Under the pieces are notes generated by a model. It had not been told where the DNA came from and made no database searches. It worked only from the letters and a program-made list of their open reading frames with translations. A stretch of DNA of 52,389 nt from Octopus bimaculoides (lineage: Eukaryota): contig NC_068983.1 of assembly GCF_001194135.2 (NCBI RefSeq), positions 155,715,496 through 155,767,884 of the forward strand. Direction: 5' to 3'. A program made the translations under genes and the position numbers. Shown in pieces: positions 1-52,389 of the stretch. Position 1 is the first letter of the stretch. Each line of letters opens with the position of its first letter.

Positions 1-83
1 TATATATATATATATATATATATACGTATAGATGTAAGTATGTACATATACGCATGTTTATATGCATATATATATATTATTTA

Positions 84-123
<40 letters not shown>

Positions 124-170
124 ACATACATATATATGTGTATTTGTGTGTGTGCGTGTGTGTGTGTGTA
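1..170. repeat. Compound microsatellite (TA)n/(TTA)n/(TG)n
   Basis: Seen directly; accounts for the low-complexity ORFs 40..267 and 54..239. Confidence 0.95.
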
Positions 171-469
171 TACACATTCTCACACGGACAAATACACTCA
201 TATATTTATGCGCACATTAATATTTGTACATATCTCTAGAGAAAAATGCATCAATGTATATATATGAGAGGAAATATTTAATAAAATAAATGAATTATTC
301 GTAGACATAAAAAAATATATAATATCGAGTGAATACGTCAACTACTGTTGACAGCCATTTCCTTTAATTCCTGTATTTATTATCATTCATTCCTAAAACC
401 GGTATCAATGTTCTACTGACCAAACGTACACCACCACACTCACACATACATATATATTGTTTCATCCCA

Positions 470-1210
470 TACATGGTGCGGTTTTTTTTCAATTGCATAA
501 ACTAAATGTCGGAGGGCGCGGATAAACTACCTGCATCAACTTACTTTAAAATCAGGCAGTAATTTTACCTGGTTCTTATCCTTAATACAAGTCCTGAAGA
601 GTACACATCTGAAGAGTACAGTTATTTTTTCAAAGCTATAATGGAAGTGGCAAAGGAGCATAATAGGCATATTTTGCTTTCTGAAATCAATGAAGGCAAC
701 AACGCAACGGAAAATTCAAGGAATATGCGGATCGCACAATAAGCGTAAACGAGTGTCAACGACGTTTCCAGAAAATTCCGAACCAGAAATTGCAGCATAG
801 AAGACGAGCCACGTAATGGGAAATCTGTAGAGCTCGACGAAGACGTCCTGCAAACCCTGGTGGAACAATATCCCCATCGTAACTGTTGAGGAACTAGCAG
901 AGAAGCTAGGATTCGGTCATTCAACCAGTCATTCAAGTCAGCGCTAGAAGAAAAACCGAGTATCTTTGGTTCCATAACGAAAAGTGTTCTTCCATCAGGA
1001 TAATGCTTGGCCACATACAGTGAGGATGACATTCCAAATGCTGGAGCAATTTGAATTGGAAATTATGCCTCACGCACACTATTTGCCCCATATTCTGGAG
1101 TCTTCCAATTCCTTTGGACAGAAACAATATGAATTCTTTAGACGAGGTCAGAACAGTACTGGAGGAGTATTTTTCCTCACGGATAAGTGAATTTTGGAAG
1201 AGGGGCATAT
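470..1210 (+). mobile_element. Degenerate mariner transposon with internal deletion (transposase relic)
   Basis: ATG at 641 gives MEVAKEHNRHILLSEINEGNNATE, then EDEPRNGKSVELDEDVLQTLVEQ (HTH region). HQDNAWPH at ~990 matches the mariner HQDNARPH catalytic motif, and EFWKRGI at ~1185 matches the mariner C-terminus. Frameshifted; boundaries approximate. Confidence 0.85.
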
Positions 1211-1212
1211 AT

Positions 1213-1436
1213 ATATATTGTTCTTTTAGTCCTTTACACATATCAATCATTTGACTGCAGCCATGCTGGAGCACAGCATTAAAGCGTTTAGTCGAACAAA
1301 TCGACTCAGGGAGCTATTCTTTGTAAGCCTAGTACTTATTCCATCGGGCTATTTTGCCGAACCACTAAGTTACGGGTGCATAAGCACACCAAAATCGGTT
1401 GTCACGCTATGGTGGAAGGACAAATACACACACACA
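1213..1436 (-). mobile_element. SINE family 1, 3' half
   Basis: Reverse complement of the tail seen at 10860-11050 and 36900-37100 (GACAACCGA...CCGTAACTTAG...AAGTACTAGGCTTACAAAGAATA...GCTCCAGCATGGC..CAGTCAAATGA). Confidence 0.85.
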
Positions 1437-1453
1437 TAAATACATATACAGTT

Positions 1454-1525
1454 AGGGATATAGCTCAGTGCGAGAGCAGTCAACTGCAGATCGATAGATC
1501 TCCGATTCAATCACGGGTGCCCCCT
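1454..1525 (+). pseudogene. tRNA-Cys(GCA) pseudogene
   Basis: AGGGATA-TA-GCTC-AGTGCGA-GAGC-A-GTCAA-CTGCAGA-TCGAT-AGATC-TCCGA-TTCAATC-ACGGG-TGCCCCT. Cloverleaf order and GCA anticodon loop match eukaryotic tRNA-Cys, but there are mismatches in the acceptor, anticodon and T stems and the D-loop GG is lost. Confidence 0.75.
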
Positions 1526-1563
1526 TCGGCTCGGAATTCAATTCTGAATGCTTTTAATTTAGG

Positions 1564-1890
1564 CGCAGGAGTGGCTGTGCGGTAAGTAGCTTGCTTATCA
1601 ACCACATGGTTCTAGGTTCAGTCCCACTGCGTGGCACCTTGGGCAAGTGTCTCCTACTTTAACCTCTGTCCAACCAACGCTTTGCGAGTGGATTTGGTAA
1701 ACGGAAACTGAAAGAAGCCCGTCGTATATATATATATATAGATAGATAGATATAGATATAGATATAGATATAGATATAGATATAGATATATACGTATGTA
1801 TGTACGTATGAATTTGTGTGTCTGTGTTTGTCCCCCCATCAGCGCTTGACAACCGATGTTGATGTGTTTACGTCCCCGTAACTTACCGAA
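1564..1890 (+). mobile_element. SINE family 1 (tRNA-like head, internal microsatellite), 3'-truncated
   Basis: Head GCAGGAGTGGCTGTGCGGTAAG...GGTTCAGTCCC...GGAAACTGAAAGAAGCCCGTCG, then (TA)/(GATATA)n, then the tail start TGTTTGTCCCC...CTTGACAACCGA. Same layout as 36541-37100. Confidence 0.9.
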
Positions 1891-1979
1891 CCACTGTTAC
1901 GGAGATATATGCAAGCCAAACTCGTTTGTCATGCAGCGGTATGGTTAAACCCATATGACACATGCACATAAAAATGCAC

Positions 1980-2019
<40 letters not shown>

Positions 2020-2062
2020 GCACACATACACACGCACAAACACACAAACACGCGCGCGCATA

Positions 2063-2226
2063 CACACATATACGGTGGGCTTTTTTCAGTTTTTGACTAC
2101 GAAATCTACTTTCAAGGCATTGGTCAGCCCGGGGCTATAATAAAAGACACGTATCCAAGGTGCCACGCAGTGAGACTGAGCCCGGCACCATGTGGTTGTG
2201 AAGCAATGTCTGAGCCCACACAACCA
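2063..2226 (-). mobile_element. SINE family 1, 5' half
   Basis: Reverse complement of the head at 1575-1725 (CCAAGGTGCCACGCAGTG.GACTGA.CCC...ACCATGTGGTTG). Confidence 0.85.
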
Positions 2227-2529
2227 GAAAACAAGCAAAGTACGCACATATGACACGCTTTATTTCGTGAGAATTGCATATTCTACATCATAGATTAACG
2301 TCTGGTTGAAACACTGTATCTATTTTATACCCAACCCCACAATTAATCTCATTCAATTAATCCATTTTCAATTTTCATTAACACTCTGAAACTTTGCCTG
2401 AATTCATATCATCTCATAAAGATTTTTATTTTTCATTAGTTAATTATGAGCGGTTATCAAAGATAGCATCAACGTGTGCTTTGAGATACTGGCAGAAATA
2501 CTTCTAGCTCTCTTAGTATATCAGTTTTG

Positions 2530-2567
2530 TCTGTGTATGTATGTGTGTGTATATGTGTGTGTGTTTG

Positions 2568-2626
<59 letters not shown>

Positions 2627-2671
2627 GTATATATATGTATATATATACCAATATATATATACATACATATA

Positions 2672-2720
<49 letters not shown>

Positions 2721-2790
2721 ATGTATGTATGTATGTATATATGCACGTATATCTATCTACATTTACACACACGCACATATATATATTCAT
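2530..2790. repeat. Compound microsatellite (TG)/(TCTA)n/(TA)n/(TATG)n
   Basis: Seen directly. Confidence 0.95.
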
Positions 2791-3282
2791 GTACATATAC
2801 GTAAAAGTATGAATATTCTGTTTTAATAATAATAAAGTGTATCAATTTAAGTATATATATCCATGTATAAATAATACCTATATTTATACCTATATTTATA
2901 CCTATATCTACCTACCTACCAATCTATTTATCTGTCTAATATATATATATATAGACACACACACACCCATACACATATGTTTTGAACAAAATGATGAAAA
3001 CAACATGATACATAGAGGTTTTTCGTATTAAATGCTGAGTTGCTCCATCATGCAGAAAGATGATTGACAAACTGACGTCAACATTACCTCTACCTTTCCA
3101 TGGCCTGCATACAACACACAGAGCATGCGTCGTTCTTTTTTTTTTATTTTATAGTAGCTCTAAATGATTTCCAGTTCAAATTTCGCCCACCGTAATATTC
3201 CTAGGCCTTCTTCTCATGACCCTAGCCATTGTTTTCTTCAGGCTTTATCTCATTTTATCAACAATATTGTGTACTTTACAAG

Positions 3283-3505
3283 GCAGTGAGCTGGCAAAAA
3301 CGTTAGCACTCCAGGAGAAATGCTTAGCGTTATTTCGTCTGTCTTTACGTTCTGATTTCAAATTCCACCGAGGTCAACTTTGCCTTCATCCTTTCAGGGT
3401 CGATAAATTAAGTACCAGTTGTGTACTGGGGTCGATCTAATCGACTGGCCCCCTCCCCACAAATTTCGGGCCTTGTGCCTAGAGTAGAAAAGGATTTTGT
3501 GTACT
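3283..3505 (+). mobile_element. SINE family 2
   Basis: GCAGTGAGCTGGCA...GTTAGCA head, TTCAAATTCC B-box-like element, core GCCTTCATCCTTTCAGGGTCGATAAATTAAGTACCAG. Related copies at 3607-3775, 12545-12890, 20205-20320, 35370-35545, 49520-49632, 50395-50500. Confidence 0.85.
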
Positions 3506-3606
3506 TCACATATCGAAGACGATAGTATATGATTGGAAGAGTATTGCTGATATTTTTAACAATTTAAATGATCCTGTCTATAATCAGTAAATACTTAGGG
3601 AAAGTA

Positions 3607-3775
3607 AGGCAGCGAGCTGGTAGAGCTCGTCGGTCAAAATGCTTAGCGGCATTTCGTCCGTCGGGGTTGATAAAATAAGTACTAGTTAAGTACTAGGGCC
3701 GATGTAATCGACTAGCACTAATTGACTAGCACTCTTCCTCGAAGTTGCTGTCCTTGTGTTGAAACTTTAAGTGGC
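3607..3775 (+). mobile_element. SINE family 2, internally deleted
   Basis: GGCAGCGAGCTGGTAGA...AATGCTTAGCGGCATTTCGTCCG joined directly to GGGGTTGATAAAATAAGTAC. Confidence 0.75.
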
Positions 3776-4166
3776 CATAGTCGACTGATTCAAACCAATA
3801 TATTCCTGTAGTTACATCAATTTCATATGATTAAGAGTAAAGGAGTTCACACTATGATTTAAACTGCGATATGTACCACACCAACTTCTATAACGAGAAA
3901 ACCTCATTTTTTCTCTTATTAGCATGGAGTTCTTATTTATTTTGGAAAATATAGGTTATATAAATAAACTTTGGGCGAAAAAAATCATAAATCCTAGTCT
4001 TTTCTGCCAGAGGGAAAATATCGCCATCACCCTACCTCCAGAAATAAAATTAGGGGAAAACAATAATTAACGAAATATAAAGTAGAAAAGAGAAGCCACG
4101 AAAACAGAAAGTCAGGGTCGATTAACTAAGACATAATATTACAGGTATTTATTCTACAAAGTGGCA

Positions 4167-4475
4167 AGGCACATGGCCCAGTGATTAGAGCTTCGCACTT
4201 ACAATCTATGAGTTCGATTCCCGGACCGGGCTCTGTGTTATCTTGAGCAAGGCACTTTATTTCATATTGCACCTGGTGACTCAGCTATAGAAATGAGTTG
4301 CGACGTCACGGATCTTTGCCTTTCCTTTGGATAACATCAGTGGCGTGGAGAGGGGAGGCTGGTATACACGGGCGACTGATGGTCTTCCATAAAAAAAACC
4401 TTGCCGTGCCTTGGAGGGTAACTTGCTAGGTGCAATCCCATGGTCATTCGTGACTGACAGGGGTTCTTTACCTTT
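4167..4475 (+). mobile_element. SINE family 3 (tRNA-derived)
   Basis: A-box-like TGGCCCAGTGATT, B-box GAGTTCGATTCCC, followed by a GC-richer body (GAGCAAGGCACTTTATTTC...CTCAGCT.TAGAAATGAG...GGTGCAATCCCATGGTCA). Confidence 0.8.
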
Positions 4476-5391
4476 TACTCTATTTTATTGAACGGGCAGT
4501 GATTAATATCCAAGTTTACTTTGGAGACACGACTTGACAGTACCACTATATGGTAGCTCATTCAGCTAGAAATCCAAATAATGATTTATTTCCAGTTAAG
4601 CAAAACTGAAGAGAATGATGGGCTCGTTGGGATTGTAGCTCCTTAGATCATAGGTCTGCCACTCAGAAGTTTACTGGGGTGAAACAACAAAAGTAAAAAC
4701 AATAACAACCAGAACAACAACAACAACACAGAAATGAGCAGCTAAAGACGAAATAATGAAACCGATTTGATTTGATTTTTTTTTTTTTTGCTTCTTTCTT
4801 TTGTTCACATTACCATCGAAAGCCCCTAATGTCAGTGACAAAACTATCGATTTTAAGAACAATGTCATGCTATATATATACATATATATATATATATAGA
4901 AGCCTGGACGTAAAATACTTTATATATGATATATAGAAAGGTATATAGTTTCGATAAGCAAAAGATTGCAACGAATNNNNNNNNNNNNNNNNNNNNNNNN
5001 NNNNNNNNNNNNNNNNNNNNNNNNNNNNNNNNNNNNNNNNNNNNNNNNNNNNNNNNNNNNNNNNNNNNNNNNNNNNNNNNNNNNNNNNNNNNNNNNNNNN
5101 NNNNNNNNNNNNNNNNNNNNNNNNNNNNNNNNNNNNNNNNNNNNNNNNNNNNNNNNNNNNNNNNNNNNNNNNNNNNNNNNNNNNNNNNNNNNNNNNNNNN
5201 NNNNNNNNNNNNNNNNNNNNNNNNNNNNNNNNNNNNNNNNNNNNNNNNNNNNNNNNNNNNNNNNNNNNNNNNNNNNNNNNNNNNNNNNNNNNNNNNNNNN
5301 NNNNNNNNNNNNNNNNNNNNNNNNNNNNNNNNNNNNNNNNNNNNNNNNNNNNNNNNNNNNNNNNNNNNNNNNNNNNNNNNNNNNNNNNNNN

Positions 5392-5463
<72 letters not shown>

Positions 5464-6450
5464 TCAAAATACAAACATTACTAAACCATAAAATAGATTT
5501 TTACTTTTCAAAATGAAACAAAATAAGCAAGTGTTTATTCTATTTATATTTGTTTTCTCATTTTTTTTTTTAATTGCTAAGTCTTTGATCATATCCTCAC
5601 TATGAAATCATTAACACTTCGAAATTATAATTCCGATCATATAAGCAATTTCGAATATTATTTTAGCAAGTTTAAAGCGATTTCTTATGTGCCATAAACA
5701 ATTTACCATTTTTGTCGTAGCCTCTCCTTCCTTTGATGTCCTAAGCATGTGCTTATTTTACTTATTGGTTAATCCAGTGCTAGGTACAATATCATTGCCC
5801 GAAATAGGACGGGATACGAACCATCTTTCTTTCACTACAAAAATGGTCAAACGATATCAAGTATTGATTTAAGCATCAGCTGCTATCATCATATCTATAC
5901 CATAGTTGAGTGCAGAGCTGCCAGAATCGTCATTTTGCAGATAACATCAGTAATATATAGCTAGTAACAAATGTAGTCAATTCAAATGGATCATAAAATA
6001 GATGAGACGTCAGTTATTTTTTTGCATTTATAGTTCAGTCGTTTGTTTTGTTTTATAATACAATTTTGCTATGGAAATCATTGTAGAAAAAAAAAATCAA
6101 ACTGATAGAGAATTCTGCTAATGCTACTAATACAGTGTTCTCATTGACAATATACACATCAAAGGAAACAACGTGAAACGTGTTGTTTTTTTTTTTAAAT
6201 TATTTTACGATCTATTGTGTTCAGTAATAGGGTCAAGCCCGAAAATATTTCAAAGCTTTGTCAGTGTTAATTTGATGAGACATAATAATGATGGCTGATT
6301 TGTTCTTGTTTGCGAAAATCAGTGTGTATCTTCTTCCTTGCCTGGTTGTAGATGCGATTGCATGATGAGCGAGTAATATTTCTGACGGAAATATCGAACA
6401 ACTATAACACACAACAATTTTCTCTGTCTCTCTCAGTTGTCTTCTTTCTC

Positions 6451-6493
<43 letters not shown>

Positions 6494-6509
6494 ATCTCTC
6501 TCTCTCTCC

Positions 6510-6549
<40 letters not shown>

Positions 6550-6696
6550 CTCTCTCTCTNNNNNNNNNNATCTCTCACACACACACACGCGCACACGCAC
6601 ACACACTAATACACACATGCACACAAATACCACGCCTATGTGTGTGTGTGTATGTGTGTGTATGTGTGTGTGTGTCTGTGTGTGAATGCGCGTGTC

Positions 6697-6935
6697 CGAG
6701 TGGATAGCGGGTTGCATTCACGATCGCTACATCGTGAATTCGATTCCCAGACCGGGCGGCGCGTTGTGATCTTCAGCAAAGCACTTCATTTCCCGTCGCT
6801 CCAGTTCCCCTTTCGTTCAGTGGGGAATGTTGGTCTGCTCACTAATCCAGCGGGGTGGTGTCATTTGAAGGCTAAAATGATGCAAAGCGCATTGTGACCT
6901 GCGATGTATAACATCTGATATTCTGGTCGGCCACT
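6697..6935 (+). mobile_element. tRNA-derived SINE
   Basis: B-box GAATTCGATTCCCAGACCGGG followed by TTGTGATCTTCAGCAAAGCACTTCATTTC; head shared with family 3. Confidence 0.7.
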
Positions 6936-6991
6936 TGATCACATACGCGCACACACATACACACGTGCGCGCGCGAGTAATCTCTCTCTTG

Positions 6992-7319
6992 GCTCTCCGT
7001 CGCTTACGACGTCGAGGGTTCCAGTCGACCTGATCAACGGAACAGCCTGCTCGTAAAATTAACGTGCAAGTAGCTGAACAATCCATAGACACGTGTACCC
7101 TCAACGTAGTTCTCGGGATATTCAGCGTGACACAGTGTGACAAGGCTGACCCTTCGAATTACAGGCACAACAGAAACAAGAAGTAAGAGTGAGAGAAAGT
7201 TGTGGTAGAAGAGTACAGCAGGGTTCGCCACCATCCCCTGCCGGAGCCTCGTGGAACTTTAGGTGTTTTCGCTCAATAAACACTTACAACGCCCGGTCTG
7301 GGAATCGAAACCGCGATCC
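6992..7319 (-). mobile_element. tRNA-derived SINE
   Basis: Minus strand begins GGATCGCGGTTTCGATTCCCAGACCGGGCG (B-box; same head as 6740-6760) and continues into a ~300-bp GC-richer body. Confidence 0.7.
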
Positions 7320-7362
7320 TATGTATGTATATATATATATACATATACATATACATATATAT

Positions 7363-7543
7363 ATGGGAGAATATACAAATAATAACAACAGACGAGGAGA
7401 GGTGGTGTAAATAACAAAAGTATATATTAGTATGACGCTCGGGAATACGGAAAGTCTTTGACGTTTCGAGCTACGCTCTTCAACAGAAAGAATACGGAGA
7501 CAAGGAGAAAGACACGGAGAAAAAAAAAATTGAATAGTGTTCA
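7363..7543 (-). mobile_element. ~196-bp hammerhead-bearing non-autonomous element (family B), copy 1, 5' end lost in N gap
   Basis: Reverse complement of 44654-44849 apart from a few substitutions and a longer A run. Confidence 0.9.
7455..7491 (-). ncRNA. Minimal type I hammerhead ribozyme motif, A6U variant
   Basis: TCTTT-CTGTTGA-A-GAGC-GTA-GCTC-GAAAC-GTC-AAAGA: stem I TCTTT/AAAGA, stem II GAGC/GCTC, palindromic ACGT stem III, GUC cleavage triplet. Confidence 0.7.
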
Positions 7544-7770
7544 NNNNNNNNNNNNNNNNNNNNNNNNNNNNNNNNNNNNNNNNNNNNNNNNNNNNNNNNN
7601 NNNNNNNNNNNNNNNNNNNNNNNNNNNNNNNNNNNNNNNNNNNNNNNNNNNNNNNNNNNNNNNNNNNNNNNNNNNNNNNNNNNNNNNNNNNNNNNNNNNN
7701 NNNNNNNNNNNNNNNNNNNNNNNNNNNNNNNNNNNNNNNNNNNNNNNNNNNNNNNNNNNNNNNNNNNNNN

Positions 7771-7806
<36 letters not shown>

Positions 7807-7811
<5 letters not shown>

Positions 7812-8394
7812 ATGATAAATTGAGTATTAATTCAATTTAAAACCAAGGGGCCTAGCATATAATAAAATCTGAGAATTCAGAAAAAAATGTATTACACGTG
7901 TATATGGGATGACCACTAGGTGGACATCCAATATGCTAGAAAGAGGTCATGAACGACCTAACCACAAAAAAAAGTAATGTTCTCCAGAAAAATTTTGCAA
8001 AACCCCAGAACAGGACAAAATTAGAAATATACAGAATAAAGAATTATCTATGGACTGCAGTTTCGAACATTAACCTTTTACTTACGTAGCAGCATGCGTG
8101 TTCTCATCAGCATAGACGTTCTAGAATCAATATAATTTGCAGAACTATACACGAATTGTCTTCATGAAATAAAACTTGCATATAATTCTACCAATTACAT
8201 TGTGGTTATTTCTCAAAATGCCTCAGCTCCGGCGCGCAAAATTCCGGAAACAATTCTGCAGAGAATAATGCACTGCAGTATATGTTGCCGGCTGCAGAAC
8301 ATAACTATTTAAATTATTATTCATATAGATAGGGTGATAAATTGTGTATTAATCCAATTTAAAACTAAGTGGCCTAGCATATAAAAAAAATCTG
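7807..8394 (-). mobile_element. Non-coding ~522-bp unit with ~65-bp terminal direct repeats and an internal hammerhead (retrozyme or Penelope pseudo-LTR-like)
   Basis: 7807-7871 and 8329-8394 are direct repeats with about 6 differences (ATAGG[A/G]TGATAAATTG[A/T]GTATTAAT[T/C]CAATTTAAAAC[C/T]AAG[G/T]GGCCTAGCATATAA...AAAATCTG). No ORF. HHR at 8047-8116. Abuts (TA)n. Confidence 0.75.
8047..8116 (-). ncRNA. Type I hammerhead ribozyme with canonical core
   Basis: Minus strand reads TCTATG-CTGATGA-GAACA-(29 nt)-TGTTC-GAAAC-TGCA-GTC-CATAGA. All conserved core bases are present; stem I is 6 bp, stem II 5 bp, stem III is the palindrome ACTGCAGT. Predicted cleavage between 8053 and 8052. Confidence 0.9.
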
Positions 8395-8399
8395 CTCTT

Positions 8400-9182
8400 T
8401 TTGAAATCTTTCCCTGAGAGATATCTAATCCTCTGATGACTACTAATCCTCCTGCATAGATCCCATATTTTAGTATCTATTCTACTGATAGCAGAATCTA
8501 TTTCCTAGTCATTTCTAGCAGCTTCCTTCTGTTTGTGCCTCTTAATGCTAGCAATCTTTTTCTTCTTTCATTACTTCCTGCAGCTCATCTAAAATCTTCT
8601 GGTCTTGCTCACTTAAATCACTTAAATCGCTGGTGCCGGTTGTCCCTTCCTTATTAGTAGCGGCATTATTATTTTTTCCTTCGATTCTTCTTTGGTTTCA
8701 GCCGTATCTCTTATGTTGTTCTTTGTCTTTCCTACTGCCTGGTCTTCCTTTTCCAGTTCTCTTGTGATCTCTTGTGCCTTCAATTCTGTCACCCCCTTTC
8801 TTCTACTAATAGTATTAGCTTCATCTACTAATACCTACTCAGCCACTTTAAACATACCCTTCTCTACCCAAAGTGTTTGTATCCGTTTTCTATAGCCCCT
8901 TGTTTTAGGTTCACTTTCTAAGTCGCACTGCATCACTATACTGTTTTCTTCACTGGTTCACTTCCACCCTCTTGTTCTATTATCTGCTTATGCTGTATTA
9001 GGGTAACAGCTGCGGTCAGTGTGCATCTTTACTGAACCACTGCCGAGTGAGAGGCCTTTCCTTAATAGTCCAGCTTTATTTTCGCTGTTACACCAGAGTT
9101 TCTTCGGAAACTCCTGTCTCTCATAAACTGAGGTAAGGTAACGCTCGTTACCATCGTCATCACTACTGTTATTTTTAGACAT
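8400..9182 (-). mobile_element. R4/Dong-type non-LTR retrotransposon, N-terminal ORF relic
   Basis: Minus frame RGWK*TSEENSIVMQCDLESEPKTRGYRKRIQTLWVEKGMFKVAE*VLVDEANTISRRKGVTELKAQEI resembles the N-terminal motif of R4/Dong-like ORFs (W..E.N..M.CY...P.RGYRKRM..W...GMF.V.EQRL.DQ). In-frame stops. Confidence 0.7.
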
Positions 9183-9416
9183 CCGAAAATTTCAAGCAAC
9201 TTTCTATTGCATCATTCGTTGCACCTTTATGCTGGCGATGTAGTATGTGCTGCATTTTTTTTGTGGGTGAGGTATATTGTATTGTATCAGTACGTTTTGT
9301 TATGGGGTTTGGTTCAGTCTTCTGTTGTATTACTTTTTGTATTGTGTGTTGTTTGTGGAGCGCACGTTGTGTTTTTCTGTCGGATCGGCCCTTTATGGCA
9401 CATGTTGTGGGTTTTT

Positions 9417-9451
9417 CATCATCATCATCATCATCGTCGTCGTCGTCGTTG

Positions 9452-9540
<89 letters not shown>

Positions 9541-9541
9541 T
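9417..9541. repeat. Graded triplet microsatellite (TCA)n-(TCG)n-(TTG)-(TTA)n
   Basis: Seen directly; the (TTA)n part abuts the 3' end of the Dong-like copy. Confidence 0.95.
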
Positions 9542-10398
9542 TATGTTTGACTTTTGTTTTGCATTTGTACAAGTTGGATCCAAGTCTCACCCAGAGACCT
9601 CAAGAGACAACAAGTTAGAAGTTCATGTAGGTGTTATGCCTAGGGTACCATATATTTGGATTTGTACAGTTTTGTTCTAGTGAATGTTTAAGAAACCATA
9701 AGAAAATTATGTGTTTGTTTTAAAATTTGAGATCACATAGACAGAATTTTACGTAGGATATGGGNNNNNNNNNNNNNNNNNNNNNNNNNNNNNNNNNNNN
9801 NNNNNNNNNNNNNNNNNNNNNNNNNNNNNNNNNNNNNNNNNNNNNNNNNNNNNNNNNNNNNNNNNNNNNNNNNNNNNNNNNNNNNNNNNNNNNNNNNNNN
9901 NNNNNNNNNNNNNNNNNNNNNNNNNNNNNNNNNNNNNNNNNNNNNNNNNNNNNNNNNNNNNNNNNNNNNNNNNNNNNNNNNNNNNNNNNNNNNNNNNNNN
10001 NNNNNNNNNNNNNNNNNNNNNNNNNNNNNNNNNNNNNNNNNNNNNNNNNNNNNNNNNNNNNNNNNNNNNNNNNNNNNNNNNNNNNNNNNNNNNNNNNNNN
10101 NNNNNNNNNNNNNNNNNNNNNNNNNNNNNNNNNNNNNNNNNNNNNNNNNNNNNNNNNNNNNNNNNNNNNNNNNNNNNNNNNNNNNNNNNNNNNNNNNNNN
10201 NNNNNNNNNNNNNNNNNNNNNNNNNNNNNNNNNNNNNNNNNNNNNNNNNNNNNNNNNNNNNNNNNNNNNNNNNNNNNNNNNNNNNNNNNNNNNNNNNNNN
10301 NNNNNNNNNNNNNNNNNNNNNNNNNNNNNNNNNNNNNNNNNNNNNNNNNNNNNNNNNNNNNNNNNNNNNNNNNGATCTTGGGCTGCTATGATAAACCC
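9542..10398 (-). mobile_element. R4/Dong-type LINE 3' portion, mostly in N gap
   Basis: Minus strand reads GFIIAAQD at 10398-10374, then the gap, then HILRKILSM* (stop 9733-9735), a 3' UTR and an (AAT)n tract. Confidence 0.75.
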
Positions 10399-10575
10399 TT
10401 CTGGCTTGAAATCAGAAACAGAGGGGTTTATCATAGCAGCCCAAGATCAATGCCTACCTACAAAGAACTACCAGGCCAACATATTAAAGAACGGCAGCTC
10501 CCCATTATGTCGTATATGCCAACAACAAAATGAGACCATCGATCATGTTGTCTCCATGTGCAGTCTGCTTGCGCC

Positions 10576-10577
<2 letters not shown>
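10399..10577 (+). mobile_element. R4/Dong-type LINE fragment with CCHC zinc knuckle
   Basis: SGLKSETEGFIIAAQDQCLPTKNYQANILKNGSSPLCRICQQQNETIDHVVSMCSLLAP contains the C-x2-C-x7-H-x4-C motif of RLE-clade elements and runs directly into (TTA)n. Confidence 0.9.
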
Positions 10578-10646
<69 letters not shown>

Positions 10647-10724
10647 CATTGTTTTTCTGTATTTTGAAAATACATTTTATTTCCATTGTTGAACTCAGAT
10701 ACTGATAATAGAGAGAGATTTATC

Positions 10725-11050
10725 GTTGGGCAAGTACCTTCTGCTATTGCCTCGGACCGGTCAAAGTTTTGTGAGTGGATTTGATACATAGAAACTGAAA
10801 GAAGCCTGTCGTATATATATATATACATAAAGATATATATGTTTGTTGGTCTGTGTTTGTCTCCCACTCCAGCATCGCTTGACAACCGAAGCAGGTGTGT
10901 TTACGTTCCCGTAACTTAGCGATTCAGCAAAAACGACCGATAGAATAAGTACTAGGCTTACAAAGAATAAGTCAATTTCTTCGACTAGAGGCAGTGCTCC
11001 AGCATGGCCGCAGTCAAATGACTGAAACAAGTAAAAGAATAAAAGAATAC
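10725..11050 (+). mobile_element. SINE family 1, 5'-truncated
   Basis: GGGCAAGT...GAAACTGAAAGAAGCCTGTCG-(TA)n-...CATCGCTTGACAACCGA...CAGCATGGCCGCAGTCAAATGACTGAAACAAGTAAAAGA. Confidence 0.9.
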
Positions 11051-12401
11051 ACACACGCACACACACATATATATATCCTTTATGTATAATTACTATATGT
11101 ATGGATAGATAGATAGACAGAGAAATTGATATATAGATAGATAGATAGATAGATAGACAGGTAGGCAGACAAAGAGACAGACAGACAGATAGATAGATAG
11201 ATACAGATATATATATATATATAAATAGATAGATAAATAGATATAGCTACCGCTGTTATTTTCAAGTATATTTTTACTCAGCCCACCCTTTCACAATTGG
11301 TCACATATGCACGCAGGCCGTATATGTCTATGTGTGTATGTTATAATGGTGGCAGCTGATGAAGGAAATGTTCTCTATGTGGCCTGTGTGTTTTCTGTAC
11401 CTTGTTTATCATTTTGTCCATGTTTTTTTGCAACGTCATGTACCCAGATATGCATCTATATATACATGTAGATGAAGGTATGTGCATACATGTACATATA
11501 TATGCATATACTCATATATTATTTGTATATATATATATATATATATATATNNNNNNNNNNNNNNNNNNNNNNNNNNNNNNNNNNNNNNNNNNNNNNNNNN
11601 NNNNNNNNNNNNNNNNNNNNNNNNNNNNNNNNNNNNNNNNNNNNNNNNNNNNNNNNNNNNNNNNNNNNNNNNNNNNNNNNNNNNNNNNNNNNNNNNNNNN
11701 NNNNNNNNNNNNNNNNNNNNNNNNNNNNNNNNNNNNNNNNNNNNNNNNNNNNNNNNNNNNNNNNNNNNNNNNNNNNNNNNNNNNNNNNNNNNNNNNNNNN
11801 NNNNNNNNNNNNNNNNNNNNNNNNNNNNNNNNNNNNNNNNNNNNNNNNNNNNNNNNNNNNNNNNNNNNNNNNNNNNNNNNNNNNNNNNNNNNNNTATATA
11901 TATATATATATGTATATATATGTATGTATGTATAAGTTTGTGACTGTATCTGTGTATGCATGTATGCACACCTGCATATTTATGGACAGAGAGACAGACG
12001 GACAGAGACAGAGAAAAAAAGAGGGATAGACAGAGACAGACAGAGAAACATAGAGGAAGAAAGAGGGGAAAAGAGAGAATAAAAGACGATCTATTGACAG
12101 TGGCTCGAATGTTCGATGTCTTATCTCATCGATTATCTGTGATTTTTTAATGCAGAACAGTGATGCGGACATTGTCACGAATGTCCTGTGGATGTTCATA
12201 GTCCTACACACATGCCTCTACATTTCATGTAGCCTGTAATCTGAAGACACTCAGCATCTATTGTAAATGTAGTTTCAGAAACGAATGAATTATACTGGTC
12301 TGAGGCGAAACTAAAACGATCTGTTAACCTTTCACCGAGAGCGAAAGGAAATGAGGTAACAGCAAAAATGAAGAGCAAAAAAACACACTCGCGTGAGCGC
12401 A

Positions 12402-12437
<36 letters not shown>

Positions 12438-12544
12438 CCGGAGAAGAGTTTAACCACATGATAGAAATATTAGACAAATAACTTTAGTAAATTCCAACCT
12501 GTCTTTATTAATGGCTTTTGATTCTGTGACAAAGCCATTCATTC

Positions 12545-12890
12545 TCTACCAGGGGTTTAATTGATGCCATCGACTCCCCTATTTTGCTGTTACTTTATAT
12601 TATCGACTTCAGAAGGATGAAAGTCAAAGCTGACCTCGTGGACTTGAACCCAGAATGTAAAGAGAGCTGGAACAAATAATTGTATCTACTCCACTCACAA
12701 GGTCAGCAAATTTGAGATAGACAGGTCAGTCGATACCATGAACTACTGTATTTGATTGGTGCTTGACTTTGTCGATCTTAGAATGATGAAAGGCAGAATT
12801 GACACCAGTGGAATTTGAACTGACAACGTAAAGTCGGAATAAATACAGCAAGACATTTTTTTCCCGATGCTCTAACGATTCAGCCAGGAA
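12545..12890 (-). mobile_element. Two tandem SINE family 2 fragments
   Basis: Two reverse-complement cores (GGATGAAAG.CA...GAAC.CAGAATGTAAAG and GATGAAAGGCAGAATTGAC...GAATTTGAACT...CTAACGATTC.GCCAG). Confidence 0.7.
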
Positions 12891-13908
12891 ACAAGACAAC
12901 CAGAAAGCCTCTTTGTAATCAATATCTCTATCGTCTTAATCATAACCCGTTTAATAAGGGATTGGTACAAGACACACCTTAAAAAAGTTGGAATGGTCAC
13001 CAATGTCATTTATGTGACCTTTATTTATCCGATCAAAGTTGGCTTGAACTGAACCGATGCAAATAATCACTACGATAGCCAAGCTATGGTTTTGACGTAA
13101 TACCATGTAGCATGAAGACTATATTTCCATTATATGATATATAGGAGCTGGCTATTATTGAAAGAAGAAAATGAAAATCGTAAAGTTAAGTAGGAAGTAA
13201 TAACCAACCTCCTACTCTCTCTTACGCTCATACAAGTTTCTATATGCATTCGAAGAAACACAAAGAAAGAAAGGAAATAAGAAGAAGAAAGAGAAGGTAA
13301 GAAGAAACGAAAAGAGAAAAAAATGTCCTAACCAGGCTAAAGCACCGTAGGCAATTGTCTTCCTTAATAATTTGATAAGGAAATATCGATTTATAAGGAA
13401 ATCTCGTTTGATAAGAATTGCAGTCATTACTTTGATGCTATGGAAACGGAAGAGCTTAGCGACTGAGACGAATAGACAATAATATAGTTAAGTTTTGAAA
13501 GGTATGACAACTATATGACCAATCAAACAGTCAGTCAAGCTCAAGATCCCAGCACAGCAACCAACAAGCAAAAACATTCATCCATCAAAACTAAACGGTA
13601 AAATACTAGACAGCCAGCAAGCCAGCCAGCCAGCCAGCCAGCCAACTAACCAGCCAGCAGGATTACTAGTTAGCCTGGCAGCCAAATGAACCAAACAGAT
13701 CTCAATCCCAATAGCAAGAATGTTAAGTCAGTTCTTATCAGCAATGGCCTGAGAGGAAGAAATGGTATATGTACATATATACACACCTACATAGGTATGC
13801 GCGTGCACACACACATGCACGCACGCACACAAACACACACACACACACACACGCGCGCGCAAACATTCACACGTACATGTGCTTATGTAAACATTCAAAT
13901 ATCTAAAC

Positions 13909-13941
<33 letters not shown>

Positions 13942-14874
13942 TAGATAAATATATATATAAATATATATATATATATNNNNNNNNNNNNNNNNNNNNNNNN
14001 NNNNNNNNNNNNNNNNNNNNNNNNNNNNNNNNNNNNNNNNNNNNNNNNNNNNNNNNNNNNNNNNNNNNNNNNNNNNNNNNNNNNNNNNNNNNNNNNNNNN
14101 NNNNNNNNNNNNNNNNNNNNNNNNNNNNNNNNNNNNNNNNNNNNNNNNNNNNNNNNNNNNNNNNNNNNNNNNNNNNNNNNNNNNNNNNNNNNNNNNNNNN
14201 NNNNTATATATATAAGCATATACATACATACAGATATGTGTATGTGTATGTATATGTATGTATACAGAGTTTTAGGGCAATGTTCAAATCTAGTAATAAA
14301 GAGAAAGCATTATCGTAGCCCTATTTGCCTAATTTGCTATCGGATATGATAGTGTTTATATCCATGAAATATAAATCATGATAACGTAATCACGTATTTA
14401 TACACGAATACATTTGTGCATGCTCCCGATGGCAAATTTATGAAGGGCAAAATCTATCGGATTCTTGATATTAAAGCACATTTTTGTTTTTGCTAGGTAG
14501 AGCCGTATTTTTCTCAACCGACATAAATTTTAGGTACAGTTGCTTTGTTAAAAAATATGAGTAGTTTGGATATTTTATGTCCTAGGTTTATTCGTCATCT
14601 TCATGCCATCAGTCGAAGGAATTTTCTTGGCCATTTTGCAGAATGGTACAGGTTTTGATTAAATTCACTGAATCCACTGAAATATATCGTCTTAGTTTCA
14701 CAACGTGCGATTGATGACCACGGTTTCATGTTTTGGTATGGCTTCCACAACAATAATATGTGTATTTACGAGGCCTGTGTTTATGGTAAAAGTTAATACG
14801 ATAGCATTTATTATAAGAAGTGATATGAAGTCCTATGTGTTGCAGTATCTCAGTGTTTCGTCATGTGACTATGA

Positions 14875-15442
14875 ATAATTTGAATGTATGAGCAAATTGT
14901 TTTGAAACTCTTTTCATTTGCAGTTCCTCGCTCAACATTCCTAGTTAGGAGCTTCCGGACACACCAGTCATAGCAATTTCGTCAATTCTTCGGTGACGAT
15001 CCTCCAAGATCAGATAATTTTTTCTGATGTCATCATTTGTTCAGGAGGTCAACGGTCGTCCTGAATGAGGTTGGCTCTCAGGCTATAAGCTACCATTCCT
15101 TAAGCGTAGAAACCACTCGTAAACTTGGGGTTTGCTCAAGGCAGTGGCCTTGTAAGCAGTTTGAAGCATGACAACCGTTTCGGCCCCCGTTTCGCCAAAC
15201 AGAAAACAGAATTTCACAGAAGCATGCTGTTCCTTCGTTTCAGCCATCGCAAAAATCGACAAACAGGGGAGAAGCACTGTAGAGCAAAAACACACCACGT
15301 GACAATACCACCTCTCTGGATGCTGCCGGTCGGCATACTGATGCCTGAGGGTCGCATCAAATGGCTTCTAACGGCAGAAGCTCGAACTACAACGGGTTTA
15401 TTCCAAAGAGAACGTTTCCGGTTACTTTTGGGTACCCCCTCG
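14875..15442 (-). mobile_element. mariner transposon, 5' half
   Basis: TA followed by TIR CGAGGGGGTACCCAAAAGTAACCGGAA at 15444-15416. Translation MAETKEQHASVKFCFLFGETGAETVVMLQTAY...LSKPQVYEWF is the mariner N-terminal HTH; decayed downstream. Confidence 0.9.
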
Positions 15443-15445
15443 TAT

Positions 15446-15523
<78 letters not shown>

Positions 15524-16504
15524 TTTTTGAAAACAGATTGATTATATATTTTGCTACTTTCTGAACATATATGTATCAATGTACAATTTGATCTGTTGAA
15601 GTACTGAAGAATAGTGTGAATATGTTGCTCATGCACTACTTAGTAATATTAATGACATAGTTAAAGGGGGGAAATTGCAACAGGGAATCGAAATGAACAA
15701 CAGAAACACAAGACAGTTATACTTAACATGAACACGTACATCAATACACAGCCATATGTATACACAAAATGCCAGATATAAATGTAAACAAGCGTCAACG
15801 AAATGTAGAAAATCATCGATCAATTTTAAGAGTAAACTATTCATTAATTTCAAACTGTGCTTTGTTTCTGCAGAACACAAGGAGAAATTTTGTTTTCGGT
15901 AAGATCATAAACATTGCCTCGGAATTGATCCTTGGGTAATCTACATCAAATATACCTATTTTACATAATTAGTGAAATGACGACATTTCTATAAAAATAA
16001 CTATCATGTAAGGAACGATAAAGAAACGAATTTCTCTTTTGTATATCTCATTTAATTCTATCTATTACTGCGATAATAAATTTCATGTTTACCAAAATTA
16101 ATGAGTGATTCCTGAATTTAAGACAGCACTTTCGCCTTTGTCACTCTGTAGTAAGTATAATATTGTTTCGGAATCTGCGAAACATTTTTTTCCATTTCTT
16201 TTTCTTTAATTAACTTTTGTCTAAAGTGTTGCATTAATGAGAAGTAGTGCCAAAATTATTGTTGGTTTAAAAATACTATCTTATTTCACTGAAAGTCATT
16301 AGTGCTGCCGCATTATAAATATTGATATTATTAATTAATTGAATAGGTTTCATTGATGTATTCAAAGATGGACTGCTCCCCATTGAAAGGCAATAATATA
16401 ACAATGAACAACAGAAACAGTTTGATGTAAACCATCTGAAAACATCTGATGTAATCAAACCCTTCCAGAACAACAACAACAACAAAAACAACAACAACAA
16501 CAAC

Positions 16505-16569
<65 letters not shown>

Positions 16570-16574
<5 letters not shown>

Positions 16575-16960
16575 TGCCCTGATGCGGCACCAGGCACTAG
16601 CATTCATGGCTTCTGATGTCAACAGATTGAAAGTGTTATCATGTATATTTTTTGTCTTGGTATATAATTTGGGCTACAGCAAATATTCTGCTCAATACCA
16701 AAGATTTACTTGTCAGTTGCTTGATCTTAACCACTTAAGCATGTCATTTAGTGGCTGACGATATGTGCAGGGCAGAAGTAGTGGGGGAGCATCATAGCCA
16801 TGTGTTGAGAACAGTTCTTTAGGGTTTAAATAATTCACCTGTGTAAATTGGGTGTTTCATTCAACATCTTTAAACAAACCTTATTCAGGGACTTTTAAAG
16901 TGAGACCTCAAACAATTTTTAATTGGGCCCCACCTGCAAGGTCATGCACTGTTTACCTTT
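16570..16960 (-). mobile_element. Interspersed repeat, probable LINE 3' end with (ATT)n tail
   Basis: A GC-richer block on the minus strand ends in GGGCATTTTT followed by a long (ATT)n/(GTT)n tract (16467-16570). I recall it as an abundant repeat but cannot assign the clade. Confidence 0.5.
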
Positions 16961-17024
16961 ATATGAGATTTACATTTCTATATTTAAGAGATGAGAAATT
17001 CGACAGATATTTTGTCCTCATCTT

Positions 17025-17062
17025 GTTTCGGCTGATACACCATCCTGCCTTCTTCAGGTGTC
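17025..17062 (-). ncRNA. Hammerhead remnant lacking the cleavage site
   Basis: GACAC-CTGAAGA-A-GGC-(14 nt)-GCC-GAAAC. The following bases (AAGATG) supply neither an NUH triplet nor a partner for GACAC. Confidence 0.6.
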
Positions 17063-17119
17063 TTGGGGAAATTTTGAACTTGGGTTCTCATTCCTAAGGT
17101 ATTTTTCGGTGTTATTATT

Positions 17120-17186
17120 ATTTGCTTGGAATCGAACGCGGAATCTTGGGGTTAGCCCGCGTTCTTAACCACTACGCCATATGCCC
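17120..17186 (-). promoter_or_regulatory. tRNA-like Pol III internal promoter (A-box and B-box)
   Basis: A-box TGGCGTAGTGG (17179-17169) and B-box GTTCGATTCC (17137-17128) at tRNA-like spacing. Confidence 0.7.
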
Positions 17187-17944
17187 GTGGAGAATTATGG
17201 AGTGAATTTTAGGGCTTATAAATCTAATATTCTACTATCCTTCCTTAATATCGGTTCCCATATGCTACTCATAGCTGCACTCGGTATGCTTAGGAGGTTG
17301 TTGTGTCTTAGCATATGTGCTGCTTCTTTTAGTTTTCGTATTTTCCAGTGGTGTTCTCTGTCTATTATTTTAACTTCATCCCACAGGGGAAGAAGGTCTC
17401 AATTTTTTCATACATGATCAGCTATACCCAATTTATCAATATCTCCTCATGTCACAGCTTTTCGATGTTCGTCTACTCTTATTCTGAGGGTGCGGCATGT
17501 TTCGCCTTTGTATGACCTACCACAGCTGCATGGGATGGAGTACACGTAGTCTTTGGTCATATTCTCTTCTATTAGTGGTTTTATTCGAAGAAGATATTTG
17601 CGAAGTGTTGTATTACTTTTGAATATTGTCCTGATGTCATATGGGCCACATATCTTTTTTATCTTTTCGGAGAGGACTTTCACATAGAGTAGACAGACTA
17701 TGGACAGTTTATTGGCCGCATCCTCTCTCTTGTTCATAATTGGAGCGGATAGTATACTTTTGGGGTAGTTGTTGCTTAACAGATCGTTATTGAGCTTGAT
17801 CATTTCTTCGTGGTGTGTATCACGATCGCTACTAATATTCTTTGCACGATGTTTTAGGCACTGAGCAATCCCTCTCTTTACACTTTGTGTCTGTAGAGCT
17901 TGTCTCGAACCAGCAGAACGTCTCCCACGTGGTAATGCCAAGCC

Positions 17945-19560
17945 AGGGATTTCTGAAAATTATCCTTAGGTCTCAACCAAAAAGTCCTCCGGAAAAGATG
18001 AGCTAGCTGATTGCTCATTGTCGAGACGTCCCAAGTAAAAACGCCCAGCATCTGAAGAAATCAGGCTGCCTCGACTGAGTCGGGGCGTACACAGTGAATA
18101 GTCTATTGCTCACATCCAAGACCACTAACTTACCATCCGTGTCCAGGAAGATCGTCCGTATCTCGAGATCCAGAACTTTCCTAAACAATATTACCATTCC
18201 ACCTCTCATTCCAGGCCGACTAAGAGGTGCGTAAATCTCAAAGTTGTCGAAAATAGGGGCCAGATCGTGTGTGTCAGAGATCCTGGTCTCCCTGACGCCC
18301 GACACATCCATAGCTAGTGACCAGAGGTCGTTGAGCAGGTGGCATTTCCTTCATTTATACAACCTTCTCTTAAAAGTACCATGATGCTCGGAAAGTGTTC
18401 AGAACAAGAGAAAAAATAGTGTAGAGGGTGTTACTTACCTATTGGATGTCGCTGGAAGTCAGGTGGTTCAACCATCATATCATGTTATGGTTCCTTTGGG
18501 AACCTCCTTCATAGCCTTATTCTTTCACATTAGGGGTTCTCACGTCGTGAGGGAAGCTCTACCTAATATTTTCATATATGGCTGGTTGTTGCTGTTGGGA
18601 GAGTTTCCATTTAGGGATTTGTTATGCTTGTGGTAGTGTTTATGAAGCTGTTGGTGATAGCGGTGGTTGTGATAGCGGAGGTGCATCTGTTGTTGGTCTT
18701 GTTGTGTTGTTGTTGCTGCTGTTGGTGTTCTTCCAGCATTTACTGATTTTGCTGTTCCTGTTCAGGATGCCATTGTTGCTGGGGTCGGTGTCGCTTTTGT
18801 TGTTGTTCACTGATGGTTTATTTCTTGTGGCTTTTGGGGACCTGGTGCTAGCAGTAAGAGAGTTGTATAATTCCTTAACTTTGTTGAGAGAAGAAAGCTT
18901 TCAAGTGGCCAGTTTCCCCGCACAGTTGGAACCGAGGCCTTCTTCACTCCCTCAAGGGAGGCGAATAAAGTTCGGAATTTTGTGGTTCCTGTTTGCTTTG
19001 ATGTGAAGTAACACCTCCATACTGATCCCACACTAATTATCCAGACAGGTTGGCTTCAACTCCAGGGGGCACCTCTCTTCCAAGACGACGCAAGCCAAAA
19101 TCCACCATTTATTAACCGTATGTGAAATTCCTGAGAATTTCCCGCTCACCATCTTCCTTCCAAAATTATGATGAATGGAGTACATATTTTTCGCATCCAC
19201 AGCGAACCACAGAGTAATTCGCTGTCGGTACGATAGCACAGAAATGCCCGCCAATTGCTTGACTCTCAGGATATACTGAATGTCGGGCATTATTACTTTC
19301 AACATCCTTTCTACGTCTGTCTGATTAGCTGTCTCTGGCCGTTTTGTGTTTTTTTTTTAAATATTATTTTTTGTATTTATGCCATCATCTCGAGCTGGTG
19401 GGGATGACTATGACATCCCATGATATTTCAAGCTTGATCAGTTTTGCCGCTTGGGCTAGACGTATGTCTTTCTTTAGGATATCCATCTTATACAGTTCAC
19501 TGCATCTAACAGCCGTTGCTTCGACTGTACTACAGTTGTCATTGTTGTTGATGTTGTTAT
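17945..19560 (-). mobile_element. L1/Tx1-like LINE 5' region: ORF1 relic and AP endonuclease
   Basis: ORF 18015..18311 (VRETRI...GGMVILFRK.L...IFLDTDGKLVVLDV...FTVYAPT...PDFF) matches the L1/Tx1 APE domain. The upstream S/T/N/P-rich broken frames are assigned to ORF1 by position only. Confidence 0.75.
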
Positions 19561-20204
19561 TCACGATGGAAATGTTGCTATTTGTGTTACCGAAGCTGCT
19601 GTTCTTTTTATTTTTTCCCTTCTGTCATAAAATTTGTTGATGCTGTGGTGGTGGTGGTGGTGGTGGTGGTGGTGGTGGTGGTGACGTTGGTAGTGGCTGT
19701 GCTTGTGGTCGTGTTATCACTGTCGTTTGATATTTGTGGTATTTTCACTTTAATTGGAGGCAAAGTCAATTTCATATTTGGAATTAAGTTTCTGTATTGT
19801 ATTATCGTTGCTGTTGCTGCTGCTGTTAGCCGTCATAATAGTAGCAGGTGAGTGTTCAGCCCCACCTTCCATTTGAGGATCGAAAGCGGAGGACTCTGAC
19901 GTGAATAGTTACTCAGTTATACCTATCACCGATATCCTTTTCTATGTCTCTGATCAAGGTGGACTTCACCATGTTTCTTTTTGCGATTATTTTTCCCTAA
20001 ACGAAATAAAAATTTTCATTTTGACTGAGAGCACCCAAAACGGAACAAACATGCAAGCCAACCAGACCTAAGCAATGCTGATGGTTTCAAAAAGCGTTTT
20101 GTAACAACATTAAGCTATTAACAACTTTTGGAGACACAAATATAACGATAAATTTACAAACGATACGACACGCGACAAGCCAGTGCGAATAATAATAATA
20201 ATCC

Positions 20205-20320
20205 TTTCTAATAAAGGCACAAGGCCTGAAATTTGCGGGGAGGAGCCAACTGAATTTCATCGACCCCAGTGTTTCACTGCCACTTAATTTATTGCCCTCC
20301 GAAAAGATGAAAGGCAAAGT
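20205..20320 (-). mobile_element. SINE family 2, 3' fragment
   Basis: AAAGGCACAAGGCCTGAAATTTG.GGGGAGG...CGACCCCAGTG...TTAATTTATTG.CC.CCGAAA.GATGAAAGGCAAAGT is the reverse complement of 3380-3500. Confidence 0.8.
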
Positions 20321-21749
20321 CCCCCCTCCTCTTCCAATGGGTACTGAGTGCTGCTGAAATCATTCACACGATAACATAGCCATTCAACAGCTACCCCAAC
20401 CACCCAAAAAATGTGTTAGCCTTTTCTATTACTTTCTATGTTTGCTAAAACTTTGAGATGTTTACAGACTTTTATATCTTAAATACGATGTGATTTTCGA
20501 AAGCTGTTGTGAGATGTTGTTTATAAATTTCTTTATCATAGCTATGCTAGTCCCAACCTCTCGACACTCATCTCAAATTCCTATCGGAATTTACATATCA
20601 TGTACAAGAACTCCCTTTATACATTCTAAGGACCACATTCCTTGGATAATGGAACTGCAAATGTAACATCCAACATATATTTTTATTTTTATTCTCATAT
20701 TTCCCTTTATACTTCCTATATCTCATCCTTTCCAAAATAACTCCTTATATTGAACTCTAATATTTACTTCTATTTAACTCTCTTATACTCTTTATACCTC
20801 CGAAACAGCTGTAAGATTACCTTTATTTTTGTAAATGTCCTAGAAATTTCACACTTCCTTGGCTCATTTGTTGACTCATTTTTATTTAACGCACACACAC
20901 ACACACACATGTGTATATATACACGTCCCACAGTTTTTGAGCTGTAGAGAAAGTCTCTACTTTTTTCTGAAATCAGCCGTGTTCAAGTCTTATGAGTGAA
21001 TTCTAGTTGACGAACTGAACAGATTAATTTTGTCACATCGTGTGAAAGGTCTGCCATGGTAATATGTTTAAGAATTACTCAACCATCTGAACCTGTAAGC
21101 CATGTTATTTTTAATTTAACCTCAGGCAGACTCTGCTCAGCGTGTTGTTTCAATAAAGATATTCCAACGGTGAAGATACCGTATTATTCGACCTGGAATT
21201 TGTGTAATGTATCTCGAAATATGTTCGTCCTCTTTTGTACGACGCATGTAGAATTAGAGTGAAATTTGGCTGATAGTTTTATCAGGTCAAGTTACCATAC
21301 AAAATTTTCTAAATTGCCTCAAATTACGTCACACGACACTGACTGGGCAGTTCCGTCGATCGAACAGGCAAACCTGTTTACATCGAAATTAACGCGAGAT
21401 GTATAAAATAAGTGGTATGAAATACAATTCTGCAGACAGTTAGACTACAGTTTTGAGCATTTCTTATATTCTTAGAGTTATTTTAGCAAAACAAGCAGAG
21501 AACTGCGTTAACCTCGTCAGTAGAACTTTCACCCAATTACCAGCTAATTGATTTAGATAGTCTATGTCTAATCTATGTCTGAAAACTGTCCTCAGTAATT
21601 ACTAATCTTTTCAGTTTCTTTGAAGAAGTCTTTACAGATTATAATGTTCTTTCAAAGTCTTCAACCTCTGCTTCTATTCTTGCTAAACTAAAATTCCTAT
21701 AGACACGACTATCTATTTAAAAGTATGTAAATTTATATATATTTGTGTT

Positions 21750-21792
<43 letters not shown>

Positions 21793-22230
21793 TTATATAT
21801 ATCATATATATATATATGTATGCACATTTATGTATACTTGTTAATGTATGAGTGTATGTATGCATATATGCGTAGAGATTTCTATGTAAGTACGTTTCTA
21901 TGTATGAACGTTCTAGAGTTCTATAGTCTGTTTTACCTATCAGGGCTGACGTCATGCTGATGGATGTACATATAGGTATGTGTTTATGTATAAGTATGTC
22001 TCTGTATGCCTGCGTACGTGTGTGTATCCGCTATTAGGCACGCACATACTCAATTAACTCGCCAACACAGGTTGTAGTTACTTATGTAGGCAATTACAAG
22101 AAGCTTTAATAAATAGAAAAAGAAATTAATAGTGAAAAGAAAACGAGATGAAGTAAATAAATAATATTAAAAGTAATAATGATAATAATAATAATAATAA
22201 TAATAATTATTAATATTATTATTATAATTA

Positions 22231-22292
<62 letters not shown>

Positions 22293-23628
22293 GAGAGATA
22301 AAAGACGAGAGAAAGTAAGATCTACGTCCAAATCACCTGAAGCAGTGTCAACAGACATCGTGAACTTTTCAAAAACTCATTGTCTGCTCGCTGAAAATAT
22401 GATAATTTAATCAAGAATTTTTTTTTTCTAATCACAAAATAGAAAGACTGAACTACGAGAAACGCATCAGTTAAAAAGAGGGGTCCAAAAACAGCCTCTA
22501 GCGAATAACAGTAGGAAGCAAATTGTAAATCACTGTTATATTTCTTTAAGCTTTTCATCAGGAGATGAAACTATAAAGAAAAACATGAAAAAAGAAGATA
22601 CGGGAAGGGAGGAAATCAATAGCGCATAACGAACCTGAAAACTAGACTGATGTTTGTATTTGTTGTTTATTGAGGCGAGAAATTTAATCTGAGGCTTATC
22701 AATACTAGTTTATTTTGCTTTTTAACCTTGCATTCTTTTTCTTTTCTTTTCTTTCTTTTTCTTTCTTTCTTTCTGTTTTTTTTTATTTATTCTGCGTCTG
22801 TGGACATTAACCTATATTTACATATTTAACTATTTTAGCGTTCACCATAGAAGCAAGTTGAAAATCTTGTGATGTGTCAAGTTTGTGGTTCGATTTCGAT
22901 TACCGCCCTTATAATTTGCTCACATTATCATATTTCCTAAATACTATTCCGTTCCTCAGCCCTGCACAAAAATAGGACTTCTGTGTCATGTGAAAAGTCA
23001 TATAGGCTTTTATTACATTTTTGCAGCATTTTATCAGCATGCGTTGCATAGTCCAAAGAAACTGATGGTGGTCTGCATCGGAAAGACTTGTAATATTCTG
23101 AAAAATCAACAGGAAAAGTACAGTGAAAATAGGGTACAGAAAAGTGTATAGAAAGTTTCGGTCTGAGTCATTATTCAAGACAAAACGGCAGAAGAAAACT
23201 AGAAAATAATTTGAGGAACTAGCTGCGACTGTCGAAAACGCAAGGCAGCGTGAGCGCCATTAGTAGAAAAACTGGATTAGAAAAGGGAGAAGGTAAGAGA
23301 AATAGAGAAATGAAAATAGGAAAAGAGAGTCTGAAGATTGTGAAGTGGAGGAAAAATTTGAAGAGGGGAGCTGAAAGACAAGCAAGAGGAGGAGTAGAAG
23401 AAAAAAAGAATGCTCATTTAAACTCGTCGGTGATGCGATTCCTATTTTGGGTATTAACATTGCACCTTTTTTTTTAACCTTGCATTTTTCTCCCTGTCTT
23501 TTTTTACTTTGCACTGTACATAATATAGAATAAGAAATGAGCTATTTCTAGCAGACTGAGTGACTGCAAAAGGATTTCTCCATGGGATTGCAGCAGCAAA
23601 GTTTAATATAACTTACCATTATGCGATA

Positions 23629-24075
23629 CAAGGTATATTCCAGAAGTTTTGAGACTGTCAGGAGAAACATTTGCTAATTTCAATGATCTACAAAACTCTA
23701 GTTTCTTTCAAAATAGGATCCTCTGACTTTGATGTACTTGTCATAGAACTCCAGCCACTTTGCGAAGACTCCGTAGGGGGCATTCAAAATGAAGGTGTCC
23801 AGGACCCTTGTCATAACCTCATCCGTTCTCTCCTTCAGCTTGGGAAATAAGCAAACGTCAGTGAGCAAGGTCAGGACAGTCGAAAGGATGAGGAACCGTT
23901 TTGCTGTCCATCTCTGCCAAATAGTTGTGGTTACTTGGAAGTTGCTATGGCCTTTTGCGACGAAATCTTTTCCTAAACTCACTCAAAACCTCCACAAGTA
24001 ATTGTTGTTGACCGTCTAACCAGGGGGTACTCAGTTGATGTAGATGATGCCCTTCCTGTCAAAGAAAGGGTCATG
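23629..24075 (-). mobile_element. mariner transposon, 3' half with terminal repeat
   Basis: DRKGIIYIN..PPG.TVN, LFPKLKE, TRVLDTF and KWLEFYDKYIKVRGSYFE match the mariner C-terminus. TA followed by CAAGGTATATTCCAGAAGTTTTGAGACT at 23627 is TIR-like. Confidence 0.85.
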
Positions 24076-25487
24076 ATAAGCTTTCCGGTGTACTTGTTTT
24101 ACCCGACTAGTTGTGCAAGCGAAAAACATACAAGATTCATACATGTTAATCGGAAAGATGTTTGGAGCATTTCATATGTTTCTATAACGTTTTTTACCCA
24201 ATTTAACACAAACCTTTATTACATAGCGAGTTTCTAAATTATCTACTTTTCAAACTAGTCAGCTGTGACAACCTGTATTAAGTAGGGTATGTTCAAAGTG
24301 TTGTTTCAGCGATCTTCTCCGATCTAATGTAGCAAAAAATTGGCAAGTAAGCTTATTAAATGTATAGTAGTGACATAGAAAATTACAATAATCTAAGACA
24401 CTGCCTCACCTAAAAGAGTCTCAAAACACCTGGCACTTTAAAACTGGTGTCAAGTCACAATGCTAGACTAAGATCCTTACAGAGATGGAAACTGGACGAG
24501 TGAAGTTACGATCTATGAGAGAGGGGTATATCTAACTAGTAAAACCGTTGAAAAATGTAAGGAAAGAAACAATGTAAAGTACAAACAACATATAACAATA
24601 TAACAGTAAGCATAGAAAATTTTAGATAAGAAATAAAGAATGATTTTTTCACATCCACTCGTTCTAACTCTCTACTTGTACATGAAGCTAGCTGCAATAA
24701 ATGACCATGCATTCAAGCAAAGCAGTGTAAAGTAATCAATATTTGAATTTGATGTCTCAGATATGGTTACAGGAGAAAAGAAGTTGGATCACGAAAGTAT
24801 GAATAAAATCGAAGCTGGAAGGATGGATTGAAAGAAATAAAAGATAATGAAAGGCTTTGGTTGACAGTTCTTAGTTGATTTAGTACCTTAGAGATCAGAT
24901 CCACTGTAGAGAATCCACGGGAACGACACACATGATCTTTTCAATATTATTGCTTTCATGAATAAGCAGAAAGCTATATATTTGCAGGAAACAGGAAACA
25001 AAATGACGCCACATTCATGCTTCTTCCGGAGAACATTACTAGCGTAATTAAATAAAACAAACTCCTTTACGTTAGACCGTGGCTTTCTGGGAATTATCTG
25101 TTTGGTCGACAGTATTCGCTAAGTTGAAACAATGTTGAAATCATCCTATCAGATCAAGAGTTTTTATATTACGCTTTCTGTCTGTGTCAACTTTGATGTA
25201 AGTAAAGACACACTGATCTGTATGCTTCGGAAAATATAAGTTGCGATCTAATTGTATAGTTGAATCCTGACATTTGTACAAGGCTGCACATTTATTACGG
25301 AATTTAAGCCGATACTTGACAGATACTTAAAATATTGATTCTCGAAAGCATAAACAGCAAAACTGAGATAAACAGAACAAAATGCTGATATACTCTACTA
25401 TGTTTGCCACTTCATTTCGCTCCAATACACAAACATATACGCATTAAATGAATATGTGTGTGTGCGTGTATATATATATATATATAG

Positions 25488-25720
25488 TCAAATCGAATAT
25501 ACAAAATGTTGGACAAACAATCGAACATTAAAAATAGCAAGAACAAAACAAGAGGACGTATGCATGAAATGTATTGGTTTAGCGCTCAGGAAAGGTGGAA
25601 GAAAGAATAGGTTTTTAACGTTTTGAGCATTGCTCTTCGTCAGAAAGGAAAACGGAAAAGTCCAGAGAAGGAAAAAATTTACGACAGCACGTGTAAGAGT
25701 TGCTATTTGTTTGTTATTAG
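25488..25720 (-). mobile_element. Older relative of the family B hammerhead element
   Basis: Minus strand TTT-CTGACGA-A-GAGC-AAT-GCTC-AAAAC-GTT-AAA at 25646-25614, followed by TTCCTGAGCG (compare TTCCCGAGCG in family B). The 3' end abuts (TA)n. Boundaries approximate. Confidence 0.6.
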
Positions 25721-26884
25721 TAGGGTTAAAAATCTTCCTCAACTTACAGACTACCGTTTTAAAATATGTGCAGCTCATTGGACAATATGGTTCAGGATAT
25801 GGATTAGTTTACAGAAAAACAGGAGTCTCGTTTCTGGAACACTCTTCATCATAGATCCTTATTCAGCCATACATAACTGACAAATCTCATCTATTTCGGA
25901 TGAAGTGGTAAGGTTTGGGTTGTGGCTCCAAATTTCTTCGGCGTATTGAGATTAAGTACCAAATGTATGATAACAGGAGCTCAATTCAATTATTCCATTC
26001 CGACGCTATGTACCTTGTGATCGTTTAAGGAAAAAATCTAGTACATGATGCTGCACTTCTGGTGTTACCATCGTTTACTGCAGTTCTATAATTAGAGGTC
26101 TTTTAGTCTTAAACACCCCGCTTTATTTTTCTTTCCAGATAAAGCGTACTATTTGGCATTACATTATTCAAATTCTCTTTCTGTTTCAGTATAGTGAGGT
26201 AACACTCGAAAGATTGGGGTGGGAGTGTTATTTTAATTTGTTGAGTGCCCCCACCTCCCACACACCGCTATAGAAATTGGCTAGTCAGAAGAACAGTTCA
26301 CTACTCCAAACAGCATGAACAGTTTCAAATCATCATGGGAGAAAAGCTATCAGCAAATGACCCAGTATCCTATCGAAGGATTTAGCTTTATGAAAACTGG
26401 AAATAAATATCAGCTCTTATGAATTCTTATAAATTCAATAACTATCAGCAAATTTAGTTTTACATAACATGCATTTTGTGTGTAGTTTACGATATTTCAC
26501 ATAAATATAATTAAGAAATATGTTCTGTACCATCTCACAAACCATTGTAAGAAACGAGAACAATCTCAACAAACCGTTCTGTTGATCAAATCAATTCGTG
26601 TCTCTACAAAAGAAGACAAGATATCTCAGGTCTGCTGGCATTAATTATTATAAATAAAAGTTAAACAAATTTGTATAATTTTCTGATAATCCAATTTGCC
26701 AAATGTGTGAAATAAGAAATTTTCATCCAAGACAGATAAAGAAATAGCAATGTTTTGGAACTATTTCAATGAAAATTTCGTATAATGTATAAAAGCAGGA
26801 TTTTACAGTGTGAAAAAGGTGGTAAAGCTGAATTTCTAAGTCATACTCTACTTTCACTTTTAAATATATTATATCGATACATTC

Positions 26885-27312
26885 TTTTACTCCTTTCAGT
26901 CATTTGCCTGCGGCCATGGTGGACCACAACTTTAAAGGGTTTTCGTCGAACAAATCGACACACCAGGACTTATTTTTTGTAAGCCTAGTACTTATTCTAT
27001 CGGTTTTCTTTTGCCGAACTACTAAGTAACGGGTACATAAATACACTAGCATTGGTTATCAAGGGATGGAGGTGGTGGTGGTGGTGGTGGTGGTGATGAT
27101 GGTGGGGCAAACACACACACACACACACATAAATATATATATACATATATATATATTCAACGGGCTCCTTTCAGCTTCCGTCAACCAAATCTACTCACAA
27201 GGCTTTGGTCGGCCCGAGGCTACAGTAGGAGACATTCGTCCGGGGTACCATTCAGTAGGACTGAACCCGAAACCATGTGGTTGGAAAGGAAGCCTCTTAC
27301 CACACAGTCATG
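26885..27312 (-). mobile_element. SINE family 1, near full length
   Basis: Head, internal (AT)/(GT)/(CCA)n spacer and tail are all present in reverse orientation. Confidence 0.9.
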
Positions 27313-27342
27313 CCTTGTTTGTGTGAGTGTTTGTAAGCATAT

Positions 27343-27403
<61 letters not shown>

Positions 27404-27436
27404 GATAGATAGATAGGTAGATAGATAGATAGATAT

Positions 27437-27472
<36 letters not shown>

Positions 27473-28663
27473 ATGTCTTGCATATTTATACTCTATACGC
27501 TCCAGAAGATTCAAAGATAAATATGCTATTTGCTGTTGTGTTCGTTACAGGGAAGCAGCTTCTCTCTTACAACGACAATAATTTCATAGCACATTGGATA
27601 TATTAGTATAAAGGAATGTGGGACGCAGCTGTTTTGGCATATTGTGTCTCGTCAGACGGAAGCATCAGGTATAAACACATACATATGTATAAGCATATAT
27701 ACATGTACATACACACACACTCACACACACACACACACATTTAAAAGTCGAACGATGAGAATGAATACTCAACGCCGCATTGGTGGATAATATTTCTTTA
27801 ATGGTGTACCAAGGCCACCATGGGTTTCATGTTAATAAAATATCTTAATATCTTAACAATTTTTCAAGCTGATCACATGGCGGAATGGTATTCGTCTCCG
27901 TTTTGGATGAAAACACGAAAAATCTCGGGAATTCACAGTCTCCTAAATAAAAGGAGAAATCTCGGGCGCTATTGTTGGATGACACCTTTTGACTTTTGGG
28001 GAAAAAAGCACCGTATATTCTGGGTATATGTGAGGCTCATCTGCTTGTGTGCTGAGGGAATTCACTAGAAGGGTATGTATCTTCTATATGTGGAGTTCAT
28101 ATGTTGTATATATTCAATGTTCACGTTTAGGGAAAGAAACTACCCTCGTGGGATTCACGGAGTGGATGGTTGTTTCTCTTTGAAATGTTGGAGTGTATAT
28201 ATTATATATTTGTGTGTGTCCGGGGGAAGAAGATGGAAAAGCAAGTAGACTTTGCTTTTCATTCTCACGGGGTCGATAAACTGGGCACTGGAGGTCATTG
28301 TAATTGACTTTCACTTTCTCAAAATTGCTGGCTTCATGATTAAAATGAGAACGAACTACGTGTTTTGGTTGTTCAAACATGTATGAAAAACTATGTGCAA
28401 GAAATAAGACGTCTATAGAAAATACGGGACAAATTCAAGTGATAATTTTGTGGTTTGCTTTGAAAGTTTGCGTTCAAACATATATTGCATTGAGAGCTGT
28501 ACTTTTCCTCTTCTCATAGTTACTCTTTCTCCCCATATACTAATAATTATCATGTATCTAATTATCTATACAGATATTTTTTATGCCACGAAAATGCACC
28601 TTTTTTATGATACTTACTTTGCAAAGACATTGCTCCAACTACTGAGGATTTAAAAATAATATA

Positions 28664-29505
28664 CAGGGGTTGGACAAGATAATGGAAATACCTAGCATCA
28701 TAGCATCATAATTTTGAAATATCTATAAAACCATCAAAAGCTTCTTTATTTTCATTTTTTTTTTTAATCTAATATTAGTGTTCCTTAATATGTTTTTCTA
28801 AAATTGTTGTTTCATTTCAGATATCATCAGAAAAAGGTAATTAAAATTCATTAAAATGACAGATCTATCGGACTATCAAAAAAGTCAAATTGCTGGTGCT
28901 CGTATGGCAGGTGCTCGTATGGCAGGTGCTAGCGTAACGAAAACAGCCGAAATGTTTGGTGTATCAAGAAGTACTGTCTCGAAAGTAATGTCAGGTTTTG
29001 AGAAAGAGAGGAAAACCTCCTCGTCGAAACAAAACTCCGGAAGAAAACCAAAACCTTCAGATAGAGACCGTTAGACTCTAACGCGAATTGTTAGAAAGGA
29101 TCACAAAAGTAAAGCTCCCAAAATTACTGCAGAGCTTAATGACCACCTCAAGAATCCAGTTTCCACAATAACTGTTCGCTGGGGGCTGCACAAAGCCGGA
29201 TTTCACGGGATGCTTGCAAACAGAAAACCACTACTTTCAAAAACAAACGTTGCAATGCGTTTAGAGTAGAGTAAAAACCTACAGAATTGGTCCCTAGAAA
29301 ACTGGAAGAATGTTATTTTCTCGGATGAGTCATCCTTTACGTTATTTCCGACCAGCGGCCGAGTATACGTCTGGAGATAGCTAAAAGAAGCATATGATCC
29401 AGACTGCCTTCTGGCAACTGTTAAACATGGAGGAGGATCTGTGATGATCTTGACGTGGGTTGGGGGGCTATATCTTGGAAAACTGCTGGCCGAATGGTTT
29501 CCCTT
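28664..29505 (+). mobile_element. Tc1-family transposon, 3'-truncated
   Basis: TA followed by TIR CAGGGGTTGGACAA. Translation MTDLSDYQKSQIAGARMAGARMAGASVTKTAEMFGVSRSTVSKV...SGRKPK, then RKPLLS, WKNVIFSDESSF and VKHGGGSVMI (Tc1 motifs). In-frame stops, plus a 15-bp in-frame duplication at 28895-28924. Confidence 0.95.
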
Positions 29506-29534
29506 CTTTCGATGATTATGAATTCTTATGGTTC

Positions 29535-29575
<41 letters not shown>

Positions 29576-29662
29576 NNNNNNNNNNNNNNNNNNNNNNNNN
29601 NNNNNNNNNNNNNNNNNNNNNNNNNNNNNNNNNNNNNNNNNNNNNNNNNNNNNNNNNNNNNN

Positions 29663-29715
<53 letters not shown>

Positions 29716-30109
29716 TACACATGTACGTGTGTGTTTATGGTTAAATAATTGTAGTTATAGTCATATATGTTAATATAGATTCGTAGTTGATAGTGATAGG
29801 TTAAGATATTGAATGCCTTATAGTATTCATCAAAATAAAACAGCAGGACACTGCCAATGAAAACGAAAACTGTTAATAAATAAATAAACAAAGAGCAAAC
29901 AAAGAAAGGAAAACACAGACTGTTAAAAACTTTTATCACAACTGACAACGGAGCGTGTTTCCACTGTGAAATGAACGACCAGAAATGATTATTGATCGTA
30001 ATGAACGTTCTGATTTGATTATTCAGTTTGACGGTAACAACTGAAATTCATTGGAGTGGAAATGATAGAGTGTTGTAGTGTTAGTTATGGTGGTGTTATA
30101 AGTAGCATT

Positions 30110-30310
30110 GATAGGAGATGGGCTTGATTAGTTGCTGTATAGCCCTAGCTTAACACTGATCGAGCAGGTCTGTAATAATAATAAAAAGAAGCGATCCAGC
30201 TGTGACGGTCTTTCTATTTTCTCTGTATATCCATGACTACATTATGCAATGTTTGTTTCCATTTTAGAAAGATATTAGGAGAGATGTAAGGTAGACTAGA
30301 CTGTTATTTT
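30110..30310 (-). mobile_element. SINE or LINE-tail-like repeat (family 4)
   Basis: Shares motifs (CTGCTCGATCAG, GTCACAGCTGGA, GATCATAGGTCTGC-type) with 4500-4675, 35090-35270 and the 170-bp tandem unit. Confidence 0.5.
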
Positions 30311-31759
30311 AGTAGGTGAAGCGCCTGTGTAGAGGTTTCTTCTTTGTTTTTATTAGGACTTCGTTTTCAGATGCAGGGGTTCTCAATCGTTTTAATTTTT
30401 TAATATACTGGGGTTGAGACAAGGACCCCTGGTGTATTTTGAAAGTTATATATATATATATATATATAAACCCGTTTTCAAGATTGTTCAATGGAGATCA
30501 TCATTTTAAAGTAAGTTAAAAATACAAAGAGAATATTTACTGATAGGTTACGAGACTCATTTAATGTAAATCAATATTGGAAATGACTGGGACTTTGGAG
30601 TACTAAATGTAATAGCACAAACCTTAGTTTCTACCTTAATGGGCACAAAAAAGATGAATAGCTTCTAACTTTATTACCACAATTTCATTTTAATTTTGTT
30701 AAATGTATATTTACTCCTAATTGGATTATATTACCCTTTGTTTTCTTTTTTTTCATATTATTCGCATTTCGCTTTTCCCCGTAATGTACTACAGTTTGCG
30801 TTAGCAAATTTCGTTCCTCGAAACGTAGCAGAAATTCAAAAACTCAAGAAAATCACAAGTAAAATGTCTTGAATCATCTAATCGCTCACATTACCCTCTA
30901 AGATTCTCACTTATATACCAATCATCACGAGTAATCCAAACGAATAAGCCGTCAGGCAACGATATAAGTCAGTCAAAACAAATTTTGCAATGTTATCAAG
31001 GTATATGAATTTAGGTAAAAAGGGAAATAACTATTATTTCATGTTTTATTCATCGTACTTGTGTATAATAAAATTTATTTTCTTTTATTAACCATGTTTG
31101 TATACAACTTTTATGGAGATGTTCGACCATTATATGGAGTTTCTAAAGCTATGGACTAAATCTTTAAAAATCCATGGTATTCCAGTACACCACAACATCC
31201 CGTTTGATAATCCTCAATCTAACGAGACCTTTTGTTATCCAGAACGAATGAGTGCGACTTGAGGGTGGATTGGTTGCTATTTTGACAATGAATCAAGCAA
31301 AAGCCTTCGTTCGATGTATTAGTAGCAGTAATCAATCTGTGGTTGTGACAGTAAGAGATTAGTGTTCATTTCTCTCATTTTTCTGTTGGTCTCTGACATG
31401 ATTTCTATAATTCGTTTGGTATTGGTGTGAGAAACCTATCTCTTAAAAAAAAACAAAATTGTCCGTTCTACTGAAACTAGCACAGATGTTAAAGAATCTC
31501 ATTTCCTATAATGTATTTTGGTGCGTGAAACAAGGCCTGGATATTTCAAACTTTTCTTTCAAATATATTTCTATAGAAGACGGCTGTGGTAAATGAATCG
31601 TTAAACGAATGGTTAATGAACTATTAAACAAACATAATGGGAAATATAATACATCTGTGTCTTACTTGGATTGATGCACACTCACCTTCATATACGCATA
31701 TACACATCTCAGAAACACACACACACACACACATACACATACACACACGCACTTACACA

Positions 31760-31810
<51 letters not shown>

Positions 31811-32899
31811 ACACACGAACGCACGTTTATATGTGTATGTATATATGTACACTTACAAACACAATTCCGTCTTATCAATGCATCCTTCAATTCAGATTTA
31901 GTGCTAACTACGTACAAAGAAATGTACAAACGAAATATGTTATACCAAGTTTGATTTTGTAGATGTATTAAATTTTGTATTTTCTATTTAATTTACAAAT
32001 AAATGATTCATAAAACAAATTTCATAGAATTGTTCTATTAAATAAAGTAGATTTTTTCTTGCAAGATATTTATCAATAACTCTTTAAAACAAAACTATTG
32101 ATTCGATTTAACGACAGACACGCGTAGACACACACACATATATATAAGCATATAGACATACACACAAATACACACAATTAACGTACATCTATTTAACTCT
32201 GTAATCTGATTAAGACTCACAAACAAAACCATTATTACAATTTTAGTCAATTTTTAACTGATTTAAAGCGGATATAACATTCGACAACAATTATATGTAT
32301 AATTTTTTTAAATTCCGAGGCAAATGTTCATTCTTTAGCGTTATTCTTCTCTGCATCTATGTTGTTCGATCAGGAGTGACAGCAATCACTGTTCATGATG
32401 CTACCATATACAGAGTCTCGAACTCTATTTAAATGATTTCGATGGAAGAAGTAGAATTTCACATAGTTTACCACCACCGCTAGCACCACAAAAACAACAA
32501 CAGCTACAACACAACTTGATCTCTGTTTGTATCAAGTGGAGCTCACTCTATTATACCAGTTTCCTATTTGACCATATATTTTACCTTATGCCGATGTTAG
32601 GCTCTTGACATTCAGAATGTGAATCAACCGCGTTAAAAATAAATGTCTGGAAAGGATTAGAAAAGTTATTAATCCCTTCTTCCACATCTAATTCACTTGG
32701 CAAAGAAAGTTCTTTCAGACACAGTAACTTCACATCATATTTATAATTTCACTTTATCATTATTGGTAATATGATATCTATAATTTCCATTTCTTTGGTA
32801 ATTGATAACACAATAATCAGCTGGTTAGAAATAGAAAATATCTATATTTAATATTGTAGTGGAAATATTTGATTGCTACATGCATTTTACAACTCTACA

Positions 32900-33279
32900 G
32901 GCACTGGAGTCAAGATTCTAAAGTCTCAGTTTGGATGGATAAATCCAGGAAACCGAGACAGTTATTCTACAGAGATCTGGAAATGACCAGTCGTGCCCAA
33001 GTTCACCCAAAGAAGTGGTGTAAAGACAACTTCAAGTTCAACCTGATATGAGCAGAACTCAAGTGTATTGCAGCTGACTGCACTACGTGGCACTAACTAT
33101 GCTGCCAGTCAGGAAATAACTTACAAACCACCTGGCGTATGCAGCGCTTCAAGGCAAGGATACAAAAAGGCATCCACTCCTACTCAAACAAGCGGCGCTC
33201 AGTGCCCGAATTGTAACACGGTCTGTGCGTCTGACTTCGGCAAAGAAGATGTTGACCATCTAACACAATCGTCTTTCTA
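32900..33279 (+). mobile_element. RTE-clade LINE 3' fragment
   Basis: MDKSRKPRQLFYRDL...HPKKWCKDNFK matches the RTE motif M...R.PKQLFYGEL...GRPKKR.KD. AADCTTW and a terminal CPNCNTVCAS.FG zinc-finger relic follow. Confidence 0.8.
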
Positions 33280-33445
33280 GGACTTGATAAACTGCGAAAT
33301 ATGTACAGGGAATAGTTTTTCTCTCAGAAAATATTCCTGAATATATATGAATACACACGCGCGCGTGCGCACGTACACACACACATGCACTCACTCATAC
33401 ACGCACATACACACATATTGTTATTTTCAAGCAAGTATCTTACTA

Positions 33446-33490
33446 ACAGGAACTTCGAAGTTTCGGCGACTTAAGCCATCGTCGGACTGC
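33446..33490 (-). ncRNA. Type I hammerhead motif, U4C variant
   Basis: GCAGT-CCGACGA-T-GGC-TTAAGTC-GCC-GAAAC-TTCGAA-GTT-CCTGT. Stem III palindrome ACTTCGAAGT; stem I has a mismatch at the first pair. Confidence 0.55.
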
Positions 33491-33683
33491 GAGGCATTAG
33501 AGTTAAACTTGGCTTTATATAGCTTCTGGTGAGTTAAAAAATTTCGGTTGAATGTCTATTGAAGTTAATCTTGGCTTTATGTAGTCTCTGTAGTCTCACA
33601 CATACCCAAGGAAGATTTTAACCCAACAGGGGCTATATAAAGCCAAGATCAACTTCATTACATTGCAGTCCGACGATGGCTTA
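33472..33683. repeat. 52-bp inverted repeat (44/52 identical) with a third partial internal copy
   Basis: 33472-33523 versus 33632-33683; partial copy GAAGTTAATCTTGGCTTTATGTAG at 33561. Confidence 0.85.
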
Positions 33684-34685
33684 GCCACCTGGAGTAGGCG
33701 TCCTCCTGGGCTTAAAAATAGCAGTAATGTCGATTCCTACGGAACAAACAGTTTTGAATGGCAATACATTTCAAAATCGACAGGACAAAAATAGAACATG
33801 TCTCCCCTAGTATATTGGCTTTAGAATGCATAATCGCTATCTCTCAGAGAAGTATAACGCTTCATTATAAAATTTTTATCTTGCAATTTAGTACATCCGA
33901 TCGGATATAGAGAATTCTTATACATGATTCTGTTACTAGTTTCTCGGGCATTTTTAGATACAAACCGTTGAAAAGAGCAAATACCATTGTTTTATTGGTA
34001 GATGGAACAGAGAAACGTGATCTTGTGCGTTTGAGCTAGTGATTGCAATGTGCTTAGGGGGTTTGCGTCTGTCAATTGACCTAGTGACCTTAATTTGCAT
34101 GTTTTCTGTTGTCTATGTATGCACGGAAGCCGTATCTAAGAGTTAAAGTATTACAGTGAATACAATACACAGGGCATCGAACATCTCACAAGGAAAGTAA
34201 TCTGTCATTGACGTTGCGCTGTGTGTTTAAGTGTGAGTGAGAGAGCACGTGTGTGTGTGTGCAAGAGTGAGAGTGTGCGTGTGTGTATGCATGTATACCT
34301 TTCCAAGAGACGAGACACAAGCAACTTGCGCCAGCACAGGAGTAAACAGCTTCTAACTGCAGGCGTAGTGCACAGGAGCAGTGTGAAGCTAAAGAGTTGT
34401 TTATTGACTCGCAGTTAGAATTATACGTAGCTATTTAGACCCAAAACAACTTTTCAAGACAAACATGAACTTAGGTTTGTTGTATGTAAGAAAATAATTG
34501 TATAAACTAATAATTAAAAAGAGCGAAAAAGAAAGTAGGATTCAGTAATAATATAATTCGTATGGGGAATTAATATGTGGCAATATGGAACAAACATTTT
34601 CTGTGTTTGTTTCTTTATTAGCTAGTTGCCCTGGAGGTGCCTTCGGAGAGTGCAAAGTACTATCTTCTAATCTTATCACTTTAAC

Positions 34686-34727
<42 letters not shown>

Positions 34728-35583
34728 CCTCGCACCCACACGCATACACACATATGTACATACACGCGTATGCACACATTCATGCAAACAATGGAAGACA
34801 AATAATACTTCACAAAGAGATATCATATCGCCTCCGAAAATTTTTAAAGAAACAAAAAAAACATAGGAAACCGTGAAAAGTAAGATGGTAAATATATTTC
34901 AAAGACCAAAATTGGAGTTATAGTGATTTAGTCATAGATAAACCCTGAACGTGCATACTTGTTATCAAAGGTGTTTCATCCGTAACCATCACCTCCGAGC
35001 CCCCGTATCATATCATTTAATGTCCTTCCTTTCTGAAAACAAGTGCGTGATATGAGAGAGTTTGAGAGTGTGTTTTCAGCGTAAAGCTTGCATTGTTGTT
35101 GTTGTTTAGCTACAAGTCCAAATTAATTCAGATCTATGAACCAAGGCGTTACAGTCATGACCAATCCGCCTCTTTCTATGTAGAACTAGAACTTCTAATG
35201 CACCTTTTTGCTATTTCTAAATTCCAGGGTGGTATATTGAGAAATTGGCTGTTATTTCTAACCGGTACGTGCCTCGTCGGCACGTACATTGCATTGTTTT
35301 AAATTGAGGGTTAAAACCTCATATGCAAGGAGTGAACATGCCATGCAAAACCTGACTCCTAATATTGGTTTCAAGTTTTGGTACAAGGCTAGCAATTTTG
35401 AGAGAGGGGTCAATTACATCCAGCCAGTGCGCAACTGGATGACAGGTAAAATCGACCCCCGCGGAATTTGAACTCAGAATGTGCAGACGGACAAAATGCC
35501 GCTAAACATTTTGCTTAACGTGCTAACGATTCTGCCAGCTCACCGTTTTAACCCGACTATTATTGAACTCATTGCCATTTAGT

Positions 35584-36293
35584 ACTAGTATCTTCTGTCC
35601 GAGCAGTTCGAATAAAACCTTTCCAGCCATAATCTTCCAGTCATAATTTACATGATATAACATTCTCCTTCCTTCATGCACGAAAGTAGTAAAGTGTAGT
35701 TTGAGAAATATTTGACTGTTGCTTCTAATAATAGATTGAGCGACCACACAACGACTAGTATTTTCTGTCCGAGCAGTTCGAATAAAACCTTTCCAGCCAT
35801 AATCTTCCAGTCATAATTTACATGATATAATNNNNNNNNNNNNNNNNNNNNNNNNNNNNNNNNNNNNNNNNNNNNNNNNNNNNNNNNNNNNNNNNNNNNN
35901 NNNNNNNNNNNNNNNNNNNNNNNNNNNNNNNNNNNNNNNNNNNNNNNNNNNNNNNNNNNNNNNNNNNNNNNNNNNNNNNNNNNNNNNNNNNNNNNNNNNN
36001 NNNNNNNNNNNNNNNNNNNNNNNNNNNNNNNNNNNNNNNNNNNNNNNNNNNNNNNNNNNNNNNNNNNNNNNNNNNNNNNNNNNNNNNNNNNNNNNNNNNN
36101 NNNNNNNNNNNNNNNNNNNNNNNNNNNNCTTCTGTCCGAGCAGTTCGAATAAAACCTTTCCAGCCATAATCTTCCAGTCATAATTTACATGATATAATAT
36201 TCTCCTACTTTCATGCACGAAAGTAGTAATGTGTTGTTTGAGAAATATTTGACTGTTGCTTCTAATAATAGATTGAGCGACCACACAACGACT
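35584..36293. repeat. 170-bp tandem repeat, at least 3 copies, spanning an N gap
   Basis: Unit starts ACTAGTA at 35584 and 35754; a third copy runs 36129-36293. The copies differ at a few positions. Confidence 0.9.
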
Positions 36294-36540
36294 TACATAG
36301 TTATTGTTATTGTAGTTCGTTGTAGTTACTCTTTAACTCCTGTTCAGCTCAAGTCAAACAAACTCATAACAAAAACTATCCTAGCTATCTCTGTCTCAAA
36401 TTTCCAGACAGATACTCTTAGGCTACGTTTTGAAATATGGTTTTCTTTCTAAAATAAAACAAAAGACGGTGGGGTGTATTTTCTTTGATGTCGATTGACC
36501 ACATAGGGCAGTGGTTCTTGATCTTATTTTCTTTCTTTTT

Positions 36541-36831
36541 GTAGGTGTGGCTGTGTGGTAAGTAGCTTGCTTCCCAGCCACATGGTTTTGAGTTCAGTTC
36601 CACTGCGTGGCACCTTGGGCAAGTTGTCTTCTACTTTAGCTTCGGGCCGACCAAAGCCTTATGAGTGGATTTGGTAGACGGAAACTGAAAGAAGCCCGCC
36701 GCATATATANNNNNNNNNNNNNNNNNNNNNNNNNNNNNNNNNNNNNNNNNNNNNNNNNNNNNNNNNNNNNNNNNNNNNNNNNNNNNNNNNNNNNNNNNNN
36801 NNNNNNNNNNNNNNNNNNNNNNNNNNNNNNN

Positions 36832-36888
<57 letters not shown>

Positions 36889-37100
36889 TTCTGTGTCTGT
36901 GTTTGTCCCTCTGTGTTGTCCGTCGCTTGACAATCGATATTGGTGTGTTTACGTCTCCATAACTCGCGGTTCGGCAAAATATTCCGATAAAATAAGTAGT
37001 TGGCTTATAAAGAATAAGTCCTGGAGTCGATTTGTTCGACTAAAGGCGGTGCTTCAGCATGGCCGCAATCAAGTGACTGTATCAAATAAAGGAATGAAAA
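36541..37100 (+). mobile_element. SINE family 1, full length with gap in the internal microsatellite
   Basis: Head GGTGTGGCTGTGTGGTAAG...GAGTTCAGTTCC, then (TA)n/(TG)n, then a tail ending GACTGTATCAAATAAAGGAAT. Confidence 0.9.
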
Positions 37101-39162
37101 AATGCCCCCATTTAAGTAGTTGTTATGTCTAGCACCCACTTAAGTGGGCAGTGAGATATCACGACCAAACTAACTTAACATGCATAATCGTTTATAAATT
37201 TTACTCTAAAAATGTATTGTATAAGCTTTTAACTGTAAAAGGATAAACATCAAATTTGTGAGTGATGAGGCCTCATTGTATTTTAGTAACCATTAAAAGT
37301 TTTATCATGTATAATATGATTACTACTCTGGGTAAAATTTAGTATGTTATGTTACCTTACCACCCTCTTCGACATGCTTATCGCTCCTTTGTAGGCAGTG
37401 CCGGTCACGTTGAGAAACTTTGGTTTAGTGGCTCTCTTATTGAACAGTTATTTAAAAACTTAATGTATATTCGGTGTAAACTAAGACACGTTTCCCTCAT
37501 CAGAGAAGTAAATAGTGGTAAGGATTTCTATAAATAAATCTTTTTACAGTTGGAAAATAGTGTCGATGGTTTGTAAAAAATATATAAAATATAAATGAAA
37601 TTTCAGAAAATGTAAGAAATAATTTATAGTTAAATAAAAAAGACAATTCAAATAAGACAAAGAAAATATTTTTTAAAAATTGAAGCAAAGAAAAAGTAGA
37701 AAAAAGGTAACGATGGGAAGGAGAGATACGTTTGTTGATAATGGATTTACTTCAGAGATTATGGAGAATAAAAATTCTTATCTAGTAATCCGAGCACTAA
37801 GCGCTTGTGGTCTTTCAGTTCGAAAATATGTAATATATATTTACAAATTGAGCGCACATATATATAACAACAAACACATATACACATACATACATACATA
37901 CGTAAATAATATTAACACACACACACAGACACGCGCGCGCACACACATATGTATATTAACACACAATTAAGCACAAGAAGCCACATGTTTGTTTAAACAA
38001 TATACATATTTATATACAAGCATGCAGTTATATATGTATATGTATGTCTGTAGGTATATGTATGTCTGCATGTATATGCTATGTTCATGCTTGCATTGCA
38101 TACATACAGACACACAAAAATACATACATACATACGTCTGTGTGTGTATGTGTGTGTGTTTATCAATTTTATCAGTATACTTGAATTACTAACAACCGTT
38201 CATTCAATCAGTATTTTTTCTTGGATTCTCCATCCATGTCGCACACGACATCTATCTGTATATTTAAGTATCCATCTATGTATCTTCATTTTCTCTTTAT
38301 ATATAAACGCACATACTGAGCACTAGGCGCTGCATAAGAATACTGCATAGTGTTCATACATGAGAGTGTGCTTCGTGTGTTAGATTGAAAGAGTGGGCGT
38401 ATGTATAAGATACGCATGTGTATGCGCATGTGTATGTACAAGGTATGCTTAAGAAATTTGTAGTCGGTTTCCGATACCCTCAAATCTAAAATCCCTAAAA
38501 CAGTTTTTATATCGATAAACAAAAAAAACCATTGCGTTGGCGCCAGCACCTTCCCCTAGGTATGTATTTACTTGCGCAAACACACGAACACGCATGCGTA
38601 AGCACATTTACACACTCACCAACAACATTTATCCTTATCATCTCTGTGTGAATATATATATATATATATTTGCATGGAAAGCAATGGCTGCTTATATGTA
38701 TATTTGTGTATGTGTGCGCTGACGTAATATTTGCTCCTGGCCTACAATTATGTCGTCTGCAATATTAATCCGTCAAATACGTCGTGTATGTATTAAGCAT
38801 TCTTTCGCATCCAGTGAACTTTGAAGTGCCATTCGTTTGTTTACTGTGATCAATCGGTCCCCCCTCCCCACTTCCAGCAAAGATATGTAAATGCAAAAAA
38901 ATATCTATGAAACGGGGCAAAACGGAAACGCCAGGAAAACCTAATAAATAAGCAAACAATTATAATTTCTATTTCTTAGGTGAAAATCTCGCTTACAAAA
39001 ACAACGAAAGGAATTAGTCTGATCTTGAATAGCGATATTGCGAAGGACATTAAAGTGGCTTCCTTTTATACTTTTATTTCCCTTTTGTTGTTTTTGCTGT
39101 TAGAAATGCCCAAGCATCGCATAACCGATTTCATTGAAGACTAAAAAGATATCATATATACA

Positions 39163-39196
<34 letters not shown>

Positions 39197-39648
39197 CAAG
39201 ATCGGAANNNNNNNNNNNNNNNNNNNNNNNNNNNNNNNNNNNNNNNNNNNNNNNNNNNNNNNNNNNNNNNNNNNNNNNNNNNNNNNNNNNNNNNNNNNNN
39301 NNNNNNNNNNNNNNNNNNNNNNNNNNNNNNNNNNNNNNNNNNNNNNNNNNNNNNNNNNNNNNNNNNNNNNNNNNNNNNNNNNNNNNNNNNNNNNNNNNNN
39401 NNNNNNNNNNNNNNNNNNNNNNNNNNNNNNNNNNNNNNNNNNNNNNNNNNNNNNNNNNNNNNNNNNNNNNNNNNNNNNNNNNNNNNNNNNNNNNNNNNNN
39501 NNNNNNNNNNNNNNNNNNNNNNNNNNNNNNNNNNNNNNNNNNNNNNNNNNNNNNNNNNNNNNNNNNNNNNNNNNNNNNNNNNNNNNNNNNNNNNNNNNNN
39601 NNNNNNNNNNNNNNNNNNNNNNNNNNNNNNNNNNNNNNNNNNNNNNNN

Positions 39649-39700
<52 letters not shown>

Positions 39701-39784
39701 TCACGTGCGCACAAACACACACACAAATATATACACTTCTATATCCTCGAATGCCTTTCCTCAGTGGACTCCAACACAACTTCT

Positions 39785-40330
39785 CATAAAGCGAAATCTC
39801 CTACAGATCTAGTCTTCTATGTTTCTATGTCACTCGTGAACTTTGCATTCGAGAAATTAAATAACACTGTTGTTAGATTTGATGTAGGTAAAGTATTGAA
39901 CCGTATTAAGTATACAAATCTCCGAACAAGCTTGCACTTTTATGGGCTTTATCCATCACTGGCTGCTTCGATCATTGGCTTCCAATAAGATCGAGTCACC
40001 AGGAAGTGTGCTTTTGCAGCTCTCTCTCTCTCTCTCTCTCTCGTTTCTTCTTCTCTTTCTCTCTCATTCACTCTCTTTCTCGCTCTCTCTGTCCTCCTCT
40101 CTCTAATACTCACAATAGCAACTCTAGTGTGTCCAAAGTTTCGGTTTTGTCTCCCGCACTCTTCTTCCTACACATGCCTTCAATTCTATCAAGATCGACT
40201 TCTATGCAGATGAGACCATATATCATTCTTACTCAACCGTCCAAAGCCATATCTCATCTTGATGCAATGCAGACACTTCACGCCAAACCTGCACCGAGAG
40301 ATCTCCTAAACAACGTATCTTATAATTTGA
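39785..40330 (+). mobile_element. Degenerate CR1/Jockey-group LINE reverse-transcriptase fragment
   Basis: KAKSPTDL...VVRFDVGKVLNRI (LD.SKAFDRV-like), VSKVSVLSPALF (GVPQGSVLSP.LF-like) and FYADET (YADD-like) occur in the expected order, interrupted by (CT)n. Confidence 0.7.
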
Positions 40331-41277
40331 TAAACGGATAAAATGTCACTGGTAATCATAGGAAGTAATATAAGTTACATCAGTAAAAATGTCAGATAAA
40401 TAAATAAAAAAAAAATTACAATAAATTCTCAAGAGTAAAAGCGTGTTGGCATTCTAAACATATTTAAAATTGTTTCTCAATCATCGTGAAGCATTTAACT
40501 ACATTATGCTCACTCGCTGTTTTTAATTCGTCCTCAACCTCAACTTCTTTTCTAGAAACTTCTAACATTAAGTTATTCGAGCAGCTAGAGACATCAGGTT
40601 GGGCTCTAAATACGCCAACCTGTTTCTCACAATGAGAGTTATATATAAGAAACGCATAAAATGGAAACCCTTGAAAAGAATCCTGCGTTAATGCTCCTCA
40701 ACTTTTATCCCAACGTCTGTAACAGCACTTATATCCTTTACTCCTGTTTTCCATAGATTGTATCTTCGGTCGTGTTTCCACTCCGCGCCATCCTTTTATC
40801 TTTTCCGCCTTCATCTTTATATCTTGGCAAAGAAGAACTGTACACAGCTTCTATTTCTTTCTTTCGTTTATTTTCTCCCACAACAGAACTGTAAAGACTT
40901 TAGTATTTAAGGTATATTCTTCTATTTTTACGCTTGTCTTACCTGTAAATTCATTAGTATACTGATGCAATTTTAACCAAGCTTAGCACTAGATTTATTA
41001 TATTATTAAGGTATAAATATTTGATGGATATGAGAGATCATTAACTTCATATTAGTGATGTCTGTGAGAGCTTTCGTTATATTCTTAGTGATTTTGGAAG
41101 GTGTAGATTTGTCAATTTGATTTCATATGTGTATTAACATTTCAAGCATAATTTAACAATATTAGACCCTTAGGTTTCCATTCCTGGAAACTAAAATATT
41201 CTTCATCTCAATAGTGCACATCAGATTGGCAATGTCTAAATTATGTCTAAAGCGAATGGTTACTGAAGAGTGAAGAG

Positions 41278-41353
<76 letters not shown>

Positions 41354-41763
41354 GTCTGTCTGTCTGTCTGTCTTTGGTCTTTATAAACACATACATAGGT
41401 AAGCATGTATGTATATAAACGCATACATGTGTAAGCATGTATGTATATATGTATGTAAATAAAGTATGTGCATGTATACATACATACACGTGTGTGTGCG
41501 TGCGCACGTGTATGTGTATATGCACGAGTAGGTGAGCGGAAAGTGAGACTGAAATATAGCCCAGCTTCAAAAACTGACCATTTATGGTGTTTACGGCAAT
41601 AAACCAAATAATAAACATTCTAGACAGTTAACGATAATGACAGAGTCAGTTACAAGAAAAGAACCGAATATATTTTGTCAGAGGAACTGATTATTCGAAT
41701 AAATGATCTGATCGTAACGAAAGGAACATAATTACGTTTAAAAATGCATACAGAGTTGTTGGG

Positions 41764-42182
41764 GCTACTTTGGTATGCGATCTACGTAGCCAACGTGACC
41801 TAAAAGAGTCAAATTCTACTTTAGTATGCGATCTACATGTTTCATTTATTCATTATGGCTTAAGTAAAACATTCTTACAGTTTTATACATTTATTCTAAA
41901 AAATTAAAATGAAGCAGATTTGAAACAAGTTTACTAATTCTATGGGCAAATCAAACGAACATCAGCTAGAAAATTAAAATATATATAATTAAAATTTTTA
42001 TACATTTTATACATTTACTATCAAAAAGAAATTAGAATGAAGCAAATTAGGAACAAGCTTACTAATTTTATCGTTAATACATTTATTATTAAAATTTATG
42101 TTTCCCTCCTTCTTGATAAGTATAAAGTGTACATCGCATACCAAAGCAATTTCGTAACACGTAGATTGCATACCAAAGTAGC
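41764..42182. repeat. MITE-like segment with nested inverted 22-24-bp motifs
   Basis: GCTACTTTGGTATGCGATCTACGT (41764-41787) versus ACGTAGATTGCATACCAAAGTAGC (42159-42182), 1 mismatch. A weaker inner pair lies at 41816-41837 and 42128-42149. Confidence 0.65.
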
Positions 42183-43002
42183 ACCGAGTTGTTTTATGTG
42201 TCTTACGAGCAGGATTTCGTGTTTTTACGTAAAAGTTTAGGTATTCTATGAAAATTTATTTTTCTGCTCGATTGTGAATGCGATTCGGTTCCTCTTCGCG
42301 GAGATGATATCAGCCACAAACCCGATTAATTATAAAATATACGTATTGGGAACATTATTGTAGGGTGAAGGAACGCTACTATGGTTTGCAAGGATGTTAA
42401 ATGCTTTAAAATGTCAGAAAGTTTTACAACTTAAAGGTTCCACTATGCCACCTTCCGCCATTTTCCTTAGATAAAGAGAGTTTAACCTCTCCCAACTTAC
42501 TGTACTGGATTTATTAAACAATTTTAACAATTTTAACACTGTTTAGATGTATCCACTGGAATAAAACAAACAATCCGATTCACGTATGTCAAATATAAGC
42601 AGAAGTTACAATTACTGCCCTATTATCAATAACGTGTCTTTGAGATAACTTTTTACACGGGCCTATAAGCATAATTTACTTATAATCATTGTACACAAGA
42701 TACGAAATGGCAAACAAGTGTTTATGTTTAAGTTCGGGATACAAAGCAGTACGGTTACTGCTAGTTAAATATTCACGGAATGTTGAAGTCTTCTTTGGAT
42801 AATCCAAAATTCTGATAGTTATTTTGGGATAAGCGAGATTACAAGAAGTTTTCTACACAGAAGCTGTATGAACTAAAAAGACAGCTCAGCGTTGTAGTCA
42901 AAGTAAAGATATAACAAAATATACACCGGAAGAGAAAGCTGTATCAGGAAAAAGAATTAGTTAGTATTGGAATACATATGCACACATACACACAGAAACA
43001 CG

Positions 43003-43056
<54 letters not shown>

Positions 43057-44116
43057 TATATATATGTACGCAAGCACGTGTAAACAGAGACTGAAGTTGA
43101 AATATCTTAAGAAATAAAGGAAATCTCGAACTCACGATGGTAGCTGTGAACGCAGCATTAGAAAATCGGGTAAAAAACCTTTTAGAGNNNNNNNNNNNNN
43201 NNNNNNNNNNNNNNNNNNNNNNNNNNNNNNNNNNNNNNNNNNNNNNNNNNNNNNNNNNNNNNNNNNNNNNNNNNNNNNNNNNNNNNNNNNNNNNNNNNNN
43301 NNNNNNNNNNNNNNNNNNNNNNNNNNNNNNNNNNNNNNNNNNNNNNNNNNNNNNNNNNNNNNNNNNNNNNNNNNNNNNNNNNNNNNNNNNNNNNNNNNNN
43401 NNNNNNNNNNNNNNNNNNNNNNNNNNNNNNNNNNNNNNNNNNNNNNNNNNNNNNNNNNNNNNNNNNNNNNNNNNNNNNNNNNNNNNNNNNNNNNNNNNNN
43501 NNNNNNNNNNNNNNNNNNNNNNNNNNNNNNNNNNNNNNNNNNNNNNNNNNNNNNNNNNNNNNNNNNNNNNNNNNNNNNNNNNNNNNNNNNNNNNNNNNNN
43601 NNNNNNNNNNNNNNNNNNNNNNNNNNNNNNNNNNNNNNNNNNNNNNNNNNNNNNNNNNNNNNNNNNNNNNNNNNNNNNNNNNNNNNNNNNNNNNNNNNNN
43701 NNNNNNNNNNNNNNNNNNNNNNNNNNNNNNNNNNNNNNNNNNNNNNNNNNNNNNNNNNNNNNNNNNNNNNNNNNNNNNNNNNNNNNNNNNNNNNNNNNNN
43801 NNNNNNNNNNNNNNNNNNNNNNNNNNNNNNNNNNNNNNNNNNNNNNNNNNNNNNNNNNNNNNNNNNNNNNNNNNNNNNNNNNNNNNNNNNNNNNNNNNNN
43901 NNNNNNNNNNNNNNNNNNNNNNNNNNNNNNNNNNNNNNNNNNNNNNNNNNNNNNNNNNNNNNNNNNNNNNCCATGCTAGCATGGAAGGCGGACGTTAAAC
44001 GATGATATATATATATATATATATATATACATACATACATACATACATGCATATACTCATATATGCATACATACATACATACATACATGCATACATACAT
44101 ACATACATACATACAA

Positions 44117-44550
44117 GAGACCCATGTGACCAAAACGTAATGGCCCATCGCATGCTTGAATGTTATGTACAAGCTGTACAGAGGTTGTTTGAATATCTTT
44201 CTCCAAGACCACTGCTAAACAAATGGAGTGTTAGCTGATAAACAGGATGAGGACAAAAATGAGTCTGAGACTGCACTCAGCAGCTTCTCCTCAACAAAAC
44301 TGTCTTTAAGGAAGCCAAGCAACTTCACCGTAAGCTAGTCAACAAGGCGTTTGACTATGTGCCTTGCTCATGAATGATGGAACTAGTCATAACATTCTCA
44401 CGTGATACATGAATGAAGTTGGGCAAGATAAATGCTCATACATGATAGTAAAACTTGGATGGATTGTCGACCAGTAGCTTGTCTATCTCCCCTGTCTCTA
44501 ATTACGAAAACTACAAGTATCTCGGAATCGATGAGAATGAGCCGATAGAA
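44117..44550 (+). mobile_element. R4/Dong-type LINE RT fragment
   Basis: Broken frames give C.NVMYKLYTGCLN, CTQQLLLNKTV, NKAFDYVP and YENYKYLGIDEN, which are RT motifs of RLE-clade elements. Confidence 0.8.
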
Positions 44551-44653
44551 AATATCGGCTCTATTATACTAGTGTGGAAGATATCACCCACATCATCAGC
44601 AGCTGCTATATATATATATATATCGGTCAGTCATTGTTATGATCGGCCATTAT

Positions 44654-44845
44654 TATGATTGACCGTTGACTGAACACTATTCAATTTTTTTTCTCCGTGT
44701 TTTTCTCCTTGTCTCCGTATTCTTTCTGTTGAAGAGCGTAGCTCGAAACGTCAAAGACTTTCCGTATTCCCGAGCGTCATACTAATATATACTTTTGTTA
44801 TTTACACCACCTGTCCTCGTCTGTTGTTATTTTTTGTATATTCTC

Positions 44846-44849
<4 letters not shown>
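44654..44849 (+). mobile_element. ~196-bp hammerhead-bearing element (family B), copy 2
   Basis: Differs from 47346-47541 by one base by my reading; the 3' end runs into (TA)n. Confidence 0.9.
44721..44757 (+). ncRNA. Minimal type I hammerhead motif, A6U variant
   Basis: TCTTT-CTGTTGA-A-GAGC-GTA-GCTC-GAAAC-GTC-AAAGA; predicted cleavage after C44752. Confidence 0.7.
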
Positions 44850-44898
<49 letters not shown>

Positions 44899-44914
44899 CA
44901 TACGTACATACATA

Positions 44915-44947
<33 letters not shown>

Positions 44948-46045
44948 TATATGTATATATATCAAAACACACGTGCACGTATGTGTGAGTGTGAGTGTGT
45001 GGTAAGAAGCTCACCTCCCAATCACATGGTTTAATCAAAGCCTTGTAGACGGAACCTGAAAGAAGCTGGTTATATGTGTGTATATATTCTTTTAATCTTT
45101 TACTCGTTTCAGCCATGCGGCTGCGAACATGTTTGTCTGTCTCTTTGTGTATCTGTATGTGTCCTCTACCTCGTAGCTTGGTAGCTGATGCTGATGTATT
45201 TACGTCCCAGATTCCGTACAAAGAATTTTAAAAAATAAACCCAAAAGGACTAAGTACTAGTGTCAATTTTCCGACATGGTTACGGTCTAGTTACTGAAAC
45301 AAGTAAAAGATAAAAGCTATATATGTGTGTATTTTGATCTGTGTGTGTGTGTGTATGTGTGTGTGTGTATGCTTGCTAGTGTGCGCGCATAAATATGTAT
45401 GAATACGTGTATATGAATAAAATATATATATTTCTGTTTATGTCTATACTGATGTAAACGTATGAAACGGGTGATGGTGATAATTTTAAAAGTATGGCAG
45501 CATTCTAAAGGGACGGTAATGTAGATAAACTTGAATATTTGATGTTTAGAGGCCCATAAAATAAGTAACAGTGATAAGTCCTGAGATCGATATAAATGAA
45601 AAAATTCCGTATTGCTTGACCCGAGGACGACTGTAGAAAAGGAGAAAAAGGGAAAGTGAAACAGAAATAGTGATGTTATTATAGTATTATAGCCAATGTT
45701 TCTATAGTTATCATGACCTCTGTCAACAACTCGTATATCACCTGACCTCTCTCAACAACTTATATATGAAGCAGGTATTGTGAAAGATACGTCTCAGACA
45801 CTCTTATAACCTCAGGATAAATGTCCGTAGTTGAAGAAAAGAAAACGACATAGAAACAACAACAAAGTAATCTATAGCTGAAATAACTAAAAATTACTTC
45901 CTGCATCTACTATCCTCCCCAGACATACTACAAAGGAAGCTGCTTCATATAATTGCATATTTATATATTGTAGAATATAGTCAATATCTAAGACTAATTA
46001 CAACGATCCGGTATGACGTGGAAAAGTAAACATACGGTGAAAGTC

Positions 46046-46227
<182 letters not shown>

Positions 46228-46548
46228 GCAGAAATAGAAGAAGAAGAATATCAACAAAGGAAGATGAAAATAATAGCAAAAAAGCTGTTAAAGAAGTCGA
46301 CAATACATCGAACAAACGATGTTTATCATTCATCTTAAAGCGTTCAATAATTACACACTAATACACTCTTGTACACGCGTGCGCTCACATACACACGCTC
46401 GTACACGCTCCTATCTATGTGTGTTTATATAAAACACACGATCACTTACGGACATAGAAACACACACACACACACGCATATATCATATATATATGCTCTC
46501 ACAAAGAGCGAGGAAAAGAGAGAAGAACGAAAGAGAGAGCTAGAGAGA

Positions 46549-46600
<52 letters not shown>

Positions 46601-47149
46601 TTCCTATTTATTGTCTGCCGAAAAAGAGAAAAGAAGACAGAAACGAAGAGAAAAAGTAAGTCTGAGTAAACAGATATAGCTTAGGAGTGTTTGATTATGC
46701 GGACTCTAGGAGAGGTCGTTTAGAATCGATGAAGGTCAATAGGTGCAACACCATTTGACATAATCAAAAATTCCCGGGTGTCTCGGTGGGGGTAACTGGT
46801 TAGACATGTACGTGTGCTAGAATGGAATTACAATGGTTGCAAAGATAAGAAACCTCTCATCATATAATTCTTTTTTCTTATTTGTTTCCGGAAATGTATT
46901 AAACGATACGTTTTTGTTTTTTCATTTTTTTTCTTTGTTTAAATTACATTTTTCGAGTGTATAAAGTAGTCTTGATCTTTAATGGCGTCCGGTGAAATGT
47001 TTCTACTTCATTGGTTCTAGGATAGACGTATATACATACGTACATAGATAAATATGTGCATACGTAGGTATGCGTTGGTGTTTGTATACACACAAAGGTA
47101 TGTAATCAAATGTTATATACATATATACACATCATACATTTATATATGT

Positions 47150-47180
<31 letters not shown>

Positions 47181-47345
47181 TATATATAGATCGATAGGTA
47201 GGTATATGTGCATATATATGTATACATATATATATTTATTTATTTATTCATTTATTTATATTTGTAATTTGTATATATATGTATATACATTTATATATAC
47301 ATTTATATGTTTTTATTTTTGTGTATGTGTGTGTATATATATGTA

Positions 47346-47541
47346 TATGATTGACCGTTGACTGAACACTATTCAATTTTTTTTCTCCGTGTTTTTCTCC
47401 TTGTCTCCGTATTCTTTCTGTTGAAGAGCGTAGCTCGAAACGTCAAAGACTTTCCGTATTCCCGAGCGTCATACTAATATATACTTTTGTTATTTACACC
47501 ACCTGTCCTCGTCTGTTGTTATTATTTGTATATTCTCCCAT
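47346..47541 (+). mobile_element. ~196-bp hammerhead-bearing element (family B), copy 3
   Basis: Same boundaries as 44654-44849; preceded by TA-rich low-complexity DNA. Confidence 0.9.
47413..47449 (+). ncRNA. Minimal type I hammerhead motif, A6U variant
   Basis: Identical to 44721-44757; predicted cleavage after C47444. Confidence 0.7.
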
Positions 47542-47542
47542 T

Positions 47543-47689
47543 CTGCCGTGAATTAGCTCTAGTCTGCAGATGCCAAACCAGCAGGGGGACACTGCTGACC
47601 TCCCCTGTTCGAAGGTTATAAAGGACACAGGTTTCGTGTGTCACATAGCTAGCTAGAGGCGATGGCTTCTTGGAGCTAATTCACGGCAG
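47543..47689. repeat. 147-bp GC-richer segment bounded by a perfect 17-bp inverted repeat
   Basis: CTGCCGTGAATTAGCTC (47543-47559) and GAGCTAATTCACGGCAG (47673-47689). Confidence 0.85.
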
Positions 47690-47792
47690 CTTTCGTCCTA
47701 ATTTTGGGACTGCCATGTTGGCTTGGCGATAACTATTAATTTCCAGTACCGCTGCCGTAGTCTCCTTTAGAGAGACTTAGAAATATTAATAA

Positions 47793-47851
<59 letters not shown>

Positions 47852-48169
47852 TATGTATGGCTGGATGAATGGATTGATACTGAAAATACAATGTTAAAGT
47901 TTGATCTTTTATATTACCGATTTTTAATATTTACTTACCACATCTTTGTGTTAGCTTTAGAACAAAATTGTTCCCATTAGACAGACATCTCAAGGCCTTC
48001 ACAAACATTTTTGGGAAATTATACTATTGTAATGGCGCCTAGTCTGAGAGTTCTGTGCTAAGTTGTAAAGGATCTTGAGATTAATCTAATAATTGATAAA
48101 ATCACAACAATGGATTTAAAATTATATAATAGTACATTTTGTTAGATATCATATGATTATAGATTCTGG

Positions 48170-49000
48170 AGCGTGATATGTTCGCGTGTTTAGTGGAGGT
48201 TTGTGTTTTTCTTTTAGTATAGATTCCTTAGTTTTTCTCATTCCTTGTGTACTAAACAGCAGTACTTTCAACTAGTGTCTATTGTATCAAGTTTCATTTT
48301 GTGTACTGCATTATGAGTTGCAGCGGCTCCATGTTGTAAATACACAGCCAATCGTCGACAATGTATCGTGCATGTGCATTCGATGTAGAAGTTTGAGTTA
48401 TGACGTTTACAAGTTATATGTTTACTAGAAAATTTTATATAATATCGGTTGTCTGAAGTTATTTCTGTGGTTTGTTAGCTTGTCGTTTCGTGTGAAGGAT
48501 ATTTTTATTGCATTGTCATTGTCAGTGTATCAGTTTATCGAACAGACTATACGATACTGTTATACATCGCCTGTCACAATGCCTTTCACCACATCGTTGT
48601 TCGTTGTAGCTTTCTAAAGATGCTAATCTGCAGACTAAGTAGGCAGGCGAGTAGGTCAACACATTTTCTCTGAATCGTATGCCTGGGTTAGGTCACCCAT
48701 TAACAGCTGAATGAACTGAAGTAATGTGAAATGAAGTGTTTTGTTTAAGAATACAATAAACCGCCCGTCTGGAAATCGAAACCACCATCTTACGACCTTG
48801 AGTGCAACACCCTAACCGCTAGGCCTCACACCTTCATGATTTTATTGTAATATTCCAAGTTCGTGGTTAAGTGTGCTACAGTTTGTGTTCTTTTGTATGA
48901 GGTTTTATATGTTATATTCTGCCATTCTATAACTTGAGTTCATCTGGTTATTATAGCAAAGGACACGTGAGATTTGAGTAATTCTGGTGAATGTTGAGCC
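48170..49000 (-). mobile_element. Highly degenerate Penelope-like relic interrupted by a SINE
   Basis: YNNQMNSSYRMAEYNI (resembling Y.NQM.S.YK.DE..L) near 48960 and YIECTCTIHCRRLAVYLQHGA..TH (resembling YIG.T...L.RRL..H.Q.GAI..H) near 48400. Many stops. Confidence 0.55.
48665..48835 (-). mobile_element. tRNA-derived SINE
   Basis: Minus strand GGCCTAGCGGTTAGGGTGTTGCACTC...GTGGTTTCGATTTCCAGACGG shows A- and B-boxes. Confidence 0.75.
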
Positions 49001-49519
49001 TGTTCAGCGTAGATGTATCAGCTATTGCATTGATGTATGGCATATAGTCCTAAAATATCAGGATACCAATAATTAACTAGTGTCTGTTTTATACTTAAGA
49101 TTGTATAATTTCAGGGGCTTTTATGGATGGAGGCACACGCGCTCGTTTAAGAAAAGAGTAACAGCTCATATTTTGCATCAATGAAGACATTCACTACTAC
49201 CAGAAACAATAAGAAAATGTTTACGTCATGTGTGTAAGCTGAGATGATATACATACCTGTAATTGCTACGTTTTTAGCTAATAAAGGTGTAGCTAATGAT
49301 ATAGTGTTATGATTTGAATTTAAGCCGGTGTTTGCTAAGTCATAAATATCAGGGCAGAGATTGTGTTTTCAAGATACGTTCTAAGTCTAGCAACCTGTCA
49401 GTCAGTATTGGTCACCATGAATAAATCATAAACATATTTACTTATCAATCTTTTGCATTCGGTTTCGAGCAAAAAATTTCCTTAATGCGTTAGACCGATG
49501 TTTAAAATCCTTCATAAAA

Positions 49520-49632
49520 AGAAAAATTGACATGAGTGGGATTTGAACTCAGAATGTGAAGATGGGCCGAAAGAAATACTGTATAGCACATCTTACGAAG
49601 CTCTAACGATTCTGTCGAATCGCCACCTAACA
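49520..49632 (-). mobile_element. SINE family 2 head
   Basis: Minus strand GGTGGCGATTCGACAGAATCGTTAGAGC...CATTCTGAGTTCAAATCCCAC. Confidence 0.7.
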
Positions 49633-50120
49633 GGGGATAAAAGAGGAAGGAAAAGGCAAAGAGAAACGACAATATTATTGGGCAAGGAAAAAGAAGAAGC
49701 AATGTTGGTAAAAGGTAAGGATTTAGAAAAGAAAATAAAGATCACCAAATAGAAGGAATAAGAAAAAAAGAATGATAAACAAATCTACTTGAAATCAGAT
49801 AAGTAATTGGAATGATTTTGTCTTAAATATCACTGAATTTTGCTGTTTTCCCCCTCTTATGTAACGAACTCCCTTCCTTCCTATGTTCCAGATCATGTGT
49901 TTATCTCTTTCCTCTTCTCAATTATCTTTACTCTCAAACTTCTTTCTTTTATTTATTTAGTTACTATTCTGTAACCTTATACAGTTTGCTTTTCTTAATT
50001 CTGCAGGTCCTGACTTCATTTTTCTGTTTTGTTAGTTACTTTTTGATATATATTAAATCGATACAGTCTTCTTGTTGCTTGTAGTTTCTTTTTTAATTTC
50101 TTCGAATCTCTGTCTCCCTC

Positions 50121-50155
<35 letters not shown>

Positions 50156-51094
50156 CCTCTCTCTCTCTCTTTCTCTCTTTCTCTGTAAGTGTATGTATAC
50201 AGATCTGTGAGTATGGATGTGTGTGTGTATCTGTGTGCATGTGTGTATACTAAATTAAAGATGAAAGTTTTTTTCCTGTCGATGTTTATATTTTTGTAGT
50301 TTATCATTGAAATCAATTTGGGGAAAACAAAACCAAACCAAAGATAATGTGGTTCTTTGCTGTTTGTATTTCTTTCAGCTGATTGGAAGAAACATCTGGC
50401 CTTTGTTGCGGCACTTTACGCTCTGAGTTCAAATACTGCAGACGAAAAACATGTCTTTCATTCATTCAGAGTCGATAAAGTACCAATAAACAACTCGACA
50501 ATATCGTAACCGCTAGATTTTTGGCTATTTCCTTAAGAATAACATTGTTATTGTTAAACGAATGCTAAGTTTAAGCTTCGTTTAACGCCGTTGAACTGAT
50601 TCTGCATTATAGCCACACCAGCGACTTGAAAATGGCCCTCTACATTTCTCCTCAGTCATTGACATCCTACAAAAATGCTGTAGTTGCTGTTTGCTTTTTT
50701 TTTACTCTAACTCAATATGAATATGTACGTGTGTGTATGAATACATATATACATACATACATGCATGCATACATACATGCATACATACATTTATACAAAC
50801 CAACATACAAACATACATGCAACTTAAAGTTCTGATTTCTACAAGCATGACGAGATAGATTTTATTAACGAATCCACAAAACTTTATGCTGCTTGGAGCC
50901 AAGTCAAACATTTTTTAAATAATGTATGTAACTCCCACCAAAAGTGCTGATGCCAAATTTCTTTCGTTTGTCCACTCCTCACTCGTTTCGCCACATGTTC
51001 TTACAGACTTCACCTTGTTTTCTATCAGCGTAAAATTAATACAGGAATTTTGAACTTTTTGTGTTCGAGGTCATTTTCTGATCATAACCCTTTA

Positions 51095-51146
<52 letters not shown>

Positions 51147-51199
51147 NNNNNNNNNNNNNNNNNNCTCTTCCCCTCTCACAATATATAGAAATATATACA

Positions 51200-51230
<31 letters not shown>

Positions 51231-51249
51231 CATACATACATACATACAA

Positions 51250-51720
51250 AAATATCCTGTTGTTTGATGTTGAAATTCCAATGAAGGAGCCTAGGATCTA
51301 GGTTAGAAACCGGTCCTTTCTCTATTGGCAAGAAATCTTGAAATAAAACTGAATAATTGCATACATACATACATACATACATATATACATACTTACATAC
51401 GTATATGCTTGTGGAAAATTCCAATAAAAACAGTAATTCGGTACAAACATAACAGACCTGATATTGCTCTGTGGCACAGAGGACAGAAGTCATGCACAGT
51501 TGTAGCGGTTAACTACACAGCGGATATGAATGTATCGTCAAAGGCTCAAGAAGAAGAGTACATTATTGGCGATTTTTAGGGGAACTTGCACGCTTGTTTC
51601 CTGACTATCAATTATCAGTTGTACTCATCGTCATAGAAGCATTAAGCTATGGACCTACAAATTTACACAAAAGCCTAGACGTAACAGGTATTTCGAAGAA
51701 ACAGCGAAAGAAAGTGACAC
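51250..51720 (+). mobile_element. R4/Dong-type LINE C-terminal restriction-like endonuclease relic
   Basis: LWKIPIKTVIRYKHNRPDIALWHRGQKSCTVV...DMNVSSK matches the RLE motif HNRPDI...K.C..ID...P.D.NV..K; interrupted by (CATA)n. Confidence 0.8.
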
Positions 51721-51837
51721 AGTTTAGCTTAATAATCGCTATCATCGTCTTCTGACTTATCACCATCTTCATCGTATGATGTTTTTACATACAGTTGTGC
51801 GTTTACAAATGTATAGTAATGTTTATGAGTCATAAAA

Positions 51838-52016
51838 TGAGGGGTTACTGAAAAGTTCTTGACTTTGGGTAAAAGAAAATACTGAAGGTTCAGTTAACTA
51901 TGGTTTTATTCAACATATTTCCCTCTCAGATTCACACACACACAAAGCAATTGTCCTTCATCCAGGTCTGTTGGGTTACCCTTAAAGCCAGGAACTTTCA
52001 GACCCTACCCCCTCGT
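51838..52016. mobile_element. mariner-derived MITE
   Basis: Left end TGAGGGGTTACTGAAAAGTTCTTGACTTT and right end AAAGCCAGGAACTTTCAGA...CCCCCTCGT are imperfect mariner-type TIRs around ~120 bp. Confidence 0.7.
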
Positions 52017-52060
52017 GTAAGCGTATGCATATATACTTACACATCCATACTCCCAAATAT

Positions 52061-52105
<45 letters not shown>

Positions 52106-52389
52106 CACACACACACGCACACACACACATAAACACAAACATACACACATACATATCATGATCATCTCATTACTTCATCGTCCTCTTCATCACCACTACC
52201 ATCACACAAATGCCTCCACCACCTTGAACACTACCATAATCGCACCCCACCCCCCAATAACAACAAACAAACAAATCTTCAGTTTATTTCTACTAAGATG
52301 AACCAAAGTATTTATGGTGATTAAATTTGGGAGATGTCTCCTTCTATGTATGTGTGTGTGACTGTGCAATCACGTATATATATATATAT

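What the first reader, a model, noticed from the sequence alone, without database searches (positions are those of the whole stretch)
7807..8394. Canonical hammerhead ribozyme inside a ~522-bp, direct-repeat-bounded, ORF-less unit (retrozyme-like)
Seen: the minus strand at 8116-8047 reads TCTATG CTGATGA GAACA...TGTTC GAAAC TGCA GTC CATAGA, a type I HHR with every core base, three stems and a GUC site. It lies between ~65-bp direct repeats 522 bp apart, giving about 1.1 tandem units, next to (TA)n. Established: Penelope-like elements carry type I HHRs in partially tandem pseudo-LTRs, and metazoan non-LTR retrozymes are tandem HHR units that yield small circular RNAs. Palindromic stem III (here ACTGCAGT) is associated with dimeric cleavage. 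Inference: this is a non-autonomous, possibly circRNA-producing retroelement family of a cephalopod, and I do not know of a description of it.
Basis: partly seen in the sequence, partly recalled or inferred. Interest (0 to 1): 0.85.

Follow-up and report, generated by a model that had tools for sequence, protein, structure and literature searches.

The report
Hammerhead ribozyme in octopus retroelement copy
A convincing self-cleaving hammerhead RNA motif sits in one old, non-coding ~520-bp retroelement copy of an octopus genome; ribozyme-carrying, Penelope-related repeats of this kind are already known to be widespread in animals, so this is an ordinary new example and not a new class.

Summary
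The minus strand at 8117-8046 carries a complete type I hammerhead: helix I of 7 bp, CUGAUGA, helix II of 5 bp closed by G10.1-C11.1, GAAA, a 2-bp helix III with palindromic UGCA loop, and a GUC site. It is the only such motif in the window, and none of this quality occurred in 300 Mb of random sequence. It lies in a 522-bp unit without an ORF, preceded by a 66-nt partial copy of its own 3' end (89% identical) and followed by (TA)18.

This partial-tandem, TA-associated layout is typical of Penelope-like elements (PLEs) and their non-autonomous derivatives, the metazoan non-LTR retrozymes. The window is octopus DNA.

New here: the unit RNA is unusually self-paired (z -6.2). A 24-bp hairpin with G.U pairs forms only in the ribozyme's polarity.

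The stronger claims are not supported. The locus has one ribozyme, so it cannot release a unit-length or circular RNA. No second copy was found in the window or in about 115 kb of other cephalopod DNA, and octopus genomes could not be searched as DNA. Rfam's Hammerhead_1 model does not report it.

Verdict: a new member of a known kind, probably an old dead-end monomer. Interest is low to moderate.

The parts
8046..8117 (-). Type I hammerhead ribozyme motif: helix I 7 bp, CUGAUGA, helix II 5 bp with a 29-nt loop, GAAA, helix III 2 bp plus palindromic UGCA loop, GUC
   Evidence: Sequence read. The descriptor scan finds it as the only hit in the window. The only Rfam alignment is a sub-threshold one to RAGATH-1-hammerhead.
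8052..8053 (-). Predicted self-cleavage site: 3' of C17 (8053), with the new 5'-OH end at 8052
   Evidence: Follows from the hammerhead numbering applied to the sequence. Not tested experimentally.
8128..8202 (-). Hairpin specific to the ribozyme-sense strand (10 + 14 + 5 bp, 6 G.U pairs), 11 nt upstream of the hammerhead
   Evidence: minus sense -24.9 kcal/mol, z -5.45, 0 of 200 shuffles as stable; plus sense -6.6 kcal/mol, z -0.11; 6 G.U pairs among the 29 predicted pairs.
7807..8328 (-). One full 522-nt unit (34% GC, no ORF), read 8328 to 7807 in ribozyme sense. It begins just inside a TA-like decamer and ends with the 65-nt terminal segment.
   Evidence: repeat geometry; no ORF; circular fold -139 kcal/mol against -105 +/- 5.5 for shuffles, z -6.2.
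8329..8394 (-). Upstream 5'-truncated partial copy: 66 nt equal to the 3' terminal segment of the unit
   Evidence: 59 of 66 identical to 7871..7807. Searches agree. Similarity ends abruptly at 8394/8395.
8322..8331 (-). Degenerate TA stretch (TATCTATATG in ribozyme sense) between the partial copy and the body of the full unit, matching the start of the (TA)n that follows the full unit
   Evidence: BLAST extends the repeat alignment into the TA run, 7801 matching 8323.
7807..7871 (-). 3' terminal segment of the full unit, the downstream copy of the direct repeat
7771..7806 (.). (TA)18 microsatellite abutting the 3' end of the element in ribozyme sense: either the target or a 3' tail
   Evidence: (TA)n is given as a preferred PLE target in PMC8557442. 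A compact HHR element in L002 and the 195-bp repeat family also end at (TA)n.
7544..7770 (.). Assembly gap (227 N) that hides what follows the (TA)n. About 17 nt of it are accounted for by the 5' end of the neighbouring 195-bp repeat.

Best explanation
The locus is a single, old genomic copy of a short non-coding retroelement. Its RNA, the minus-strand transcript, carries a canonical metazoan type I hammerhead ribozyme.

Shown:
- The motif is complete.
- The insertion has the PLE style of architecture. In ribozyme sense it reads: a 66-nt 5'-truncated partial copy of the element's 3' end, a short TA stretch, one full 522-nt unit, then (TA)18.
- The unit has no ORF.
- The ribozyme-sense RNA is unusually self-paired and holds a hairpin that forms only on that strand.

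Inferred:
- The element belongs to the PLE-dependent, retrozyme-like class. In that class, transcripts of tandem master copies are cut by the ribozyme, which here probably acts as a dimer through the ACUGCAGU palindrome of helix III.
- The RNA, circularised or multimeric, is copied by a PLE reverse transcriptase primed at a TA-rich nick. That gives slightly more than one unit of cDNA.

This particular copy has one ribozyme. It can cut its own transcript once but cannot release a unit-length or circular RNA. The 11% divergence between its two repeat copies suggests it is roughly 10-20 million years old and inert. I favour a non-autonomous (retrozyme-like) monomer over a 5'-truncated autonomous PLE, but only weakly.
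For: - Motif and statistics.
- Canonical metazoan build: PMC4209133 describes helix I of about 6 bp, helix II of about 4 bp, helix III of 1-2 bp with a 2-4 nt palindromic loop, and G10.1-C11.1. PMC7229834 describes a 2-bp helix III capped by a tetraloop as typical of invertebrate HHRs.
- Dimer behaviour: the hammerhead-constrained fold is -8.6 kcal/mol against an MFE of -14.1, while the helix III palindrome self-duplex is -12.5 kcal/mol.
- Partial-tandem geometry and the clean boundary at 8394.
- PLE hallmarks from the literature: partial tandems, short terminal extensions, (TA)n targets, HHR near the 3' end (PMC8557442).
- Single HHRs are mostly truncated PLEs or monomer derivatives (PMC4209133; Li et al. 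2026).
- PLEs are present in this genome: a remnant at 17237-17944(-) carries a min-type HHR core at 17026-17057(-). The same core follows the PLE ORF ends in L002 and L014. This PLE family's ribozyme differs in type from the finding's and shares no sequence with the unit. Canonical HHRs are reported mainly in retrozymes and minimal ones in PLEs.
- Self-pairing: z -6.2 for the circular unit in ribozyme sense. The hairpin has z -5.45 in ribozyme sense and z -0.11 in antisense.
- No coding remnant: tblastn with PLE proteins finds nothing in the unit, and the longest open frame is 58 codons.
Against: - Only one copy could be examined, so there is no covariation, no copy number and no evidence of mobility. 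No empty site is available.
- No tandem array with two or more ribozymes exists at this locus.
- The 522-nt unit exceeds the 170-400 nt reported for invertebrate retrozyme RNAs, although it lies inside the 51-972 bp range of Li et al. 2026.
- Loop 2 is 29 nt, atypical for canonical HHRs whose loops 1 and 2 interact, so fast cleavage is doubtful.
- The Rfam hammerhead models do not reach threshold.
- Excess self-pairing also occurs in an unrelated control region (33282-33803, z -9 to -11), so on its own it is not specific.
- The unit's 5' boundary could equally be a random truncation point within a long PLE 3' UTR.
Confidence: 0.55

Rival explanations
1. The unit is simply the 5'-truncated 3' terminal repeat (pLTR) of an autonomous, possibly already catalogued, octopus Penelope-like element. 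It was inserted as the usual partial tandem, and the hammerhead is that PLE's own terminal ribozyme.
For: - Most PLE insertions are 5'-truncated and keep a single terminal repeat (Li et al. 2026).
- Most single HHR motifs in metazoan genomes were attributed to truncated PLEs (PMC4209133).
- Octopus genomes hold at least 30 recently active Penelope families (PMC13282606).
- Some PLE HHRs have a small palindromic helix III.
- The architecture and the (TA)n association fit equally well.
Against: - There is no RT or GIY-YIG coding remnant in or next to the unit. The only PLE remnant lies 9 kb away.
- That remnant and its relatives carry a different, min-type HHR core and share no sequence with the unit.
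- The canonical HHR build and the strongly self-paired RNA are more typical of retrozymes.
- None of these points excludes a different PLE family as the parent.
Confidence: 0.33
2. The locus is part of an active tandem retrozyme array. Further units are collapsed or hidden in the 227-N assembly gap, and the array is transcribed and processed into about 522-nt circular RNAs.
For: - Tandem and PLE-type insertions are known to break short-read assemblies (PMC8557442).
- The gap starts right after the (TA)n.
- The unit RNA is highly self-paired, like retrozyme circRNAs.
Against: - The stated gap of 227 nt is smaller than one unit, and about 17 nt of it belong to the neighbouring 195-bp repeat.
- The element's 3' end is already marked by the (TA)18.
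- The two repeat copies differ by 11%, so the copy is old.
- Only one ribozyme is present.
Confidence: 0.05
3. The hammerhead-like string is a chance match in an unrelated low-copy repeat and has no ribozyme ancestry.
For: - Only one copy is available.
- The thermodynamic z-score of the 86-nt motif region is unremarkable (-0.27).
- No Rfam hit reaches threshold.
Against: - There were 0 hits of comparable quality in 300 Mb of random sequence and 0 in 400 shuffled windows.
- Features not required by the descriptor are also present: G10.1-C11.1, a GUC triplet, a palindromic helix III and a closing stem beyond loop 1.
- The context is PLE-like, with a partial tandem and (TA)n.
- There is a strand-specific hairpin in the same polarity.
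Confidence: 0.03

Closest known systems
Metazoan non-LTR retrozymes (Cervera & de la Pena 2020, PMC7229834; Li, Clavereau & Pollet 2026, bioRxiv 10.64898/2026.07.22.740005)
   Same: A canonical type I hammerhead with a 2-bp helix III and palindromic tetraloop. A non-coding, AT-rich (34% GC) unit of a few hundred bp. Head-to-tail repetition. A strongly self-paired RNA in ribozyme polarity. Coexistence with PLEs in the genome. Monomer derivatives are described as common.
   Different: This locus has only 1.12 units and one ribozyme, so it has no excisable monomer. The 522-nt unit is longer than the 170-400 nt RNAs reported for invertebrates. Loop 2 is 29 nt. Copy number, expression and circularity are unknown.
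Hammerheads in the terminal repeats (pLTRs) of Penelope-like elements (Cervera & de la Pena 2014, PMC4209133; Craig et al. 2021, PMC8557442)
   Same: A type I HHR near the 3' end. An insertion built from a 5'-truncated upstream copy plus a full copy. Association with a (TA)n microsatellite. A helix III adapted to dimer formation. Most genomic copies are solitary.
   Different: No RT/GIY-YIG ORF is attached. The HHR is of the canonical type, not the minimal type: it has no bulged base between positions 9 and 10.1, and helix III is present. The PLE family visible in this window and in L002/L014 carries the minimal type.
Newt satellite 2 and Schistosoma Sm-alpha hammerhead repeats (the classical 'double-hammerhead' elements; own knowledge, also cited in PMC7229834)
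   Same: A type I HHR with a very short helix III whose palindromic loop lets two copies form an extended intermolecular helix III. The repeats are non-coding units of a few hundred bp.
   Different: Those are long tandem arrays or SINE-like families with thousands of copies and demonstrated cleavage. Here there is one solitary copy and no experimental data.

Membership tests
Hammerhead ribozyme, type I (Rfam RF00163 / clan CL00010) | Conserved core CUGANGA ... GAAA ... UH with the A15.1-U16.1 and G10.1-C11.1 pairs | tested here: met
   Sequence. Descriptor scans.
Hammerhead ribozyme, type I (Rfam RF00163 / clan CL00010) | Three helices around the core, with helix I open and helices II and III capped (type I topology) | tested here: met
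   Helix I 7 bp, helix II 5 bp, helix III 2 bp plus tetraloop. The hammerhead fold is not the monomer MFE: -8.6 against -14.1 kcal/mol.
Hammerhead ribozyme, type I (Rfam RF00163 / clan CL00010) | Score at or above the family's gathering threshold in the covariance model | tested here: not met
   No hit at gathering thresholds. In E-value mode Hammerhead_1 gives no hit, and RAGATH-1-hammerhead gives 21.4 bits against 56.3. The cause is probably the 29-nt loop 2. A compact cephalopod HHR also stays below threshold, at 26.5 against 34.
Hammerhead ribozyme, type I (Rfam RF00163 / clan CL00010) | Site-specific self-cleavage giving 2',3'-cyclic phosphate and 5'-OH ends | not testable with these tools
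   Needs in vitro transcription of monomer and dimer constructs.
Metazoan non-LTR retrozyme | Tandem repeats with at least two type I HHRs, so that a monomer RNA can be excised | tested here: not met
   There are 1.12 units and one HHR. The locus would count as a 'monomer derivative' in the sense of Li et al. 2026.
Metazoan non-LTR retrozyme | Non-coding, low-GC unit of a few hundred bp | tested here: met
   522 nt, 34% GC, no open frame longer than 58 codons. This is above the 170-400 nt of PMC7229834 and inside the 51-972 bp of Li et al. 2026.
Metazoan non-LTR retrozyme | Multi-copy family in the genome | not testable with these tools
   No octopus genome can be searched as DNA here. No second copy was found in the 52-kb window, in about 115 kb of cephalopod loci, through translated frames or through a metagenome pattern scan.
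Metazoan non-LTR retrozyme | Expression as highly self-paired linear and circular RNA | tested here: inconclusive
   Predicted self-pairing is strong (z -6.2 in ribozyme sense, -3.55 in antisense), and there is a strand-specific hairpin. One unrelated control region is even more structured. Expression and circularity are not testable here.
Penelope-like element terminal repeat (pLTR) | HHR-bearing repeat arranged as a partial tandem (5'-truncated copy upstream of a full copy), often at (TA)n | tested here: met
   Literature criteria are from PMC8557442.
Penelope-like element terminal repeat (pLTR) | Physical or sequence link to an RT + GIY-YIG ORF | tested here: not met
   tblastn with 13 PLE protein fragments hits only 17237-17944(-), 9 kb away. 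The unit shares no sequence with that remnant's flank or with PLE loci L001-L003 and L012-L014. Only a few PLE families were sampled, so a link to another family remains open.

The most novel reading that the evidence does not exclude
The copy represents an undescribed octopus family of PLE-dependent, (TA)n-tailed non-coding elements, whose master copies are tandem and produce circular RNAs of about 520 nt. Its ribozyme would be unusual in carrying a 29-nt insertion in loop 2 and a neighbouring hairpin specific to the ribozyme-sense strand. The 195-bp (TA)n-associated repeat with a min-HHR-like motif lies in the same window. Together they would suggest that part of the very large 'unclassified SINE' fraction of octopus genomes consists of PLE-mobilised, hammerhead-derived elements.
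Probability: 0.25. Interest if true: 0.45.

Novelty: new member of a known kind. Interest (0 to 1): 0.25.

Why it matters
If confirmed as a family, it would extend hammerhead-bearing non-autonomous retroelements to cephalopods. Their genomes are unusually repeat-rich, with about 12% SINEs, most of them unclassified, and PLE bursts (PMC13282606). That would give a concrete handle, namely HHR plus (TA)n tail plus partial tandem, for reclassifying some of those repeats as PLE-dependent.

The concept itself is established: type I hammerheads in PLE terminal repeats and in retrozymes, dimeric helix III, and circRNA intermediates. A single solitary copy adds little beyond a taxonomic data point.

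Tried and rejected
1. Rfam scan of the whole window at gathering thresholds: only a tRNA-like hit at 1454-1525, no ribozyme.
2. Other copies of the unit in the window: none.
3. Relatives through translated frames of the unit. The word-index search with the 49-aa frame found nothing. The exhaustive HMMER search with the 58-aa frame gave one spurious 24%-identity hit. Exact look-ups of three unit ORFs found nothing.
4. Metagenome scan for CTGATGAG-N20-50-CGAAACTGCAGTC: 8 hits, all without helices I and II and unrelated.
5. Test of whether the degenerate reading frame just upstream in ribozyme sense (8395-9200) belongs to the same element. There were no Pfam hits, no homologues, and no similarity to PLE loci by tblastx. 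It is treated as a separate, unidentified retroelement remnant.
6. Idea that the unit is a diverged dimer of about 220-260-nt sub-repeats, prompted by four CTGCAG sites. The best internal local alignment scores 20, against a shuffle mean of 18.4 and maximum of 29, so the idea is rejected.
7. Use of the window's own PLE remnant as parent: no sequence similarity and a different HHR type.
8. Strand asymmetry of whole-unit folding as proof of RNA-level selection. This was weakened because a control inverted-repeat region shows a similar asymmetry in z. Only the local hairpin asymmetry is kept as evidence.

Full report
**1. The observation**

Read on the minus strand, 8117..8046 is GUCUAUG CUGAUGA GAACA [29 nt] UGUUC GAAA C UGCA G UC CAUAGAU. 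Every invariant hammerhead position is present: C3-A9, G12-A14, A15.1-U16.1, H17 = C. The G10.1-C11.1 pair that closes helix II in natural hammerheads is there too.
- Helix I has 7 bp, the outermost a G.U pair. The predicted fold continues it beyond a 1x2 internal loop with four more pairs, a plausible loop 1 and closing stem.
- Helix II has 5 bp.
- Helix III consists of A-U and C-G capped by UGCA, which makes ACUGCAGU an 8-nt palindrome.

A descriptor of my own finds this as the only hit on either strand of the window. It finds none in 400 Markov-shuffled windows under strict criteria and 0.0275 per window under relaxed criteria. In 300 Mb of random sequence of the same composition nothing of comparable quality appeared: 0 hits at helix I >=6 / helix II >=5, and 2 hits at I >=5 / II >=4.

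The 66-nt direct repeats (8394..8329 and 7871..7807) are 89% identical and 522-523 bp apart. (TA)18 lies at 7771-7806 and is followed at once by a 227-N assembly gap. No frame is open for more than 58 codons.

One caveat concerns Rfam. It does not report the motif at gathering thresholds. With permissive thresholds only the RAGATH-1 hammerhead model aligns, at 21.4 bits against a gathering score of 56.3, and Hammerhead_1 gives nothing. I attribute this to the 29-nt loop 2, which is an inference. A compact hammerhead found in other cephalopod DNA also stays under the threshold, at 26.5 against 34 bits.

**2. Source of the window**

The window is a gappy, 36% GC eukaryotic draft with 12 N-runs. 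A degenerate ORF at 17237-17944(-) encodes the C-terminal RT/HTH and GIY-YIG part of a Penelope-like element (PLE). Its best match is an Octopus sinensis protein at 71% identity. Repeats left of the finding match an O. sinensis chromosome segment at 77-92%.

**3. Anatomy in ribozyme sense (8394 to 7771)**

The order is:
1. a 66-nt segment A (8394-8329);
2. a degenerate TA stretch TATCTATATG (8331-8322), whose first three bases (TAT, 8331-8329) are also the last three aligned bases of segment A;
3. about 450 nt of body, containing a long hairpin (8202-8128) and, 11 nt later, the hammerhead (8117-8046);
4. segment A again (7871-7807);
5. (TA)18;
6. the gap.

Similarity stops cleanly at 8394/8395. 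This amounts to one full 522-nt unit preceded by a 5'-truncated copy of its own 3' end, with each copy followed by TA repeats.

Craig et al. (PMC8557442) describe this layout for PLEs: partial tandems that form pseudo-LTRs, short terminal extensions, a bias for microsatellites with (TA)n as a preferred target, and hammerheads near the 3' end. Cervera & de la Pena (PMC4209133) note that most metazoan hammerheads occur as single elements, probably truncated PLEs. Li et al. 2026 describe retrozyme monomers as common and derive non-LTR retrozymes from PLE terminal repeats.

**4. The ribozyme type**

The motif has the canonical metazoan type I build, which PMC4209133 gives as helix I of about 6 bp, helix II of about 4 bp, and helix III of 1-2 bp with a small palindromic loop. 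PMC7229834 describes a 2-bp helix III with a tetraloop as typical of invertebrate HHRs.

As a monomer the hammerhead fold is 5.5 kcal/mol worse than an alternative in which C3-G5 pairs with the CAG of helix III (-8.6 against -14.1 kcal/mol). The helix III palindrome forms a self-duplex of -12.5 kcal/mol. The 29-nt loop 2 is atypical and makes classical loop 1-loop 2 contacts uncertain.

**5. Relation to PLEs seen here**

The PLE remnant in the window is followed by a tRNA-like stretch and a minimal-type hammerhead core, CUGAAGA-A-GGC...GCC-GAAA, at 17026-17057(-). The same core follows the PLE ORF ends in two other cephalopod loci, L002 1896-1931 and L014 10924-10955. That PLE family therefore carries the minimal HHR with the bulged base described for PLEs. 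This differs from the finding's canonical HHR. The unit also shares no sequence with that remnant or with about 115 kb of PLE-containing cephalopod DNA.

In Acropora, canonical HHRs were found in retrozyme tandem repeats and minimal ones in PLEs. This tilts the reading towards a retrozyme-like, non-autonomous element. It does not exclude a different PLE family as parent, because octopuses have at least 30 recently active Penelope families (PMC13282606).

**6. New evidence on the RNA**

Folded as a circle, the 522-nt unit in ribozyme sense has an MFE of -139 kcal/mol against -105 +/- 5.5 for dinucleotide shuffles, so z is -6.2. The antisense strand gives z -3.55. Of 13 control regions from the window, 12 have z between +1.2 and -2.8. 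One, at 33282-33803, is an obvious inverted repeat with z -9 to -11. Whole-unit self-pairing is therefore notable but not specific.

The hairpin at 8202-8128 is more telling. In ribozyme sense it folds at -24.9 kcal/mol, with z -5.45 and no shuffle out of 200 as stable. In antisense it folds at -6.6 kcal/mol with z -0.11. Six of its 29 predicted pairs are G.U, and these become A.C mismatches on the other strand. This points to a structure maintained at the RNA level in the polarity of the ribozyme, as reported for the 'highly self-paired' retrozyme RNAs.

**7. What the locus can and cannot do**

With one ribozyme, a transcript of this locus can be cut once. It cannot yield a unit-length RNA with two ribozyme-made ends, so it cannot yield a circle. 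The gap of 227 N is shorter than a unit, and about 17 nt of it belong to the next repeat.

The two copies of segment A differ by 11%. If they were identical at insertion, the calibration used for O. vulgaris repeats (JC 0.09 is about 25 My) puts the age at very roughly 10-20 My. That is an inference from only 66 nt. At that age an intact 72-nt motif is not improbable by luck, so its intactness is not evidence of selection on this copy.

**8. Mechanism proposed**

This section is inference. Tandem master copies elsewhere are transcribed. The hammerheads, pairing through helix III, cut the multimer into monomers. Host ligase may circularise them. A PLE reverse transcriptase, primed at a nicked TA-rich site that pairs with the element's own UA-rich stretch, copies slightly more than one unit. 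That would give the 1.12-mer seen here. A linear-RNA alternative fits equally well: two successive template copies, each ending in (UA)n, with the upstream one 5'-truncated. A single copy cannot separate the two.

**9. Searches for relatives**

None of the following found another copy:
- self-BLAST of the window;
- translated frames of the unit;
- exact ORF look-ups;
- a metagenome pattern scan, which gave 8 chance matches lacking the helices;
- loci around PLE fragments.

No tool here searches octopus genomes as DNA. In the paper library, no article that mentions hammerhead ribozymes or retrozymes together with octopus or cephalopods appears to describe such an element; the only relevant one, Craig et al. 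2021, concerns PLE clades.

**10. Verdict**

The motif is a genuine hammerhead by every sequence criterion. It sits in a PLE-style, non-coding, structured retroelement copy. The kind is well known, the octopus instance appears undescribed, and this copy is probably an inert monomer. Confidence by reading:
- real HHR-lineage retroelement: about 0.9;
- retrozyme-like non-autonomous element: about 0.55;
- truncated autonomous PLE: about 0.33;
- active circRNA locus: about 0.05;
- chance: about 0.03.

Interest is 0.25.

Noticed in passing
window 7364-7543 (-, 5' end runs into the gap), 44654-44848 (+), 47346-47540 (+); L001 16171-16352: A 195-bp repeat family has three copies in the window at 96-98% identity and one copy in O. 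sinensis at 79%. Its sense 3' end abuts (TA)n. It carries a motif that fits the minimal PLE hammerhead descriptor except for U instead of A at core position 6: UCUUU CUGUUGA A GAGC-GUA-GCUC GAAA CG UC AAAGA, at 7455-7491(-), 44721-44757(+) and 47413-47449(+). There were no such hits in 300 shuffled windows. The O. sinensis copy has a compensatory helix I change (CCUUU/AAAGG). It is probably a PLE-derived short element with an inactive or variant ribozyme.
   Followed up: partly
window 17237-17944 (-), 17125-17180 (-), 17026-17057 (-); L002 1896-1931; L014 10924-10955: A degenerate PLE ORF remnant (RT C-terminus/HTH plus GIY-YIG, 71% identical to an O. sinensis protein) is followed by a tRNA-like stretch and a minimal hammerhead core, CUGAAGA-A-GGC..GCC-GAAA. 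That core is conserved downstream of PLE ORF ends in two other cephalopod loci.
   Followed up: partly
L002 2070-2238 (ENA ERZ21867824, ctg101516l): This is a compact element. A tRNA-like sequence with A- and B-box-like motifs is followed after 11 nt by a 43-nt type I hammerhead (Rfam Hammerhead_1 26.5 bits, E 3.6e-4). Seven nt further on comes (TA)n. It looks like a SINE-like element with a ribozyme tail. ARAGORN calls no tRNA there, and no other copy was found in the data held.
   Followed up: partly
window 8395-9200 (-): One minus-strand frame of about 260 codons with several stops lies directly upstream of the element in ribozyme sense (for example ...RGYRKRIQTLWVEKGMFKVAE*VLVDEANTISRRKGVTELKAQEI...). 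It looks like a decayed retroelement ORF. It has no Pfam hit, no homologue and no match to the PLE loci.
   Followed up: partly
window 9733-10705, around the gap 9765-10373: The C-terminal zf-RVT part of a LINE ORF2 is present in both orientations, with a palindromic junction near 10375-10447. The same peptide start, MINPS...EGFIIAAQD, is read on both strands. This is either a real inverted duplication or an assembly artefact. An (AAT)n tail lies at 9431-9555 on the minus strand.
   Followed up: no
window 33282-33803: A control segment chosen at random is extremely self-complementary on both strands (z -9.2 and -11.4). It is presumably an inverted repeat, or a MITE-like or foldback element.
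   Followed up: no
window 1454-1525 (+): This is the only Rfam hit at gathering threshold in the window: a tRNA-like sequence with several non-canonical pairs (31.8 bits, gathering score 29). It may be a SINE head or a tRNA pseudogene.
   Followed up: no
window 18015-18311 (-): An ORF resembles the N-terminal part of a LINE AP-endonuclease (...LFTVYAPTQ...). It lies immediately upstream of the PLE remnant on the same strand and has no Pfam hit.
   Followed up: no
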